From: a bacterium
GTDB taxonomy: Bacteria > RBG-13-61-14 > DATKZS01
DNA length: 64,000 nt
Assembly (NCBI GenBank): GCA_963674965.2
Contig: CAXXFL010000002.1
Coordinates: 512,001-576,000 of the forward strand
Direction of reading: 5' to 3'
The position numbers and the translations under genes are program-made. Below the pieces are notes generated by a model. The model was not told the origin of the DNA, made no database searches, and saw only the letters and a list, made by a program, of their open reading frames with translations. Positions within the stretch are counted from its first letter, which is position 1, and the number at the start of each line of letters is the position of its first letter. This document shows positions 1-64,000 of the stretch, piece by piece.

Positions 1-1
1 A

Positions 2-232
2 ATACTGGAGAAAACCTTCGACCTCAAATGGATTATTGACGACTTCGACTTGGACGTCGATATCCAGATCGACGGCGGAGTAAAAATCGACAACATCCGG
101 GACTTGGCGGGGGCCGGGGCCAGGATTTTCGTGGCCGGCAGCGCCGTGTTCGGCCAGCCCGACTACGCGGCGGTAATCAGACAAATGAAGGAAAACGCGC
201 GCGCGGGTATCGAGGAGTACCGGATCGATTAG
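2..232 (+). CDS. rpe: Ribulose-phosphate 3-epimerase, C-terminal part (5' truncated by window edge)
   Basis: Motif IQIDGGVK...AGARIFVAGSAVF typical of the Rpe C-terminus; frame open to window start. Confidence 0.9.
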   Translation: MLEKTFDLKWIIDDFDLDVDIQIDGGVKIDNIRDLAGAGARIFVAGSAVFGQPDYAAVIRQMKENARAGIEEYRID

Positions 233-250
233 TAAAGCGGAGGAAGAAAA

Positions 251-1276
251 ATGAAGCTGGCCGATTGCCTGGCCCTTTCCGATCTCGAGTACTTCGAGTT
301 GAATGAAAAAGGAAAGCTCGTTCTCGCCGGCGGCGTGGCGGACAAGATCATCGACTTCCATACCCACGTGGGCATGAACTACCTTTTCGCTCCGCCCGTC
401 GACCTTGACCGTTTCGACGACGAGATCGAGACGTTTTTTCCCTTGCGCGGCAACCCGGTTGACCTTGAGGTCTACTCGGCCCAGAGCTTCACCAAGGAGA
501 ACGCGAGGATCGCGGAAAAGGAGACGGTCAAGCAGGGGCTTTTGAACGGCGGCTTCGCCAGGACCCACACGGCGCGAAACCTTATCGACGAGATGGACAG
601 GATGAACGTGGTCAACTCGGTGATACTGGCCATCGATTTCCCGCTCGGGCCCTTCTCCCGCTCGAGCGAGCTTCACCTCGAGGCGGCGCGGAAATACCCC
701 CGCCTCATACCCTTTATCTCGGTCCATCCCTATGCTCCGGGCATGGAAAAACGCGCGCGGCTTCTGAAGGAGATGGGAGGCGTGGGCATGAAGCTGCACC
801 CGGCCATGGGCCTGTTTCGAGCCAATAACAAGCGGGCCGTAAAGGTCGCCGAACTGTGCGGGAAGCTGAACCTTCCCGTCCTGTGCCATACCGGCGGGTC
901 GGACATCGCGCCCCAATGGCAGCAAGACCTTCCCCACGTGAAGTACTTCTGGGGGCCCGTCGAGGCCATGCCCGAGACGACCTTTATCTTCGGCCACGCG
1001 GGCATCCATTATTACCGGGAGGCCATCGAGCTGGCGCGGGAATTCGACAACGTCCATCTCGAGCTCTCGGGCCAGCCGCCCTCCCGGATACGGGAGATGC
1101 TCGAGGCGGGGATCGAGGACAAGCTCCTTTTCGGCTCGGACTTTCCCTATTACGTTTTGGCCCTGCCCCTGGCCAAGGTCCTCCTGGCCACAAAGGGGGC
1201 GCCCGAGGCGAGAAGGAAATTACTTTACGGGAACGCCGCCCGACTCCTGGATAAATTCGGCATCCACCATGATTAA
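251..1276 (+). CDS. Amidohydrolase family protein (Amidohydro_2-like)
   Basis: IIDFHTH, GMKLHP, VLCHTG, FGHAG, LFGSDFP metal-binding motifs; GGAGG RBS. Confidence 0.85.
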   Translation: MKLADCLALSDLEYFELNEKGKLVLAGGVADKIIDFHTHVGMNYLFAPPVDLDRFDDEIETFFPLRGNPVDLEVYSAQSFTKENARIAEKETVKQGLLNGGFARTHTARNLIDEMDRMNVVNSVILAIDFPLGPFSRSSELHLEAARKYPRLIPFISVHPYAPGMEKRARLLKEMGGVGMKLHPAMGLFRANNKRAVKVAELCGKLNLPVLCHTGGSDIAPQWQQDLPHVKYFWGPVEAMPETTFIFGHAGIHYYREAIELAREFDNVHLELSGQPPSRIREMLEAGIEDKLLFGSDFPYYVLALPLAKVLLATKGAPEARRKLLYGNAARLLDKFGIHHD

Positions 1277-1529
1277 TTGCCAGGGTGGTCCTTGCGGGAT
1301 TGTTTTAAATGGATGAATTACCCAGGGTTCAGGCCGCAAGCGGACCGCGCCCTGGGTTAAATCCTTGCCCTCGAGGCTTCGAACTTCCCGGTGGAAAGGC
1401 CCGCGGGGTTTTTTCAAAATCGACGCTCCCGTCTCTTTCTCTTGAATTTGCGACTGAAAAGGTGTTTTACTTATGTCGGGAATCGTACATCCGTCATAAT
1501 ATTTGCCATGGTCTTTGCGTTTTCGCCTT

Positions 1530-1568
1530 TGATTTGGGGTTGACAAGCCGTGATTTGGGGGGCAAGAT
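1530..1568 (+). promoter_or_regulatory. Putative sigma70 promoter of the mutase cluster, with direct repeat TGATTTGGGG flanking the -35
   Basis: TTGACA (1540-1545), 17 nt, CAAGAT (1563-1568); TGATTTGGGG at 1530-1539 and 1551-1560. Confidence 0.45.
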
Positions 1569-1651
1569 ATAGCGTTAAATATCGATCGTTATCTCGCCGG
1601 GAGGGGCCGGCGATAATCGTGGCGTGAAATCGGGAAGAGAAGGAGTAAAAC

Positions 1652-3316
<1,665 letters not shown>

Positions 3317-3397
3317 TAGGTAATGTAATCCCGGCGGTTTTTTCATATAATGGCGCTCGAGAGGATCAGCGCTCACGGTGAGTGAAAGGAGCTTTTC

Positions 3398-3796
3398 ATG
3401 GACGCGAAAGTAAGAGTTGTGGTGGCCAAGCCCGGTCTCGACGGCCACGACAGGGGGGCCAAGGTCATCGCCCGGGCGCTCCGCGACGCGGGTATGGAGG
3501 TAATATACACCGGCCTTCGGCAGACGCCCGAGCAGATAGTGTCGGCCGTGGTCCAGGAGGACGCCGACGTTTTGGGCCTGTCCATATTGTCCGGGGCCCA
3601 CGACTTCCTCTTTCCCAAGATCGTCGAGCTTTTGAAGAAGGAGGGACGCGAGGACGTTCTCATCCTGGCCGGCGGGATCATCCCGCGCGAGGACGTGGAC
3701 GGGCTCAAGAAGATCGGCATCTCCGAGATTTTCGGTCCCGGGGCCACCACCGACGACATCGTCGAGTATATAAAAAGCAAGGTAACCAAGAATTGA
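3398..3796 (+). CDS. Cobalamin-binding (small) subunit of methylmalonyl-CoA mutase
   Basis: [12 protein letters not shown] (DxHxxG) B12-binding motif; GGIIP. Confidence 0.95.
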
Positions 3797-3809
3797 CGGA
3801 GGCAATAAA

Positions 3810-4214
3810 ATGAAAATCCTTAAGATCGATCATCTGGGCGTGGCCGTTCCCAACCTGGAGGAGGCCCTTAAATTCTACGAGGGAGTTCTGGGCATCAAGT
3901 CCACCGATTCCGAGATAGTCGAGGAGCAGAAGGTCAAGGTGGCCTTTTTGCCCACGGGCGACTCGGAGATCGAGCTGCTCGAGAGCACGGACCATGACGG
4001 GCCCATCGCCCGGTACATCGACAAGAAAGGCGCGGGCATCCAGCACGTGGCCCTCAGGGTGGACGATATCGAGGCCGCCCTCGAGGAATGCCGGAAGGCC
4101 GGGATCAAGCTGATCGACGAGCAACCCCGTTACGGGGCCGGCGGGGCCAGGATAGCGTTCCTGCATCCCAAGTCCACGGGCGGAGTGCTGCTCGAGCTTT
4201 GCGAAAGGAAGTAA
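3810..4214 (+). CDS. mce: Methylmalonyl-CoA epimerase
   Basis: [34 protein letters not shown]; adjacent to mutase genes. Confidence 0.93.
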
Positions 4215-4278
4215 TCGATCGCGTGGTCCCTTTCCCGTGAGCTTCGCGGGATGAAACGAAACCACCAAGGAGGACAAT

Positions 4279-5136
4279 ATGGAGGTCGGCAAAAAGGCCA
4301 TATTAACCGCGGCCGCCGCGTTGATCGCCACCACCGTTCTTTTCGCGGACGGATTTAAGGGTACCGAGAACCTCGCCTTTGACGGAAAGGGGAACCTCTA
4401 CGTCACCGACACCAACAACCTCTGGCGAGTGGACCCGGCCGGCGAGCTCGAGAAAATCTACGACCGGGACGAGGAAAAGGACGCCATCAGCCTGGGCGGC
4501 GTCAGCCTGGGGCCGGAGGGAAGAATCTATTTCTCGACCGGCAACAAAATAATGATTTACGATCCCGCCGACGGCTCGGTCGAGAAGTTCGTGGACGGGT
4601 TCGGGTTCGCCAACGGCAACTGCTTCGACGACTCGGGCAACTTTTATTTCGCCGAGTCGAATAAGAAGGTCATGTACGTCGTTCCCGCCGGGACCAGGGA
4701 GGTAAAGGCCCTCAAGGAGAAGGCCGGCTGGGTCAACGGCGTGGTGTACAGTCGAAACGACAATACGCTTTATTTCACCATAAGCTCTCCCGGCAGGGTG
4801 GGCGGCTACCGATTGGGACCTGGCCCGGTGGTGGAGGAGGAGATCACCGTCGCCAAGTTCCCTTTCGGTGGCCTCGACGACCTTACCATGGACGACTTCG
4901 GCAACTTCTACGTCTGCCTCTGGATGAACAAGAAGATCGTGCGGGTCACGCCCTCCGGTGAAAAGGAACTTTACGTTGACGACGTAGACGGCCCGTCGGC
5001 CGTGGCCTTCGGCCTGGGCGAGGACTCGCGCAAGCTCTTTATCTGCGTCAAGGGAGCCACCATGAAGTTTAAAGGCACCCAGGTGGTATACGCGGAAACG
5101 GACGCCAACGGCTACAAGCTTCCCTTTTTGCCGTAA
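4279..5136 (+). CDS. Secreted SMP-30/gluconolactonase/LRE family beta-propeller protein
   Basis: Signal peptide; ENLAFDGKGNLYVTD, ANGNCFDDSGNFY, DDLTMDDFGNFYV, PSAVAFG blades. Confidence 0.75.
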   Translation: MEVGKKAILTAAAALIATTVLFADGFKGTENLAFDGKGNLYVTDTNNLWRVDPAGELEKIYDRDEEKDAISLGGVSLGPEGRIYFSTGNKIMIYDPADGSVEKFVDGFGFANGNCFDDSGNFYFAESNKKVMYVVPAGTREVKALKEKAGWVNGVVYSRNDNTLYFTISSPGRVGGYRLGPGPVVEEEITVAKFPFGGLDDLTMDDFGNFYVCLWMNKKIVRVTPSGEKELYVDDVDGPSAVAFGLGEDSRKLFICVKGATMKFKGTQVVYAETDANGYKLPFLP

Positions 5137-5178
5137 ACGGCGGGCCGAGGCTGAAAAACAAACGAAGGAGTGGTAATT

Positions 5179-6351
5179 TTGAATATCCATGAATTTCAGG
5201 CCAAGCAGGTATTGGACCATTTTGGAGTTCCGGTCCCCCGCGGGTCCATGACCGAGTCCGTCGAGGGCGCGAAAATTCTGGCCAAAAAGATGTTCGACGA
5301 CGGGGCCAAGGCCGTGGTGGTGAAGGCCCAGATACACGCGGGCGGCCGGGGCAAGGCCGGCGGGGTCAAGGTCTGCAAGGACCTGAAACGGGCGGGAGAG
5401 GCGGCCGGGGATATCCTGGGCAAGACCCTTGTCACGCCCCAGACCGGGCCCGGCGGCAAGCTGGTCAAGAAGCTCCTGGTGGAGGAGGGCACGGCCATAG
5501 CCCGCGAGATGTACGTCTCGGTCATCCTGGACCGGGTGGTCTCGAAGCCGGCCATCATAGTCAGCCAGGCCGGGGGCATGGAGATCGAGGAGGTCGCCAG
5601 GAAGACGCCCGAGAAGATCGTCACCGTCCGCGTCGACCCGGTGGCCGGCCTGCGCGATTACCAGCTTCGCGAGCTTAACTCGGCGCTGGGACTTAGCGGC
5701 GGCCTGGCCAAACAGGGCGGCGAGTTCTTCCTGAACCTCTTCCAGACCTTCATGGAAATGGACTGCTCCCAGGTCGAGATCAACCCCCTGGTGGTTACGG
5801 AGGATGAAAACCTCATCGCCCTTGACGCCAAGCTCAATTTCGACGACACGGCCCTTTTCCGTCATCAGGACATAGCGGACCTCCGCGACCTGGACGAGGA
5901 GGACCCCCTCGAGGTCGAGGCCGGAAAATTCAACCTCAACTATATCAAGCTCGACGGCAACGTGGGCTGCATGGTCAACGGGGCAGGCCTGGCCATGGCC
6001 ACCATGGACATGATCCAGACCGTGGGCCTTATGCCCGCCAACTTCCTGGACGTGGGGGGAGGGGCCAGCCAGGAGATGATCGAGAACGCCTTCCGCATAC
6101 TCCTTAGCGACGAGAACGTAAAGGGCGTGTTGATCAACATCTTCGGTGGCATCCTCCGTTGCGACGTCCTGGCCAACGGCATCGTGGCCGCGGCCAAGAA
6201 CCTCGATCTTAAAGTGCCCATGGTCATCAGGCTGGAGGGGACCAACGTCGAGCAGGGAAGACAAATCCTGGCCGAGAGCGGCCTGGATTTCACGGTGGCG
6301 AAAAACTTCAAGGACGCGGCGGAAAAGCTAAAAAAGGTTATGAAGAACTGA
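5179..6351 (+). CDS. sucC: Succinate-CoA ligase (ADP-forming) beta subunit
   Basis: (M)NIHEFQAK start at TTG after AAGGAG; KAQIHAGGRGKAGGV, VNGAGLAMATMD, ANFLDVGGGA, NIFGGILRCD. Confidence 0.95.
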   Translation: MNIHEFQAKQVLDHFGVPVPRGSMTESVEGAKILAKKMFDDGAKAVVVKAQIHAGGRGKAGGVKVCKDLKRAGEAAGDILGKTLVTPQTGPGGKLVKKLLVEEGTAIAREMYVSVILDRVVSKPAIIVSQAGGMEIEEVARKTPEKIVTVRVDPVAGLRDYQLRELNSALGLSGGLAKQGGEFFLNLFQTFMEMDCSQVEINPLVVTEDENLIALDAKLNFDDTALFRHQDIADLRDLDEEDPLEVEAGKFNLNYIKLDGNVGCMVNGAGLAMATMDMIQTVGLMPANFLDVGGGASQEMIENAFRILLSDENVKGVLINIFGGILRCDVLANGIVAAAKNLDLKVPMVIRLEGTNVEQGRQILAESGLDFTVAKNFKDAAEKLKKVMKN

Positions 6352-6355
6352 ATGC

Positions 6356-8176
6356 TTACTCGTCCTCGTCGTCGCCCGGGAGAAGTCCTTTCGGCGCCGA
6401 GGTTATTTCCTCCGGCCGGATATTGTAAAGATATATCCTGTAGTTGACAACGGCGTCGGGGGTCCGGCCTCGGAAAAAAGAGTAACATGCCGGGTCCTGG
6501 CCGCGCTTGGGACGCATGAGGTCACCAAGATGAAGAGCGTGCCAGCCCGGTCCCATGGGCTCGCAATCGAACTTGATATAGGGAATTCCGAAGGCGGCCG
6601 GGTCCTGGTTGGCGTGAGGACGGTAATAAATGGAATTTATCTCGTGTTCCTTGCAGTATTTCCCTAAGTCCTTGATGTCCTGACCCCAATCCTCGCCGAC
6701 TATGGAGTAGCGAAGGCCGCCTTCCTCGCCGCCTACGGCCGAGTTGAAGTGAGCCACGTAATAAGGATAGGAATATAAAGCGTTTCCAACGTGAAGGGCA
6801 ATAAGCGCCCAGGCCGCGACGGCAAGATAGCCGCCCCACTTCTTCAAGCTGACCAGTCGAGATATGTAAACGATCAAAAACGGATAAATCGGCAAAACGT
6901 GCCTGATCCCAAGGTTTAAGTTGCTGAGAAACATGAAGAAAAAAAGGACGCCTATAACCATTACCGCCCCCGTGACATAAGCCGCCCGGACCTCGGCCCC
7001 CGGCCTTTGCCAGGCGATTATGGAAAGAGCCAGAAGGGCCAGAAAAGCCAGCGGCTCCTTCATTAAAAATAAGAGGGGATAGTAGTACCAGGACCCTTTT
7101 TCGGAAATCTTGCCCAAGAAATAAAGAGGGTGGCTGTGACGGTGAGTGCGCATTATGGTCTTGGCAAGGCCGTAATAATATGTGCGAGGCGGCAGGGGAA
7201 CGTTTTCCAGCGTCTTGGCCGACAGGGTCTTGACGAAAAGTCCCGGTGAATCGAAAAAGGGCTTGAAATGCCTGTCCTCGAACTTGTGGATGGTCTTGGT
7301 CTCGAACCCGTATCCCGCCCAGATCACCAAGGCCCCCACCATCAGAATGGACGCCCAGCCGCCGAAACCGGTCAGGAAATCTTTTTCGCGGGGATCGAGG
7401 GCGAACATGCCCTTGATCCTGGCAAGAGCCGACCCTTGCTTGCATAAAAGGAAAATCACCGGGATAAGCGGCATGAGCAGGATGGCGGTAAACTTGGAAA
7501 GCTGCGCCAGGCCGTAGACCGCCCCGCAGACCGCGAGGCTTTTCCAGCTTGGGGTCTTGAGGTGCCAGGCGAGGCACATGGCGAAGAGCATGAAAAAAAG
7601 CGCGCACCCCAGGTCGGTGGTGCTTACCCGCGAGTGGGCGATGATGGTAGGAGACCCGCAGTATAAAAGAAGGGCCGCGAAACCGGCGGCCTCGCCGAAA
7701 AGCTTTTGGGCCGAGAAGTAAACTAAAAAGCCCAGGACCAGGCTCATAAGCATGATCGGAATTCTGCACCAGAATATTATGGCCCGCGGGTCGGGATTTA
7801 GAATCCAGAGGAAAAGCTTGGAGAACTTGGATTTGCGATACCCGGCGGGCATGTCCGGAGAGCGCCAGGACACGTCGTTAAAAGGGAGTCTCAGCTCGTC
7901 GAAAAAAAGAAGGGGCAGGGCCGAGGCCAGGTTGATCAGGGGAGGATGGGCCACGCTCATCCTGAAATCTCCCGAGAAGAGGGCCGAGGCCCCGCGCGAT
8001 ATATGAAAGGGCTCGTCCGATACCATGGATATGCGGTTGGCCGATCCAAGTAATAGTATGAAATAAAGGGCGAGAATGGTGAAGACGAGTCCCAGCCTTA
8101 TCAGGGAAGAGCGTTTCGAGCCGCCGCTTTTTTCTTCTGGAAGGGACCCTTGCAACATGGCTCGGTAGTAGACCAT
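6356..8176 (-). CDS. Multi-pass membrane glycosyltransferase (GT-C; ArnT/PMT_2-like)
   Basis: DEPFH loop, HPPL motif, STTD, LSKFTA, GIRHVLP, DWGQD; many TM segments. Confidence 0.8.
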   Translation of the reverse strand: MVYYRAMLQGSLPEEKSGGSKRSSLIRLGLVFTILALYFILLLGSANRISMVSDEPFHISRGASALFSGDFRMSVAHPPLINLASALPLLFFDELRLPFNDVSWRSPDMPAGYRKSKFSKLFLWILNPDPRAIIFWCRIPIMLMSLVLGFLVYFSAQKLFGEAAGFAALLLYCGSPTIIAHSRVSTTDLGCALFFMLFAMCLAWHLKTPSWKSLAVCGAVYGLAQLSKFTAILLMPLIPVIFLLCKQGSALARIKGMFALDPREKDFLTGFGGWASILMVGALVIWAGYGFETKTIHKFEDRHFKPFFDSPGLFVKTLSAKTLENVPLPPRTYYYGLAKTIMRTHRHSHPLYFLGKISEKGSWYYYPLLFLMKEPLAFLALLALSIIAWQRPGAEVRAAYVTGAVMVIGVLFFFMFLSNLNLGIRHVLPIYPFLIVYISRLVSLKKWGGYLAVAAWALIALHVGNALYSYPYYVAHFNSAVGGEEGGLRYSIVGEDWGQDIKDLGKYCKEHEINSIYYRPHANQDPAAFGIPYIKFDCEPMGPGWHALHLGDLMRPKRGQDPACYSFFRGRTPDAVVNYRIYLYNIRPEEITSAPKGLLPGDDEDE

Positions 8177-8314
8177 AAGGAACGGAGCGGTGCAAACCGT
8201 CCGCGTTCCTTCGCGATGGCTGTTTCCCGGCCCTTGTCCCTCCGTCCGGCGAAGGGCGCCGCACCTTAATCGCCGTTTTTAAAAAAGAAAAAACTCCAAT
8301 CAAGAGGCGCTCGG

Positions 8315-8343
8315 TTGACATGCGGCGTCAGCGGAACTAATCT
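8315..8343 (+). promoter_or_regulatory. Putative sigma70 promoter of the SpoIVB-peptidase operon
   Basis: TTGACA (8315-8320), 17 nt, TAATCT (8338-8343), about 80 nt upstream of the start. Confidence 0.55.
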
Positions 8344-8423
8344 AAGGGCTTGTATTGAAACGGCTCGCTTAAAAAACGTTTGATATTGGCAACGGGTCTG
8401 GCCTGAAAAGGAGAGTTTCATTC

Positions 8424-10199
8424 ATGAAGTCCTATGGACGGGCGACCGCTCGGGCGGTCTTTTGCCTGGTTTTCGTTGTAACTGTTATGGCCGTCGCTGG
8501 TTGGAGGGCCGAGTCCGGCTCGGGGCCGCCGCGGGTGGAGATAATCAATCCCGAGGACGTAAGGCCGGGCATGAAGGGATACGGCCTGAGCGTTTTCAGC
8601 GGGAGCGAGATAAAGCGCTTCGAGGTCGAGGTGGTTGACGTGGTGCCCAACTCGTTGCCCAAGCAGGACCTCATTTACGTGATGTGCTCGGGACAGGACC
8701 TGGAGAAATCCATGATCATCGCCGGCATGAGCGGCAGTCCCGTCTGGATCGAGGGCAAGCTGGCGGGGGCCGTGGCCTACGGCTACCAGTATTCGCTCGA
8801 TCCCCTGGCCGGCGTGACTCCCATCCGCAACATGCTTCAGGCCATGGACTCGACCGGCGACATACGGCCGGGAACGGCCTATGTTCCGTCTCCCTCGTGG
8901 ACCGGACTTCTGGCGGCGGCGGGGGGCGAGGACCGGGTCATGCGAAGAATATCCACTCCCCTTATCACCTCCGGATTCAGCGACGCGGGCATGGCCGAGG
9001 TGGAAAAAACCTTCGGCGAGTACGGACTCATGCCCCTGGCAGGAGGAGGCATGTCCTCCACCGACCTTGACTACGACGCCATGGACGAGATGCGGCCCGG
9101 GGCCCCGGTGGGCGCGGCCATGCTGACGGGCGACCTTTCCATGACCGCCATCGGCACCCTGACCTGGCGGGAGGGAGACAAGGTCGTCGGGTTCGGACAT
9201 CCCTTCTTGATGGGGGGACCCGTGTCCATGCCCCTGGTATCGGCCGAGATACACACGGTCGTCAACACCCAAAGGGTCAGCTTCAAGCTCGGCTCGCCCA
9301 CGGCGGTGGTGGGTGAACTGGTCCTGGACGAGCAGTCGTGCATCGTGGGCCACCTGGGCAAAAAACCCGAGATGATTCCCATCCGAGTGCGAGTAAAAAG
9401 AAAGCTCACGGGATTTGACGACGAGTTCCATTACGACTCGGCCGCCATACCCAAGCTGACCCCCGCCCTCCTCAACATAGCGGTCATGGAGAGCGTGCGC
9501 TCGGCGGCCCCCTCCATAGACAGTTCCTCCGCTCGAGCCCACACCACGCTCACCCTGGACAAGTACGGCAAGGTCGAGTACGAGGACCTGTACGCCATCA
9601 TGGAGGGCACCATCTCGAAGGGCTTCATGGAGCCGGTGGCCTTTTTCGCCTGGAACCCCTTCGAGATAGTCAAGATAAAGGCCATGGACATTGACGTGGA
9701 CGTCACCGACGAGTTGAATATCGCCTTTATCGACTCGGTCTGGACGGAGACGGACGAGGTCGATCCCGGCGAGAAGCTTCGCGTGTCCGTGGGCATAAGG
9801 CCCTTTGGCCGCGGACTCGAGGCCTATCATTTCGACGTGGACGTGCCCGACGACCCTTCCCTTCGCAAGTTGAGCATGAAGGTCACCGGGGGAAGCAGGA
9901 CCATTCCCGACGCCGCACCCCCCCGGGGCGTGGCCAACATGATCGATCTCATGGGCAAGGTCATCCCAAGCGATCATCTGGTGATCAGCTACAGGACGCC
10001 CGAGTCGGGTGTGGATATCGACGGAACGCGCATGAAAAACCTTCCGCCAAGCGTGAGCTCGGCGTTCCAGCCCAAGAACTCGGTCAACGCGAGACCCGTG
10101 TCGGACATGGTGATGCTGTCGGAAAAAACCCCTTACGTGATTATTGGGTCCACCGGGATCTCACTGGATATCAACAACGGCAAAAAGAAGAAGAGGTGA
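8424..10199 (+). CDS. Secreted SpoIVB peptidase S55 domain protein
   Basis: Signal peptide; GMKGYGLSVFSG, IIAGMSGSPVWIEGKLAGAVAY (catalytic Ser motif), AIGTLT, GFGHPF. Confidence 0.85.
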   Translation: MKSYGRATARAVFCLVFVVTVMAVAGWRAESGSGPPRVEIINPEDVRPGMKGYGLSVFSGSEIKRFEVEVVDVVPNSLPKQDLIYVMCSGQDLEKSMIIAGMSGSPVWIEGKLAGAVAYGYQYSLDPLAGVTPIRNMLQAMDSTGDIRPGTAYVPSPSWTGLLAAAGGEDRVMRRISTPLITSGFSDAGMAEVEKTFGEYGLMPLAGGGMSSTDLDYDAMDEMRPGAPVGAAMLTGDLSMTAIGTLTWREGDKVVGFGHPFLMGGPVSMPLVSAEIHTVVNTQRVSFKLGSPTAVVGELVLDEQSCIVGHLGKKPEMIPIRVRVKRKLTGFDDEFHYDSAAIPKLTPALLNIAVMESVRSAAPSIDSSSARAHTTLTLDKYGKVEYEDLYAIMEGTISKGFMEPVAFFAWNPFEIVKIKAMDIDVDVTDELNIAFIDSVWTETDEVDPGEKLRVSVGIRPFGRGLEAYHFDVDVPDDPSLRKLSMKVTGGSRTIPDAAPPRGVANMIDLMGKVIPSDHLVISYRTPESGVDIDGTRMKNLPPSVSSAFQPKNSVNARPVSDMVMLSEKTPYVIIGSTGISLDINNGKKKKR

Positions 10200-12337
10200 T
10201 AATGAAGTCGCGCTTTATCACGGCGGCGTTCGCGGCCGTTCTTTGGGGAGTGATACTGTCCTCGGCCGGGGCCGCGGATACGAACAGATGGGACATTGAC
10301 GGCTTCGAGCAATGGGACAAGGGCGAGGCCAACGGCGTCGAGATAGGATCGGACGGAAGGTTAAAGCCCGTCTGGTCGTCCGATCCCAAGGATGTAAAGG
10401 CGGATGGAGTATGGTCCCTCGCCTCCTCCGGGTCCAAAATCTACATGGGGACCGGGAACGGCGGCAAGCTCTTCGTCAAGCAAAACGGCGTTATCAGCGA
10501 GGCGGCCGACACGGGCCACGTGGCGATCACCAGGATCGTGGCCGACCGCTCGGGAGGCGCGTGGTTTTCGGCCATTCCCGGCGGGGTGATTTACCGTCTC
10601 AGGTCCGGCGAGCCCGAGAAGGTGGCCGAGGTGGGATCGGACTATATCTGGGACTTCATCGTTGACGGCGAAAGGATCGTCGCCGCCACCGGCCCGGGCG
10701 GGAAGATCGTCACCATGACCAAGTCCGGGAAGATTATTCAGACGATCGAAACCGGCGAGACGCACGTCATGTGCCTCCTGAAGGGCGGCGACGGCAAAAT
10801 TTACGCCGGGACCTCGGGGGACGGGCTGATACTCGAGGTCAACGACTCCGGGGAGTTCAGGGTCCTTATAGACTTCAAAGAGACGGAGGTCAGGAAGCTG
10901 GCCTGGGTGGGAGACGGAGAAAACGGGACGCTGGTGGCGGCCGTCAACAGCTCGGCCACCTCGAGGCTCTCGACTTCCTCGGGGTCCAGCTCGTGGCGCT
11001 CGGCCGACAAGGACGAAGACGAGGGTGACGATAACGGGGGCGACGACGGCGATGAAGAGGAACCCGAGCCGAAGGTTAAGCTCGATTCGAGCCCTGCCCC
11101 CCGCGGCGGAGGCAAGATAAGCGGCACGGTTTACGCCGTGACTTCCTCGGGCGGCGCCAGGAAGCTGGTGGACCTGCCGAAAAGGGCCGCCGTCGACATG
11201 GTCGCGGCCGGTCAGGACGTCTACGTGGCCACCGACCAGGGAGGCAAGGTCTATCGCTGCTCGGTCGATTCCTCCCAGTACGCCGTGTCCATCGACCTCG
11301 AGGCGGCCCAGGCCCTTTCCCTTTTAGCGGACGGAAACGAGCTCGAGTACGTCGGCTCCGGGTCGCCCGCGGGACTGATCAGGGCAAGGCGCGCGGGACT
11401 CGAGCCGTCCTCCTACGTAACCGAGGTCCTCGACGCCGGATACCCCGCTAAATGGGGCGCCATCGACGTCGAGGCGGACTCCAGGCTCCTCGTGTACACC
11501 AGAAGCGGAAACGTGGAGGACGTCGAGAGGGGATGGTCCGAATGGAAGCCGACCGACGTGGGCGCCCCCGCGGCCGTCAACAGCCCCGAGGCCAGGTATC
11601 TCCAGGTCAAGGTCGTATGGCCGGCGGGATCGAAGTCCTCCCTGTATTCCCTGTCCATACCCTATCGCGTCTACAACCAGATGCACTACGTGGACGCCGT
11701 GGTCATCGACTCCGTCGAGAAGGACGGCGATGAGGGAACGTCTACTCGGCGCCGTCCCGGCCAATCCAACTCGAAAAGCGGAGAGCCGGGGGAGCATAAA
11801 ACCACCCGCGTGATCAAGTGGAAAACGACCAACCCCGACGACGACGAGTTGGTTTACGAGCTTTATTTTCAGCCGAGCGGCTCCAAGCAGTGGATTCCAA
11901 TAAACGAGCCCGAGCCCATAACCAAGCCCGTTTACAAGTGGGAGACCGAGTCCATCGCCGACGGCTGGTACCGGCTCAAGGTCGTGGCCAAGGACAGCCC
12001 GTCCAACCCCGAGGACGAGACCCTCCAGTCCGAGGCCGTCTCGAGGAGGTTCCTGGTCGATAACCGCGCTCCCGAGATAAAGTCCCTCACCGTGGCGGGT
12101 GGAAGAGTAACCGGACGCGCTCGTGACGAGGCAAGCGCCGTCTCGGGGGTACAGTACTCGATCGATGGTGGAGAATGGGTCACCGTCGGGGCCGTCGACG
12201 GCGTGCTGGACTCGCCAACCGAGAAATTTTCCTTCGATCTTCCCGATGACGTCGCCTCGGGTCCCCATATCATCGCCGTCAGGGCCTGGGACAGGGCCTA
12301 TAACGTGGGCATAGAACAAAAGCAGTTCAGCCGCTAA
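10196..12337 (+). CDS. Secreted beta-propeller plus FN3/Ig-like domain protein
   Basis: Signal peptide; repeated blades (IYMGTGNGGKLF, IVAATGPGGKIV, IYAGTSGDGLIL); TRSGN..GWSEW..RYLQ module; DGWYRLKVVAKD and GPHIIAVRAWD Ig-like ends; GTGA overlap with upstream stop (alternative ATG 10202). Confidence 0.7.
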   Translation: MIMKSRFITAAFAAVLWGVILSSAGAADTNRWDIDGFEQWDKGEANGVEIGSDGRLKPVWSSDPKDVKADGVWSLASSGSKIYMGTGNGGKLFVKQNGVISEAADTGHVAITRIVADRSGGAWFSAIPGGVIYRLRSGEPEKVAEVGSDYIWDFIVDGERIVAATGPGGKIVTMTKSGKIIQTIETGETHVMCLLKGGDGKIYAGTSGDGLILEVNDSGEFRVLIDFKETEVRKLAWVGDGENGTLVAAVNSSATSRLSTSSGSSSWRSADKDEDEGDDNGGDDGDEEEPEPKVKLDSSPAPRGGGKISGTVYAVTSSGGARKLVDLPKRAAVDMVAAGQDVYVATDQGGKVYRCSVDSSQYAVSIDLEAAQALSLLADGNELEYVGSGSPAGLIRARRAGLEPSSYVTEVLDAGYPAKWGAIDVEADSRLLVYTRSGNVEDVERGWSEWKPTDVGAPAAVNSPEARYLQVKVVWPAGSKSSLYSLSIPYRVYNQMHYVDAVVIDSVEKDGDEGTSTRRRPGQSNSKSGEPGEHKTTRVIKWKTTNPDDDELVYELYFQPSGSKQWIPINEPEPITKPVYKWETESIADGWYRLKVVAKDSPSNPEDETLQSEAVSRRFLVDNRAPEIKSLTVAGGRVTGRARDEASAVSGVQYSIDGGEWVTVGAVDGVLDSPTEKFSFDLPDDVASGPHIIAVRAWDRAYNVGIEQKQFSR

Positions 12338-12340
12338 GAC

Positions 12341-12395
12341 GGAAAACGAATCCCGTCATTTTGGGCCTCCCCCGCGGAGGCCCGATTTGTTTTCC
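12341..12395 (+). terminator. Probable intrinsic terminator
   Basis: GGGCCTCC/GGAGGCCC stem (12363-12383) followed by GATTTGTTTT; outer stem GGAAAACGAATC/GATTTGTTTTCC. Confidence 0.6.
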
Positions 12396-12469
12396 GAGCC
12401 GGGATGCAATTCGTTCCCAATAATACTAAGATGGGCCGGCGGGATACTTCGATATGGAAAGGGGAAAAG

Positions 12470-14263
12470 ATGGATTCCTGCATGGAAAAGCTGAAAGTTA
12501 AGCATGGCTCCGGCATATGGGCGGCTTTCGTCGCCGCTATAATATTGCCGGCTCTACTTATTTCATCCTGCGGCAAATGGCGTCCCGAAATGGCCTCATC
12601 CCCCAAGGTTGGTATAAACGGCATGGTTTCCTCCGCCCATCACCTGGCTAGCAAGGCCGGGGCCGACGTGCTGCGCGATGGGGGCAACGCGGTGGACGCG
12701 GCCGTCGCGACCGCCTTTGCCCTCTCAGTGGTCGAGCCTTACTCGTCGGGAATAGGCGGCGGCGGTTTCATGCTCATATACGGCGGGGAAGGAGACAAGG
12801 TCGAGGTTTTGGATTACCGGGAGGTCGCTCCCGCCCTGGCCGGCCGGGACATGTATTTAAAGGACGGGCGTCCCGTCCCCGGATTGTCGGTGTACGGCCC
12901 TTTGGCCAGCGGGGTCCCCGGGACCGCGGCCGGCTTGTGCGAGGCCCTGGAAAAGCGCGGGACCATGGACCGTAAGCGGGTGATGGCTCCAGCCATCGCC
13001 TTGGCGGAGGACGGGTTTAAAGTCGATCAGGCCCTGTATCAGCGAGTCCTCCTCATGTCCGGCCAACTCTGGAAGGACAAGACCATCAGGAAGATTTTTC
13101 TGAAGGGCGGCCTCCCGCCCATGCCCGGTACCGTGATCAAGCAGCCCGAGCTGGCCCGGACCTTGAGGTCTATCGCCGAGAAGGGTCCCTCCGTCTTTTA
13201 CGAGGGAGAGATAGCCCGAGCCATCGCGAGCGACATGGAGGCGAGGGGAGGGCTTATCAGCCTGGATGACCTGGCCGCCTATAAGCCCCGGTGGCGCGAG
13301 CCCCTGCGGGGAACGTACCGGGGGTGCGAGGTGGTTTCCATGCCTCCGCCCAGCTCGGGAGGGGCCGCGGTAATCGAGGTCCTGAATATACTCGAGGGCT
13401 ACGACCTCGCCTCCCTCGGCTATGGGTCGGTCGCCTCCGCGCATTACATGGCCGAGGCCATGCGCATGGCCTTCGCCGACCGGTCGGCTTACATGGGCGA
13501 TCCCGCCTTCGTGGACGTGCCGGTCGAGACCCTGACCTCCAAGGAGTACGCCCGATACGTCCGGGAGAAGATCGACTCGGAAAAGGCAACCCCCAGCCGG
13601 ATGGTCACCCCCGGCCAGGGGTACATCGATCCGCCACAGGCCGGGGAATGGGAAGCGCCTCTTTACGCCGCCGCCTCGGAGGGAAACCACACCACCCACC
13701 TGTCGGTGGTCGACAAGTCGGGCGGGGCCGTGAGCCTGACCCAGACCATCAACACCGTTTTCGGGGCCTGCTACGCTATCGAGGGGACCGGCATAGTGAT
13801 GAACAATGAAATGGACGACTTCGCGGCCGTGCCGGGCGAGCCCAACGCCTTCGGGCTGGTGCAGGGGGAGGCCAACGCCGTGGCCCCCGGCAAGATACCC
13901 TTAAGCTCGATGAGTCCCACCATGCTCTTCAAGGACGGAAGACTCTTCATGGTGATAGGCAGTCCGGGAGGGCCTCGCATTATCACGACGGTCATACAAA
14001 CCATCGTCAACGTGGTCGACTTCGGCATGGACGCCCAGGAGGCGGTCACGGCCCCGCGGCTTCACCATCAGTGGTTGCCGGACCAGTTGTACGTGGACCG
14101 CGGACTTTTACCTGTGGGCGGAAAAGCTAAACTAAGGGAAAGAGGACACGTGGTTAAAAACTACATCGTTCCCTGCAACGCCCAGATGGTCCTGATAGGG
14201 CCGGACGGAGAACTGGCCGGCGGGTCCGACCCGCGAGGGGTCGGGGAACCTGAGGGATACTGA
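12470..14263 (+). CDS. ggt: Gamma-glutamyltransferase (probable lipoprotein)
   Basis: GGNAVDAAVA, SGIGGGGF, PPPSSGG, HTTHLS (Thr nucleophile), NNEMDDF, PLSSMSP, GSPGG; LLISSC lipobox-like; start uncertain (12404/12470/12482). Confidence 0.93.
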   Translation: MDSCMEKLKVKHGSGIWAAFVAAIILPALLISSCGKWRPEMASSPKVGINGMVSSAHHLASKAGADVLRDGGNAVDAAVATAFALSVVEPYSSGIGGGGFMLIYGGEGDKVEVLDYREVAPALAGRDMYLKDGRPVPGLSVYGPLASGVPGTAAGLCEALEKRGTMDRKRVMAPAIALAEDGFKVDQALYQRVLLMSGQLWKDKTIRKIFLKGGLPPMPGTVIKQPELARTLRSIAEKGPSVFYEGEIARAIASDMEARGGLISLDDLAAYKPRWREPLRGTYRGCEVVSMPPPSSGGAAVIEVLNILEGYDLASLGYGSVASAHYMAEAMRMAFADRSAYMGDPAFVDVPVETLTSKEYARYVREKIDSEKATPSRMVTPGQGYIDPPQAGEWEAPLYAAASEGNHTTHLSVVDKSGGAVSLTQTINTVFGACYAIEGTGIVMNNEMDDFAAVPGEPNAFGLVQGEANAVAPGKIPLSSMSPTMLFKDGRLFMVIGSPGGPRIITTVIQTIVNVVDFGMDAQEAVTAPRLHHQWLPDQLYVDRGLLPVGGKAKLRERGHVVKNYIVPCNAQMVLIGPDGELAGGSDPRGVGEPEGY

Positions 14264-14295
14264 GCGAGCGGTTTCGAGACTGAAACTTTGGCGAT

Positions 14296-14775
14296 ATGAA
14301 AGACAAGTATCGGCCCATAGGAGAGGTTATCGATGGTCTTCTAAAAAACATGGGAGCGGACCGCCTGGGCAAGGAGCGGCTGGTCTTCGACGTTTGGAAG
14401 GAGGCCCTGGGCGAGCCTTTGGCCTCGAATATAAAGCCCACTTTCGTCGGGGGGGGGACCCTGGTGATCGCGGTCCGCGACAGCGCCTGGATGCAGGAGC
14501 TTCAATTCATGAAGCCCGAGATAAAGAGGAAATTAAACGGCGCCATAGGGGGCCGGGTCATAAGTAACATAAGGTTTAAACTTGGCTCCTGGAACGAGGA
14601 GGAAGAAAGGGAAGACGAGGAGGAGAAAGAGGGCCCCGAGCCTGATCCCGAAACCGTTCGCAGGGCAAGGGAGGCGGCGGAGATCATCGAGGACCCCAAA
14701 TTGAGAGAGCAGGCCGTAAAGACGCTGCTCGCGGCCGCGAGGAGGACGGAGGAAAATGATGAAGACGACGATTGA
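14296..14775 (+). CDS. dciA: DUF721/DciA family replicative helicase loader
   Basis: WKEALGEPLA...LVIAVRDSAWMQELQFMKPEIKRKLN...ISNIRFKLG pattern. Confidence 0.75.
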   Translation: MKDKYRPIGEVIDGLLKNMGADRLGKERLVFDVWKEALGEPLASNIKPTFVGGGTLVIAVRDSAWMQELQFMKPEIKRKLNGAIGGRVISNIRFKLGSWNEEEEREDEEEKEGPEPDPETVRRAREAAEIIEDPKLREQAVKTLLAAARRTEENDEDDD

Positions 14776-14806
14776 CGGCTTTCGCGGTCCCTTCGGATAC
14801 TGACCC

Positions 14807-15562
14807 ATGTCCGAGTCCAAAGACGGCGCCATTTTAAAGGCGGCGGCCTTGTCCGCCATTTTAATCCTGCTCTTTTTTATCGCCGCTTATTATAGCGTGG
14901 GCGACATGACCCATATCCCGGGGAAACTGGGCATTCTGAGCAGGACCCAGGTAATGTCCCTCGAGGCCGACGTGTGGCGACTGACCATGTCATTGGTTTT
15001 TGTCGGCTATGTTTTTTTCATTCCCCTGGTTCTGGGGGCGAGCGAGGCCATGCGGGGGGCGCGCTCGCTTGGAAAAGTAGCCTTTTCCGCCGGGCTGATC
15101 GGCGCGGCCATGCAGGCCTATTCCCAGTTCATGCAGGCCACCCTGGTGACGAGGGCCGCCGATGAGATGGTGCACTTCCCATTCAAGGAAAACCACGTCG
15201 AGAGAGTCAAGTCCGCCTACCTGGCGCAATCGGTGCAGTGGAACGTCTTCTACCCTTTTTCCACGGCCTTCGCGGCGGATATTCTTGCCCAGTCCTTTAT
15301 CGCCGTTATGTTCGCCTGTCTTGGATATCACTGGATACGCCAAAAAGGCATTAAAACCGTCACCGCTCTTTTGCTTTTCGCCGAGGCCATTATCCAGTTC
15401 TACGCGCTGGTGACTTATATGGCCGGCATGGACGGCGAGCCGGAAAGGGCCTCCATGTATTTCGGTCTCATCCTTATCTTCGTTCTGCCTCTATTGGCCA
15501 TCGTTTTCTTTCTGGAATCAAGGTCCGGAAACAACGAGGAGCAAGATCGTGAAGAAACTTAG
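14807..15562 (+). CDS. Hypothetical multi-pass membrane protein
   Basis: About six hydrophobic segments; overlaps the next gene. Confidence 0.6.
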   Translation: MSESKDGAILKAAALSAILILLFFIAAYYSVGDMTHIPGKLGILSRTQVMSLEADVWRLTMSLVFVGYVFFIPLVLGASEAMRGARSLGKVAFSAGLIGAAMQAYSQFMQATLVTRAADEMVHFPFKENHVERVKSAYLAQSVQWNVFYPFSTAFAADILAQSFIAVMFACLGYHWIRQKGIKTVTALLLFAEAIIQFYALVTYMAGMDGEPERASMYFGLILIFVLPLLAIVFFLESRSGNNEEQDREET

Positions 15563-16346
15563 TCCCCTCGCGGCCGTCATATTCGTTTTGCTGGCCCTTG
15601 GCTTTTCAAGCTTGAGGGCCAAGAGCGGCCCTAGGCATGTCCACGTAATAGTGGCCCTTTGCGACAACGAGTACCAGGGAATAGTGCCGGTGTCCGAGTC
15701 CCTGGGAAACGGCGATGACCCGGCAAGCAATCTTTACTGGGGCGCTTTGTACGGCGTTAAGACCCATCTTAAAAAAAGCGCGAAGTGGGAGTTGATCCAT
15801 ACCCTTCCATCCCCCAAGAACGAGGTGCTCGAGCGCGTGGTCTTCAGGCATGAAAGCGGCGGAGCTTACCTTATCGCCGACGCCTACAGGGGACGTGAGA
15901 TCAAGGAGGCCACCGTTGACTTCCTCCGTTTCGCCTCTGGAAACGGCGGGGTGACGGAGAGCTTCGAGGCAAAGGGAAACAAGTATGCCCTAAAGACGGG
16001 AGGAGCGGCCGATCTTATCGCCTACGTGGGTCACGACGGTCTTATGGATTTTCGTCTCTCGAGCTATCCGGCGGAAAAAGACGGCGGCGGGAAAGATGTC
16101 ATCATCCTGGCGTGCGCTTCCCGGCCGTATTTTTCCGAGGCGATCAAGGAAGCCGGGGCCAAGCCGCTCGTATGGACCACCGGCCTCATGGCGCCCGAGG
16201 CTTATACCCTCGAGGCCGCGCTCGAGGGATGGGTAAAGGGCGAGTCGGACCAGTCCGTAAGGGAGAGGGCCGCCGGGGCATACGCGAAGTATCAGAAGTG
16301 CGGCCTGAAATCGGCCATGCGCCTCCTGGTGAGCGGGTGGGAATAG
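15549..16346 (+). CDS. Secreted hypothetical protein, possible clan CD-type cysteine peptidase fold
   Basis: Signal peptide; VALCDN..QGIVPV..GNG.D...NLYWG block; LIAYVGHDG and VIILAC motifs. Confidence 0.6.
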   Translation: MKKLSPLAAVIFVLLALGFSSLRAKSGPRHVHVIVALCDNEYQGIVPVSESLGNGDDPASNLYWGALYGVKTHLKKSAKWELIHTLPSPKNEVLERVVFRHESGGAYLIADAYRGREIKEATVDFLRFASGNGGVTESFEAKGNKYALKTGGAADLIAYVGHDGLMDFRLSSYPAEKDGGGKDVIILACASRPYFSEAIKEAGAKPLVWTTGLMAPEAYTLEAALEGWVKGESDQSVRERAAGAYAKYQKCGLKSAMRLLVSGWE

Positions 16347-16451
16347 GCAAGAAACCGGGGCGCCATATCGAATTGAACGGTAAAACCGAATGTTGTAAGA
16401 TAAGCGGGGCTTTGCCCATAAACTAGCTTTGCGTAAAAGGAAGAAGGTGGA

Positions 16452-18902
16452 ATGAAATTCATTCGAAAACTGGTCAATTGGATTTTCCGACTTAACGGTT
16501 TCCGTATCAGCATCTTGTTGATGTTCACCTTCCTCTTTCTTTATATTTTGGCCTTTAGGGGAAAGATTGAGACCTTCGCGCTTGTCGAGCTAAAGGCTTA
16601 TGATCTGAGATTTCAGGCTACCAATCGGATGTCCAAACTGGGCCTGATAGGGAAGTACTTCAAGCAAAAGCCGTCGGACAAAATAGTCATAGCCGAGATC
16701 GACGACCGGGCGGTTGACTACCTGGACTGGCCTTTTCCCCGGGGCAAATGGGGGGCGTTCATCGACCGTATGAACGAGTACGGCGCGGCCGTGGTCGCCT
16801 TCGACGTGGTGTTCGACAAGCCCGGAGAATACGCTGGCTTCGACTACATCGAGGCCATCGAGAAAAAATACGCGGACCTGGGAGTAACCGAGTATCTGAA
16901 CAAAGAGGATAACGGAGTGCCCGACGACTTCGCGCGGCTTCTGCGCGATTATGAGGACTTCGTCAAGGCCAAGAGACTCGAGGTGGACCAGGACCTCATT
17001 TTCGCCAAATCTCTGGAGAAATCCCAAATAAAGGTGGTGCTGGGCTGGTTCGGTTATCTTCAAGAAAAGGAGGCCAAGGCCCTAAAGCAAAAGGACTTCA
17101 GCGCCGAGGCCGAGATGCTGAAGCCCTCGAGCCTCTCGGTTTCTCTTAATGAAACGCCTTGGGAAAGAATGCTCCGAACGCTGGGGTCGAATAAGATAAT
17201 GGGCATTACCCCACCGATAGCGCTGTTGGGGGAAAAGTCGGAATACTTCGGTTTTTTCACCTCCAAGCCAGAGTCCCTGGACGGGACCCTCAGAAAGGCG
17301 CCCATGGTTTGCTTCTTTACCACCGACGAGAACAACCCCACCGGCATGAACACCTTTGTATATCCTTCCCTGTCCCTGGCCGCGCTGGCCGCTTATTATA
17401 GCGAGAAGCCCTTGGTGTCGATACAATCGATAAACGCGAAAGCCATAATCAAAAGCATCAAGATAGGAAAAGTAGAGGTCCCCACCGATGAGGCGGGTTC
17501 TTTTCTGATTAACTGGATGGGGAACAACAAAGTTGACCATATATACGATACCTACTCGGTTTACGATATAATCACCGGGTTCACTAACCTGAAAGAGGGG
17601 GCGAAAAAGATAGACCCCAAAAAGGCCTTCAAGGGCAAGATAGTCATGGTGGGAAGCTCGGCCATTGGGGCCCACGACATGAGGACCACGCCCTTCGGCA
17701 CGGCGCCCGGCGTGGAGATGCACGTCAACATGATCAGCAACATCTTAGAGGGCAACTCCCTCCGGACCAAGCAATGGTTCAAGATGTTCGACCTGCTATT
17801 CATTCTGATAGTCGGCGTGCTGTTCGGGCTTATCCTGCCTCGAGTGTCGGCCGTTTGGGGCGGCATCGTGACCTTGATTTTTTTCCTGGGCTACATCGCG
17901 ACGAACATCTATCTTTTCCTGGTCATGCACTACCCCTTTACCATCGTCTTTCCCCTGGCCGAGATACTGTTTATTTTCATCGCGGTCACGATCTTCCGTT
18001 ACGCCACCGAGGAAAGGGAGAAGCGCTTCATTAAAGGGGCCTTCGAGCATTACCTTTCTCCCGAGGTCATCAGCGACCTGATGAAGGACACCTCGAAGCT
18101 GAAGCTGGGGGGGGACGACAAGGTGCTGACGGCCTTTTTCTCCGACATCCAGGGGTTCTCGAGCTTCAGCGAGAACATGAAGACCCAGGACCTGGTCCAT
18201 TTCCTCAACATCTACCTTACCGAGATGTGCGACATCATCCTCGATTACGCCGGCACCATCGACAAGTTCGAGGGCGACGCCATCATCGCTTTCTTCGGGG
18301 CGCCGGTGGACATGCCCGACCACGCGGCCAAGGCCTGCCTTTGCTCGGCGGAAATCCAGAAGAAGATGAACGTGCTCCGGACCCAGTGGATGGAGGAGGG
18401 ATGGCCCGAGGTCCACATGCGCATCGGGCTCAACACTGGTCAGATGATGGTGGGCAACATGGGCAGCCGTGACCGCATGGACTACACCATCATGGGCGAC
18501 TCGGTTAACCTGGCGGCCAGGCTCGAGGGCGCCGGCAAGCAGTACAAGGTCTACTCCATGATAGGGGAGGACACCAAGAAGGCGGCGGGCGACGTGGTCG
18601 AGTACCGCGAGCTGGACATGATCCGGGTCAAGGGCAAGAAAAAGCCGGTCACGGTTTACGAGATACTGGGCAAGACCGGCGAGGTGGACCAGAAGAAGCT
18701 CGAGGTGGCCCGGATATTCGAGAAGGGACTCGAGCAGTACAGGCAGAGGTATTGGATGGAGGCCAGGGCCCTTTTCGAGAAGGCCCTCGAGCTTGACCCC
18801 TCGGACGGCCCGTCCATCGTCTTCCTGGCCAGGTGCGAGGAATACTCCGACAATCCGCCCAGCTCGGGATGGGACGGGGTCTACACCATGACGACCAAGT
18901 AA
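16452..18902 (+). CDS. CHASE2 domain class III adenylate cyclase
   Basis: CHASE2 motifs (IVIAEIDD, WPFPR, AFDVVF, DGTLR, PGVEMH), 3 TM; FSDIQGFS, DKFEGDA, DYTIMGDSVNLAARLE with Lys/Thr adenine-specifying residues; C-terminal TPR-like WDGV tail. Confidence 0.92.
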   Translation: MKFIRKLVNWIFRLNGFRISILLMFTFLFLYILAFRGKIETFALVELKAYDLRFQATNRMSKLGLIGKYFKQKPSDKIVIAEIDDRAVDYLDWPFPRGKWGAFIDRMNEYGAAVVAFDVVFDKPGEYAGFDYIEAIEKKYADLGVTEYLNKEDNGVPDDFARLLRDYEDFVKAKRLEVDQDLIFAKSLEKSQIKVVLGWFGYLQEKEAKALKQKDFSAEAEMLKPSSLSVSLNETPWERMLRTLGSNKIMGITPPIALLGEKSEYFGFFTSKPESLDGTLRKAPMVCFFTTDENNPTGMNTFVYPSLSLAALAAYYSEKPLVSIQSINAKAIIKSIKIGKVEVPTDEAGSFLINWMGNNKVDHIYDTYSVYDIITGFTNLKEGAKKIDPKKAFKGKIVMVGSSAIGAHDMRTTPFGTAPGVEMHVNMISNILEGNSLRTKQWFKMFDLLFILIVGVLFGLILPRVSAVWGGIVTLIFFLGYIATNIYLFLVMHYPFTIVFPLAEILFIFIAVTIFRYATEEREKRFIKGAFEHYLSPEVISDLMKDTSKLKLGGDDKVLTAFFSDIQGFSSFSENMKTQDLVHFLNIYLTEMCDIILDYAGTIDKFEGDAIIAFFGAPVDMPDHAAKACLCSAEIQKKMNVLRTQWMEEGWPEVHMRIGLNTGQMMVGNMGSRDRMDYTIMGDSVNLAARLEGAGKQYKVYSMIGEDTKKAAGDVVEYRELDMIRVKGKKKPVTVYEILGKTGEVDQKKLEVARIFEKGLEQYRQRYWMEARALFEKALELDPSDGPSIVFLARCEEYSDNPPSSGWDGVYTMTTK

Positions 18903-18947
18903 CGGGCCTTAAATGGGCCGAAGAATAATCAAGAAAGGTTAGGGCAA

Positions 18948-20825
18948 ATGGCGCGGAAACCGAACCCGGGAAAGATAAAGGACAAGGCGAGGAAATACCT
19001 CAAAAGAGGGAAGCTCGATTTGGCGCTCGAGGCCTACGAGGAATTGGAGAAGGTTTCCTCCGATGACCTTCGGGTGCCTCAGAAGATAGCCGAGATTTTG
19101 TTTCGCATGGGCAAGAAGAAAAGCGCCATCGAGAAATACAAGGACTCGGCTCAAAAGTACCACGAGAGGGGTTTTCTCATTCAGTCGATAGCCATCTGGA
19201 AGGTGGTGCTGGACCTGGACCCCGAGGACAAGCAGGCCATCGAGATGATTCAGGCCCTGTCGGAGGAGCGCTCGGGTCCGATACTCAAGAAGAAGCCCGC
19301 GCCGCTAAAACCCAAGAGCGCCGCTCCGGCCCAGGAGGAAGAGACCGAGGAGGAGATCGAGGAGGAGATTGAGGAGGAGATCGAGGAGGAAGAAATTCCC
19401 GAGGAAGACGACTTGGACGATGACCTGGATGAGGATATGGACGATGATCTGGATGACGACCTTGACGAGGACGACGATGAGGACCTGCAAGAGGATGATG
19501 ACACCATAGCCCTCGAGATGCCCGACGGTAACGAGGTGGAGATACCGGTCGAGGCGGAAGAGGACGAGACGGAATACGGGGAACCCGCCGATCTTGATGC
19601 TCTCGAGTCCCTCGACGGCAGCGTGCCCCTCGAGATGATTGAAAGCGAGAGGCCGGAGAGCGGCCTTGAGTACGACCTCGGTGAAGACGAGGACGAGGAG
19701 GACCTGGGCGACGCGGGTTTCTCCATGGTCCCCGCGGATAATGATGACGCTCCATCCGCGCCGGCCGATGACGTGGACCAGGAGGCGGAAATGGACGACG
19801 CCGGTTTCTCCTTGATGCCCGCCCCTCCATCCAAGGGCAAAGACGAGCCCATCGACGCGGAGGAGGCCGGTTTGAAAATCGAGCCCCTGGAGGATGACGA
19901 GCTCGAGGAGGACGGCGCTCCCCTTCAGGGAGTGGGCGACGAGGGCATCGACGCGGTCCTCGACATTCTTCCCCTCGAGGAGGAAGAGGAACTTCCTCCC
20001 GTGCCTCCCGAGCATACGCCCCTTTTCTCGGACCTCGGGCCCGGGGAGTTCGACCGGGTCTTCGAGCTTTTGCAAAGCCGGGTCCTGGACGAGGGTACCG
20101 TGATAGTCAAGGAGGGAGATGAAGGAACGGCGCTCTTCATCATAGCCCGCGGCCAACTGGGCGTATACCGGAAAGGCGCCGACGAAAAGGAAGTCAGAGT
20201 GGCCACCCTGGGACCGGGTAGCTTCTTCGGCGAGATCGGTTATTTCCACGGCAAGCGCATGGCCACGGTAACGGTCGAGAAAAAGAGCCACATCCTCGAG
20301 ATAGCCAAGTCGGACCTGGACCAGGTGGCGGAGGAATTTCCCCGCGTGCGCGAGGTGCTAAACGAGTTCTACCGGGAAAGGGTGCTGGACAACCTGATCA
20401 GCGACTCACCCCTGTTCGATTCCCTGACCCCGGAGGAGCGGGTGCATTTCCGCCAGAAGTTCGTCATCCGGCGCTTCGGGGACGGCGAGGCGATAGTCAG
20501 GGAGGGTGACCCGGGCGACTCCATGTTCCTCATCAAGTTCGGCAACGTGAGCGTCAGGGGCAAGCACCCCATAACCGGCGAGGAGGTCGAGTTGGCCAAG
20601 CTCGAGCCCACCAATTTCTTCGGCGAGGTGAGCCTCATCAAGAACAAGCCTCGGACCGCCACCATCGTGGCGGAGGGCGAGGTCGAGGTCATGGAGCTTT
20701 CCCGCGATTCCTTCGAGGAAATCAGGGCCTCGCACCCGGAAATAGGGGAATCGGTCGAGCACACCATCGAGCGCAGGGTCGAGGAAACCATCAAGAAAAT
20801 GGTGGACTTGATAGACGACGATTGA
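18948..20825 (+). CDS. TPR plus acidic linker plus tandem cyclic nucleotide-binding domain protein
   Basis: N-terminal TPR-like helices; about 230-aa D/E-rich linker; two cNMP domains (FFGEIGYFHGKRMATV; FFGEVSLIKNKPRTATI). Confidence 0.88.
   Translation: MARKPNPGKIKDKARKYLKRGKLDLALEAYEELEKVSSDDLRVPQKIAEILFRMGKKKSAIEKYKDSAQKYHERGFLIQSIAIWKVVLDLDPEDKQAIEMIQALSEERSGPILKKKPAPLKPKSAAPAQEEETEEEIEEEIEEEIEEEEIPEEDDLDDDLDEDMDDDLDDDLDEDDDEDLQEDDDTIALEMPDGNEVEIPVEAEEDETEYGEPADLDALESLDGSVPLEMIESERPESGLEYDLGEDEDEEDLGDAGFSMVPADNDDAPSAPADDVDQEAEMDDAGFSLMPAPPSKGKDEPIDAEEAGLKIEPLEDDELEEDGAPLQGVGDEGIDAVLDILPLEEEEELPPVPPEHTPLFSDLGPGEFDRVFELLQSRVLDEGTVIVKEGDEGTALFIIARGQLGVYRKGADEKEVRVATLGPGSFFGEIGYFHGKRMATVTVEKKSHILEIAKSDLDQVAEEFPRVREVLNEFYRERVLDNLISDSPLFDSLTPEERVHFRQKFVIRRFGDGEAIVREGDPGDSMFLIKFGNVSVRGKHPITGEEVELAKLEPTNFFGEVSLIKNKPRTATIVAEGEVEVMELSRDSFEEIRASHPEIGESVEHTIERRVEETIKKMVDLIDDD
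19335..19500 (+). repeat. Coding low-complexity tandem repeats (EEEI)n and (DDDL)n
   Basis: 12-nt period GAGGAGGAGAT(C/T) and GACGATGACCTG-like units. Confidence 0.8.
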
Positions 20826-20993
20826 TCGTTGGATTTATTGCATGGGGAATCTTCGCTCTGGAATAGGGGGCGCGACCTCGGAGCGGAAGAGCAATTTAAA
20901 GCGAGCCTTTCGTTGATTGGCGGCATGCAACCGCGGTCCGCTGGGCGTATTGCCAGGGAAAGGTTCGCGGACGGTAAAGCGGCGGAGGTATAA

Positions 20994-22784
20994 ATGGCTG
21001 GCGGCAAAAAGAAGGTATCGGCGGCCAAGGCAAGGGCCGGCGGAGCGGGGGACCTTGGAAAGGTCCGGGCCGAACTCGAGCGGGTCCGGGCGAAATGCGA
21101 AAAGCTCTCCCGCAAGGAAAAGCTCTATAAAGAGATCACGAGCATTACCAGCAAGAAGTTCAACCTCGACGCGTTCCTGGACAGGCTGATGGAAAGCGTG
21201 ATGGAGGCCACGGAAACCGAGAGCGCTTCCCTCTTGCTCCTGGACGAGTCCGGCCTCGAGCTCGAGTTCAAGGTGGTAAAAGGCCCGGGCGCGAAAAAGC
21301 TCTCGGGCTCCAGGATTCCGGCGGACGAGGGCATAGCCGGCAAGGTGATTATCGAGAGGAAGGCCCACTGCGCCAACGACGTGGCCAAGGACCCGGCCTG
21401 GAGCCCCCGAGTGGCCAAGTCCATCGGCCACAAGACCATGAACATCCTGGCGGCCCCCCTCCGTATCGGCGGAAAAATCGCCGGCGTGGTCGAGATCATC
21501 AATAAAAAGGGCGGGCAGGAATTTACCTCTCAGGACCTGGCCATCCTCAAGACCTTGACGGCCGAGACGGCCCTCGGGATCGAGACGGCCAACCTGCTCC
21601 TCGAGGCCAGGAGGAGGGCCGATCAGTTCGCCACCCTGGCCAAGTTGTCGGCCATTCTCAACTCGAGCCTCAACCAGAAGGAGGTAAGGAAAAGGGCCAT
21701 GGAGGCGGCCGTCGAGTTGCTCCATTGCGAGACCGGGTCCCTGTACCTTATCGACAAGGAGAAAGGCGAGCTTTACTTCGAGGTTGCCCTGGGCGAGAAG
21801 GGCGAGGCGGTCAAGGAAATCCGGCTGAAAATAGGGGAGGGCGTGGCCGGATGGGTGGCCAAGAAGGGAAAGAGCGATTTTGTTCCCGATACCTCCCGGG
21901 ACCCCCGCTGGGCCAGCAAGGTGGACAAGAAAAGCAAGTTCAAGACCCGGAACATGGTAACCGTTCCCGTCAAGGCCAAGGGAGAAGTAATCGGGGTGCT
22001 TCAGGCCCTCAACAAGCTTGACGGGCAAAAGTTCGACAAGGCCGACTTAAAGCTTCTCGAGACCCTGGCCGACCAGGTGGCCATCGCCCTCGAGAACGCC
22101 AGGCTCTACGCGGAGCAAAAGGTGATGTTCATGGAAACCGCCGAGGCCCTGGCCACGGCCATTGAAAAACGAGACCCCTACACGGGCGGCCACACCAAGA
22201 GGGTAAGGGACTTCAGTATGGCCACCGCCAAGTATATGGACCTTGACGACGAGCAGATGGAGTGGCTCGAGTTGGCTGCCATTTTGCACGACGCGGGCAA
22301 AATCGGGGTCGACGACGAGATACTTCGCAAGCCGGGCAGGCTGACCGATGAGGAATTCGAGAAAATGAAGGCCCATCCTGGCTATGGTTTCGAGATACTA
22401 AGGCACGTCACCCAGCTTGCTCGGGCCATACCGGGCATGAAGTACCACCATGAGCGTTACGACGGCAAGGGTTATCCCGACGGCCTGGCGGACGGGGAAA
22501 TCCCGCTTTTGGCCCGGATCATCACCGTGGCCGACACTTGGGACGCCATGACCTCGGACAGGCCCTACCGGAAGGGATTGCCTCACAAGGTGGCCAATGA
22601 CGAACTGATCAAATTCTCCGGAATACAGTTCGATCCGGACGTGGTGAAGGCGTTTTTAAAGGCTTATAAAGAGGGCGAGATAGCTCCTCTTGCCCAGAGC
22701 GGAGCGCCGGCCGCCGCTTTGAAAGTTGAAAAAAAGAGTAAAACCGGCAAAAAAAACAATAAAGAGGTTTCAGGGTCGATTTAA
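20994..22784 (+). CDS. GAF-GAF-HD-GYP cyclic dinucleotide phosphodiesterase
   Basis: Two GAF domains (GIAGKV..NKK; GVAGWV..LNK); RDPYTGGH, LHDAGKIG, HHERYDGKGYP, VADTWDAMTSDRPYRK. Confidence 0.92.
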   Translation: MAGGKKKVSAAKARAGGAGDLGKVRAELERVRAKCEKLSRKEKLYKEITSITSKKFNLDAFLDRLMESVMEATETESASLLLLDESGLELEFKVVKGPGAKKLSGSRIPADEGIAGKVIIERKAHCANDVAKDPAWSPRVAKSIGHKTMNILAAPLRIGGKIAGVVEIINKKGGQEFTSQDLAILKTLTAETALGIETANLLLEARRRADQFATLAKLSAILNSSLNQKEVRKRAMEAAVELLHCETGSLYLIDKEKGELYFEVALGEKGEAVKEIRLKIGEGVAGWVAKKGKSDFVPDTSRDPRWASKVDKKSKFKTRNMVTVPVKAKGEVIGVLQALNKLDGQKFDKADLKLLETLADQVAIALENARLYAEQKVMFMETAEALATAIEKRDPYTGGHTKRVRDFSMATAKYMDLDDEQMEWLELAAILHDAGKIGVDDEILRKPGRLTDEEFEKMKAHPGYGFEILRHVTQLARAIPGMKYHHERYDGKGYPDGLADGEIPLLARIITVADTWDAMTSDRPYRKGLPHKVANDELIKFSGIQFDPDVVKAFLKAYKEGEIAPLAQSGAPAAALKVEKKSKTGKKNNKEVSGSI

Positions 22785-22895
22785 CGCATTATGCGATAGT
22801 TATTGAAAAAATTTTCAAATAGTATACATTTATGGTAGAATTTTATTGATTTTATCGTCCGTTATTAATTGATAGTTTCACAAAGGAGGATTCCT

Positions 22896-23546
22896 ATGGG
22901 GGTGGAGGACGTTCTATTCCAGCGGTTGGGCAAAACATTTCCGTCGGGCACGGTTTTATTTCGCGACGGCGAGCGCGGCAAAGAGATGTACGTCATACAA
23001 AGCGGCGAGGTTAAGATCACCAAGGAGGTGAGGGGAGAGGTCCAGACCCTGGCCACCATCGGGGCGGGAGAGTTCTTCGGCGAAATGGCGATCCTCAACA
23101 ACAAGCCCAGGTCGGCCAGCGCCGAGACCGTATCCGAGGCCAAGATGCTGGTTATCGACCCCAAGACCTTCGAGGCCATGATCAAGGGCAACACCGAGAT
23201 CGCGGTCCGGATGATCAAGAAACTGGCCCAGCGCCTCGAGGAGGCGGACCACCAGATCGAGAGCCTCATGCTCAAGGACTCGAACAGCAGGGTGGTCCAT
23301 ACCCTGGCCCGGCTGGCCGACGCGCAGGGAAAGCAGACCCCCGAGGGAATCAAGATAGACATGGACATGCAGAGTCTCGCCGGCAAATGCGGCCTCGAGA
23401 CCGGCCAGGTCCAGGAGATCGTGAACAAGATCGCCAACGCCAAGCTGCTCAAGGCGGAGCCCGACTCGATAACGATAGTCAACGTGGACAAGCTAAGAAA
23501 ATATCTCGAGTACCTCACCATGAAAGAGCAGTTCGGAGACCTGTAA
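22896..23546 (+). CDS. Crp/Fnr family transcriptional regulator (cNMP-binding)
   Basis: AGGAGG RBS before ATG 22896; FFGEMAILNNKPRSASA phosphate-binding cassette; C-terminal HTH-like region. Confidence 0.88.
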   Translation: MGVEDVLFQRLGKTFPSGTVLFRDGERGKEMYVIQSGEVKITKEVRGEVQTLATIGAGEFFGEMAILNNKPRSASAETVSEAKMLVIDPKTFEAMIKGNTEIAVRMIKKLAQRLEEADHQIESLMLKDSNSRVVHTLARLADAQGKQTPEGIKIDMDMQSLAGKCGLETGQVQEIVNKIANAKLLKAEPDSITIVNVDKLRKYLEYLTMKEQFGDL

Positions 23547-23565
23547 TTTAAGGGAGCCAACGGTC

Positions 23566-24327
23566 ATGGAAATAAGGGTCCTGGGTTGCTATGGCGGTGA
23601 AATGCCGGGTCATAAGACCACGTGCTTTATGGTCAACGAAAACGTGGTCATCGACGCCGGCGCGCTTACCGGGTCCCTTGCCATCGAGGACCAGGAAAAG
23701 GTCGATTCCATTATTCTTACTCACTCGCACATCGACCACATTCGGGACATACCCTTCCTGGCGGACAACATTTTCGGGAAAAAGGACAGGCCGGTCATGA
23801 TCCACGGCCTGCCCGAGACCATAGAGAACCTGCGCGAGCACATCCTCAATTTCTCCGTTTGGCCCGATTTCACGGTCCTGCCCGACCCGGACAACCCCAT
23901 CGTCGCCTATCACGAGCTCGAGGAGGGGGCCGAGACGGAGATCGAGGAGTTGACCATCACCCCGATCAAGGTCAATCACACCGTGCCCACCGCCGGTTAT
24001 ATCGTGCAGAACGGCGACCGGTCCTTCGCCTTCTCGGGCGACACCGGCCCCACGGAGAAGCTGTGGGAGGCCGTCCGGGAGATCAAATCCATGACGACCC
24101 TGTTCATCGAGGTCAGCTTTCCAAACCGTCTGGCCTCATTGGCGGCGGCCAGCGGACACCTGACCCCCGAGATGGCCGTCAAGGAACTGGAAAAAATTCA
24201 GCGCCCGGACCTCAAGATTTACGTCCAGCACATGAAGCCGCAGTACTTGACCGAGATCGTCAAGGAAATCGAGTCGTGTGACGCCAACCTCAAGGTGATC
24301 CGCCAGGAAGACAGAATCGAGATTTGA
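23566..24327 (+). CDS. 3',5'-cyclic nucleotide phosphodiesterase, class II (MBL fold)
   Basis: VLGCYGG, IDAG, THSHIDHI, FNxxxWPDF-like ILNFSVWPDF, FSGDTGP, EVSFP, GHLTP, HMKP. Confidence 0.85.
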   Translation: MEIRVLGCYGGEMPGHKTTCFMVNENVVIDAGALTGSLAIEDQEKVDSIILTHSHIDHIRDIPFLADNIFGKKDRPVMIHGLPETIENLREHILNFSVWPDFTVLPDPDNPIVAYHELEEGAETEIEELTITPIKVNHTVPTAGYIVQNGDRSFAFSGDTGPTEKLWEAVREIKSMTTLFIEVSFPNRLASLAAASGHLTPEMAVKELEKIQRPDLKIYVQHMKPQYLTEIVKEIESCDANLKVIRQEDRIEI

Positions 24328-24334
24328 TTCCCTG

Positions 24335-26587
24335 ATGGCCGAAAAGAAGAAAAAGCTTTGCTTGCCGCCGCTCCCGGCCGGAGCGGCTTGTTTCGTCATC
24401 GCTCTCGCGCTCGTAGTTCTCTACCCCTTCCATTGCCCGGCTCAGCTCAAGACCTTTTCCCTGCCCCCCGCCGAGGCGGGAAAGCCCATAATCATCACGG
24501 CCGACGAGTTGACCTGGCTTCGGGTCGAGAACCTGGTCCAGTTCGAGGGCAACGTAAGGATCGAGCACCCCACCTACGTCATAACGGCCGACCGCGTCCA
24601 GTCCGACGTTGACAGGAGGATTATTCGGGCCTATGGCAACGTGGTCGTGACCCGGATCGAGAAGGAGGGCGCTAGGGAGATTCTTCGGGCCGAGGAAGTC
24701 GAGTTGAACGTGGACAAGGAAACGGGATGGATGCTTCATTCGAGGATCGAGGTCCCGGCCGACGACCTGACCATCAAGTTCGAGGGCAAAAGACTGACCA
24801 AGATCGACGATCACACTTACCTCATCGAGGACGGGTCCTTTACCTGGTGCCAATGCGGGGAGGGCAAGGCCCCGGACTGGAAGATCGAGGCCGACGACAT
24901 CAACGCCGACCTGGAAAAGGACGCCTCGGCGAGAGGGGCCCAGATTAAGCTCCGAGACAGGCGCTTCGGGGGCAAGGTCCCGAAGTTCACCTATCCCATC
25001 TCCAACGAGAGAAGGACGGGAGTGCTCATGCCCGAGATCCAGGTTTCCAGCGCCGACGGCTTCCAGATCGAGCTCCCCTTTTATTTCGTGCTCTCCCGGA
25101 GCGCGGACGCCACTTTCGCGCCCCGCTACATCGCCGAGCGGGGGATGGACCTCGGCGGCGAGTTCCGATACAACTACGGTCCCCTTGGCAAGGGTGACGT
25201 CCACGGTTTCGGCATCTCCGACGCCAAGGAGGACGAGCCCAGGGGGGGCATCCGGCTAATCCACCGTACCGACCTGGTCGACGAGTTCAGCCTGGCGGCG
25301 GACGTGTCCTTTATTTCCGACAACGAGGTCCTGTACGACTTCGACCACAGGAACCTGGGAAACGAGAACCAGAGGGCCCTCGAGTCCAGGGTCTACGCCT
25401 CCTATCATTGGGACTACATGAACCTGACCGGGGAATTCGCCACCTTCGACGACCTCATGGGCGGCGATATAAGGGAAAGCGACTTTGGAAGCGACGCGGA
25501 CGGCATGATGGTGCAAAGGCTGCCGGCCGTCAGGTACACCATGCTCACCCGGCCGGTGATGGGGCCCGTCATGTTCGACCTTTCAACCTACGGGGCCAAC
25601 TATTACCGTCAGGACATGGACGGCGGACAGATGATCACCCTCCTGCCCAGGTTCTCGACTCCCCTCCGCGTATTGGACGCGGCCGACTTCTGGTTCGCCG
25701 TGGGTTACAGGGAATGGCTCCTTATCCCCGGCGACGAGTATAACTCCGACTCGTCCTTCATCGGGAGGCCCGAGTCGGAGCTGTCCGTCTCAGCCCAGTG
25801 GGAAAGAATTTACGAGGGAGATGAAAACGTCTTCCGCCACTCGATCAGGCCCGAGCTGGTGGGCGTATACGCGGCCGCGCCGGAGGACGACCCGGACGAT
25901 CCCTTCTTCGGTCCCTTCAACCCGGCCTCGGGAAACACCGAGTACGCCCAGGCGGGGATAGAAATAGTGCCCCGCTCCGACGTCGAGCTGCTTGGCGTGC
26001 ACCTCGACACCCGGCTGTGGTCCAGGCCCCGGGACGAGAAGGCCCCCCAGATATCCGAGACGGCCAAGGTCGAGATCACCCAGCTTTACGACTTCGAGAA
26101 CAAGCTTTGGCGCGACGTGAGGCTGGAGGGGTCCCTTGGCGAGCCCACTCCATGGAGGATAAGCCTCGACTCCTACTATAGCTGGGAGGAAACGGAATGG
26201 AGCAGGTTCATCTCGTCAGTGGCCTATAAGTTCGGCGAGGTGGCCGAGGTCAAGGCCGGATACCGCTACGACTCGGGCGAGGTTCGGTCCCCCTATTTCG
26301 AGTTCGAGGCCGAGGAGGACGAGTCCATAAACGGCGGATTTAAGGTCTGGCCCAACGATCGCAACCAGGTCCGGTACCAGATCGATTATTCCCTGGCCTA
26401 CGACCAGGTCGTACGGCAGGAATTCGAGTGGGACTTCCTGGCCAAACAAAGGTGCTGGGGATTCAACCTTAAGGTCTCGGACCGCCTTAATCCCTCCGAC
26501 GCCGACGAGGACCACGACCTCAGCGCGACCTTCAACTTCAAGATCACCGAGCCGGACCTCTCCAAAATCGCCCTGGAACCGGAATAA
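24335..26587 (+). CDS. lptD: LPS-assembly protein LptD
   Basis: N-terminal OstA-like region (IIITADEL..FEGNV), FTWCQC..PDWKIEA, RRTGVLMP, PRYIAERG, CWGF near C-terminus. Confidence 0.85.
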   Translation: MAEKKKKLCLPPLPAGAACFVIALALVVLYPFHCPAQLKTFSLPPAEAGKPIIITADELTWLRVENLVQFEGNVRIEHPTYVITADRVQSDVDRRIIRAYGNVVVTRIEKEGAREILRAEEVELNVDKETGWMLHSRIEVPADDLTIKFEGKRLTKIDDHTYLIEDGSFTWCQCGEGKAPDWKIEADDINADLEKDASARGAQIKLRDRRFGGKVPKFTYPISNERRTGVLMPEIQVSSADGFQIELPFYFVLSRSADATFAPRYIAERGMDLGGEFRYNYGPLGKGDVHGFGISDAKEDEPRGGIRLIHRTDLVDEFSLAADVSFISDNEVLYDFDHRNLGNENQRALESRVYASYHWDYMNLTGEFATFDDLMGGDIRESDFGSDADGMMVQRLPAVRYTMLTRPVMGPVMFDLSTYGANYYRQDMDGGQMITLLPRFSTPLRVLDAADFWFAVGYREWLLIPGDEYNSDSSFIGRPESELSVSAQWERIYEGDENVFRHSIRPELVGVYAAAPEDDPDDPFFGPFNPASGNTEYAQAGIEIVPRSDVELLGVHLDTRLWSRPRDEKAPQISETAKVEITQLYDFENKLWRDVRLEGSLGEPTPWRISLDSYYSWEETEWSRFISSVAYKFGEVAEVKAGYRYDSGEVRSPYFEFEAEEDESINGGFKVWPNDRNQVRYQIDYSLAYDQVVRQEFEWDFLAKQRCWGFNLKVSDRLNPSDADEDHDLSATFNFKITEPDLSKIALEPE

Positions 26588-26599
26588 TTTTTCGCTCGC

Positions 26600-27988
26600 C
26601 TATTTCCTCATGGCCGCCTTGTGAAGGGCCAGGCCAAAGGAGTCGGCCGCCGCCTCCATGACCATTTCCGACAGGGTGGGGTGAGCGTGAATGACCTCGG
26701 CCAGCTCGTGAACGGTCACCCCCAACTGGACCGCCGCCGACAGCTCGGCGATAAGGTCGGAGGCGTGGGCCCCTATGATGGACCCGCCAAGAATCCTGCC
26801 GGTACCCGGGTCGGCGACCACCTTGACGAAGCCCTCCGTCTCTCCCATGCATTGGGCCTTACCTGCGGCGGCGTAGCCGAACCTTCCCACCTTGATCGGG
26901 ATTTTTTCCTCCCGGGCCTTGTCCTCCCCCAGTCCGACGGCGGCTATCTCGGGACGAGTGAAGGTCACCCACGGTATGGCGTCGAGCTTGAACTCCCGGT
27001 GCTTGCCTATAAGGTTGTCGATCACCACCTCCATTTCATGCGCGGCGACGTGGGCCAGCATGGGGGGGCCGATCGCGTCACCCGCGGCCCATATCCCGGG
27101 CGCCGACGTGGCCCCCCGGCCGTCTACCTTGACGGCGCCGTTGGCGGTCTCCACGCCGGCCTCCTCGAGTCCCAGCCCGCCGATGGCTGGACGCCTGCCC
27201 ACGCTGACTATCATCTTGTCGGCCGAGACGGTCTCTCCATTGTCGAGGGCGCATTTAACCTCGGGGCCCACCTCGAGGTCCTCAACCGTCGCGCCGAGCA
27301 TGAACTTGATCCCCGATTTTTCCAGGGCCTTTTGTACGACCTTGGCCGAGGCCCTGTCCTCATTCATCAGCACGCGGGGAAGGGCCTCGACCACCGTGAC
27401 CCTCGAGCCGAAGGTAGCGAATATGTCGGCGAACTCGAGGCCGATGACGCCGGCGCCGATTATTATCAGGCTGCCGGGCGCGTGGTCCAGGCTAAGCGCT
27501 CCCTCCGACGAGAGGGTCGTCTCCTCGTCTATCGGGACGTTGGGCAGGTCGGACGGCCTCGATCCGGAGGCGATGACGATATCCAGGCACTCGATATCAA
27601 CCCTTCCCTCGGCCGAATCTACCGTGACCAGGCCCGGCTTCACTATTTTGCCTGGGCCTTGAACCAGCTTCACCTTGGCCGCCTTGATAAGGCCGGACAC
27701 TCCCTTGACCAGGCTCGCCGTTACCTCGTCGCGGAACTCGGCGGCCCTGGCGTAATCGAAGGAAGGCTCGCCGCCAAGGACCACGCCGAAACGTCCCGAG
27801 CCGCGAGCGGCGACCAGGGAGTCGGCGCACTGGCGCAGGGCCTTGGTCGGAATACAGCCTCGGTTCAGACAGGTCCCGCCCGGCTTGTCGCGCTCGACGA
27901 GAGCGACCGTTTTGCCCTCCCTGGCGGCCTTGAGCGCTCCCGAGTACCCGGCGGGCCCCGCTCCGATAATACAAACGTCGTACTTCAT
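26600..27988 (-). CDS. lpdA: Dihydrolipoyl dehydrogenase
   Basis: IIGAGPAG, GGTCLNRGCIPTK redox disulfide, IIGAGVIGLE, PMLAHVA, HAHPTLSE. Confidence 0.95.
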   Translation of the reverse strand: MKYDVCIIGAGPAGYSGALKAAREGKTVALVERDKPGGTCLNRGCIPTKALRQCADSLVAARGSGRFGVVLGGEPSFDYARAAEFRDEVTASLVKGVSGLIKAAKVKLVQGPGKIVKPGLVTVDSAEGRVDIECLDIVIASGSRPSDLPNVPIDEETTLSSEGALSLDHAPGSLIIIGAGVIGLEFADIFATFGSRVTVVEALPRVLMNEDRASAKVVQKALEKSGIKFMLGATVEDLEVGPEVKCALDNGETVSADKMIVSVGRRPAIGGLGLEEAGVETANGAVKVDGRGATSAPGIWAAGDAIGPPMLAHVAAHEMEVVIDNLIGKHREFKLDAIPWVTFTRPEIAAVGLGEDKAREEKIPIKVGRFGYAAAGKAQCMGETEGFVKVVADPGTGRILGGSIIGAHASDLIAELSAAVQLGVTVHELAEVIHAHPTLSEMVMEAAADSFGLALHKAAMRK

Positions 27989-28040
27989 GCGTTTATCCTT
28001 TCGATGACATTATGGCACGGATTAAAGGAAGTTTGGAGAA

Positions 28041-29003
28041 TTACTCTAAAAAGGGCAGGGCCTGGACCTCGCGGACGCACGCGGCCCCCGCGTGGAGCAT
28101 GGCCAGCCTGTCGAGACCGACGGCCACGCCGGCACATTCGGGCAGGCCGAGCTCCGTAAGGTCGCGGAGAAATTCCAGGGGTGGAGGCGGGACCTCTCTT
28201 TCTAGGGTCCGCCTTAACTCCAGGTCGGCCTCGATGCGCCGGCGGTGCTCGGCCGGGTCCGTAAGCTCCGAGCACCCGTTGGCGATCTCGATGCCTCCCA
28301 TGTACAGCTCGAAGCGCTCGGCGGCAGGCCTCGGGCCCCGGCTGACTTTGGCGAGCAGGGCCGACCTGGCCGGAAAAGAAGTAAGGAAAGCGGCCGGGTA
28401 CGACGCCATCGCGGGATCGATATAGTCCACCACGGCGCGCTGAAAGGTCTGCCTGTACTCGAGGTCGGACAATCCCTCCCATTCATCGGCTTTCAGCCCC
28501 AGTTCGGAGGCGAGATCGAAAAAGGAAACCCGGGGGAAAGGAGTGATCAACTCGAGGCGTTGTCCGTTCAAGAAGGCCCTTCCTTCCAGCGCCTCCATGA
28601 CCACTTCCTCCACCTCGGCCATCAACTCGGTCCAGCCATATCCCGTCCGGTACCACTCGGCCATGGTGAACTCGGGGGAGTGGAGGGGCCCAAGCTCCCC
28701 CTGCCTGAAGGTCTGGCATATCTGGTATATGTCCCGCATGCCCCGGCAAAGAAGGCGCTTCATGGCGAACTCGGGCGACGAGTGCAAAAAGACGTCTTTG
28801 GGGGGAACGCTCCGCTCCATCATGGGCCGGTAGAAGGATTTGAAGACCTCGATGTCCGTGTCCGCTCCCGGTGAGGGCATGAGCGTGGAGGTGGTGACTT
28901 CCCCGTAGCCTTTTTTTTCCAGGGCCAGACGGAGCCTGGACTGGAGCTCCATTCTCTTGACGAAAAGGGAAATCTCGGGGTTTACAGGTACTCGCACTCC
29001 CAT
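28041..29003 (-). CDS. epmA: EF-P lysine aminoacylase (GenX/PoxA)
   Basis: FLHSSPEFAMKRLL, FRQGE..LHSPEFTMAEWY, ERFELYMGGIEIANG..EL, GLPECAGVAVGLDRL; LysRS catalytic domain without anticodon domain; start uncertain (29018/29003/28997). Confidence 0.88.
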   Translation of the reverse strand: MGVRVPVNPEISLFVKRMELQSRLRLALEKKGYGEVTTSTLMPSPGADTDIEVFKSFYRPMMERSVPPKDVFLHSSPEFAMKRLLCRGMRDIYQICQTFRQGELGPLHSPEFTMAEWYRTGYGWTELMAEVEEVVMEALEGRAFLNGQRLELITPFPRVSFFDLASELGLKADEWEGLSDLEYRQTFQRAVVDYIDPAMASYPAAFLTSFPARSALLAKVSRGPRPAAERFELYMGGIEIANGCSELTDPAEHRRRIEADLELRRTLEREVPPPPLEFLRDLTELGLPECAGVAVGLDRLAMLHAGAACVREVQALPFLE

Positions 29004-29524
29004 TCCCTCATGCGGCACAGGTCGTTAAGCCTCGATCTCATGACGGATGGGCCGACGCCGAAGACCTCCGCCATCCTCGCCGTTCTGGCGCGGAACTCGC
29101 TTTGGTCCATGCCCTCGATATCGGGAGCGAGACGGTTAACGACGGGGAGGGGCGTCAGCAACTCGGAGGAAAAAAAATCCGCCTCCCACTCCCTGGGGTT
29201 TTTGGCGGGGGGGCAGAATATACTGAAGGACTGGCTGGCCAGGCATTGAAACTCCTCGTCCTCGTGGAGAAAGGCGTGGCCGATCTCGTGTCCGATGACG
29301 AAGCGGTTAACGCTCGCGGGGGACCCGGTCCTGTACCTGATAAGGTTCTGGTTTCCCTTTTTAAGGAGTTCGCCGTTGAACCCCCTGGGAAGGTCTCCGG
29401 GCATAAGCTCGAATTGAGGGAACCTTTCCAGGAAGTCCATCAATGAAAACGGCGGATCTCGAAAGCCGGTCCGTTTATGGATGAAGGTCACGATCGAGAT
29501 AATCTCATTTTCTCGGTCGGGCAT
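28982..29524 (-). CDS. ImmA/IrrE family metallo-endopeptidase
   Basis: RFVIGHEIGHAFLH (HExxH) and EWEADFFSSELLTP; C-terminal AEVFGV..MRSRL. Confidence 0.88.
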   Translation of the reverse strand: MPDRENEIISIVTFIHKRTGFRDPPFSLMDFLERFPQFELMPGDLPRGFNGELLKKGNQNLIRYRTGSPASVNRFVIGHEIGHAFLHEDEEFQCLASQSFSIFCPPAKNPREWEADFFSSELLTPLPVVNRLAPDIEGMDQSEFRARTARMAEVFGVGPSVMRSRLNDLCRMREWECEYL

Positions 29525-29954
29525 TCTCCTCGAACCTCAGGTAGCGGTAATAGTCGAGAATTTTTCTCATCCGCTTTTTATCCGCGTAGCAGTCCTTCAT
29601 CATGATGATGAAATCGTCCCCGTCGGGCGCCTTGGCGTCCCTGAGGTATCCGCCCGCCACGTCTACCAGTTCATCCTTGCTCATGCCCTTGGTGGTCTTG
29701 GCCGCCACCCTCTTGACCTGGCCCGGCTGGGGAGGCGTAAGGGTGTCGGCGCCGGTCAGAAGCCACTCTATGCTTCTGCCGGAAAACTGCCCGATCCGGA
29801 GCAGGATGCGGGGGGAGGGCGTCTCCTTGTCAGCCTCGTAACGGCTGATCATCGCCTGCTTGATGCGAAGGATGTCCGCGAATTCCGATTGGGTCAGGTC
29901 TCCCCTGAGCTGCCTGATCCTGCCGCCTAAACTTTTCGGTTCCTTTTTTTTCAT
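29505..29954 (-). CDS. XRE family HTH transcriptional regulator
   Basis: GGRIRQLRGDLTQSEFADILRIKQAMISRYEADKETPS...IEWLLTG. Confidence 0.9.
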   Translation of the reverse strand: MKKKEPKSLGGRIRQLRGDLTQSEFADILRIKQAMISRYEADKETPSPRILLRIGQFSGRSIEWLLTGADTLTPPQPGQVKRVAAKTTKGMSKDELVDVAGGYLRDAKAPDGDDFIIMMKDCYADKKRMRKILDYYRYLRFEENARPRK

Positions 29955-30715
29955 GGCCTTTCCTCACGTAAAATTTTTTTGCCGCTTCAAATACCGGCCC
30001 GATTGAGCGGAAACGCCTTGTAACCTCGCCGGGTTTTAACTTGCTCTTTTTCGCCGCGGTGGCTTGGATACTATTTAAGTAAATTCAACTCACCCTTCCA
30101 AGTATAACAGTATTCGTCTTATCTTGCAAGGACCGCTATATATATTCTTTGCACATGAAGCATAAAATTGCAAGTCAAAATTCAAAAAAAGATAAATTCA
30201 TTTTCCGGACATTTTGGCGCTAAAGGATAATTGCTCAAAACAAGGGCGGTCTCAGGGGGAAAAAGCATAACGTTTCGACCCGGAAAGAATATGGAAAGCG
30301 CTATTTTTATGAATGGTTATAAAGCAAGGGAAAATTTATTTCATCGGCAGCCAATCGGTGGACCAGATCAAACGTCGGCCTATAATACCGTCGGCCGGCT
30401 TATGACAACGAAAAATTATATCCCATAGCGCGATTGGAAATATTCATTTTTAAAATGATTGGGGATGGGGCCATCTTGAGTGACGCCCTCTTTTTTTTTA
30501 CGGACAGTAAATAACGGCAAGTCGAAAGATTACAATATTAGGCAATGTCTGACGGTATTACCGCGCGGTATGTACCAAAAATGAGAAAGCATCGCCCGCC
30601 GGACGAAACTGGAAGTATAAGAACAAGCGAAGCGTGGCAGGAGGCTTTGCAACCGATTTGATTTAAAAGCTAAAATGAAATATTACTTTGGTATGCGATT
30701 TCAAGGAGCAAACCA

Positions 30716-31564
30716 ATGAATTGGTGTCCCTTTTGCGGCAGGAACGTCAACCAGGGGGCGAGGGTATGCCCTCATTGCAAAAGAGACCTGGGCTCCATTT
30801 TCAATCCGGGAGGCGGGACCTCCGGGGCGGACGCCCCTTTCGCGCCACCGGACTCAAGGGAGACGCCTCAAGTGCGGACCGATCCCGCCGCTCCCTTTCC
30901 ACCTCCGCCGCCTCCCCCGAGGCCGCAGACGCTTAACTCCGCTTTTCCCGCCGGCTTCGCGCAAAATCATTTGGCCCCTCCCCCGGCCAAGAACGAGACC
31001 CTGGCCATGGTCTCGCTTATCCTGGGGATTCTGGGGTTCTGCACTTACGTCACTGGAGCCATAGCCATCATTACCGGCCTTATGGCCCTTTCCAGGATTA
31101 AAAACTCGGATGGGCGCCTTTTGGGCCGCGGTTTCGCCATAGCCGGCGTCTCCTGCGGGTCCATTTCGTTCCTTCTTTATACCGCTGGAGTGATCGCAAG
31201 TCTCGCCGTTCCCCAATACCTTCATCATAAGTTCAACGCCGCCGAGCGGGAGGCGGCGGGCAATCTCCAGGAGATATACGAGGAGCAGGCGCACTTCGAG
31301 GTCATGAACGGAAGGTACGCCAATTCCTTTACCGAGTTGGACTGGTACCCGGAAGGGTCCACCAGGTACGCCTATTTCCTGGTTACCGAACAGTTCCAGC
31401 CCGACTCGGGGGGACCCTACGAGCTTCCCTGGGACGTGGACACCTACGCCCGTGACAAGGCCTTCAGGGCGGTGGCGGTGGCCAATCTGGACGACGACCC
31501 CGACTTGGACGTTTGGATCGTGGACGAGGAGGGGGTCCCCAAGCACATCGACGTCGACCAGTAG
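30716..31564 (+). CDS. Zinc-ribbon, Pro-rich, DUF4190 and type IV pilin-like head domain protein
   Basis: CPFC..CPHC; PPPPPP; LAMVSLILGIL..GLMALSRIK..GRGFAIAG (DUF4190); LAVPQY..EAAGNLQEIY..RYAY..AVANLDDDPDLDVWIVD. Confidence 0.75.
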   Translation: MNWCPFCGRNVNQGARVCPHCKRDLGSIFNPGGGTSGADAPFAPPDSRETPQVRTDPAAPFPPPPPPPRPQTLNSAFPAGFAQNHLAPPPAKNETLAMVSLILGILGFCTYVTGAIAIITGLMALSRIKNSDGRLLGRGFAIAGVSCGSISFLLYTAGVIASLAVPQYLHHKFNAAEREAAGNLQEIYEEQAHFEVMNGRYANSFTELDWYPEGSTRYAYFLVTEQFQPDSGGPYELPWDVDTYARDKAFRAVAVANLDDDPDLDVWIVDEEGVPKHIDVDQ

Positions 31565-31570
31565 GATATC

Positions 31571-32746
31571 ATGTCATATATATCATCAGACGATTGGGAA
31601 AAATGTACCGAGTGCGGAGAATGCCTCGCGCGTTGCCCCGTTCTGAATCTGGACGGGGCGGAGGCCTCCAGACAGATAGGTCTTCTCCGGAAAGGCGAGC
31701 CGGCCCCCCTGGTGTTCGATTCCTGCGCCTTGTGTTTCAACTGCAACGTCTATTGCCCGGAGGGCCTTCATCCACACGAGCTTATCCTCGAGCGTCTCTC
31801 CGAGAGGGATGACCATGGAAAAGACCTGCCCGCCATGGTCCCGTACTTTTTCAACGGCCTGCCGGGCAAAAACCTTTTTCAGGATCTTTACCTGGGTTTA
31901 TCGAAAAAGGAGCGGGCCATCATCGAGCGCTGGTCGGACCCGCCCTCGGCAAAGGACGTCCTTTTCATCGGCTGCGTGGGCAAGCTCTTTTGCGAGGACC
32001 TCGAGAGGTCGAGGGTGCTCGAGTCCCTGCCCAAGTTCGGGCCCGTCGACGTCTGCTGCGGCGAGCTTCCTTACCGCTCGGGAAGATGGAAAGAATACGC
32101 CCGAGTGGCCGAGCGCGCCATCGCTCGGCTGAGCGAGGTCCAGGCCGAGAGGATCGTCTGTTACTGTGGGTCTTGCAATACCTTTCTGGGAAAAATCATG
32201 CCGCGCGTTTACGGAAAGAGTCTTCCCTTCAAGTTTGTTTCTTTATACGAGTGGCTCCTGGAAAGACACGAGGCCGGTCTGATCGAACTGAAGCGCCCGC
32301 TTCACTTCAAGGCCGCGGTCCATGAGTCATGCTACGCCACTGAACTTGGCCCCGAGTTTGCCTCGGCCCTCAGAAAAATCTACCGGGCCGCCGGGATGGA
32401 AACGGTCGAACTCGAGCGGTCGGGAGACCTCAATACCTCGTGCGGGGCGGCCGGCGTGGCCAGGAGGTGGAGCGTGCTGGACGTGACGAGGGCCCAAAAC
32501 TTAAAGTACGCCGAGGTTAAGCGCTCGGGCGTCTCCGAGATGGCCCTCAATTGCCCCGGTTGTTACCTGACCATGGCGAGCACAGCCTGGATGAAGGGCG
32601 TCAAGCTGAGGTATATGCCCGAGCATCTGCTGAGGGCCTTTGGAGACGACGTTAAAAAGCCGGCCTCCAAGCTGGTCGGGCCCTTTGCCTGGACCCTCCT
32701 GAAAAACGTTCCCCTTGCCTTTAAGAAGGCGAGCCTCGATCCATAA
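31571..32746 (+). CDS. Fe-S oxidoreductase with CCG domains (HdrD/GlpC-like)
   Basis: CTECGECLARCP, CALCFNCNVYCP, VCCG..CGSC, HESC..SCG..CPGC. Confidence 0.8.
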   Translation: MSYISSDDWEKCTECGECLARCPVLNLDGAEASRQIGLLRKGEPAPLVFDSCALCFNCNVYCPEGLHPHELILERLSERDDHGKDLPAMVPYFFNGLPGKNLFQDLYLGLSKKERAIIERWSDPPSAKDVLFIGCVGKLFCEDLERSRVLESLPKFGPVDVCCGELPYRSGRWKEYARVAERAIARLSEVQAERIVCYCGSCNTFLGKIMPRVYGKSLPFKFVSLYEWLLERHEAGLIELKRPLHFKAAVHESCYATELGPEFASALRKIYRAAGMETVELERSGDLNTSCGAAGVARRWSVLDVTRAQNLKYAEVKRSGVSEMALNCPGCYLTMASTAWMKGVKLRYMPEHLLRAFGDDVKKPASKLVGPFAWTLLKNVPLAFKKASLDP

Positions 32747-32771
32747 GGGACCCGCCGGGACCGGTCGTCGC

Positions 32772-33500
32772 ATGAATAAAACCAAGTGGAAGCCCCTGGA
32801 AGAGATCGAGTTCCTCTTGAAGGGCCGCGAAAAAATCGCCGTTATAAGTTGCGGCACCTGCGCGAACCTGAGCGGGACCGGCGGGATCGGCGGCATGCGC
32901 GAGTTCGAGCGCGCGCTGAAGAAGTGGCGAAAGAAGACGACCCTGGCGAGGTGCGTCGTGGCCTGCTGTCCCGAGGCTATCATGGAACAAACCATGGTGG
33001 CTTATAGCCGCGAAATAGGGGCAAGCGACGCGATGGTTATTTTAAGCTGCGCCGCGGGAGTGAAAGCAGCCAACCTTTGCCGCCCGCCCGTTCCCGTGAT
33101 AAGCGTTCTCGATCCCGCGGGAAGCGTGGCGGTCACGGACAAGGATGGACCACTGGCCGAGAGCGAGTGCAAAGTCTGCGGCCAATGCGTTATTTCCCTG
33201 ACCGGTGGGATATGTCCCATCGGCGCCTGTCCGGCGAAATCGAAATACGGTCCCTGCAGGAGGGCCGAGGAAGGGGACGGCGCCTGCGCGCTGGACCCGG
33301 GGCGCCCTTGTATTTGGAAGATCATCGGGGCCGAGGCGGACCTCGCGGGTCTGGCCGAATTGAAAAAACTGCATGAAAAAAACCTGGAGCGCCCCTCGCC
33401 GGTGAAGGTTCCCGCCGCGCCTTCCGTTCTTGGCTGGACCTCGACCTGGCTGGCGGCCAGGCTGGAGTGGCTGGAGATGGTAATCAGGTCAATTAAATGA
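32772..33500 (+). CDS. Methylenetetrahydrofolate reductase C-terminal domain (MetV-like) protein
   Basis: ISCGTCANLSGTGG, LSCAAGV, CKVCGQCVISLTGGICPIGACP.KSKYGPC..C..CIW. Confidence 0.75.
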   Translation: MNKTKWKPLEEIEFLLKGREKIAVISCGTCANLSGTGGIGGMREFERALKKWRKKTTLARCVVACCPEAIMEQTMVAYSREIGASDAMVILSCAAGVKAANLCRPPVPVISVLDPAGSVAVTDKDGPLAESECKVCGQCVISLTGGICPIGACPAKSKYGPCRRAEEGDGACALDPGRPCIWKIIGAEADLAGLAELKKLHEKNLERPSPVKVPAAPSVLGWTSTWLAARLEWLEMVIRSIK

Positions 33501-33558
33501 TCGACTCGATACGCGGACGGACCCCTCGAAAAATATCCGGAAGCTCATCCGCCCCCGC

Positions 33559-34737
33559 TTACTCGTCGATATAGCCGCCGTCATCGTAAGGCGCGTCCTC
33601 GAAGGAGGCGCCATCGTCGACCATGTGGTCCTCAATGTACCCGCCGCCTTCGTCCATGTATTCGCCGTCGCCAACCGGGGCGTCCTCGTAGTAATCCTCG
33701 CCTTCCGGGTCGTATTGCTCGTCGTCCACGTAGCTACCCCCGTCGATCGGTTCCACGTAGCCGTCATCGACGTAATCTTCCGCTTCATCCTGGGGCAGGG
33801 TGGACGAGTCCAGCGGCCCCATGTCGGGAGCGGGTTTTGTATCTTTTTCCCTTCTCTTCAAGGGATCGATAAAATCGTCGGCCGGTCGAGCCCCCGGTTC
33901 GGGTTTGGATTCCGGCTCCGGTTCCGGTTTATTTTCCTCGGGGACTTCCTCGGGCGGCTCGATGGGGACCGGGATTGAATCCTTGAATTTCTCGATCGCC
34001 GCCATGGAGGAGTTTCCCACGGAGTCGGCCAATTCTATTTCATTCCTTCCCTTGTCAAGGCTGGAGACGTCCCCCGTCTGAAGGTATTTCCTCAAATGGT
34101 TGTAGCCAAGGCGTTTCTTGGCCAGGGAGTTCGACAGCTTCAAATGCTCCTCGCGAAGAGGGGAGGGCGGGCGGATGGCCCGGATTTTATTGGTGATGGT
34201 CATCATGTTCCTGATGTCCTGGGTCATCTCCGGGAGTTTGCTTGTATCGTTTTCCTCCCTTATGGAGTCCATGTTGGAGCAGAGGACTTCGGCCTCGCCG
34301 AGAAGATCGACTATCTGGTCGTAGTATTGAATCATCTCCTCGTAGGTGACGGCCGCGTCGGGCGTCGAGGTATTGTCGTCCCCAGCCGGGTGACCTCTTC
34401 TCCCTATACGGCGGGGGACCCTGCCCCCGTTTTTATCCTGGTCGATATCTTTATCTCGAACGGCCCCGGCCAACGCGCCGGCTGGGCTTGGCTCCTCCTC
34501 GGCCAGTTCCCGCGCTTCCGAGTCGCTTGTGGGCTTGGGTGCTTTTTGGCCGGTCAGCGTCGCGGCGGCAAGACCTAAGGAAAGAAGCAGAACAAGTATC
34601 AAAGCCGCCGCCGGATGCTTGTACTTGGGGAAGTGGCCGGCGCGATTCCTTTTTCCCGTGACCAGCATTGATGAGCAACGGGGACAGGATTTGGCGTCGT
34701 CCTCGATTTCAACGTGGCAGTATGGACAATTAATCAT
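33559..34737 (-). CDS. Zinc-ribbon membrane protein with Pro-rich and Asp/Tyr/Gly-rich tail
   Basis: CPYC..CPRC, single TM, helical domain, PEPE region, DDGGY-like repeats. Confidence 0.7.
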   Translation of the reverse strand: MINCPYCHVEIEDDAKSCPRCSSMLVTGKRNRAGHFPKYKHPAAALILVLLLSLGLAAATLTGQKAPKPTSDSEARELAEEEPSPAGALAGAVRDKDIDQDKNGGRVPRRIGRRGHPAGDDNTSTPDAAVTYEEMIQYYDQIVDLLGEAEVLCSNMDSIREENDTSKLPEMTQDIRNMMTITNKIRAIRPPSPLREEHLKLSNSLAKKRLGYNHLRKYLQTGDVSSLDKGRNEIELADSVGNSSMAAIEKFKDSIPVPIEPPEEVPEENKPEPEPESKPEPGARPADDFIDPLKRREKDTKPAPDMGPLDSSTLPQDEAEDYVDDGYVEPIDGGSYVDDEQYDPEGEDYYEDAPVGDGEYMDEGGGYIEDHMVDDGASFEDAPYDDGGYIDE

Positions 34738-34878
34738 TCGACACCTCGCTCTTGTAAAGCATCAGTTTAATCTCCCATGTCGGTTTAGACTCGCGGGCGA
34801 CAAAATTGTGCCCCTGTCTCCCGGCATTGTCACCATTATAATACCAACGGGACAAGGAAGAAACGGTTTTATCGCTCC

Positions 34879-34915
34879 AAAGCAAACCGCCGGCCGGGAT
34901 TCTTCCCGCCGGCGG
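34879..34915 (-). terminator. Probable intrinsic terminator of the minus-strand Fe-S gene
   Basis: CCGCCGGC/GCCGGCGG stem followed on the minus strand by TTTGCTTT. Confidence 0.5.
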
Positions 34916-34938
34916 CCGCCGTCTCGCCTAGCCTATCT

Positions 34939-35931
34939 TTACGCGGGGATGAACCCGGGCTCGCGGGCCTCGACCATGGCTATGGCGCCCTCCGGGCAGC
35001 CTATCTCGCACTGGCCGCAGCCGAGGCATTTTTCCGCCTTGACCTTCGCCTTGCCGTCCTCCACCGCGATGGCGCCGAACCAGCACCTTTCCTCGCACGT
35101 CCCGCAGGCGTTGCATAATTCCTCGTCCACCTCCGGTTTATAACGGCTCGGGTCGCAAAGGGGAAGGCCGTCCGCGATGAGCAAGGTAAACGATTGGCAA
35201 CAGCAGCCGCAGCAGTTGCAGATGAAGTGGCCCATGTCGGCCTTGTTCATGACCACGTGCACCAGGCCGGCCTCCTCGGTTTGCTCGATTATACGGTAGG
35301 CCTCCTCCTTGCTCACCTCCCGTCCCGAGCCCCGGTCGATGGTGTAGTCAGCGCCCTTGTTTATCTGGAGGCAGACCTCGACCGGCGCGTCGCACTTGTG
35401 CATGGAGGTCCGACAGGTGCACTTGGTCACGGCTATGCGGGAGGCCTTGTCCACCACTTCACGGATGCTGTCCGGCGCCAGCACCTTTGCCTTGCCCGCG
35501 TCCAGGCTTTTGCCCACCGGGATGACGCGGGTAAAGGGGCGGGGCATAAGCTTGGTCAGGACGGGCGCCAGTTTAGGCCATTCCTCATCCATGTAATTTT
35601 CCCACAGGTCGTAGAACTCCCGGGTCGCCTCGGGCCAGACCAGGGTCGCGTCATGGAACTGGGCCAGGTGCATGGGCGAGCGCCAGCTCACCTCGCCGCC
35701 CTTTTCCTTCTTGAAGGTCAGGCCCTTGTGGTACATGTCCTTCAGGTCGGCGTCGACCTGGGACTCGTCCCTTCCCAGCTTCTGGGCCATTTGTTTGGCC
35801 GTCCCGGGAAGTGACAAGAGGAGCTCGGCCTGCTCCTCATTGATAAGGCTTTTCAATATTTCCGGGATCCACTTGGAATCCTTATGGAACATCTTTTCCG
35901 CGAACTTCCGGTAAGGTGATATATCCGCCAT
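34939..35931 (-). CDS. 4Fe-4S dicluster domain protein
   Basis: CTCR, ICNCCGCCC, CNACGTCEERCW, CLGCGQCEIGCP; N-terminal HTH-like segment. Confidence 0.85.
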   Translation of the reverse strand: MADISPYRKFAEKMFHKDSKWIPEILKSLINEEQAELLLSLPGTAKQMAQKLGRDESQVDADLKDMYHKGLTFKKEKGGEVSWRSPMHLAQFHDATLVWPEATREFYDLWENYMDEEWPKLAPVLTKLMPRPFTRVIPVGKSLDAGKAKVLAPDSIREVVDKASRIAVTKCTCRTSMHKCDAPVEVCLQINKGADYTIDRGSGREVSKEEAYRIIEQTEEAGLVHVVMNKADMGHFICNCCGCCCQSFTLLIADGLPLCDPSRYKPEVDEELCNACGTCEERCWFGAIAVEDGKAKVKAEKCLGCGQCEIGCPEGAIAMVEAREPGFIPA

Positions 35932-36030
35932 GGTTTGCGCCTCCCTATTAATAGTTTCCTTTCAGACGGCCGGACGTTTCCGGCTATCGGCGTCCAGACT
36001 ATAACATACGTTAAAGGAAATCAAAGCGAG

Positions 36031-36795
36031 CTATGTCCTTTTCAGCGACGTGGCAAGCTGAGCTATACACATGGCCTGGTTCCTGTCCTCCAGTCTCATG
36101 GCGTCCTCCAGGCTCATGGCCCCCGCGTTTCGGTCCAGGGCCTCCTTGGTCAGGCGAAGACCGAGGGGGGACTTGCCCGCCATGTTAACCGCCATCTCCT
36201 TGGCCGTCTCGATAAGGGAATCCAAAGAGATGACGCCCTGCACGAAGCCGATACGCAAGGCCTCCTCAGCGGAGAAGAAGTCGCCGGTCAAAAGATAACG
36301 GGCCGCGTTGCCCAGACCGACGGCCCGCGTGAAAAGCCACGAGCTGCCCATGTCCGCTCCTCCCGTGCCGATGTTGATGTAGGCCGCGCTGAACCTGGCC
36401 TCGGGCGACGCCAGCCTCACGTCGCAGGCCATGGCGACCGAGAGTCCGGCCCCCACCGCCGCTCCGTTTATGGCGCCGACGATCGGCTGGGGGCAGCGTC
36501 TCATGAAGAAGATCACGTCCGAGAAAAGCCGCTGAAGCTCGTAGGCCGACTTGGGCGTGAAGTCGTTGTCGTCCCGCGTGATGGACGAGTCCTTGAGGTC
36601 CAGGCCGGAGCAGAAACCCTTGCCCGCGCCCGTTATCACGATCACCCTGGTCGCCTCGTCGGTCAGACGCTCGATAAAGAACCGCCGCAGCTCGTCGCGC
36701 ATGGCGTAGTTCATGGCGTTCATCCGCTCGGGACGGTTCAGCGTCAATATGCCGATGGGCCCCTCGTTCCTGTAAATAAAAGTTTCGTAAGTCAT
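36031..36795 (-). CDS. Enoyl-CoA hydratase/isomerase family protein
   Basis: LTLNRPERMNA, ITGAGKGFCSGLDL, AINGAAVGAG..ACDVR; ATG 36795 after AAGGAG. Confidence 0.9.
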   Translation of the reverse strand: MTYETFIYRNEGPIGILTLNRPERMNAMNYAMRDELRRFFIERLTDEATRVIVITGAGKGFCSGLDLKDSSITRDDNDFTPKSAYELQRLFSDVIFFMRRCPQPIVGAINGAAVGAGLSVAMACDVRLASPEARFSAAYINIGTGGADMGSSWLFTRAVGLGNAARYLLTGDFFSAEEALRIGFVQGVISLDSLIETAKEMAVNMAGKSPLGLRLTKEALDRNAGAMSLEDAMRLEDRNQAMCIAQLATSLKRT

Positions 36796-36849
36796 GGCGT
36801 CTCCTTTTCCGTTTTTCTTCAATCGCGGCGCGTTCTTCATTCCCCCGTT

Positions 36850-38418
36850 TTATCTGGTCCTGACCAACTCGATGGGGATTTTGGACCTGATTTCGTAAAG
36901 GTCCGGTCTTCTGTCCAGGAGGTGGGTCACGCTGCCCATCTCCCTTTGCTGGGCCAGGGCTCCCAGGTCGAGGTCGGTTATCACCACCGTCTCGGTATGG
37001 GCCTGGGCCTCGGCCGCGGTGGCGTTCATGGGGAAGGGAAAGTCGCTTGGCGTGAGGATGGCGGCCTGCCCGTAATTAATAAGGAAGCTCTTCACCTGGG
37101 GCAGGTTGCCCACGCATCCGGCCATGACAACGTAGATCATGTTTTCAACGGCCCGGGCGTGCGAGCAATACCGCACCCTCATGTAGGATTTCCTCTCGTC
37201 CGTGGCGAAGGGAACGAAGATAATCTCGGCCCCCGCCAGGGTGAGAAGACGAGAGGGCTCGGGAAACTCGACGTCGTAACAGACCTGGATGGCGATCCGG
37301 GCGAGACCGGTGTCGAATATTTTCAGGGTGTCGCCGGGAAGGATGCCCCAGTGAATCCTTTCGCCCGGGGTCACGTGTATCTTGTCCTGAGTGTAAACGG
37401 CGCCGGTGGGCGTGAACAGGTGAGCCACGTTCTTAAGCCCCTTTTCCGTCTCCACCGGATGGGACCCCGCGATTATATGCAGCCCGCTTTCCCGGGCCAT
37501 GCGCGAGAAGAGCTCGACGTAGCGGTCGGTATACTTGGCCAGTTCCCCGATCGCCTGGCGGGTGTCGAGGTCGGGGGCCATGAGGCTGAAAAGCTGGGCC
37601 GTGAAAAGCTCGGGAAACAAGAGGAAGTGGCAGTAATACTCGTCGGCCGTGACCACGAAGAACTCGACCTGTTTCTCGAATTCCTCCCACGAGGTCAGCC
37701 TTCTCATCTGGTACTGGGCCGCGCAGACGCGGACCTTTCGGACGGGACGCCGGATGGGCGCGCCGGCGATCTTTCTCTTCTCGGGCTTGAAGTTGGGGTT
37801 GGGCATCTCGAGAAAGGTCGCGTAGTTAAGGCTTTCCTGGTCGTCCAGGTAATCCAGGTGAACGCCCTTGACCTCGTAGCCCGCCTTGAGGTGGGCGTTC
37901 AGGGCCATGTCCTTCATCTCGCCACTTTTCACCTTCTCGATGTACTCCTCGGGGCTCATCCGGCCCGCGTGGTCCTTGTAGCCGGGAATGCGGCCGCCGG
38001 CGACCATGCGGCGCAGATTAAAGCGCGACATGATCCTTTTTCTGCCCTCGTAGAGCTTGCCCGCTATGCTCATGCCCCGATAGTCCGGATGGACCGCGAT
38101 ATCGGCCCCATAAAGGGTGTCGCCGCTGGGATCGTGAGTGCTGAAGGTGGCGAGTCCCGTTATTTCCGAGTACGAGTACCAGGGTGAGTCGTCGTCCAGA
38201 AGCAGGATAAGGGAAGTGGCGTAGCCCACCACCTTGCCGTCAACCTCCGCCAGTATCTGGCCCTCCGGGAAGGCGTCGAGCTGCATTCGGTAGTTGCGCT
38301 CGTCGCAAAGGGTCTCGCGGGAAAAACTGGAATAGGCCGCCTTCTGCACTTCCATGATCGACGGGACGTCCTCGGCCTTCCAGCGCCTGACTTTTACGTT
38401 CATACTTTTCTTCTTCAT
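36850..38418 (-). CDS. Bifunctional GNAT N-acetyltransferase/carbon-nitrogen hydrolase
   Basis: VHPDYRGMSIA acetyl-CoA motif; nitrilase triad LFPE / QDKIH / VCYDVEFPE. Confidence 0.9.
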   Translation of the reverse strand: MKKKSMNVKVRRWKAEDVPSIMEVQKAAYSSFSRETLCDERNYRMQLDAFPEGQILAEVDGKVVGYATSLILLLDDDSPWYSYSEITGLATFSTHDPSGDTLYGADIAVHPDYRGMSIAGKLYEGRKRIMSRFNLRRMVAGGRIPGYKDHAGRMSPEEYIEKVKSGEMKDMALNAHLKAGYEVKGVHLDYLDDQESLNYATFLEMPNPNFKPEKRKIAGAPIRRPVRKVRVCAAQYQMRRLTSWEEFEKQVEFFVVTADEYYCHFLLFPELFTAQLFSLMAPDLDTRQAIGELAKYTDRYVELFSRMARESGLHIIAGSHPVETEKGLKNVAHLFTPTGAVYTQDKIHVTPGERIHWGILPGDTLKIFDTGLARIAIQVCYDVEFPEPSRLLTLAGAEIIFVPFATDERKSYMRVRYCSHARAVENMIYVVMAGCVGNLPQVKSFLINYGQAAILTPSDFPFPMNATAAEAQAHTETVVITDLDLGALAQQREMGSVTHLLDRRPDLYEIRSKIPIELVRTR

Positions 38419-38648
38419 CTTTCTCCTCGAACCATTGAGATAAAAAGTAAACGAGACGAAGATTAACCGAATTCAAGACAAATATCCACCATGAATTGCA
38501 AAGAACTCGATTTTTGTATTCTTGAAGAAGAGATGCTGATTTTCTATCAAAACAAATAGGCTGATTGTCGCAAGAATAAGAGCCCAAGGTCAATAATAGA
38601 TGATGCAGGAAATGCGTGCAATGAATTTTGACTTAGAGCTAAATAATG

Positions 38649-40082
38649 CTGAACTTTAGAACTTTTTAGTCTGGTTTGCACGTATCGACATTAAGCAGCC
38701 TCCTTGAGGGGCGTAATTTCCTCTGGTTTGGGGTCGGAATGGAAAGCGGGAGAAATTCGCAAAGCCTTGTAGAAAGCGCGTCGGAGCCGACCGACGCTTG
38801 GGGGGCCGCTCGGGTCCCACCACGGTTCGGCCTCGATCTTTTCCGCCTCCGGGACGCAAAGGGCAAGCAGGCCCAAAAGGCCGTAGGCGACCAGGCAGAG
38901 GTTGGCGTGGCGCTTGATGGCCGTGAACGACCTCTGTCGATAGTCGCCGAAACCGCCCGCCGTCTTCACCTCCCGGAACAACTCCTCGATCTTCCAGCGG
39001 CCCGAATACGTTTCCAGCGCCCGCTCCGGCTTCATCTCGACGTCGGTGGTGAAAAACACGTTCATTTTTTTGCCGGAGCGCCGGGGGAAAATGATGACGA
39101 GTATCGGCTTGTCGCCGAGGGTGGCGCTGGGGACCATCACCCCGACGAAGGCCTCGATGGTAACGGTCTTGCCGTAAATCCTGGCCTTGATTTTTTCGCG
39201 CTTCGATCTTTTCAACCACAGTTGTTGGGGGCTGAACTTCTTGCCGCGCTTGGGCGGCCTTCCCGGACCATTCTTCCTTTTGGGGAGTTCGTAGAGCGCC
39301 GCGTTCGAGCGGAGGCGGCTGATCAGGACCACCTCTTTGCCGTCGAACTCGAGACCGGCCAACTTGGCCTTGGCGTAGAGGTTGTCCACCACCAGGACCA
39401 GTCTCCGAGCGGGCCAGGAGAACCTTTTTATCATCATGGCGGCCAACTCGATCTTGGTTTTGAACTCCCATCCCTTGGGGCAAAACTTTTCCTGGACGAA
39501 GAGCAGCGCCGAGAGGGGGAAGGCGAACCACTTGCCCCCGCGCTCCCATAGAAGCGCCATCACCACCCAGCAGTGGCCGAGCCCCCGGCGCTTTTGATGG
39601 CCGGGGTTTTTGTCCGTCGGGTCCGGGTAATAGCCCAGACCGAAGAACTTCTTGCCCCATTTCTTGACCAGGGTGTCGTCGACGGCGACGACGATCTCGT
39701 CCATGATCTTGAGTCGTTGGGCCACCAGGTCGAGCAGGCATTGACTCACCTTTTGGCAGGACCACCGGCCCTTGCGCATGAAAGCGTAGGGCGTGGTCCA
39801 GTGCATGACCCGGTGGACTTGGGTGAGGCGCATGACCTCGGTCACGCAGTGCTGGAGACCGAACAGCGCCGCGTGGGCGATAATGAAGGTCTGGAAGTGC
39901 TCGAACCCGGGCTTGGAGAAGCAGTTGACAAATACAAGCATCAGCGGCAACATAAGAGCTTGAGCGTTCATCAGCGTTCACTCCCGCGTTATGAGGGCCG
40001 ATCACACCTCTCATTATACGGGAAAAACTGGTGAACGCTATTTTTACATGGTGGAACATGGCTAAAAAGTTCTAAAGTTCAG
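38649..40082 (-). mobile_element. Insertion sequence, IS4 superfamily (IS701-like), 1434 bp
   Basis: Perfect 21-bp terminal inverted repeats CTGAACTTTAGAACTTTTTAG (38649-38669) / CTAAAAAGTTCTAAAGTTCAG (40062-40082) enclosing one transposase. Confidence 0.9.
38691..39971 (-). CDS. DDE transposase (IS701-like)
   Basis: VAVDDT, LVVDNLY, YSGRWKIEELFREVK matching the Y-(2)-R-(3)-E-(6)-K signature. Confidence 0.9.
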   Translation of the reverse strand: MNAQALMLPLMLVFVNCFSKPGFEHFQTFIIAHAALFGLQHCVTEVMRLTQVHRVMHWTTPYAFMRKGRWSCQKVSQCLLDLVAQRLKIMDEIVVAVDDTLVKKWGKKFFGLGYYPDPTDKNPGHQKRRGLGHCWVVMALLWERGGKWFAFPLSALLFVQEKFCPKGWEFKTKIELAAMMIKRFSWPARRLVLVVDNLYAKAKLAGLEFDGKEVVLISRLRSNAALYELPKRKNGPGRPPKRGKKFSPQQLWLKRSKREKIKARIYGKTVTIEAFVGVMVPSATLGDKPILVIIFPRRSGKKMNVFFTTDVEMKPERALETYSGRWKIEELFREVKTAGGFGDYRQRSFTAIKRHANLCLVAYGLLGLLALCVPEAEKIEAEPWWDPSGPPSVGRLRRAFYKALRISPAFHSDPKPEEITPLKEAA

Positions 40083-40303
40083 TACCTTTATAATACCGGT
40101 TGTTCTCCAAAATCTGGGGGCGATGGATATTCTTTTTGTAGGGATCGCCTTGTACACCGTTTGGAAGATTCTCAGGGTGACGCCACAAACGGCCTGAGCT
40201 TAAACCTTGGGCCTCGTCTTTTCGTAAGCGATAAACCTTGCGTTAGGAAAAGAGATAAAGAGGGAAACCCTGAAGCTTCCCCCTTTAGAAGATGGCTTTT
40301 TTC

Positions 40304-41005
40304 TCAGTCGTCACTTCCGCCCAAGAGTCCGAGTCGGAAGGCGAAGTACAGAAGCTGGACCAGGGCGGTGATGGTGGCGGCCACGTAGGTGAGGGCCGCG
40401 GCGCTGAGGACCGAGGACACGCCGGCCCTTTCCTGGTCGGAGTAGATGATGCCTTGCTCCATTATCAGGGCCTTGGCCCGTCTCGAGGCGTCAAGCTCGA
40501 CGGGGAGCGTGATGACCTGGAAGATGACAAGGGTCCCGAACAGGATAACTCCGGCCAGGGCCAGGCCTTTGATGGATAAGATCATGCCGATGAAAATCAT
40601 GGGAAAAGCCAGCCATGAGCCGATGTTCGCCGTGGGCACGATGGCGTTGCGAAGCTTGAGGAGCGCGTAGCCCGAGGCGTGCTGGAGCGCGTGACCGGCC
40701 TCGTGGGCCGCTATGCCGACCGCCGCGATGGAGCTTGACTGGTATATGTCCGGGCTGAGGCGAAGGGTTTGGGAAGTGGGGTCGTAATGGTCCGAGAGCC
40801 ATCCCCTGGTTACCTCGACCTGAACGTTTCTCAGGCCAAAGGCGTCCAGGATGCGCCTGGCCGCCATGGCGCCCGTAAGTCCACTCATGTTGCCGACTTT
40901 ACTCCATTTTTTTACCGTGGACTTGACCTTTATCTGGGCGTAAATGCCCAGGAGGAAGGCCGGCGCTATCATAATGAAATACAAGGGGTCCAAAGTTAAA
41001 AACAT
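40304..41005 (-). CDS. Membrane zinc metallopeptidase (YugP-like)
   Basis: LSDHYDP, AAHEAGHALQH, TLPVELDASRRA, AAALTYVAA. Confidence 0.9.
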   Translation of the reverse strand: MFLTLDPLYFIMIAPAFLLGIYAQIKVKSTVKKWSKVGNMSGLTGAMAARRILDAFGLRNVQVEVTRGWLSDHYDPTSQTLRLSPDIYQSSSIAAVGIAAHEAGHALQHASGYALLKLRNAIVPTANIGSWLAFPMIFIGMILSIKGLALAGVILFGTLVIFQVITLPVELDASRRAKALIMEQGIIYSDQERAGVSSVLSAAALTYVAATITALVQLLYFAFRLGLLGGSDD

Positions 41006-41231
41006 CTTTTTTCCTCCTACCTATATGGACACGCCATTTTGGGCTATGTTCCTTTTCCTTAGTCGTCTAAAAATTTGGCGTTTCTCATTCTTAATTATTA
41101 TCAGCCAATTAAACATTCAGTAATATGACATGTATTTGGACGGACTTCCATCTTAAATCAAATTATAAGCATTACCCGGGAATTGGCAAGATATGAAAAA
41201 TGTAACCCGCGCTGAAAATGCCCGGATATTC

Positions 41232-41260
41232 TTGCGTTTTGCCCGGCCCTGACTTATAAT
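41232..41260 (+). promoter_or_regulatory. Putative sigma70 promoter of xerC
   Basis: TTGCGT (41232-41237), 17 nt, TATAAT (41255-41260); ATG 6 nt downstream. Confidence 0.6.
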
Positions 41261-41266
41261 TTCAAA

Positions 41267-42232
41267 ATGGGCGGTGATACGGGGAGCAAAATTCAAGACT
41301 ACCTTGCCTACCTCGAGGTCGAGCGGAACCTCTCGCCAAAATCCATCGAGGCTTACGAAAGGGACCTCACGGGTTTTCGAAACTTTCTCGCCGAAACGGG
41401 ACTTATGGAAGACGAGACGGACCCGGCCAAGATTGACAATAAAATGGTCCGGAGATATCTGGCCGGCCTGTCCCGCAATAAAAAGCCCGCTTCCGTCGAG
41501 AGGGCGGCGGCCTCGATCAGAGGTTACTTCAGGTTCCTCATGAGCAGGGGACTAATAAAGAAAAACCCGGCGGCCCTGGTAAGGACCCCGAAAAAAGAGA
41601 AGAAACTCCCCGCGGTCCTGCCCGTGGACGAGGCCTTCGCCCTGATAGACGAGCCCAAGGGCGACGGAGCTCTCAAGACTCGGGACCGGGCGATGCTCGA
41701 GCTTTTTTACGGCTCAGGTCTACGTCTTTCCGAGGCGGTGGGACTTAACGTCGAGGACGTGGACCTGAAAGAGAGACTGATAAGGGTCAGGGGAAAGGGC
41801 AGGAAAGAACGGATTGTGCCCATCAATGAAAAAACGGCCGGGCTACTCAAGACGGTCGTTAAAATGAGGCGGGACTTGAGGCCGTCCGTTTTGGACGATG
41901 ACGCCCAGGCGGCCCTTTTTCTCAGCTCGAGGGGCAGGCGCATCTCGGCCCGGGCCGTGCAGAAGATGATCGAGAAGACCGCGGACCGTGCCGGCCTTGC
42001 CCGTCGCGTCAGCCCCCATGCCCTGAGGCATTCTTTCGCGACCCATCTTATGGACTCGGGCATGGCCATACGGAGCATACAGGAGCTTTTGGGACACGAG
42101 AGCTTGTCCACTACTCAGAAATACACGCACACCAGCCTGGCCGAACTGGCCAAGGTTTACGACGGGGCGCACCCGAGGGCGAAAGAGGAGGCAAATGATA
42201 AAGGGAACGACGATACTGCTGGTCAGGCATAA
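41267..42232 (+). CDS. xerC: Tyrosine recombinase XerC
   Basis: [39 protein letters not shown]; canonical position before hslVU. Confidence 0.9.
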
Positions 42233-42743
42233 AGATAAAGTCGTCATGGCGGGCGACGGGCAGGTCACGTTTAACGACGTCGTGCTCAAGAGCACGGCCA
42301 GGAAGGTCCGCCGTCTTTACCAGGACAAGGTGATGTCGGGGTTCGCCGGCGCCACGGCCGACGCCTTTACGCTTTACGAGCGCCTGGAGGGCAAGCTCAA
42401 GGCCCACACGGGCAATCTGAGAAGGGCCGCGGTGGACCTGGCCAAGGACTGGCGGACCGACCGGGCGCTCCGGCGTCTCGAGGCCCTGATGATAGTGGCG
42501 GACGAGCGGGACGACTTCCTCATATCCGGGACGGGCGACGTGATCGAGCCTGAGGAGGGCGTACTGGCCATCGGCTCGGGCGGGTCCTACGCGGCCGCGG
42601 CGGCCAAGGCCCTGGTTCGGCACGCGGACATGAGCGCCAGGGATATAGCGGAAAAGGCCATGCAAATCGCCGCCGAGACCTGCATATATACCAATACGAA
42701 TTTCGTTTTCGACGAGATGGATTCAACCGGTAGGGACGATTGA
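42195..42743 (+). CDS. hslV: ATP-dependent protease subunit HslV
   Basis: [36 protein letters not shown]. Confidence 0.95.
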
Positions 42744-42924
42744 CGATCGGGCCGTTTAAAAGATTGGCGGGTTTATGGATATCTAGGCGCGGCCAGGGCT
42801 GAATATTGGACGTTTATTTTGCGACTTTTTTCGTTTCACTTGCATCGAAAAACATGGGAGCGGGTAAAGTTCGCCCGGACGCCGCGAGCGCGTTCTCGCG
42901 GGGGCCTCGGAAAGGGTACGGGAG

Positions 42925-44340
42925 TTGAAATTGAAAAGCGACTTGAACCTTACTCCGCGCGAGATCGTGTCGGAGTTGGACAAATACATTATCGGACAGA
43001 ACGAGGCTAAAAGGGCCGTGGCCATCGCGCTTCGCAACCGCTGGCGCAGGAAGAACGTAAGGGACGACCTGGCCGACGAGATCATGCCCAAGAACATCAT
43101 CATGATCGGACCCACGGGGGTGGGCAAGACCGAGATAGCCCGCCGCCTTTCCCGCCTGGCGGGGGCGCCTTTTATCAAGGTCGAGGCCAGCAAGTTCACC
43201 GAGGTGGGCTACGTGGGCCGCGACGTGGAGAGCATGGTCCGGGACTTGGTCGAGATGTCCATGAAGATGGTCGAGGACGAGGAGCGGGAGAACATCCGGG
43301 CCCGCGCCGAGGAGGCGGTCGAGGAAAGGCTGCTCGATCTTCTCGTCCCTCCCCCTCCCCAGCGGCCCGCCGGCCCTCAGGGAGGGAACGTTACCATGGC
43401 CGGGCCCATGATGATCCTGGACCAGCCCCGCGAGGAGGAGGCCGGCAAGGCCTCGGACTCGACGCGCGAGAAGTTCCGGCAAATGCTTAAGGACGGCAAG
43501 CTGGAGGACAGGTCCGTGGACGTCGAGGTCCAGGTTCGAAGCGGCGGCATGATGCAGATATTCAGCGGGTCCGGACTGGACGAGATGTCCATCAACATCC
43601 AGGACGCCATCGGCTCGATGATGGGCGGGTCCAAGACCAAGCAGCGGCGGGTCCGGGTCCAGGAGGCCAGGCAGATACTCCTGGCCGAGGAGGAAGAAAA
43701 GCTTATCGACCAGGAGAAAGTGGTGCAGGAGGCGCTGATCAGGGCCCAGGAGGCGGGCATTATTTTCATCGACGAGATAGACAAGGTGGCCGGGAGCGGG
43801 AGCAAGGGGCACGGCCCGGACGTGAGCCGGGAGGGCGTCCAGCGTGACATCCTGCCCATCGTCGAGGGATCGACCGTGGCCACCAAGTACGGAATGGTCA
43901 AAACCGACCACGTGCTTTTCATCGCCTCGGGGGCGTTCCACATGTCCAAGCCCTCGGACCTTATTCCCGAGCTTCAAGGCAGGTTCCCCATCAGGGTCGA
44001 ATTAAGCTCCCTGACCAGGGAGGACCTGGCCCGGATACTGACGGAACCCAAGAACGCCCTGGTCACGCAGTACAAGGCCCTGCTCGAGACGGAGGGCGTG
44101 GAGTTGGCCTTCAAGGAGGAGGCGGTCAAGACCATCGCGGAATACTGCGAGAAGGTCAACGAGAGCACCGAGAACATAGGGGCCAGGAGGCTTCACACCC
44201 TTATGGAGAAGCTTCTTGACGAGGTTTCTTTCAACGCTCCCGATATGGGGGGCGTCAAGGTCGAGATCGACCGGGCCTACGTTTTGGAGAGGATCAAGGA
44301 CCTGGCGGAGGATGAGGACCTGAGCCGGTATATATTGTAA
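42925..44340 (+). CDS. hslU: ATP-dependent protease ATPase subunit HslU
   Basis: [58 protein letters not shown] start 42925 or 42931. Confidence 0.96.
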
Positions 44341-44365
44341 AAAAACTTGAAGAAAGGGTAGGGGC

Positions 44366-45916
44366 ATGGCGAGGATTCTTGTAATTGACGACGAGCTTTT
44401 TTATCGCGAGCACGTTTCGGACGTCCTTGGCAAGGCCGGCCACGACGTTGTCAAGGCCCAGGGCGGCAAGGAGGGGGTAAACCTTTTCGGACAGGACGAG
44501 ACCATCGAGGCCGTGCTGTGCGACGTGGTGATGCCCGGTTTCGACGGCATGGCGGTGCTGTCGAAAATCCGGCAGAAGAACGATTCCGTGCCGGTCATAA
44601 TGCTCTCGGCCCATGAGGAGCACCGCATGGTTCTTCAGGCCATGAGGCGCGGGGCCTTCGACTATCAGCGAAAACCCATCAGCCCCCAGGAACTGGTGCT
44701 GGCCGTGGACCGGGCCCTCGAGTACAGCCGCCTGCAGGTGGAAAAGGTCAGCAAGCTCGAGCGTCTGGCCACCCTCGAGAACGGGGCCCAGAGGCTGTCT
44801 CAAATGGTCACCGACGGCGGCATTCCCCTCGAGGCCCTGGCCCAGGAGTACGAGCTCCTCGAGAGCGCGGTCGGGATGGTCTCCGAGCTTTTGCAATGCG
44901 ACCGCGTGTCCATCATGATGCTCGATCCGGAGGACGGGACGCTCAAGGTCGCCGTGTCCGTGGGCCTGAGTAAAAGCCATATCAGCCAGGAAGCCAAGCC
45001 GGCCAAGGAAAGCGTCTCGAGCTACGTGCTTAAAACGGGCCAGGGCATCCTGGTCTCGAACGCGGAGGAGGACAAGCGCGTTCCCGAGAGCGCGTTCTCT
45101 TCCCAGTACAAGACCCAGTCCTTCGTGGTCGCGCCGGTCAAGATCGGCGAGAAGATCGTGGGCACCATCAACGCCAACGACAAAAAGAACGGCTCCGAGT
45201 TCAATGAGGACGACCTTTTCCTCCTCCGTACCATGAGCCACCACGTGTCGGCCTCCCTGTCCCACGCCATACAGACCTCGGAAATGAAAAGGGACAGGCA
45301 AAGACTGCAAAGGCTGACCGAGTTCCAGCGCGTGCTTATCCACTACCTCGAGCCCGAGCAGATGATGTGCGACCTCCTGCAAAAGGTCCAGGACCTCATG
45401 AACACGGTCAACGTGGCCATTTTCCTGCAGGACGACGAAGGCGGGGACCTCGTCCTCAAAATGGGCTTTAACGGCAAGAAGGAAATGAGCAAGAAGATAG
45501 TCATCCGCTACGGGGAGTCCATCACCGGCCTGGCCGCCAAGGAGGGCAAGCTGTTCATGATCAACTCTCCCGAGAAGGACCGGCGCTTCATCATGGAGGC
45601 CGAGTGGCCGGGCAAGGGCGTGATACGGAGCATGCTGGTCGCGCCCATCCGCCTCTCGGGCCAGACCATAGGCGCCATCAGGCTGCTCAACAAAAGGAGC
45701 GGCCCCTTCAACCAGGACGACGCCCAGCTTTTAAAGGACGTGGCAGACCCGCTCTCGATCGCCATCCGGAACATGAAGCTCTACGAGCAGCTCAACAAGA
45801 GCGTGGAGGACATTATCGAGGCCAACCGCAACCTGGAGAAGGCCAACGACGAGCTGGCCATGAAGGCCAAGGAGCTCGAGGTGCTTGAGAAGGTTGTGAG
45901 GGGAGGAGTGAAATAA
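44366..45916 (+). CDS. Response regulator receiver plus two GAF domains, no recognisable output domain
   Basis: ILVIDDE, CDVVMP, LSA, KP; two GAF-like domains; short coiled-coil end. Confidence 0.85.
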   Translation: MARILVIDDELFYREHVSDVLGKAGHDVVKAQGGKEGVNLFGQDETIEAVLCDVVMPGFDGMAVLSKIRQKNDSVPVIMLSAHEEHRMVLQAMRRGAFDYQRKPISPQELVLAVDRALEYSRLQVEKVSKLERLATLENGAQRLSQMVTDGGIPLEALAQEYELLESAVGMVSELLQCDRVSIMMLDPEDGTLKVAVSVGLSKSHISQEAKPAKESVSSYVLKTGQGILVSNAEEDKRVPESAFSSQYKTQSFVVAPVKIGEKIVGTINANDKKNGSEFNEDDLFLLRTMSHHVSASLSHAIQTSEMKRDRQRLQRLTEFQRVLIHYLEPEQMMCDLLQKVQDLMNTVNVAIFLQDDEGGDLVLKMGFNGKKEMSKKIVIRYGESITGLAAKEGKLFMINSPEKDRRFIMEAEWPGKGVIRSMLVAPIRLSGQTIGAIRLLNKRSGPFNQDDAQLLKDVADPLSIAIRNMKLYEQLNKSVEDIIEANRNLEKANDELAMKAKELEVLEKVVRGGVK

Positions 45917-46791
45917 TGGTGGACCCGTCCCTTCGGGCCCGGATACTTATCGAGGCCCTTCCTTACATCCGGCAGTTCGCGGGCAAGCACGTGGTCATCA
46001 AGCTGGGAGGCCACGCCATGAAGGACGCCGGGCTCGAGCAGAGCTTCGCCGACGACGTCGTCCTCCTCAAGGCGGTGGGCATCCACCCGGTGGTGGTCCA
46101 TGGAGGCGGCCCGCAAATTGGCGACCTCCTTAAAAAACTGGGCGTCGAGTGCCGCTTCGTCGAGGGCATGAGGGTCACCGACGACCAGACCCTCGACGTG
46201 GTCGAGATGGTGCTGGGAGGTACCGTCAACGGACGCATCGTCACGCGCATTATCACGGCCGGCGGCAAAGCCATCGGCCTATCCGGCAGGGACGGTTCCC
46301 TCATCGACGCCCGGCCCCTTAAAATACCCCTGAAAAAAGAGGACCGGACCCCCGAGATTCTCGACCTGGGACACGTGGGACAAGTCGAGCGAGTGGACGC
46401 CGAGCTTCTCGTCCACCTTTGCGGACGCGGCATGATTCCCGTCGTGGCGCCCCTGGGAGTGGACGAGCACGGACAGGCTTACAACATCAACGCCGACCTG
46501 GTGGCGGGCGCCATCGCCTCGGCGCTGGGGGCCGAGAAGCTTATACTGCTGACGGACACGGAGGGAGTGGCCGACGGAGAGGGCAAACTGGTCAGCCGGC
46601 TGGGACGGGAGAACGCCGCGAAAATGAAGGAGTCCGGAGTCATCAAAGGGGGCATGATCCCCAAGGTGGACTGCGCCCTCAAGGCCATGGAGTCGGGCGT
46701 AAGGAAAGCGCATATCATTGACGGAAGAGTGGCCCACGCTCTGCTTCTCGAGCTTTTCACCGACGGCGGAATAGGGACGGTCATCGTTTGA
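45916..46791 (+). CDS. argB: Acetylglutamate kinase
   Basis: EALPYI, VIKLGG, VVHGGGP, GMRVTD, NINAD, GGMIPKV, IIDGR. Confidence 0.96.
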   Translation: MVDPSLRARILIEALPYIRQFAGKHVVIKLGGHAMKDAGLEQSFADDVVLLKAVGIHPVVVHGGGPQIGDLLKKLGVECRFVEGMRVTDDQTLDVVEMVLGGTVNGRIVTRIITAGGKAIGLSGRDGSLIDARPLKIPLKKEDRTPEILDLGHVGQVERVDAELLVHLCGRGMIPVVAPLGVDEHGQAYNINADLVAGAIASALGAEKLILLTDTEGVADGEGKLVSRLGRENAAKMKESGVIKGGMIPKVDCALKAMESGVRKAHIIDGRVAHALLLELFTDGGIGTVIV

Positions 46792-46976
46792 CCCCGGGAC
46801 CGCCAACGGCTTGCGCCGGCGCTTTGAAAGTTATAAAATAATAATCTTTATAATGGCGTTACCGGTAATTAAGAATTATTATCGGGAAGATAAGTTGTTT
46901 GTTATCGATGGCACGATTCTTTCCAAAAATGAAAGCGGGGCCTTCGATTGAACGAATGGAAAATTGAGGCGTGACC

Positions 46977-48164
46977 ATGGGTCTTATCGAGGATGGAGAA
47001 AAATACCTGGTCCAGAACTATGGACGGCTGAAGGTCGCCTTTACCGAGGGCAAGGGCGCCCGCTTATGGGACCAGACCGGCAAGGAGTACCTCGATTTCC
47101 TGGCCGGCATCGCCGTGACCAACCTGGGCCACTCGCATCCCAAGGTGGCCGAGGCCGTGGCGGCCCAGGCCCTGAAGCTCGTTCACACCAGCAACCTTTA
47201 TTACATCGGGCCCCAGGTCGAGTTGGCCCGCTGGCTGGTGGACCACTCCTTCGCGGACCGCGCCTTCTTTTGCAACTCGGGTACCGAGGCCAATGAGGCC
47301 GCCCTGAAGATGGCGAGGAAGTGGGGGGCCGAGAACAAGGACGGGGCCTTCGAGATCGTCGCGGCCGAGGATTCCTTTCACGGCCGCACCATGTTCAGCC
47401 TCGCGGTCACGGGTCAGAAAAAACACCAGAAGGGGTTCGCCCCCCTCGTGCCCGGCGTCAGGATCGTTCCCTATGGGGACGCGGCGGCGGTGGAAAAGGC
47501 CCTGACCGCCAAAACGGCCGCGGTCATCGTCGAGCCCATCCAGGGGGAGGGCGGAGTGCGGGTGCCGCCCGAGGGCTACCTCGCCGCGCTTCGGGAAATC
47601 TGCGACCGCGAGAAGGTACTGCTTATCTACGACGAGGTCCAGACGGGCATGGGACGGACCGGACGCCTGTTCGCTTACGAGGAGGCGGGCGCCCCGCCGG
47701 ATATCATGACCCTGGCCAAGGCCCTGGGCAACGGCTTTCCCATCGGCGCCACCCTGGCGAACGAAAAGGCGGCCTCGGCCCTCGGGCCCGGAAGCCACGC
47801 CTCGACCTTTGGCGGAAATTTCCTCGCCTGCGCCGCGGCCCTCGCCGTGGTCCGGGAGTTCGAGGAAAAGGACGTTCCCGCCATGGCCCGCGAGATGGGC
47901 CAATACTTGAGGGAGCGCCTTCAGGAGGTCGCGGCGGACCTCGACTGCGTCCAGGAGGTAAGGGGGAAGGGGCTTCTGCTGGGCATGGCCCTGGACCGGC
48001 CCGGACAGCCGGTGGTGAACGACCTGTTCGAGGATGGAGTCATAATAAACTGCACGGCCGAGACCGTGCTTCGTTTCGTTCCTCCCCTTACCATCACGCG
48101 GGAAGAGGTGGACGAGATGATACCCAAGCTGAGGGTTGCCCTCGAGAAGTTGGAGCGTTCCTGA
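46977..48164 (+). CDS. argD: Acetylornithine aminotransferase
   Basis: DFLAGIAV, NSGTEANEAA, SFHGRT, EPIQGEGG, DEVQTGMGRTG, TLAKALG. Confidence 0.93.
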   Translation: MGLIEDGEKYLVQNYGRLKVAFTEGKGARLWDQTGKEYLDFLAGIAVTNLGHSHPKVAEAVAAQALKLVHTSNLYYIGPQVELARWLVDHSFADRAFFCNSGTEANEAALKMARKWGAENKDGAFEIVAAEDSFHGRTMFSLAVTGQKKHQKGFAPLVPGVRIVPYGDAAAVEKALTAKTAAVIVEPIQGEGGVRVPPEGYLAALREICDREKVLLIYDEVQTGMGRTGRLFAYEEAGAPPDIMTLAKALGNGFPIGATLANEKAASALGPGSHASTFGGNFLACAAALAVVREFEEKDVPAMAREMGQYLRERLQEVAADLDCVQEVRGKGLLLGMALDRPGQPVVNDLFEDGVIINCTAETVLRFVPPLTITREEVDEMIPKLRVALEKLERS

Positions 48165-48190
48165 AGGGGAACGCGGGAAGGAGAGCCGCG

Positions 48191-49105
48191 TTGGCCGTGA
48201 AACATTTTATAGGCCTTGACGATTACAACCGCGATTCGCTGGACGGGCTTTTGGCCCGGGCGGCCGAGCTCAAGGCCGACCTGAAAAAGGGAAAGACCCA
48301 TAACGGGCTGGCGGGCAAAAGCGTGGCCCTCATCTTCGAGAAGCCCAGCACCAGGACCCGCGTCAGTTTCGAGGTGGGCGTGCATCAACTTGGCGGCTAC
48401 CCCCTTTTCCTCTCGGGCAAGGAGACGCAGCTTAAAAGGGGCGAACCCATCGCCGACACGGCCCGGGTGCTTTCCCGCTACGTGGACATGATCATGATCA
48501 GGACCCACGGACATGAGGACGTGATCGAGCTGGCGGAGAAATCGAGCGTGCCCGTTATCAACGGTCTCACGGACCTTTTGCATCCTTGCCAGATTCTGGC
48601 CGATCTATTGACCATGCGGGAAGTCGGTCTCGACCTGGACGATTGCTCGGTGTGCTACGTGGGCGACGGAAACAACGTGGCCAACTCCTGGATCAACGCC
48701 GCCGGCGTATTCAATTTCGACCTTCGGATCGCCTGCCCGGAGGGATACGATCCCAACGCCGGTCTCATGCGAAAGGCTCGCGAGGCGGGAGGACGCGTCA
48801 ACGTGTTTCGCGACTCCCTCGAGGCGGCTTCCGGCGCCGACGTCTTATACACCGACGTGTGGGTGAGCATGGGGCAGGAGGACGAGGTGGCAAGGCGCAA
48901 GGCCGCCTTCAAGGGTTTTCAGATCGGGATGGACCTGATCGACGCGGCCGCTCCCGAGGTCAAGGTCATGCATTGCCTGCCCGCCCACAGGGGCGAGGAA
49001 ATAACGGATGAAGCCATCGAGAGCGGGCACTCGATCGTATTCGACCAGGCCGAGAACAGGCTCCACGCTCAGAAATCCATCATGGAGTTTCTGGCGAAAG
49101 GATAA
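48191..49105 (+). CDS. argF: Ornithine carbamoyltransferase
   Basis: FEKPSTRTRVSF, HPCQ, GDGNNV, YTDVWVSMG, MHCLP, QAENRLH; TTG start after AAGGAG (the ORF track's 47321 start is a spurious extension). Confidence 0.95.
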   Translation: MAVKHFIGLDDYNRDSLDGLLARAAELKADLKKGKTHNGLAGKSVALIFEKPSTRTRVSFEVGVHQLGGYPLFLSGKETQLKRGEPIADTARVLSRYVDMIMIRTHGHEDVIELAEKSSVPVINGLTDLLHPCQILADLLTMREVGLDLDDCSVCYVGDGNNVANSWINAAGVFNFDLRIACPEGYDPNAGLMRKAREAGGRVNVFRDSLEAASGADVLYTDVWVSMGQEDEVARRKAAFKGFQIGMDLIDAAAPEVKVMHCLPAHRGEEITDEAIESGHSIVFDQAENRLHAQKSIMEFLAKG

Positions 49106-49116
49106 TAAATAAATTC

Positions 49117-50616
49117 ATGAACGAAGCGGAGAAAAAATCTTTCGCTCCTGACGATCTTCCTCTTGTCTGCGAGGGATTGGACCTCATGAGTCTCAACGTG
49201 ACCCCCGAGGAGGGCTTCCTCTTGTCCCGCCTTGACGGGACCACCTCGGTCGGGGTACTTTTTCGGTCGACCGGGCTGGGCGAGGAGAAGACCGCTACCC
49301 TTTTGGCCTCCCTCATGGCCAAGAACATCGTCATCATGAAGGGAGTGACCTATTGTCAGGACCGGCCCGGGCCGGAAAACGGGGACGGCCATGAGGCGGC
49401 AAGCCCCGAGGCCGGCGAAGATACGGATGAATTCGACGACGACGAGGCCGCCGGCGAGGAAGAAGGGGAGGATAATGGCTTAAGCGAGGGCGAAAATTCC
49501 CAGGTCTTGCGGAAACTGAAAATGGCGCTTAGAAAAAAACAGCTTCCCAAGGGCCCCGAGCTTTTGGCCATAGTGGAACAGACCTTTGTAAACCTCGAGA
49601 ACTTAAGCTATTATGACCTGTTGGGAGTTCCGGTCGCCTCCGAGTTCAAGGAAATAAAAAAGTCATACCTGAGGAGGACGAAGTCGTTTCATCCCGACAG
49701 GTTCTATAGAAACGCGGACAAGCAGCTCGTCAAGCACGTTCAGGAGATATTCAAGCAGCTTAATAAAGGATATAAAGTACTCGCGGACGCCGAGAAAAGA
49801 GGCGAGTACGACAAGTCGCTCGACGAGGAGGAAATGTGGCTCAAGCACGAGCTGGCCGACGAGGAGGAAACCATAACCACCAGCCGTACCAGGTCGGTTA
49901 AAGGCGATTCCTCCCCCTGGAAGCGGATCAGGGTGTCCAGGCAAAAACCCATCGAGGAGAAAACAAGAAAGAAAAAGAAAAAAGAGGAAAAACCAAAGGT
50001 CGAGGGACCCAAGCTGAAACTGGGGCTGAAAGACGGGAAGTCGGCCTCCCCCCTGCTCAAGAAGATTCACGAGATGAAGGAGAAAGAGCAAAAGACTTAC
50101 GACGAGCAGGCCGAGCGCTTCTATCGGGGGGCCATGGTGGAAAAAGACTCGGGCAATATTAACGCGGCGAGGAACAACCTCAAGCTGGCCCTTCAATACA
50201 GCCCGGGAAATAAAAAATACTTAGGGGCCGTCGAGGAACTTGAACATTTCGAGTCATCGAGAAGGGCCGAGACGAGCTTCAAGTCGGGCATGAAGGCCCA
50301 TGACGCCGGCGATCTGAAGCAGGCCCTGAAGGACTATCGCGAAGCGATAAGGTTGGGTTATGAAAATTCTCTGCTATATAATAAAATGGCCGAGTTGATA
50401 ATGGAGCTGGAAGGCAATTACGAACTGGCTCGCTCGCTCAGCCTCAAGGCGATCGAGAAGCAGCCCGAGGCCGTCGATTTCCGCATGACCCTGGCCAGGG
50501 CTTACAAGGGGCTGGGACAGAAGGCGGCGGCCATGGTTCAGTTTAATAAAGTATTGGAGATACAGCCGAAAAACAAGCTGGCAATCAAGGAGCTGAAAGC
50601 ACTAAAGCGCGGCTAG
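49117..50616 (+). CDS. J-domain (DnaJ-like) protein with C-terminal TPRs
   Basis: YYDLLGV..IKKSY..FHPDRF J-domain in mid-protein; N-terminal TPEEGFLLSRLDG block; TPR repeats. Confidence 0.85.
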   Translation: MNEAEKKSFAPDDLPLVCEGLDLMSLNVTPEEGFLLSRLDGTTSVGVLFRSTGLGEEKTATLLASLMAKNIVIMKGVTYCQDRPGPENGDGHEAASPEAGEDTDEFDDDEAAGEEEGEDNGLSEGENSQVLRKLKMALRKKQLPKGPELLAIVEQTFVNLENLSYYDLLGVPVASEFKEIKKSYLRRTKSFHPDRFYRNADKQLVKHVQEIFKQLNKGYKVLADAEKRGEYDKSLDEEEMWLKHELADEEETITTSRTRSVKGDSSPWKRIRVSRQKPIEEKTRKKKKKEEKPKVEGPKLKLGLKDGKSASPLLKKIHEMKEKEQKTYDEQAERFYRGAMVEKDSGNINAARNNLKLALQYSPGNKKYLGAVEELEHFESSRRAETSFKSGMKAHDAGDLKQALKDYREAIRLGYENSLLYNKMAELIMELEGNYELARSLSLKAIEKQPEAVDFRMTLARAYKGLGQKAAAMVQFNKVLEIQPKNKLAIKELKALKRG

Positions 50617-50626
50617 GAGGATACTT

Positions 50627-52453
50627 ATGGGCAAGGTAATTGGAATAGACCTGGGCACGACTAACTCTTGCGTCTCGGTGGTCGAGAACGGGCAGCCGAA
50701 GGTGATACCGAACAAGGGCGGGTACAAGATCACTCCGTCCATGGTGGCCTTCGAGGAGGGCGGCCGGCGCCTGGTGGGCCATCTGGCCAAGCGGCAGATG
50801 GTGACCAATCCGAAGAACACCATCTACGGCACCAAGCGCCTGATCGGCCGGAAGTTCGATTCCCCCGAGGTCAAAAAGGCGCTGGCGTCGTATCCGTACC
50901 AGATCATCGAGGGACCCCATTACGACGTTCGACTCCTGGTGCAGGGCAACGAGTTCAGCCTTCCCGAGATAGGGGCCATGGTCCTGCAGGAGATGCGGAC
51001 CGTGGCCGAGGAATACCTGGGCGAGCCCGTGCAGGAGGCGGTGGTGACCGTGCCCGCTTACTTTAACGACAACCAGCGGCAGGCCACCAAGGACGCCGGC
51101 CGGATAGCCGGGCTCGACGTCCTGCGCATCATCAACGAGCCCACCGCCGCCGCCCTCTCCTACGGCTACGGCAAGAACATTGACCAGACCGTGGCCATCT
51201 ACGACCTTGGCGGGGGCACCTTCGACGTCTCGGTGCTCGAGATATCGGAGGGGGTCTTCGAGGTCCTTTCCACCGCGGGCGACACCTACCTGGGAGGGGA
51301 CGATTTCGACGACCGCATAATCGACCACCTGGCCGAGAGCTTCCAGCGGAACACGGGCGTGAACCTTCGCCGCGACAAGATGGCCCTCCAGCGGCTCAAG
51401 GACGTGGCCGAGAAGACGAAAATGGAACTCTCCGAGGTGGCCCAGAGCGAGGTCAACCTTCCCTTCGTGGCCATGGGTGAGGACGGTCCTCTCCACCTCA
51501 ACCTGGTGGTGACCCGCGAAAAGCTCGAGGAGATCACCATGGACCTCGTCGAGCGGACCCTCAGCATCTGCGACAAGACCCTCGAGGCCGGCAGTCTCAA
51601 GCCCGAGGACATCGACGAGGTCATACTGGTGGGCGGACAGACCCGCATGCCCCTGGTGGCGGCCAAGGTCGAGGAATTCTTCGGGCGGGCCCCCAGGAAG
51701 GGAGTGCATCCAGACGAGGTGGTGGCCATGGGCGCGTCCATCCAGGGCATGGTCCTGGCCCAGGCCGCCGAGGCCGAGGAAGGGGAAGACGACGAGGACA
51801 GGGACGAGCTTCTCCTTCTTGACGTCACGCCCATGTCCCTGGGCATCGCCACCTTCGGCGGCTTCTTCACCAGGATCATCGAGAGGAACACCACCATTCC
51901 CACCCACGCCTCCCATATCTTCACCACCGCCGCCGACAACCAGACCTCGGTCAAGATACTGGTGCTGCAGGGAGAGTCGGACCGGGCGGCCGAGAACGAG
52001 CTTCTCGGCGAGTTCATGCTCACGGGCATCCGTCCCGCCAAGCGCGGCGAGCCCGAGATCGAGGTGACCTTCGACATCGACGCCGACGGCATCGTCAGCG
52101 TCTCGGCCAAGGACCTGGACACGGGCCAGGAGCAGTCCATTACCGTCACCGCCAGCTCGGGCCTGACCGAGCAGGAAATCCAGTGGATGGTGGACGCCTC
52201 GAAGAACTACGAGGTCGAGCTCAAGTCCAGGGAGGAAATCGAGAAGGCCTGCCAGAAACTCGAGGGCATGGTCCTCAAGCTGGAAAAGGAACTGCACGGA
52301 AAAAAGGACGACCTGCCCCGCGAGCTGGCGAGCGCGGCCAAAAAAGCCATCGAGTCGTCCCGGCGGGCCATCGAGTTCGGCGATATGGCCGAGGTAAGGC
52401 GCTTCACCGACGACATCCCCTCCCTCATCGAGAGGGTCCAGTCCGGAGGATAA
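50627..52453 (+). CDS. dnaK: Hsp70/DnaK family chaperone (probable paralogue)
   Basis: GIDLGTTNS, TVPAYF, NEPTAAAL, DLGGGTFD, LVGGQTR, LLLLDVTP, FDIDADGI. Confidence 0.9.
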   Translation: MGKVIGIDLGTTNSCVSVVENGQPKVIPNKGGYKITPSMVAFEEGGRRLVGHLAKRQMVTNPKNTIYGTKRLIGRKFDSPEVKKALASYPYQIIEGPHYDVRLLVQGNEFSLPEIGAMVLQEMRTVAEEYLGEPVQEAVVTVPAYFNDNQRQATKDAGRIAGLDVLRIINEPTAAALSYGYGKNIDQTVAIYDLGGGTFDVSVLEISEGVFEVLSTAGDTYLGGDDFDDRIIDHLAESFQRNTGVNLRRDKMALQRLKDVAEKTKMELSEVAQSEVNLPFVAMGEDGPLHLNLVVTREKLEEITMDLVERTLSICDKTLEAGSLKPEDIDEVILVGGQTRMPLVAAKVEEFFGRAPRKGVHPDEVVAMGASIQGMVLAQAAEAEEGEDDEDRDELLLLDVTPMSLGIATFGGFFTRIIERNTTIPTHASHIFTTAADNQTSVKILVLQGESDRAAENELLGEFMLTGIRPAKRGEPEIEVTFDIDADGIVSVSAKDLDTGQEQSITVTASSGLTEQEIQWMVDASKNYEVELKSREEIEKACQKLEGMVLKLEKELHGKKDDLPRELASAAKKAIESSRRAIEFGDMAEVRRFTDDIPSLIERVQSGG

Positions 52454-52774
52454 TAAGCGCCTCGGAATTGACGGGAAAACGGGCGGCCATTGCAAGGCCG
52501 TCCGTCCAAAGAATCATGCGACCTCACCGGCCTCAACTCCTTTCTCGGCCAGTGGCTCGCAGGCTCACTCCCGGCCGGGCCGAACGATCAATGCATCCAG
52601 ACCTTAAACTTGACCAGCCTCGTAATGCAGCAGAGCTTTTTGTTTTGAAAATTATAGGAACGTCACTTCTTATTACTTGTCAGTTGGTTGACCAAACCCT
52701 TAATATATCGTCTATTTTATGCCGATATCATCTCAATTGAGTTTGGGGGAAAATTTGAATTTTATTCCCGCTAG

Positions 52775-52958
52775 AGCCTCTTGCAAAAGTCCCGCTTTGG
52801 AGTGCGGCGGCTCGACGCCGCTTTTCTTCCGAGCGGCTTGACGCGAGGCTAGCCGTTGTATTCTTAGGCCTTGTCAAGCCAAAGCCATCGAAAGCGCTCT
52901 CAAGCGACCACAATCCAAAGCGGCTATGCCTCAAAGAAAGGGACTTTTGCAAGAAGCT
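52775..52958. repeat. 184-bp MITE/REPIN-like palindromic element
   Basis: Outer IR AGCCTCTTGCAAAAGTCCC / GGGACTTTTGCAAGAAGCT (18/19 match); inner imperfect IR 52792-52824 vs 52891-52923; central GGCTTGAC/GTCAAGCC. Confidence 0.7.
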
Positions 52959-53276
52959 TGCTACATACATTTTTTCTCCACTTTTGAGAACAAGTTACAA
53001 ATTGTGTCCCTTTGGCAAAATATGATACTTCAAATCGTCTGGAGGACAGACTGCATTATTTCGCGGGACGCCCGCGGTTTACCCACCTTTCTTACATTTT
53101 ACCTACCCGTGTAATTTTCTTCATTCATATTGAGACCGGCCTGGCGGGGGCGGCAAGAAGATAAATACATTAATTAACCGATGCTTGCGCTTTCATTTCA
53201 CGGGTCGGCGCCGGGGTTGCTATTAAGAGGGAGTGAAAGGAAGAAACACTTTAGCCCCGAACCTGGGAGGTGAAAA

Positions 53277-56200
53277 ATGGAGCGTTTTATCAAGCCGGTC
53301 CTGAATCTAATCCTCTATGCCATTGCCGCTACGGTTTTTATCGGCCTTTGCGTCGCGGGCGCCCGGGCCGAGGAGGTCCCCGAGGTCGGATCGGACCCGG
53401 CGGCCAGGGCCGGGGCCCCCACCGGCTCGGTCAAGATGTCCCTCGAGCAGTATGAGGAGTTCATGAAAAAGGTGGAGGCGAAAAAAGAGGGGCCGGATAT
53501 GGGATCGCCGCCGGGGCCCGTGATCGAGAGCGTCCATATCGAGGCCGAGACCTCGGGCGGCCAGATCGAGGCGAGAGCGAAAGTCAAAGTCTACGCGCCG
53601 GGGAAAAATCCGGGAGCCCTGAGACTTTTCCAGGACTCTCCCGACTTCGCGGTCACCTCCTTTGAAGGCTCGGTCGAGAGCATGGCGCGTGACCCGGAGG
53701 GCAAGGGCTATTTCGCGCTTTTCGGGGAGCCCGGCCATCACGAGTTCTCCTACTCGATGAGCGCTTCCCTCAAGGACGCGGGCGACGGGCTAGAGGCGTC
53801 GCTTCCCATTCCCAAGGCCACCGCGGGATCGATCAGGCTGGTTCTGGACCAGGCCCGCTCCGTCCAGATAGTCCCCTCCTTCGGCGCGGAAGAGAAGGAC
53901 CTGGGGGAGGCGGTCGAGGTCTTCGCCCGTCTTTCGCCCACCGAGTCGGTCGCGATCCGGCTGGGCAAGGCGCCGTCGGAGCCTTACTCGTTCAGCCGCT
54001 CCGCATACGAGGCCGCGATCATCGAGGACGGGCTCTCGGTCTCGGCGCTGTTGGACCTGACCGTGCACTCGCGGGACGGGCGCGGCGTCAAGCTGGCCGA
54101 CGGCTCGGTGGCGCTCAGGTCGGTCACGGTTAACGGCTCTCCTTACCCGGTCAAGCTGAAAGACAAGGCCTTCGTGGCGGACGGCCTGAAAGCCGGGACC
54201 TACAAGGTGGCGGCCAGTTGGCTTCAGCCCATCAACGAGAGCCAGGCCTCGAGGTGGGTGGCGGTGCCCCTGATAGCCTGTCCCATCTCGAGCTTTGCCG
54301 CCTCGGCCCCCGGCGAGTCTCTCAACATGGAGATAGTACCCGGCCTGGCCCGGGTAGTGGACGCCTCGAAGGGCCGCACCACCACGCGGGTGAGCCTGCC
54401 CATGACCGACGAGGTCAAGATCGCGTGGACGGAAAAGCCCCCCGAGACGCGCAAGCTCAAGGCGGCCGAGGAGGAAGTCCCCCGGACCTACCTCGAGACC
54501 TCCTCGGTCATCAAGGTGGACGAGGGATTGATGTCCGTCGAGACCGAGCTTTCCTACTCCGTTTTGCGCGGCGAGATCGCCAAGGTTTCCTTTTCCCTGC
54601 CCAAGTCGGTCGAGGTGATGAGCGTGGAGGGAAGCTTCGTCAAGGACTGGGAGCAGGAGAACGAGGATGACGAAAGGACCTACCAGGTCTATCTGGACCG
54701 CAAGGTAAAGGGTGACTACAAGCTCCGGGTCTCCTATGAAGGGCTGCTCGAGGAGTTCCCGGCCGAAGCCATCGAGGCGCCCCGCCTGACGCCCCGAGAG
54801 GTGGAGCGCGAGAAGGGAGTGATATTTATCGAGCGCAGTCCGGACCTCGAGATCAAGACGGTGAAGACCGAGTCCCTCCGGCGCCTGGACGGGCAACGGA
54901 GCGGTGGAAGAAGCGCCCTTTACGCGCTCCAATACATCAAGGCTCCTTACGAACTGGTTCTTTCCGTGGGTTTGAAGCCGGCCCTTGATCCCGAGGTCCA
55001 CGTCGAGACCTCGACCCTGGTGACCGTGTCCGACAACGTCATATCCGCGGCGGCCAATCTGGATTATAAGGTGCTGAACGCGGGGGTGGACTCCTTTCGC
55101 CTCGGTTTTCCCGGCGACGTGAAAATCACGGCCATTCGGGGCAGGGACGTGCAGAGCCAGACCCGGACCAAGGAGGGCGATCGGACCGAGGTCCTGGCGC
55201 GTCTCGAGCGCCCGGCCATGGGCCAGTACCGGCTGTACGTCGAGTACGAACGGGCCCTGTCCCCGTCGGAGAAGGTGGCGGCGGTCCCCCTTGCCGATCC
55301 CATGGGCGTCAGCTCGGCCGAGGGTTTCGTGGGCGTCGCGGCCAGACACAACGTCGAGGTCCGGGACAAGGAGGAGCTGAACCTGCGCCAGATAGACCCG
55401 AGCCAGCTTAGGGGGGCCCTGTTCGACCTGTCCGAGAGTATGATCCTGCGCGCCTATTCCTACTCCTACATGTCCGGCGTGGACAAAAGGCCCGTCCTGT
55501 CCTACTCGGTCTTGCGCCATCAGGACGTGGCGGTGCAGGACGCCTATATAGACGAGGCCAGGTACCTGACCCTGGTGAGGTCCAACGGCTTCTCCATCAC
55601 CAAGGCCGTGCTGTCGGTGCGAAATAAAAACCGACAGAACTTAAAGCTCACGCTGCCGGAGGGTTCCGAGCTGTGGAGCGCCTTTTTGGCGGGCGAGCCG
55701 GTGCCCCCCGCTCGGGACGAGAACGGCGCCGTGCTCATTCCCCTGCCGCGCTCGGACCTGGGCTCGGGCGGGCGTCACGCCAACTTCCCCGTCGAGGTGG
55801 TTTACAAGACGGCCATCGACGAGATAGGGACCAAGGGCAAGCTGGACCTGGTCCTCCCCCGCGCCGACATCGTCGTGGGCAAAGCCGTGTGGCAGCTATA
55901 CCTTCCCCTGGACAAGTTCTTTATCGAGTTCGGAGGGTCCATGGGGGAGGGCATGATCGAGCAGAAGTCCGGCCGGGACGTGGCCGCCGAGTTGGGAGAG
56001 TTCGCCCTGTCCCTCTCGGGCAACTTTCTCAAGTTCCAGGCCAAGGCCAAACAGAGCGAGGCCAAGAGCAACCTGGGCGCGGTCTTCACCTCCCAGGCGG
56101 CGCACAAGGCTGAGTTCGGCCGCTTCGCCCGCGACTTCAAGGAGTCCGGCTGGGCCCCTGAGGGCAAGACTCAATACACCTACATCATGGGCTCGGACCG

Positions 56201-56786
56201 TATAGCGGGAATGAAGGAGGACCTTGGCGACATGCCCGGCATCGAGGGGGCCAGGGTGGACGACGACCACTTCCTGGTCCTGGCGGTGGGAAACGTGGAT
56301 AACGACTCCTTCCTCGATATCTGGGTCATCGACGAAAACAAGAAGCTTATAAACCTCGCCAACGACGCCACCGACTCCTATGACAAGCGCTTCGAGGAGT
56401 TCAAGGAAAAGGGATACTTCAACCAGTGGGACCTGGCCCAGATGGAGTACGTGCAGGAACACATGCGGCAATCGGAAATCCGCGGGCTTTTATCGCTTCG
56501 GATCGACGTTCCCACCAAGGGGCAACTGGTGAGGTTCGAGAAGCTCTTTCCCGGCGCCCAGGGGGAGGAACTGCGCGTGATGGCGAGCTACATGCCCGAC
56601 ATTATCGGCAAGGTCGCGAACGTTTTCGCCAAGGCCGTGGCCCTGGGCATCGCCGCGGGCCTTTTTGTTCTCGCGGCCCTGGCGGTCCGGCGGACGGAGA
56701 AGCTGGGATGGGTTAGACGACACTGGTGGCTCACCATTCTTATAGTGATCGCGGCGCTTATTTTGGCGCTCAGGCTGTGGGGATAA
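53277..56786 (+). CDS. Large exported membrane-anchored protein with repeated beta-rich domains and an embedded type IV pilin-like head
   Basis: GGAGGTG RBS; signal peptide; internal repeats starting at 54480 and 54990; pilin-like segment 56022-56366; two C-terminal TM helices. Confidence 0.75.
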   Translation: MERFIKPVLNLILYAIAATVFIGLCVAGARAEEVPEVGSDPAARAGAPTGSVKMSLEQYEEFMKKVEAKKEGPDMGSPPGPVIESVHIEAETSGGQIEARAKVKVYAPGKNPGALRLFQDSPDFAVTSFEGSVESMARDPEGKGYFALFGEPGHHEFSYSMSASLKDAGDGLEASLPIPKATAGSIRLVLDQARSVQIVPSFGAEEKDLGEAVEVFARLSPTESVAIRLGKAPSEPYSFSRSAYEAAIIEDGLSVSALLDLTVHSRDGRGVKLADGSVALRSVTVNGSPYPVKLKDKAFVADGLKAGTYKVAASWLQPINESQASRWVAVPLIACPISSFAASAPGESLNMEIVPGLARVVDASKGRTTTRVSLPMTDEVKIAWTEKPPETRKLKAAEEEVPRTYLETSSVIKVDEGLMSVETELSYSVLRGEIAKVSFSLPKSVEVMSVEGSFVKDWEQENEDDERTYQVYLDRKVKGDYKLRVSYEGLLEEFPAEAIEAPRLTPREVEREKGVIFIERSPDLEIKTVKTESLRRLDGQRSGGRSALYALQYIKAPYELVLSVGLKPALDPEVHVETSTLVTVSDNVISAAANLDYKVLNAGVDSFRLGFPGDVKITAIRGRDVQSQTRTKEGDRTEVLARLERPAMGQYRLYVEYERALSPSEKVAAVPLADPMGVSSAEGFVGVAARHNVEVRDKEELNLRQIDPSQLRGALFDLSESMILRAYSYSYMSGVDKRPVLSYSVLRHQDVAVQDAYIDEARYLTLVRSNGFSITKAVLSVRNKNRQNLKLTLPEGSELWSAFLAGEPVPPARDENGAVLIPLPRSDLGSGGRHANFPVEVVYKTAIDEIGTKGKLDLVLPRADIVVGKAVWQLYLPLDKFFIEFGGSMGEGMIEQKSGRDVAAELGEFALSLSGNFLKFQAKAKQSEAKSNLGAVFTSQAAHKAEFGRFARDFKESGWAPEGKTQYTYIMGSDRIAGMKEDLGDMPGIEGARVDDDHFLVLAVGNVDNDSFLDIWVIDENKKLINLANDATDSYDKRFEEFKEKGYFNQWDLAQMEYVQEHMRQSEIRGLLSLRIDVPTKGQLVRFEKLFPGAQGEELRVMASYMPDIIGKVANVFAKAVALGIAAGLFVLAALAVRRTEKLGWVRRHWWLTILIVIAALILALRLWG

Positions 56787-56830
56787 GCGGGTAAAGGGCT
56801 CGAGGCCGGCGGAAAGATCGGAGGTCTCCA

Positions 56831-57757
56831 ATGAACGAATGGGAAGCCGACATGCAAGGCAAGCGGGACGCCCACGAGGAAGAGGAAGCGATATTTGGTC
56901 TCGCGGACGCGGGGCGGGCCGCCATGAATAACCCGGATGACGAAGAGTGGATGGACTTCGAGAGCGCCGAGGCGATAAGGCGAGGCGAGCTTTCCGCCGA
57001 AAGGCGCCGGGCCTTTACGGAGTCGGCGTCCTTGTTCCTGGTCTTTCTCGGGATCATGTGGCTGATGGAGGGAAGCTGGATTCAGACCCTGCAGCTAAGG
57101 GCGGTGGGATGGAACTTTATCGCCCATCTCGTCCTGCTCTTCCTGCCCGTCGTCTCGATCATCGCCTCGCGTCGGCCGTCCGCCGACTTGGGCGTCAACC
57201 TGAAAGACCTGGCCAACCCGGAGGTCCGCAAGGTGATGAACCTGGCCGTGGCCGAGCTGGCCCTTATCTGGGCCGCCTTCATCATGGTCCCCGGCCTGGT
57301 AAGCGGCCTTCGGCCGTCCATCATCGTGCCTCCCGCTCACCTGGTCAGGCTGGACTGCGTTCCGGACGAAATCGGCCAAATGGCGGGGTACGCGCTCACT
57401 CTCGTTTTCATGACCTTTTTTTACGGGCTTGGAAGCGAGGTTTTTTATCGCGGAGCCATTCAGGGCGGGCTGAACCGGGCCTTTGGCAAACCCTGGCGCT
57501 TCCTTCGCGTCAACTTCGGGCCGGGCCTCCCCCTGGCCGCTCTTTTTTACGTGATCGGCCAGTCCTCGATAATCTATAACCCCTTTGTGAGCGAGCCCTC
57601 GACTTTTACGGCCGATCCCCTGGCGGTGGGCGTGACCGCGGGGGAGGGGTTGATACTCGGCTACCTTTACGAAAGGACGGGAGGGGTCCTCGCCCCGGCG
57701 GCCCTGCACGCGGCGGCGGGCATCCTTTTCTTCGGACTCGAGTTCCTGTCCATGTAA
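56831..57757 (+). CDS. CPBP (CAAX/Abi) family intramembrane protease-like protein with degenerate motifs
   Basis: SEVFYRGAIQ (EExxxR), LYERTGGVLAPAALH; multiple TM segments. Confidence 0.7.
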   Translation: MNEWEADMQGKRDAHEEEEAIFGLADAGRAAMNNPDDEEWMDFESAEAIRRGELSAERRRAFTESASLFLVFLGIMWLMEGSWIQTLQLRAVGWNFIAHLVLLFLPVVSIIASRRPSADLGVNLKDLANPEVRKVMNLAVAELALIWAAFIMVPGLVSGLRPSIIVPPAHLVRLDCVPDEIGQMAGYALTLVFMTFFYGLGSEVFYRGAIQGGLNRAFGKPWRFLRVNFGPGLPLAALFYVIGQSSIIYNPFVSEPSTFTADPLAVGVTAGEGLILGYLYERTGGVLAPAALHAAAGILFFGLEFLSM

Positions 57758-57868
57758 TCGCGGCGCCCGGTCGTTTCATTATCTCTCGGCCGCGCGGTGG
57801 ACAAAATTTTCATCGTCCCATTTCCTGCGCTACAATCAGGCCAAACAACCTTATGACTGGAGACGATT

Positions 57869-58654
57869 ATGGCGAGACATTTGCAAATAGGCGCGATGGC
57901 GTTATTGACGTTGGGCTTTTTACTCCCGAGCATTCCCGCGGCGGCGGACTCGAGCTGGAAGGAGAAGACGGTGATCACCCTCACGGTCGGCGCCACGGTC
58001 GAGACCCTGAGCGAGTCCGAGCAGTCCGTGTCGCTTAAGGAGAACGTGGCCCGGATCGACGACCTTAAATCCGGGGTGGCCCGGATAGTGAATTTTCAGA
58101 CCCGGCAGGAGATCATCCTGAATTTCGGGGCCAAGACCTTCGCCTTGCTGAGCGTGTCCGAGATGATGCAAATGGACAAGGAGAACAGGGAGCAGATCAA
58201 GGCGGACCTTCCCGCCAGGGAGGCGGGGCTTTCGTCCGTGCCCGAGTCCGAGCGGGCCAAGGTCGCCGCCCAGATCGAGGCGCAAAAAAAACGGTTCCAG
58301 GCCTGGGAAGGCGGCTATCTGGTGACTCCCACCGACCGCGTCGAGACCATCGACGGATACACCTGCAAACTCTACCAGGGACTGTCAAAGGGAGAGGTCT
58401 TCCAGGAATTGTGGGTGGCCGAGAATATCCAAATGGGAGACGACTACGGAAGGTTCTATAAAAAAGGAATGGCCGAACTCGAGCCCTACGACTCGGCATA
58501 TCTTATGCACCTGCCCAGCCCGCCCATCAAAACCGTGACCCACTACGGGGCCGTGACCGTGACCAAGACGGTCTCCAGGGTACTTACCGAAAAGTTCCCC
58601 ATCGACGCCCTGCTTATACCGGAGGATTTTAAACCGGCCCAGACCATCAGATGA
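57869..58654 (+). CDS. Secreted protein, DUF4412-like
   Basis: Signal peptide; TDRVETIDGYTCKLY..ELWVA..LLIPEDFK pattern. Confidence 0.6.
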   Translation: MARHLQIGAMALLTLGFLLPSIPAAADSSWKEKTVITLTVGATVETLSESEQSVSLKENVARIDDLKSGVARIVNFQTRQEIILNFGAKTFALLSVSEMMQMDKENREQIKADLPAREAGLSSVPESERAKVAAQIEAQKKRFQAWEGGYLVTPTDRVETIDGYTCKLYQGLSKGEVFQELWVAENIQMGDDYGRFYKKGMAELEPYDSAYLMHLPSPPIKTVTHYGAVTVTKTVSRVLTEKFPIDALLIPEDFKPAQTIR

Positions 58655-58660
58655 AGGCCG

Positions 58661-59326
58661 TTAGAGGTATGACTTGATATAGGCCTCCACGTCCTCGGCG
58701 CGGCGGTACACGCCGAAATGCCCCTCGCAAAGGACGTCGGCCTTGAGGGCCAATAGCTTCTTAAGGCTCGCCCGGTAAAGGTCCGGGTCCGAGGCCAGGA
58801 CCGGATGGATGGGTCCATGCACGTCCTGGCCGAAAAGGACCCGCTCGTTGTCCCGATCGAGATACGCGCAAATCGAGCCGGGCGAGTGTCCGGGAGTGAA
58901 GATAAGGACCAGCTTAGCGTCCGCGACTTGCAGAATGTATTCGTCGCCGCTGAAGGTGACGTCGATCCGCATGGGAGGAATCTTCATGCCGTACCAGCCG
59001 GCGGCCGTGCGGGGGTCGTTACCTATGGCCAGAATCTCGGCGCACTTCTCGTGGCAGATGGTGGTCAGGCCCAGCCTTTCCTTCAGCCCGGGCGCCCCGC
59101 CGGCGTGGTCTATGTGGCAATGAGTGATAACGAGGTACTTGATCCGGGAGGGATCGACGCCCGCCCGCTCGACGTTGCGGATGACGTATTCTCCTCCCTC
59201 GCCCGTGCCCGCGTCGATCAGGGCGCACTCGTTTCCTCCGTCTACCAGATAGATGGCGGCGTCTCCCCCCGAGGACAGACCCTCGCCTCCAACCTGGAAT
59301 ATGCCCCTGGCGATGACCTCGATCAT
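58661..59326 (-). CDS. MBL fold metallo-hydrolase
   Basis: LIDAG, THCHIDHAGG, TPGHSPGS, FGQDVHG, CEGH. Confidence 0.88.
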   Translation of the reverse strand: MIEVIARGIFQVGGEGLSSGGDAAIYLVDGGNECALIDAGTGEGGEYVIRNVERAGVDPSRIKYLVITHCHIDHAGGAPGLKERLGLTTICHEKCAEILAIGNDPRTAAGWYGMKIPPMRIDVTFSGDEYILQVADAKLVLIFTPGHSPGSICAYLDRDNERVLFGQDVHGPIHPVLASDPDLYRASLKKLLALKADVLCEGHFGVYRRAEDVEAYIKSYL

Positions 59327-59415
59327 GGATTGACTCCTTCGGATTGGCGCGTGCTATTCATCAAGCTTGCCCGGACCCCGCTCATGATTTACCATGACTC
59401 GGACCCAGGATCAAG

Positions 59416-60351
59416 ATGAAATTCAGCGTTATCATACCGGCCTATAACCACGCGGACGTCATCAGAAGGGCCGCGGACTCGGCCCTCGCCCAGACCCTCG
59501 CCCCCCTCGAGGTCATTGTGGTGGACGACGGATCGGCGGACGATCCCCTTTCCGCGCTCGGGTCCGCCCGAGACAAGGTGATATTCATCCGCCAGGAAAA
59601 CAAGGGGCCAGCCGCCGCCAGGAACGCGGGAGCGGCCAAGGCAAGGGGAGAGTGGCTGGCCTTTCTCGACGCCGACGATTTGTGGCTGCCGGAAAAGCTC
59701 GAGGCCATGGCCGCCCTTTTGGAGGATGACCCCGAGGCGAGCCTGGCCCACTCCGACGGATGGGTGATAGCGGGCTACAAGCCGGTCACCGAACTGAAGT
59801 CCGAGCCTACCTACTTCTCGAGCCGAAAGCCGGTCCAAGGAAAGGACGCCGCGAAAATCTTCCTGGCCAACCCCGTCATCACCTCGTCCGTCTGCATAAG
59901 ACGCGAGGCTTTCCATAAGACGGGCGGCTTTGACGAGACCTTCCGGATAAACGAGGACGCCGACCTCTTCCTCCGGCTGATGAGCGCGGGCCGAGCGCTT
60001 TTTTCTCCGCTTCCCCTCGTGGCCCAGTACTGTTCGCCGGAGGGCGCCGGACGCGACCCCGCCGCCTATCTGGACTCCTCGGTCAGGGTGATAAGGAAAG
60101 CCATGGAATATTGCCCCGCCATGACTCCCGAGTTGAAACGGTCGCTTTTCGCGACGCAAAGGGCGTCCTTCCTCTACGCCCTCCGGGACGGCGACGCGAA
60201 AAAAGCCCGGAGCGCCTGGAACGAGACCATATTGATCAAGGCTCCCTCCATAAAGGACCTGGCCATTACGGCCCTCCTCAACCTTGGCGGCCGGGCGGGC
60301 CTTAGGTATATCCAGAAAAGATTAGGCAAAACCCTCGAGGGTTTGCGATAG
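59416..60351 (+). CDS. Glycosyltransferase family 2
   Basis: SVIIPAYN, VVDDGS, ARNAG, FLDADD, EDADL. Confidence 0.9.
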   Translation: MKFSVIIPAYNHADVIRRAADSALAQTLAPLEVIVVDDGSADDPLSALGSARDKVIFIRQENKGPAAARNAGAAKARGEWLAFLDADDLWLPEKLEAMAALLEDDPEASLAHSDGWVIAGYKPVTELKSEPTYFSSRKPVQGKDAAKIFLANPVITSSVCIRREAFHKTGGFDETFRINEDADLFLRLMSAGRALFSPLPLVAQYCSPEGAGRDPAAYLDSSVRVIRKAMEYCPAMTPELKRSLFATQRASFLYALRDGDAKKARSAWNETILIKAPSIKDLAITALLNLGGRAGLRYIQKRLGKTLEGLR

Positions 60352-60622
60352 CCTCGATCCGCTCGTCGTCAAAGCCCCTGAAAAAACGCCGCCAAAAGCG
60401 CGGCCCGGAGCTTTGGGCCCTTCTGTTTCTTTTTCCCGTCTTTTCTGAAAATTTTCTCTATCAATTGAAAAAAGTCGTGTTACAATAGCCCTTGCTTTTT
60501 CTTTACCGAAAGGTAAGAAACAAGGGCCGCGCCGGGCCAAGGTGAAGCAAAATAAAACGCGGGCCATGGCGTAATCGCCGGATATGTAATTATATTTCAT
60601 ACGCTTAAGCAAGGAGAAGGAA

Positions 60623-61789
60623 ATGAATTTCGAGTTTCCCGAGGAGATAAGGGTACTAAGGTCCAACATCAGAAGGTTCGTGGATAAGGAACTCATACCC
60701 ATAAACGCGCGGGTGGAAAAGGACCGGGCCATCCCGCCCGGGATCATCGAGATGATGAAGGAGATGGGCCTTTACGGTATCAACACTCCCGTCGAGTACG
60801 GCGGCATGGGCATGTCCACGGTGGCATCCTGCGTTATCCAGGAGGAACTGGCCCGGGCCAACAACGCCTATTGTTTCCATATCAGCGGCAACATCGGCAT
60901 CGGCACCATGGGCATAGTTCATTACGGCAACGAGGCGCAAAAGCAAAAATACCTCGAGAGGATGGCGAGGGGAGAGATACTGTCCTGCTTCGCGCTGACC
61001 GAGCCCAACGCCGGTTCCGACGCGGCGGCCATCCAGACCCGGGCGGTCAGGAATGGCGACAAGTACGTTGTGAACGGTCTCAAGCATTTCATCACCAAGG
61101 GCGACATATCCGACGTTTACACCGTGATCGCGGTGACGGACAAGGAAAAGGGCAGGAAGGGCATGAGCGCTTTCATCGTCGAGAAGGGCATGCCGGGTTT
61201 CTCGATCGGCAAGATTCAGCGCTCGATGTCCTCGGACATATGTTGCCAGTGCGAGCTTGTTTTCGAGGACTGCGAGGTCCCGGCCGAGAACCTTCTGGGG
61301 GAGGAAGGGCAGGGCTTCGAGCTGGCGCTGGGCGTCCTCGAGGAAGGGCGGCTCAACCTCGGCGCCCGCTCGGTGGGTATAGCCCGGCGCCTCATCGAGC
61401 TTTCCCGCGACCACTCGCTCATACGCGAGCAGTTCGGCAAGCCCATATCCCAGTTCCAGGCCATCCAGTTCATGCTGGCGGACATGATGACCGAGCTTTA
61501 CGCCATGAAGAGCATGGTCTACGACACGGCCTGGCGCCTGGACCGGGGCGATCGGAACCGCGCCCGGGCGGGCATGGTCAAGCTTTTCTGTTCCGAGGCG
61601 GTGGGCCGTATCGCGGACCGGGCCGTGCAGATTCACGGGGGCACGGGCTACATGGAGGAGGGCCCCATCGAGGCGGTCTACCGCGAGGTGCGGGGCATGC
61701 GTATTTACGAGGGCACGAGCGAGATACAGAGGGTGATAATATCCAGGGACCTTTTAAAGAACGGACTGTCAACCCTGGGCTATGAATGA
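60623..61789 (+). CDS. Acyl-CoA dehydrogenase
   Basis: FALTEPNAGSD, NGLKHFIT, REQFGKPI..FQ, QIHGG.GY, RIYEGTSEIQR. Confidence 0.95.
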   Translation: MNFEFPEEIRVLRSNIRRFVDKELIPINARVEKDRAIPPGIIEMMKEMGLYGINTPVEYGGMGMSTVASCVIQEELARANNAYCFHISGNIGIGTMGIVHYGNEAQKQKYLERMARGEILSCFALTEPNAGSDAAAIQTRAVRNGDKYVVNGLKHFITKGDISDVYTVIAVTDKEKGRKGMSAFIVEKGMPGFSIGKIQRSMSSDICCQCELVFEDCEVPAENLLGEEGQGFELALGVLEEGRLNLGARSVGIARRLIELSRDHSLIREQFGKPISQFQAIQFMLADMMTELYAMKSMVYDTAWRLDRGDRNRARAGMVKLFCSEAVGRIADRAVQIHGGTGYMEEGPIEAVYREVRGMRIYEGTSEIQRVIISRDLLKNGLSTLGYE

Positions 61790-61854
61790 CCCTCGCGCCG
61801 GACGCCATCGGTGCTATACTCTCATAAAACAACCATTGAACGGAGGTCCTGAAG

Positions 61855-62412
61855 ATGTCATATATCGGCGCCAAAGATAGCGGGGCCATGCCCGACGATT
61901 TGAAACGAGTGGTGGATTTCCACGGGCATTTTTGTCCCGGCATGATGATCGGCTACCGGGCGGCCAAGGCCGGCCTCGAGATACTTGGCTCGGAGCGGGC
62001 CGAGGACGAGGAGCTGGTGGCCATTGTCGAGAACGACTCGTGCGCGGTGGACGCGGTGCAGGTCCTTACCGGGGCCACCTTCGGCAAGGGCAACCTCATC
62101 TTCAGGGACCACGGCAAGCAGGTCTTCACCTTCATGCTCCGGCCCTCGGGCAAGGCGGTGAGGCTGGCCCTCAAGGCCGGGGCCCTGGGCGGCGGCGAGC
62201 TCTCGAGGGACGAGAAGGCCGAGCTGCTTTCCACCCGGCCCACCGAGGAGCTTTTCGACGTCCAGCGAACCACCCTCGACCTCCCGGCCAAGGCCCAGAT
62301 AAGGAAAAGCGTCATCTGCGACTCCTGCGGCGAGCCGGTCATGGAAACCCGGACCATCGGGGTCAAGGGCAAAACCCTTTGCTTCCCCTGCGCCGGCAAG
62401 GACGCTGACTGA
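61855..62412 (+). CDS. FmdE family protein with C-terminal zinc finger
   Basis: FHGHFCPG, ENDSCAVDAVQ..TG.T.GKGNL, CDSCGE..CFPC. Confidence 0.88.
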   Translation: MSYIGAKDSGAMPDDLKRVVDFHGHFCPGMMIGYRAAKAGLEILGSERAEDEELVAIVENDSCAVDAVQVLTGATFGKGNLIFRDHGKQVFTFMLRPSGKAVRLALKAGALGGGELSRDEKAELLSTRPTEELFDVQRTTLDLPAKAQIRKSVICDSCGEPVMETRTIGVKGKTLCFPCAGKDAD

Positions 62413-62676
62413 AGCCCCGAACGGAGCGAAGGTCCATAGCCCAGCGGTGGAGGACACGGGAGTTTACATTACCCTGGGGGTAGTTGAATAAATCCGGCCG
62501 ATCACTGAAAGCGCGGCGCTCCCCATTCAGGAAGACGGCCGTATTTTCCCCGGACCTTTCCTCATTTGCGCCGTCCCTCAGGACTCATTTATTTACCACT
62601 ATCTTTTCCCAGGGTTTCGGCCGCCGGTCGCGGCCTTCAACCATGGGCTATAGATCGCCGTCCCTGATGGAACTTA
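62411..62676. repeat. Long imperfect palindromic REP-like intergenic element
   Basis: ATAGCCCA (62436-62443)/TGGGCTAT (62644-62651), ACCCTGGG (62471-62478)/CCCAGGGT (62608-62615), repeated GCCGTCCCT units. Confidence 0.45.
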
Positions 62677-62799
62677 TCGAAGGGCGGCCCGTCCGCTTTG
62701 GGATGAAGTGGATGATCTGATATGGTGGATAATGCCGGTTTGGAGTTTTTGGACTTTTTGTAATGAGGTCAGCGCTGACGGAAAGAAGGGAGGTCCCGC

Positions 62800-63225
62800 G
62801 TGAGAATCATAGCGGTAATATTTTGGGTAATCGCGGTCTCGTTGCTGGTTTACGCCCTGGTCACGGTCGACAATAGCAAGGACGTGGGAACGACCCTTCA
62901 GATACTGGGATTTTTCGCGCTTCTTATCCTGGGCGTTCTCTTTTGGGTCTCAGTGGGTGAAGATGGCCGGGACAGGGCCATGAAACTGGGCGAACCGCTT
63001 GAAGCCGTAATTATCGAGGTTGAGGACACGAGTATCTCGAGTCACGGCTTGCCTCAACTCAAGTTCACGCTTGAAGTGGCGTCGCCCGACTCGGGGACGG
63101 CCAGGATCGAATTAAAGGAGCGCGTTCCCATGAGCAAGCTCGGGAGCGTCAAAAAGGGCGAAAAGCTGGTGGTCAAGCGCGACCCGGAGGACGAAAGTAA
63201 AATCTACGTCGACTGGCAAGCCTGA
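62800..63225 (+). CDS. Membrane protein with C-terminal OB-fold-like (DUF3592-like) domain
   Basis: GGGAGG RBS and GTG start; two TM segments; AVIIEVEDT..FTLEV..GEKLVVKRDPED.SKIYVDW. Confidence 0.6.
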   Translation: MRIIAVIFWVIAVSLLVYALVTVDNSKDVGTTLQILGFFALLILGVLFWVSVGEDGRDRAMKLGEPLEAVIIEVEDTSISSHGLPQLKFTLEVASPDSGTARIELKERVPMSKLGSVKKGEKLVVKRDPEDESKIYVDWQA

Positions 63226-63290
63226 GAAGAAAGATTGGGTTTTCCTCCTCCCTCGGAGATTGGTATCGGGATTTCCCGCTTTATTAATGA

Positions 63291-63318
63291 CCCGGACGGC
63301 TTGAAAAAACCGCCCGGG
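63291..63318. terminator. Hairpin between convergent genes
   Basis: CCCGGACGG/CCGCCCGGG stem, fully paired on the minus strand with one G-U. Confidence 0.35.
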
Positions 63319-63352
63319 CCGTAATTCCCTCGACAAAAATCAAATAATTATA

Positions 63353-63685
63353 TCAATTCGAGGCGCAACGAAAACCTATATCATAATACTTGTAATCCGG
63401 GAATTCTCCGATCCTTTCCGACGCGCGTCCGCACTGGTTATCCCAACCGCCGCCGCGATATACGCGAAGCGTGCCCGACGTCGGCCCGGTCGGGTCGAGG
63501 GTCGGACTAACGCTATAATAATCCCTCACCCTCATGACGTTGCAGTTTCCGCAAAAGCCCGTCATGCGCCTCGGGATAAAGTAGGCCACCATGGCGACGT
63601 AAACCGCCATTGAGGCGTAATGCGCGACAAGGAGGGCTTTCGCGGCGTGGTCATTTGAGCGTGGCGCTATCCCCGGTGGATTCAT
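63353..63685 (-). pseudogene. Short ORF: TM segment fused to a C-terminal fragment of an FGE-sulfatase (SUMF1) domain
   Basis: DYYSVSPTLDPTGPTSGTLRVYRGGGW..RASER..IGFRCA is the FGE-sulfatase C-terminus; the rest of the domain is absent. Confidence 0.55.
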
Positions 63686-63792
63686 GAATATTCCTTTTCG
63701 CGTTATTAAAGAGGTAATTATCACTTCGAACTGCTCCTTTGGATTGTATCCCGGCATGGCCCCTCGCGATCATTCGTGTTTATAAGCCAAGG

Positions 63793-63836
63793 GTAGCCCA
63801 TCGCGTTCACGCGCGGCCGGAGAAGCCGCGGGCTAC
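63793..63836. repeat. GTAG-type REP-like hairpin
   Basis: GTAGCCC...GGGCTAC ends with internal CGCG/CGCGG pairing. Confidence 0.35.
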
Positions 63837-64000
63837 GCTCCGTTCGCGAAGACGAATATAACGTTTAAAAGATATTTCCAGACAAAACCAAGGTAGGATC
63901 CATTTACGTTCGTCCATATTATGGCGGCGACTTTTCCGTCATCCTTGAAACAGCCCGCTATTCCAAAGATAAAGCTGAAAAAGGACAGCAGAACCGTGAC

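Follow-up and report, generated by a model that had tools for sequence, protein, structure and literature searches.

A leaderless PilA-type pilin head inside a large membrane-anchored bacterial envelope protein

Type IV pilins are defined by a leader and a hydrophobic helix and are regarded as filament subunits; as long as they are unassembled, their heads sit at the outer face of the inner membrane. In modular type IV pilins the N-terminal pilin module carries a class III signal peptide and polymerises, and the extra module lies C-terminal to it. In the split pilin of Geobacter sulfurreducens, the α1 helix and the head are reported to be supplied by two genes (10.1101/2023.07.22.550172). Archaeal FlaF is non-polymerising and membrane-anchored, consists of a helix and a β-rich head, and has been proposed as the envelope anchor of its machine (PMC4425475). 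In Myxococcus xanthus, the isolated PilA head is reported to bind exopolysaccharide (PMC12691611).

Here we describe a further arrangement, encoded in a window of 64,000 nucleotides of DNA from an uncultured bacterium (the whole stretch that was analysed): a pilin head that is strongly constrained in the absence of a leader or hydrophobic helix, as an internal domain of another protein, P0001. Taken with the pseudopilin and GspG modules found in distant members of its scaffold family, it suggests that pilin heads may also serve as periplasmic modules that do not polymerise, and that a large, uncharacterised family of envelope proteins is possibly connected with type IV filament systems. A soluble head with known relatives is a possible bait for assigning that family's function.

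Layout of the protein

The reading frame proposed from the sequence was confirmed as given, and its parts are collected in Table 1. Hydropathy picks out three hydrophobic segments in the 1169-aa protein (4-31, 1113-1140 and 1146-1169). The first agrees with the N-terminal Sec signal that had been claimed, with a putative cleavage after A-R-A (29-31) read from the motif only; the other two correspond to the claimed pair of C-terminal TM anchors, for which AF2 likewise gives a hairpin (helices 1108-1139 and 1150-1168). Because of the N-terminal signal and the C-terminal membrane hairpin, the head is expected in the periplasm beside the inner membrane; the ectodomain would be wholly periplasmic, with the pilin head close to the membrane's outer face. 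The two repeats pointed out earlier, PRTYLETS (residue 402) and PEVHVETS (residue 572), were recovered as the starts of units C and D, which hhalign relates with a probability of 99.9%. Rfam returned no match at E≤0.1 in the gap 52300-53400.

Table 1. Parts of P0001, with positions counted along the window
Feature	Residues	Positions	Strand	Basis
Whole ORF P0001, 1169 aa	1-1169	53277..56786	+	ORF list; full-length relatives P0005 (46% identity), P0006, P0007, P0008
Signal-like hydrophobic segment at N-terminus, A-R-A at 29-31	1-31	53277..53369	+	hydropathy segment 4-31; cleavage from motif only
All-β scaffold, five related β-sandwich units A-E	80-895	53514..55961	+	
Units C (401-570) and D (571-740), a 170-aa repeat	401-740	54477..55496	+	blastp, 27% identity over 151 aa, E 1.4e-15
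Solubilised pilin α1-N remnant	899-915	55971..56021	+	in register with 8tj2 residues 10-22
PilA-type pilin head (α1-C and β-sheet)	916-1036	56022..56384	+	sequence matches, fold, conservation
Post-head helices and linker, belonging to the insertion	1037-1077	56385..56507	+	AF2 helices 1037-1044, 1054-1066
Conserved C-terminal strand pair (GLLSLRIDVP...FEKLFP...)	1078-1107	56508..56597	+	AF2 strands 1083-1090, 1100-1107
TM helix 1 of C-terminal hairpin, followed by basic loop RRTEKLGWVRRH	1113-1140	56613..56696	+	hydropathy and AF2
TM helix 2	1146-1169	56712..56783	+	hydropathy and AF2

A PilA-type pilin inserted into a scaffold loop

The likeness to M. xanthus PilA on which the sequence-only reading was built holds in Pfam, PDB-sequence and BLASTP comparisons alike. 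Pfam PF14245 (Pilin_PilA) is matched at 37.3 bits by the whole protein (E 4.2e-9, residues 920-972) and at 44.1 bits by the isolated segment, both above the gathering threshold of 28.5, with the match confined to profile positions 1-51 of 136. The NCBIfam model typeIV_PilA_Myxo (NF041775) scores 52.8 bits with the whole protein and 60.2 with the segment, short of its equivalog cut-off of 400. Among PDB sequences, only M. xanthus PilA (8tj2) is matched significantly, in two stretches (E 8.4e-13). Comparison with the genome's own 149-aa PilA, which had been suggested as a check, gave 59 identities in 121 positions (49%, BLASTP E 2e-33, PilA residues 30-148). The structural check pointed the same way: the segment is predicted to fold as a pilin, with an α1-C helix packed on an antiparallel β-sheet, and its model matches M. 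xanthus PilA.

As claimed, the leader and the FTLIEL helix are absent. No G-F-T-L-I-E leader occurs in the 1169-aa protein, and the embedded head has no N-terminal class III signal peptide with Gly(-1), Phe/Met(+1) and Glu(+5); pilin residues 1-9 have no equivalent, and Phe1 and Glu5 are gone. AF2 helix 899-947 is a nearly full α1, in register with PilA residues 10-53. Its 14 α1-N-equivalent residues have a mean Kyte-Doolittle value of 1.03 and two charges; the corresponding values for the genome's three canonical pilins are 2.60-2.85 and zero. All five embedded copies have two charged residues and means of -0.20 to 1.49 in this segment, which is not a hydrophobic helix in any of them. The Pro22 equivalent is Gly in P0001, and P0006 and P0008 retain Pro. 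Residues 896-1070 contain no cysteine, and so no disulfide-bonded C-terminal D-region; the genome's own PilA has four cysteines. With leader, Phe1/Glu5 and cysteines missing and the α1-N remnant polar, the structural part of the proposal of a non-polymerising pilin head on an envelope scaffold stands, and the residues support a head that would be non-polymerising in form.

In alignments of homologues the pilin stands out as an insertion; it occupies a variable loop directly ahead of the GLLSLRIDVP strands, where it had been suspected. These strands are also present in pilin-less family members, from which the post-head linker 1037-1077 is missing; P1079 is invariant and G1082 at least 90% conserved in alignment A2 (12 sequences), and each is at least 90% conserved in alignment A3 (52 sequences). 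In each of the four relatives whose alignment extends through the C-terminus, the head occupies the same position; three of them pass the Pfam cut-off, and P0007 reaches 24.9 bits. A leaderless PilA-type pilin, minus its first ~9 residues, entered the loop that separates the final scaffold unit from the C-terminal strands, and its α1-N part turned polar after insertion. The head is the best-conserved region among orthologues, with a mean pairwise identity of 0.51 and 31 of 121 positions invariant (scaffold 0.26-0.40; post-head linker low, at 0.24), and it is under strong constraint in all orthologues found.

There is next to no chance that the gene is an artefact or a decaying relic, that is, an assembly chimera or a pilin pseudogene read through by a larger ORF. 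Nothing favours this except the rarity of the pilin-bearing form (5 of the best 150 family representatives), and it is contradicted by the same architecture in four orthologue clusters from other assemblies and by a frame that is open throughout, with the head so well conserved. Read coverage, named beforehand as a check, gave Logan contigs of two runs that cover 55500-56900 unbroken, with 0 differences and even depth, both runs belonging to one sample that is possibly the window's source and hence not independent of the assembly. An assembly chimera is excluded by the orthologues in other assemblies together with these contigs across the junctions.

The architecture occurs in two of 12 same-class genomes (G009, G012) and is absent from all four same-family genomes, which are 95-97% complete; a scan of named genomes found a single full orthologue, from an 'uncultured bacterium' MAG. 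Placement of the genome through HslU led to unclassified MAGs as its closest relatives, at 70-76% identity. Leaderless PilA heads as such make up 14 of the genome's 17 head-bearing ORFs, P0001 included, and the G-F-T-[LV]-I-E motif appears in only three of the 16 others. The anchors of the leaderless heads vary (a plain TM, a zinc ribbon with DUF4190, or a pair of TMs together with one at the C-terminus), and similar heads are found in Myxococcaceae and Pseudobdellovibrionaceae MAGs. In a head phylogeny (27 rows, 126 columns) with an unresolved backbone, embedded heads fall into three groups, compatible with single or multiple origins; one of these groups also takes in another protein of this genome, 722 aa long (98/98). 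The sequence-only reading had considered the architecture undescribed. Our literature search, which covered the articles themselves, found no description either, and pilin censuses in supplementary files may list leaderless homologues; the architecture is, however, less unique than was supposed, with leaderless heads common in the genome and other pilin types in the family.

The scaffold family and its genomic setting

An exhaustive HMMER search with the full protein returned 4695 matches at E≤1e-3, 801 of them also at E≤1e-30; typical members match query residues ~40-890. A word-indexed search with the full protein yielded two distant partial relatives only, and one with the pilin segment against longer proteins nothing but itself. 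The family is one of ~1000-aa envelope proteins with an N-terminal signal and β-sandwich units, ending in a conserved strand pair and two TM helices, all of which P0001 possesses; the members aligned in A2 and A3 have the signal, scaffold, strands and TM hairpin in common. It extends over Acidobacteriota, Verrucomicrobiota, Planctomycetota-like, gammaproteobacterial and delta-like lineages.

The scaffold part of P0001 has no match in Pfam. The closest structural matches of its predicted model in Foldseek are Ribophorin I / Ost1, a lumenal fold of tandem β-sandwiches ahead of a C-terminal TM anchor (TM 0.20-0.28, rmsd ~20 Å), with generic Ig-like arrays close behind, and in a viral structure library the full model matched generic β-sandwich arrays only. 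The low TM-scores to Ost1 and M1 aminopeptidase arise because the domain arrangement differs. The Pfam profile Ribophorin_I, for Ribophorin I / Ost1 of the eukaryotic oligosaccharyltransferase, has no match in P0001 at E≤1, and family profile A3 found nothing below E 0.7 among PDB sequences and no OST subunit. The modelled resemblance to Ribophorin I / Ost1 and to the N-domain of M1 aminopeptidase / LTA4 hydrolase is a likeness of fold only, uninformative on function.

Other pilin-type modules occur in the family. A pseudopilin-like (PVC) module is present in 26 of the best 150 family representatives, most of these matches resting on one self-built profile; for three typed PVC segments, a pilin or pseudopilin family is the top curated-library match each time, without the cut-off being reached. 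P0017 carries GspG (106.7 bits; cut-off 88.85), the Amuc_1098 family of type IV pilus outer-membrane proteins is matched by P0012 (94.7 bits) and P0011 (51.4 bits), both below its cut-off of 750, and secretin-N-like segments are found in scaffold-family members of other lineages. The giants P0009 and P0142 keep the Gly(-1)/Glu(+5) pattern, downstream of a cytoplasmic basic loop, and since it survives there, internal cleavage by prepilin peptidase is conceivable in these two.

The genome encodes type IV machinery, with a prepilin peptidase, 14 T2SSE ATPase matches and two secretins. Type IV filament genes were found at none of the six loci where most flank ORFs were scanned with Pfam (window, L018, L019, L020, L021 and L023), nor in the single flank ORFs of L009 and L010. 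The neighbourhoods examined, those of the P0001 gene, its two orthologues with context and pilin-less paralogues, revealed no conserved partner gene.

Possible roles and relation to known systems

In the reading that we prefer, and to which we give a little less than even confidence, the embedded head acts as a pilin mimic that is built in and does not polymerise; by docking onto a partner that ordinarily recognises pilin heads, it would couple the scaffold with a machine for type IV filaments. Placed near the outer face of the inner membrane, as unassembled pilin heads are, and unable to enter the filament core, it could have another pilin, a minor pilin or the assembly platform as its partner. 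The preference arises mainly because the scaffold family independently took up the PVC pseudopilin-like module, GspG and secretin-N-like segments; the insertion architecture, the conservation of the head and the pilus machinery encoded in the genome also speak for it. Against a mimic, only four of the eight M. xanthus inter-subunit salt-bridge residues that can be mapped are kept or conservatively replaced (R30 to K, K37, E53 and E69), and some of these four also serve pilin stability. The patchy architecture, the lack of an adjoining type IV filament gene and the self-built profile behind most PVC-type matches count against it too, and the genome's 13 other leaderless PilA heads, on unrelated anchors, fit a general periplasmic domain equally well. 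A predicted complex of the embedded head (A5) with the genome's own mature PilA (A6, residues 8-149) scored 0.00 and counts neither way.

A wider proposal, which we regard as rather unlikely, would make the scaffold family an accessory part, so far unrecognised, of the machines that build type IV filaments (T4P or T2SS-like) in several phyla, with pilin capture reflecting direct contact between scaffold and pilin. The three captured types, namely the Myxo-PilA type lacking its membrane helix, the PVC pseudopilin-like type and GspG, would then be integral subunits that do not polymerise and whose task is to nucleate, cap or tether a filament.

A somewhat doubtful but substantial alternative is that the head was recruited as a periplasmic module of general use, binding or structural (for example for glycan, exopolysaccharide or a cell-wall component), with no link left to type IV filament machines; the scaffold's job would be unrelated, and the head would only supply it with a ligand-binding surface near the membrane. 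The many leaderless heads on diverse anchors in this genome, those of the Myxococcaceae and Pseudobdellovibrionaceae MAGs, and the lack of pilus genes at the loci examined are in accord with such a role, as is the exopolysaccharide binding reported for the M. xanthus head (PMC12691611). The modelled scaffold units, too, appear to resemble non-catalytic domains of glycan- and peptide-handling proteins (Ost1 and the M1 aminopeptidase N-domain). Trp146, named in the title of PMC12691611 and taken as prepilin numbering, aligns with Met979, so that the exopolysaccharide determinant would not be kept, although this alignment is a weak second HMMER stretch of 7.4 bits and Met979 lies in a low-confidence loop. 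Co-option of this kind also leaves unexplained why one scaffold family recruited three pilin types and secretin-N-like segments.

Improbable, in our view, is a filament terminator or anchor, the pilus anchor of the sequence-only reading, in which the head with its α1 remnant would be the last subunit at the pilus base, stopping extension and tethering the fibre to the scaffold. The nearly complete α1 and a head close to the site of subunit addition at the inner membrane would suit this, and FlaF is a precedent for a non-polymerising, membrane-anchored superfamily member that anchors a machine (PMC4425475). With Phe1/Glu5 absent and α1-N charged, polar and weakly hydrophobic in every embedded copy, however, the head would scarcely fit into the hydrophobic core of a filament, and the Gly in place of Pro22 in P0001 argues in the same direction. 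Pilins serve as phage receptors, and this general idea is all that speaks for a decoy whose displayed head titrates pilus-specific phages, a notion we consider hardly credible. It was rejected on the predicted topology: in a diderm, as the secretins indicate, phages would be unable to reach a periplasmic head ~75 residues from the inner-membrane hairpin.

Compared with M. xanthus PilA (8tj2, PF14245), the embedded head has the same fold and clear sequence homology, and both have the α1-C helix and the C-terminal motif GN(I/V)DND...D.W.I. It is nearer to the genome's own PilA than to that of M. xanthus, lacks the extra insertions that enlarge the M. xanthus head (its model aligns 130 of 208 chain residues) and, unlike M. 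xanthus PilA, lies ~900 residues inside a larger protein. FlaF would be a functional analogue of a head that docks as a pilin mimic (PMC4425475); it is a small protein with an N-terminal anchor, and its gene belongs to the archaellum operon, whereas the P0001 gene has no adjoining filament genes. With modular type IV pilins P0001 shares the combination of a pilin module and another domain in one polypeptide, but the order is reversed and the pilin is internal, leaderless and unprocessed, which sets it apart from that class. Like the Geobacter split pilin, P0001 uncouples the head from the hydrophobic α1-N; the Geobacter chains reassemble into a filament subunit, whereas the head of P0001 is covalently part of an unrelated scaffold.

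A PilA-type head inside an envelope protein

The frame of the 1169-residue protein is open throughout in the window sequence, as the sequence-only reading had it, and its one significant Pfam family is Pilin_PilA (PF14245; 37.3 bits, gathering score 28.5, residues 920-972, profile positions ~1-50 of 136). The NCBIfam Myxococcus PilA equivalog matches residues 907-973 with 52.8 bits, far from its cut-off of 400. The sole significant PDB sequence match is 8tj2, the Myxococcus xanthus pilus subunit (E 8.4e-13), which aligns in two stretches, the helix with the first strands and, weakly, the C-terminal GN.DN...D.WVI motif. The same genome (6.5 Mb, 7 contigs) also encodes a canonical PilA, 149 aa long and bearing a GFTLIEL leader; between its residues 30 and 148, the entire head, this PilA shares 49% identity with the embedded segment (59/121; E 2e-33). 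The likeness to PilA noted from the sequence is borne out by PF14245, by 8tj2 and by the genome's own protein.

The AlphaFold2 model of residues 896-1070 (27 aligned sequences; mean pLDDT 86.1, pTM 0.77) has a 46-residue helix followed by a beta-sheet, a fold that was partly expected because the alignment included real pilins. Foldseek ranked 8tj2_A at the top (E 4.9e-6, probability 1.00) and returned type IV pilins at all of ranks 1-12, with E<=0.001 for rank 1 alone. The sequence identity by itself establishes the pilin relationship.

The segment is predicted to fold as a pilin but would be unable to behave as one. Its class III leader is absent, and mature residues 1-9, including Phe1 and Glu5, have no equivalent. 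The stretch in register with PilA residues 10-22 is VAAELGEFALSLSG; this alpha1-N equivalent has a mean Kyte-Doolittle value of 1.03 and two charges, compared with 2.60-2.85 and zero charges in three canonical pilins of the same genome, and all five embedded copies likewise have low values (-0.20 to 1.49) and two charged residues. The leader and the hydrophobic helix had therefore been rightly called missing. The Pro22 equivalent is Gly in the 1169-aa protein and still Pro in its pilin-bearing relatives P0006 and P0008, where the alpha1-N remnant is also more hydrophobic, as would be expected if a whole pilin gene fragment had been inserted and later turned polar. Residues 896-1070 contain no cysteine; the genome's own PilA has four.

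Insertion into an unnamed scaffold family

Searched exhaustively with HMMER, 1.84 billion representatives yielded 4695 matches at E<=1e-3, of which 801 reach E<=1e-30. Typical members of this scaffold family have 1000-1050 aa and match query residues ~40-890, and a second class has 2100-2600 aa and 4-6 matched stretches. None bears a functional name: the four named clusters (from a Kangiellaceae MAG, a Verrucomicrobiota MAG, an unclassified bacterium and a JGI record) read 'hypothetical protein', ESM Atlas neighbours are unnamed clusters, most often Acidobacteriota and Verrucomicrobiota, and the pilin-less members scanned have zero Pfam or NCBIfam matches. Alignment of five pilin-bearing proteins with seven pilin-less members revealed a common signal, the entire scaffold and a C-terminal module of a strand pair (..LRI.VP..G....F.KLY..) and two TM helices. 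The pilin-bearing proteins are ~170-190 residues longer in the stretch from the conserved W872-x-x-x-L-P877 strand to P1079, in agreement with the suggested insertion into a variable loop ahead of GLLSLRIDVP.

The 170-aa beta-rich repeat noticed earlier is real. Among the five scaffold units A-E, units C (401-570) and D (571-740) share 27% identity across 151 residues (E 1.4e-15; hhalign 99.9%), and A and B are related too (hhalign 99.8%). By hydropathy, the protein has three hydrophobic stretches (4-31, 1113-1140 and 1146-1169). The full-length model (52 sequences; mean pLDDT 82.5) is all-beta over residues 82-895; then come the helix and sheet of the pilin, a pair of short helices, strands 1083-1090 and 1100-1107, and a pair of long helices. 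With a pTM of just 0.39, its domain arrangement is uncertain. The C-terminal hairpin has a basic connecting loop (RRTEKLGWVRRH), and the head lies ~75 residues from its first TM helix. Since the signal stands at one end and this hairpin at the other, the ectodomain would be periplasmic, with the head near the outer face of the inner membrane.

Only four further representative clusters (P0005-P0008) aligned through the C-terminus in the HMMER search. All four match Pilin_PilA at the equivalent place, P0007 with 24.9 bits below the cut-off, compared with 0/16 other scaffold-family members scanned. They stem from different collections, and two of them correspond to genomes sharing the class (G012) or the order (G009) of the window's genome. 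P0007 and P0008 have signal peptides of their own and fewer N-terminal units, so that the constant core comprises units D-E, the pilin, the C-terminal strands and the TM hairpin. Across the five proteins the head is the most conserved region (mean pairwise identity 0.51, 31/121 positions invariant; N-terminal units 0.26-0.29, units D-E 0.40, post-head helices 0.24). The architecture is nevertheless patchy, occurring in 2/12 searched genomes of the same class and 0/4 of the same family (95-97% complete).

Read coverage supports the junctions: Logan contigs of two runs hold 55500-56900 inside one 8583-nt piece with zero differences and even depth, although both runs come from one sample, possibly the window's source, and are not independent. 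Identical fragments occur in a second sample of the same study. Given these contigs, the four other clusters and the conserved head, an assembly chimera is practically excluded.

Features and proteins discussed (G000, genome of the window; C, its contigs; L, loci compared; P, scaffold-family proteins)
Feature	Location	Length	Remarks
Scaffold protein with embedded head	window 53277..56786 (+)	1169 aa	
DnaJ-domain/TPR protein directly upstream of Hsp70	window 49117-52453 (+)	499 aa; 608 aa	
Terminator-like hairpin	window 52804-52821		
CPBP/Rce1-like intramembrane protease	window 56831-57757 (+)		start 45 nt past the scaffold gene's stop
DUF4412 secreted protein	window 57869-58654 (+)		after CPBP gene
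Second leaderless-head protein of the window	window 30716-31564 (+)	282 aa	
PilA-head ORFs, examples	G000 C6:458108-459214; C4:194088-194906		
PilA-head ORFs, C-x-x-C-P-W subgroup	G000 C6:51161-52754 (two tandem genes); C7:901078-901761		N-terminal TM helices, head, motif, C-terminal TM helix
Tandem pilin-less paralogues	L018 3927-8524 (G000:C5:431926-436523); also L019, L009, L010, L023		
Pilin-bearing relative	P0005	1147 aa	46% identity
Pilin-bearing relative	P0006	1246 aa	
Pilin-bearing relative	P0007	973 aa	
Pilin-bearing relative	P0008	656 aa	
Giants with internal pseudopilin-like or GspG module	P0009, P0017, P0019, P0142, others	1400-2600 aa	alpha1-N is a TM helix
Head protein in G012	L024 1891-4056	722 aa	lipoprotein-like N-terminus; PilA-type head at extreme C-terminus (Pfam 34.9 bits)

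Other pilin modules and genomic surroundings

A profile made for this analysis from nine segments detected a pseudopilin-like module (R-[KR]-G-x-x-G, hydrophobic helix ..LAGMLLPAL[SA]KAK.., NNLKQIG..Y..DN..FP ... ADGSV) in 26 of the best 150 scaffold-family representatives (21/57 at >=1900 aa, 5/15 at 1400-1900 aa, 0/78 shorter). For three such segments the best curated-library match is always a pilin or pseudopilin family and always under the cut-off (GspG 30.3 and 25.7 bits for two; Myxo-PilA 27.3 and GspG 19.5 bits for the third); DUF1559 (23.1 vs 23.3) and H-X9-DG (15.4 vs 19) also stay below theirs in this set. In the giant P0017, residues 1077-1204 form a full GspG domain whose 106.7 bits exceed the curated cut-off of 88.85, and in the same scan 4/20 giants had a match of any kind at E<=1e-3. 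The Amuc_1098 type IV pilus outer-membrane family reaches 94.7 bits in P0012 and 51.4 in P0011, with a cut-off of 750. Giants run scaffold, TM, pilin alpha1-N as second TM, head, further TM(s) and second scaffold; they differ from the 1169-aa protein in insertion point and retain the membrane helix. These different pilin types and insertion points speak for independent acquisitions, at least two and probably three in the scaffold family. In P0009 and P0142 a basic cytoplasmic loop is followed by a preserved pattern resembling Gly(-1)/Glu(+5), so that prepilin peptidase might conceivably cleave these proteins internally. Pilin-less paralogues of ~570-780 aa come in tandem pairs, either side by side or overlapping, in several genomes and have no conserved neighbours apart from each other; the giants resemble two such units fused together.

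Leaderless heads are also found on other anchors. A phmmer scan of the genome's ORFs of at least 90 aa yielded 17 proteins with a PilA-type head, only three with a G-F-T-[LV]-I-E leader; the rest have a plain N-terminal TM, a zinc ribbon with TM or DUF4190, or two N-terminal TMs plus a C-terminal TM after a C-x-x-C-P-W motif. The second such protein of the window begins with a weakly matched double zinc ribbon, continues with DUF4190 membrane helices (49.3 bits) and ends in a leaderless head (phmmer E 2.1e-14). Similar heads occur in Myxococcaceae and Pseudobdellovibrionaceae MAGs. In G012, the head of a 722-aa protein groups with that of P0007, the orthologue encoded in G012 (98/98 support), which suggests exchange or duplication within this genome.

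None of the loci examined has pilus genes nearby. The terminator-like hairpin and an AT-richer gap of 820 bp (GC 0.48) separate the scaffold gene from DnaJ and Hsp70, which are probably not transcribed together with it. The CPBP and DUF4412 genes may be co-transcribed with it; the G009 orthologue is not followed by the CPBP gene, and the G012 contig stops before this can be seen. The host is an uncultured lineage, its HslU being at most 76% identical to anything named (unclassified MAGs) and next closest to Deltaproteobacteria/Thermodesulfobacteriota (61-64%). Its filament machinery includes one prepilin peptidase, two secretins and 14 T2SSE-type ATPase matches, six in frames of ~590-910 aa, an ATPase set unusually large for a 6.5-Mb genome.

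Possible roles of the embedded head

The architecture, insertion, loss of polymerisation features, conservation and recurrent fusions are observed. We tentatively prefer a reading in which the head would be a built-in, non-polymerising pilin mimic that links a type IV filament system to the scaffold, held close to the inner membrane on its outer side, as are the heads of pilins before assembly. We lean this way because the same scaffold recruited three pilin kinds and secretin-N-like pieces and because the head surface is strongly constrained; the lack of nearby pilus genes and the patchy distribution count against it. That the head is instead a general periplasmic binding module is plausible if somewhat doubtful: many leaderless heads sit on unrelated anchors in the genome, and the isolated M. 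xanthus PilA head binds exopolysaccharide (PMC12691611), although Trp146 of that PilA is, by a weak alignment, not kept here. A cap or anchor at the filament base is improbable, being hard to square with the polar alpha1-N, and a phage decoy, at odds with the predicted topology, is very improbable indeed.

In the main texts of the literature covered, which includes few subscription journals, neither a leaderless pilin head within a larger envelope protein nor the scaffold family was found described. The pilin fold and family are known already; the architecture and its generalisation are new.
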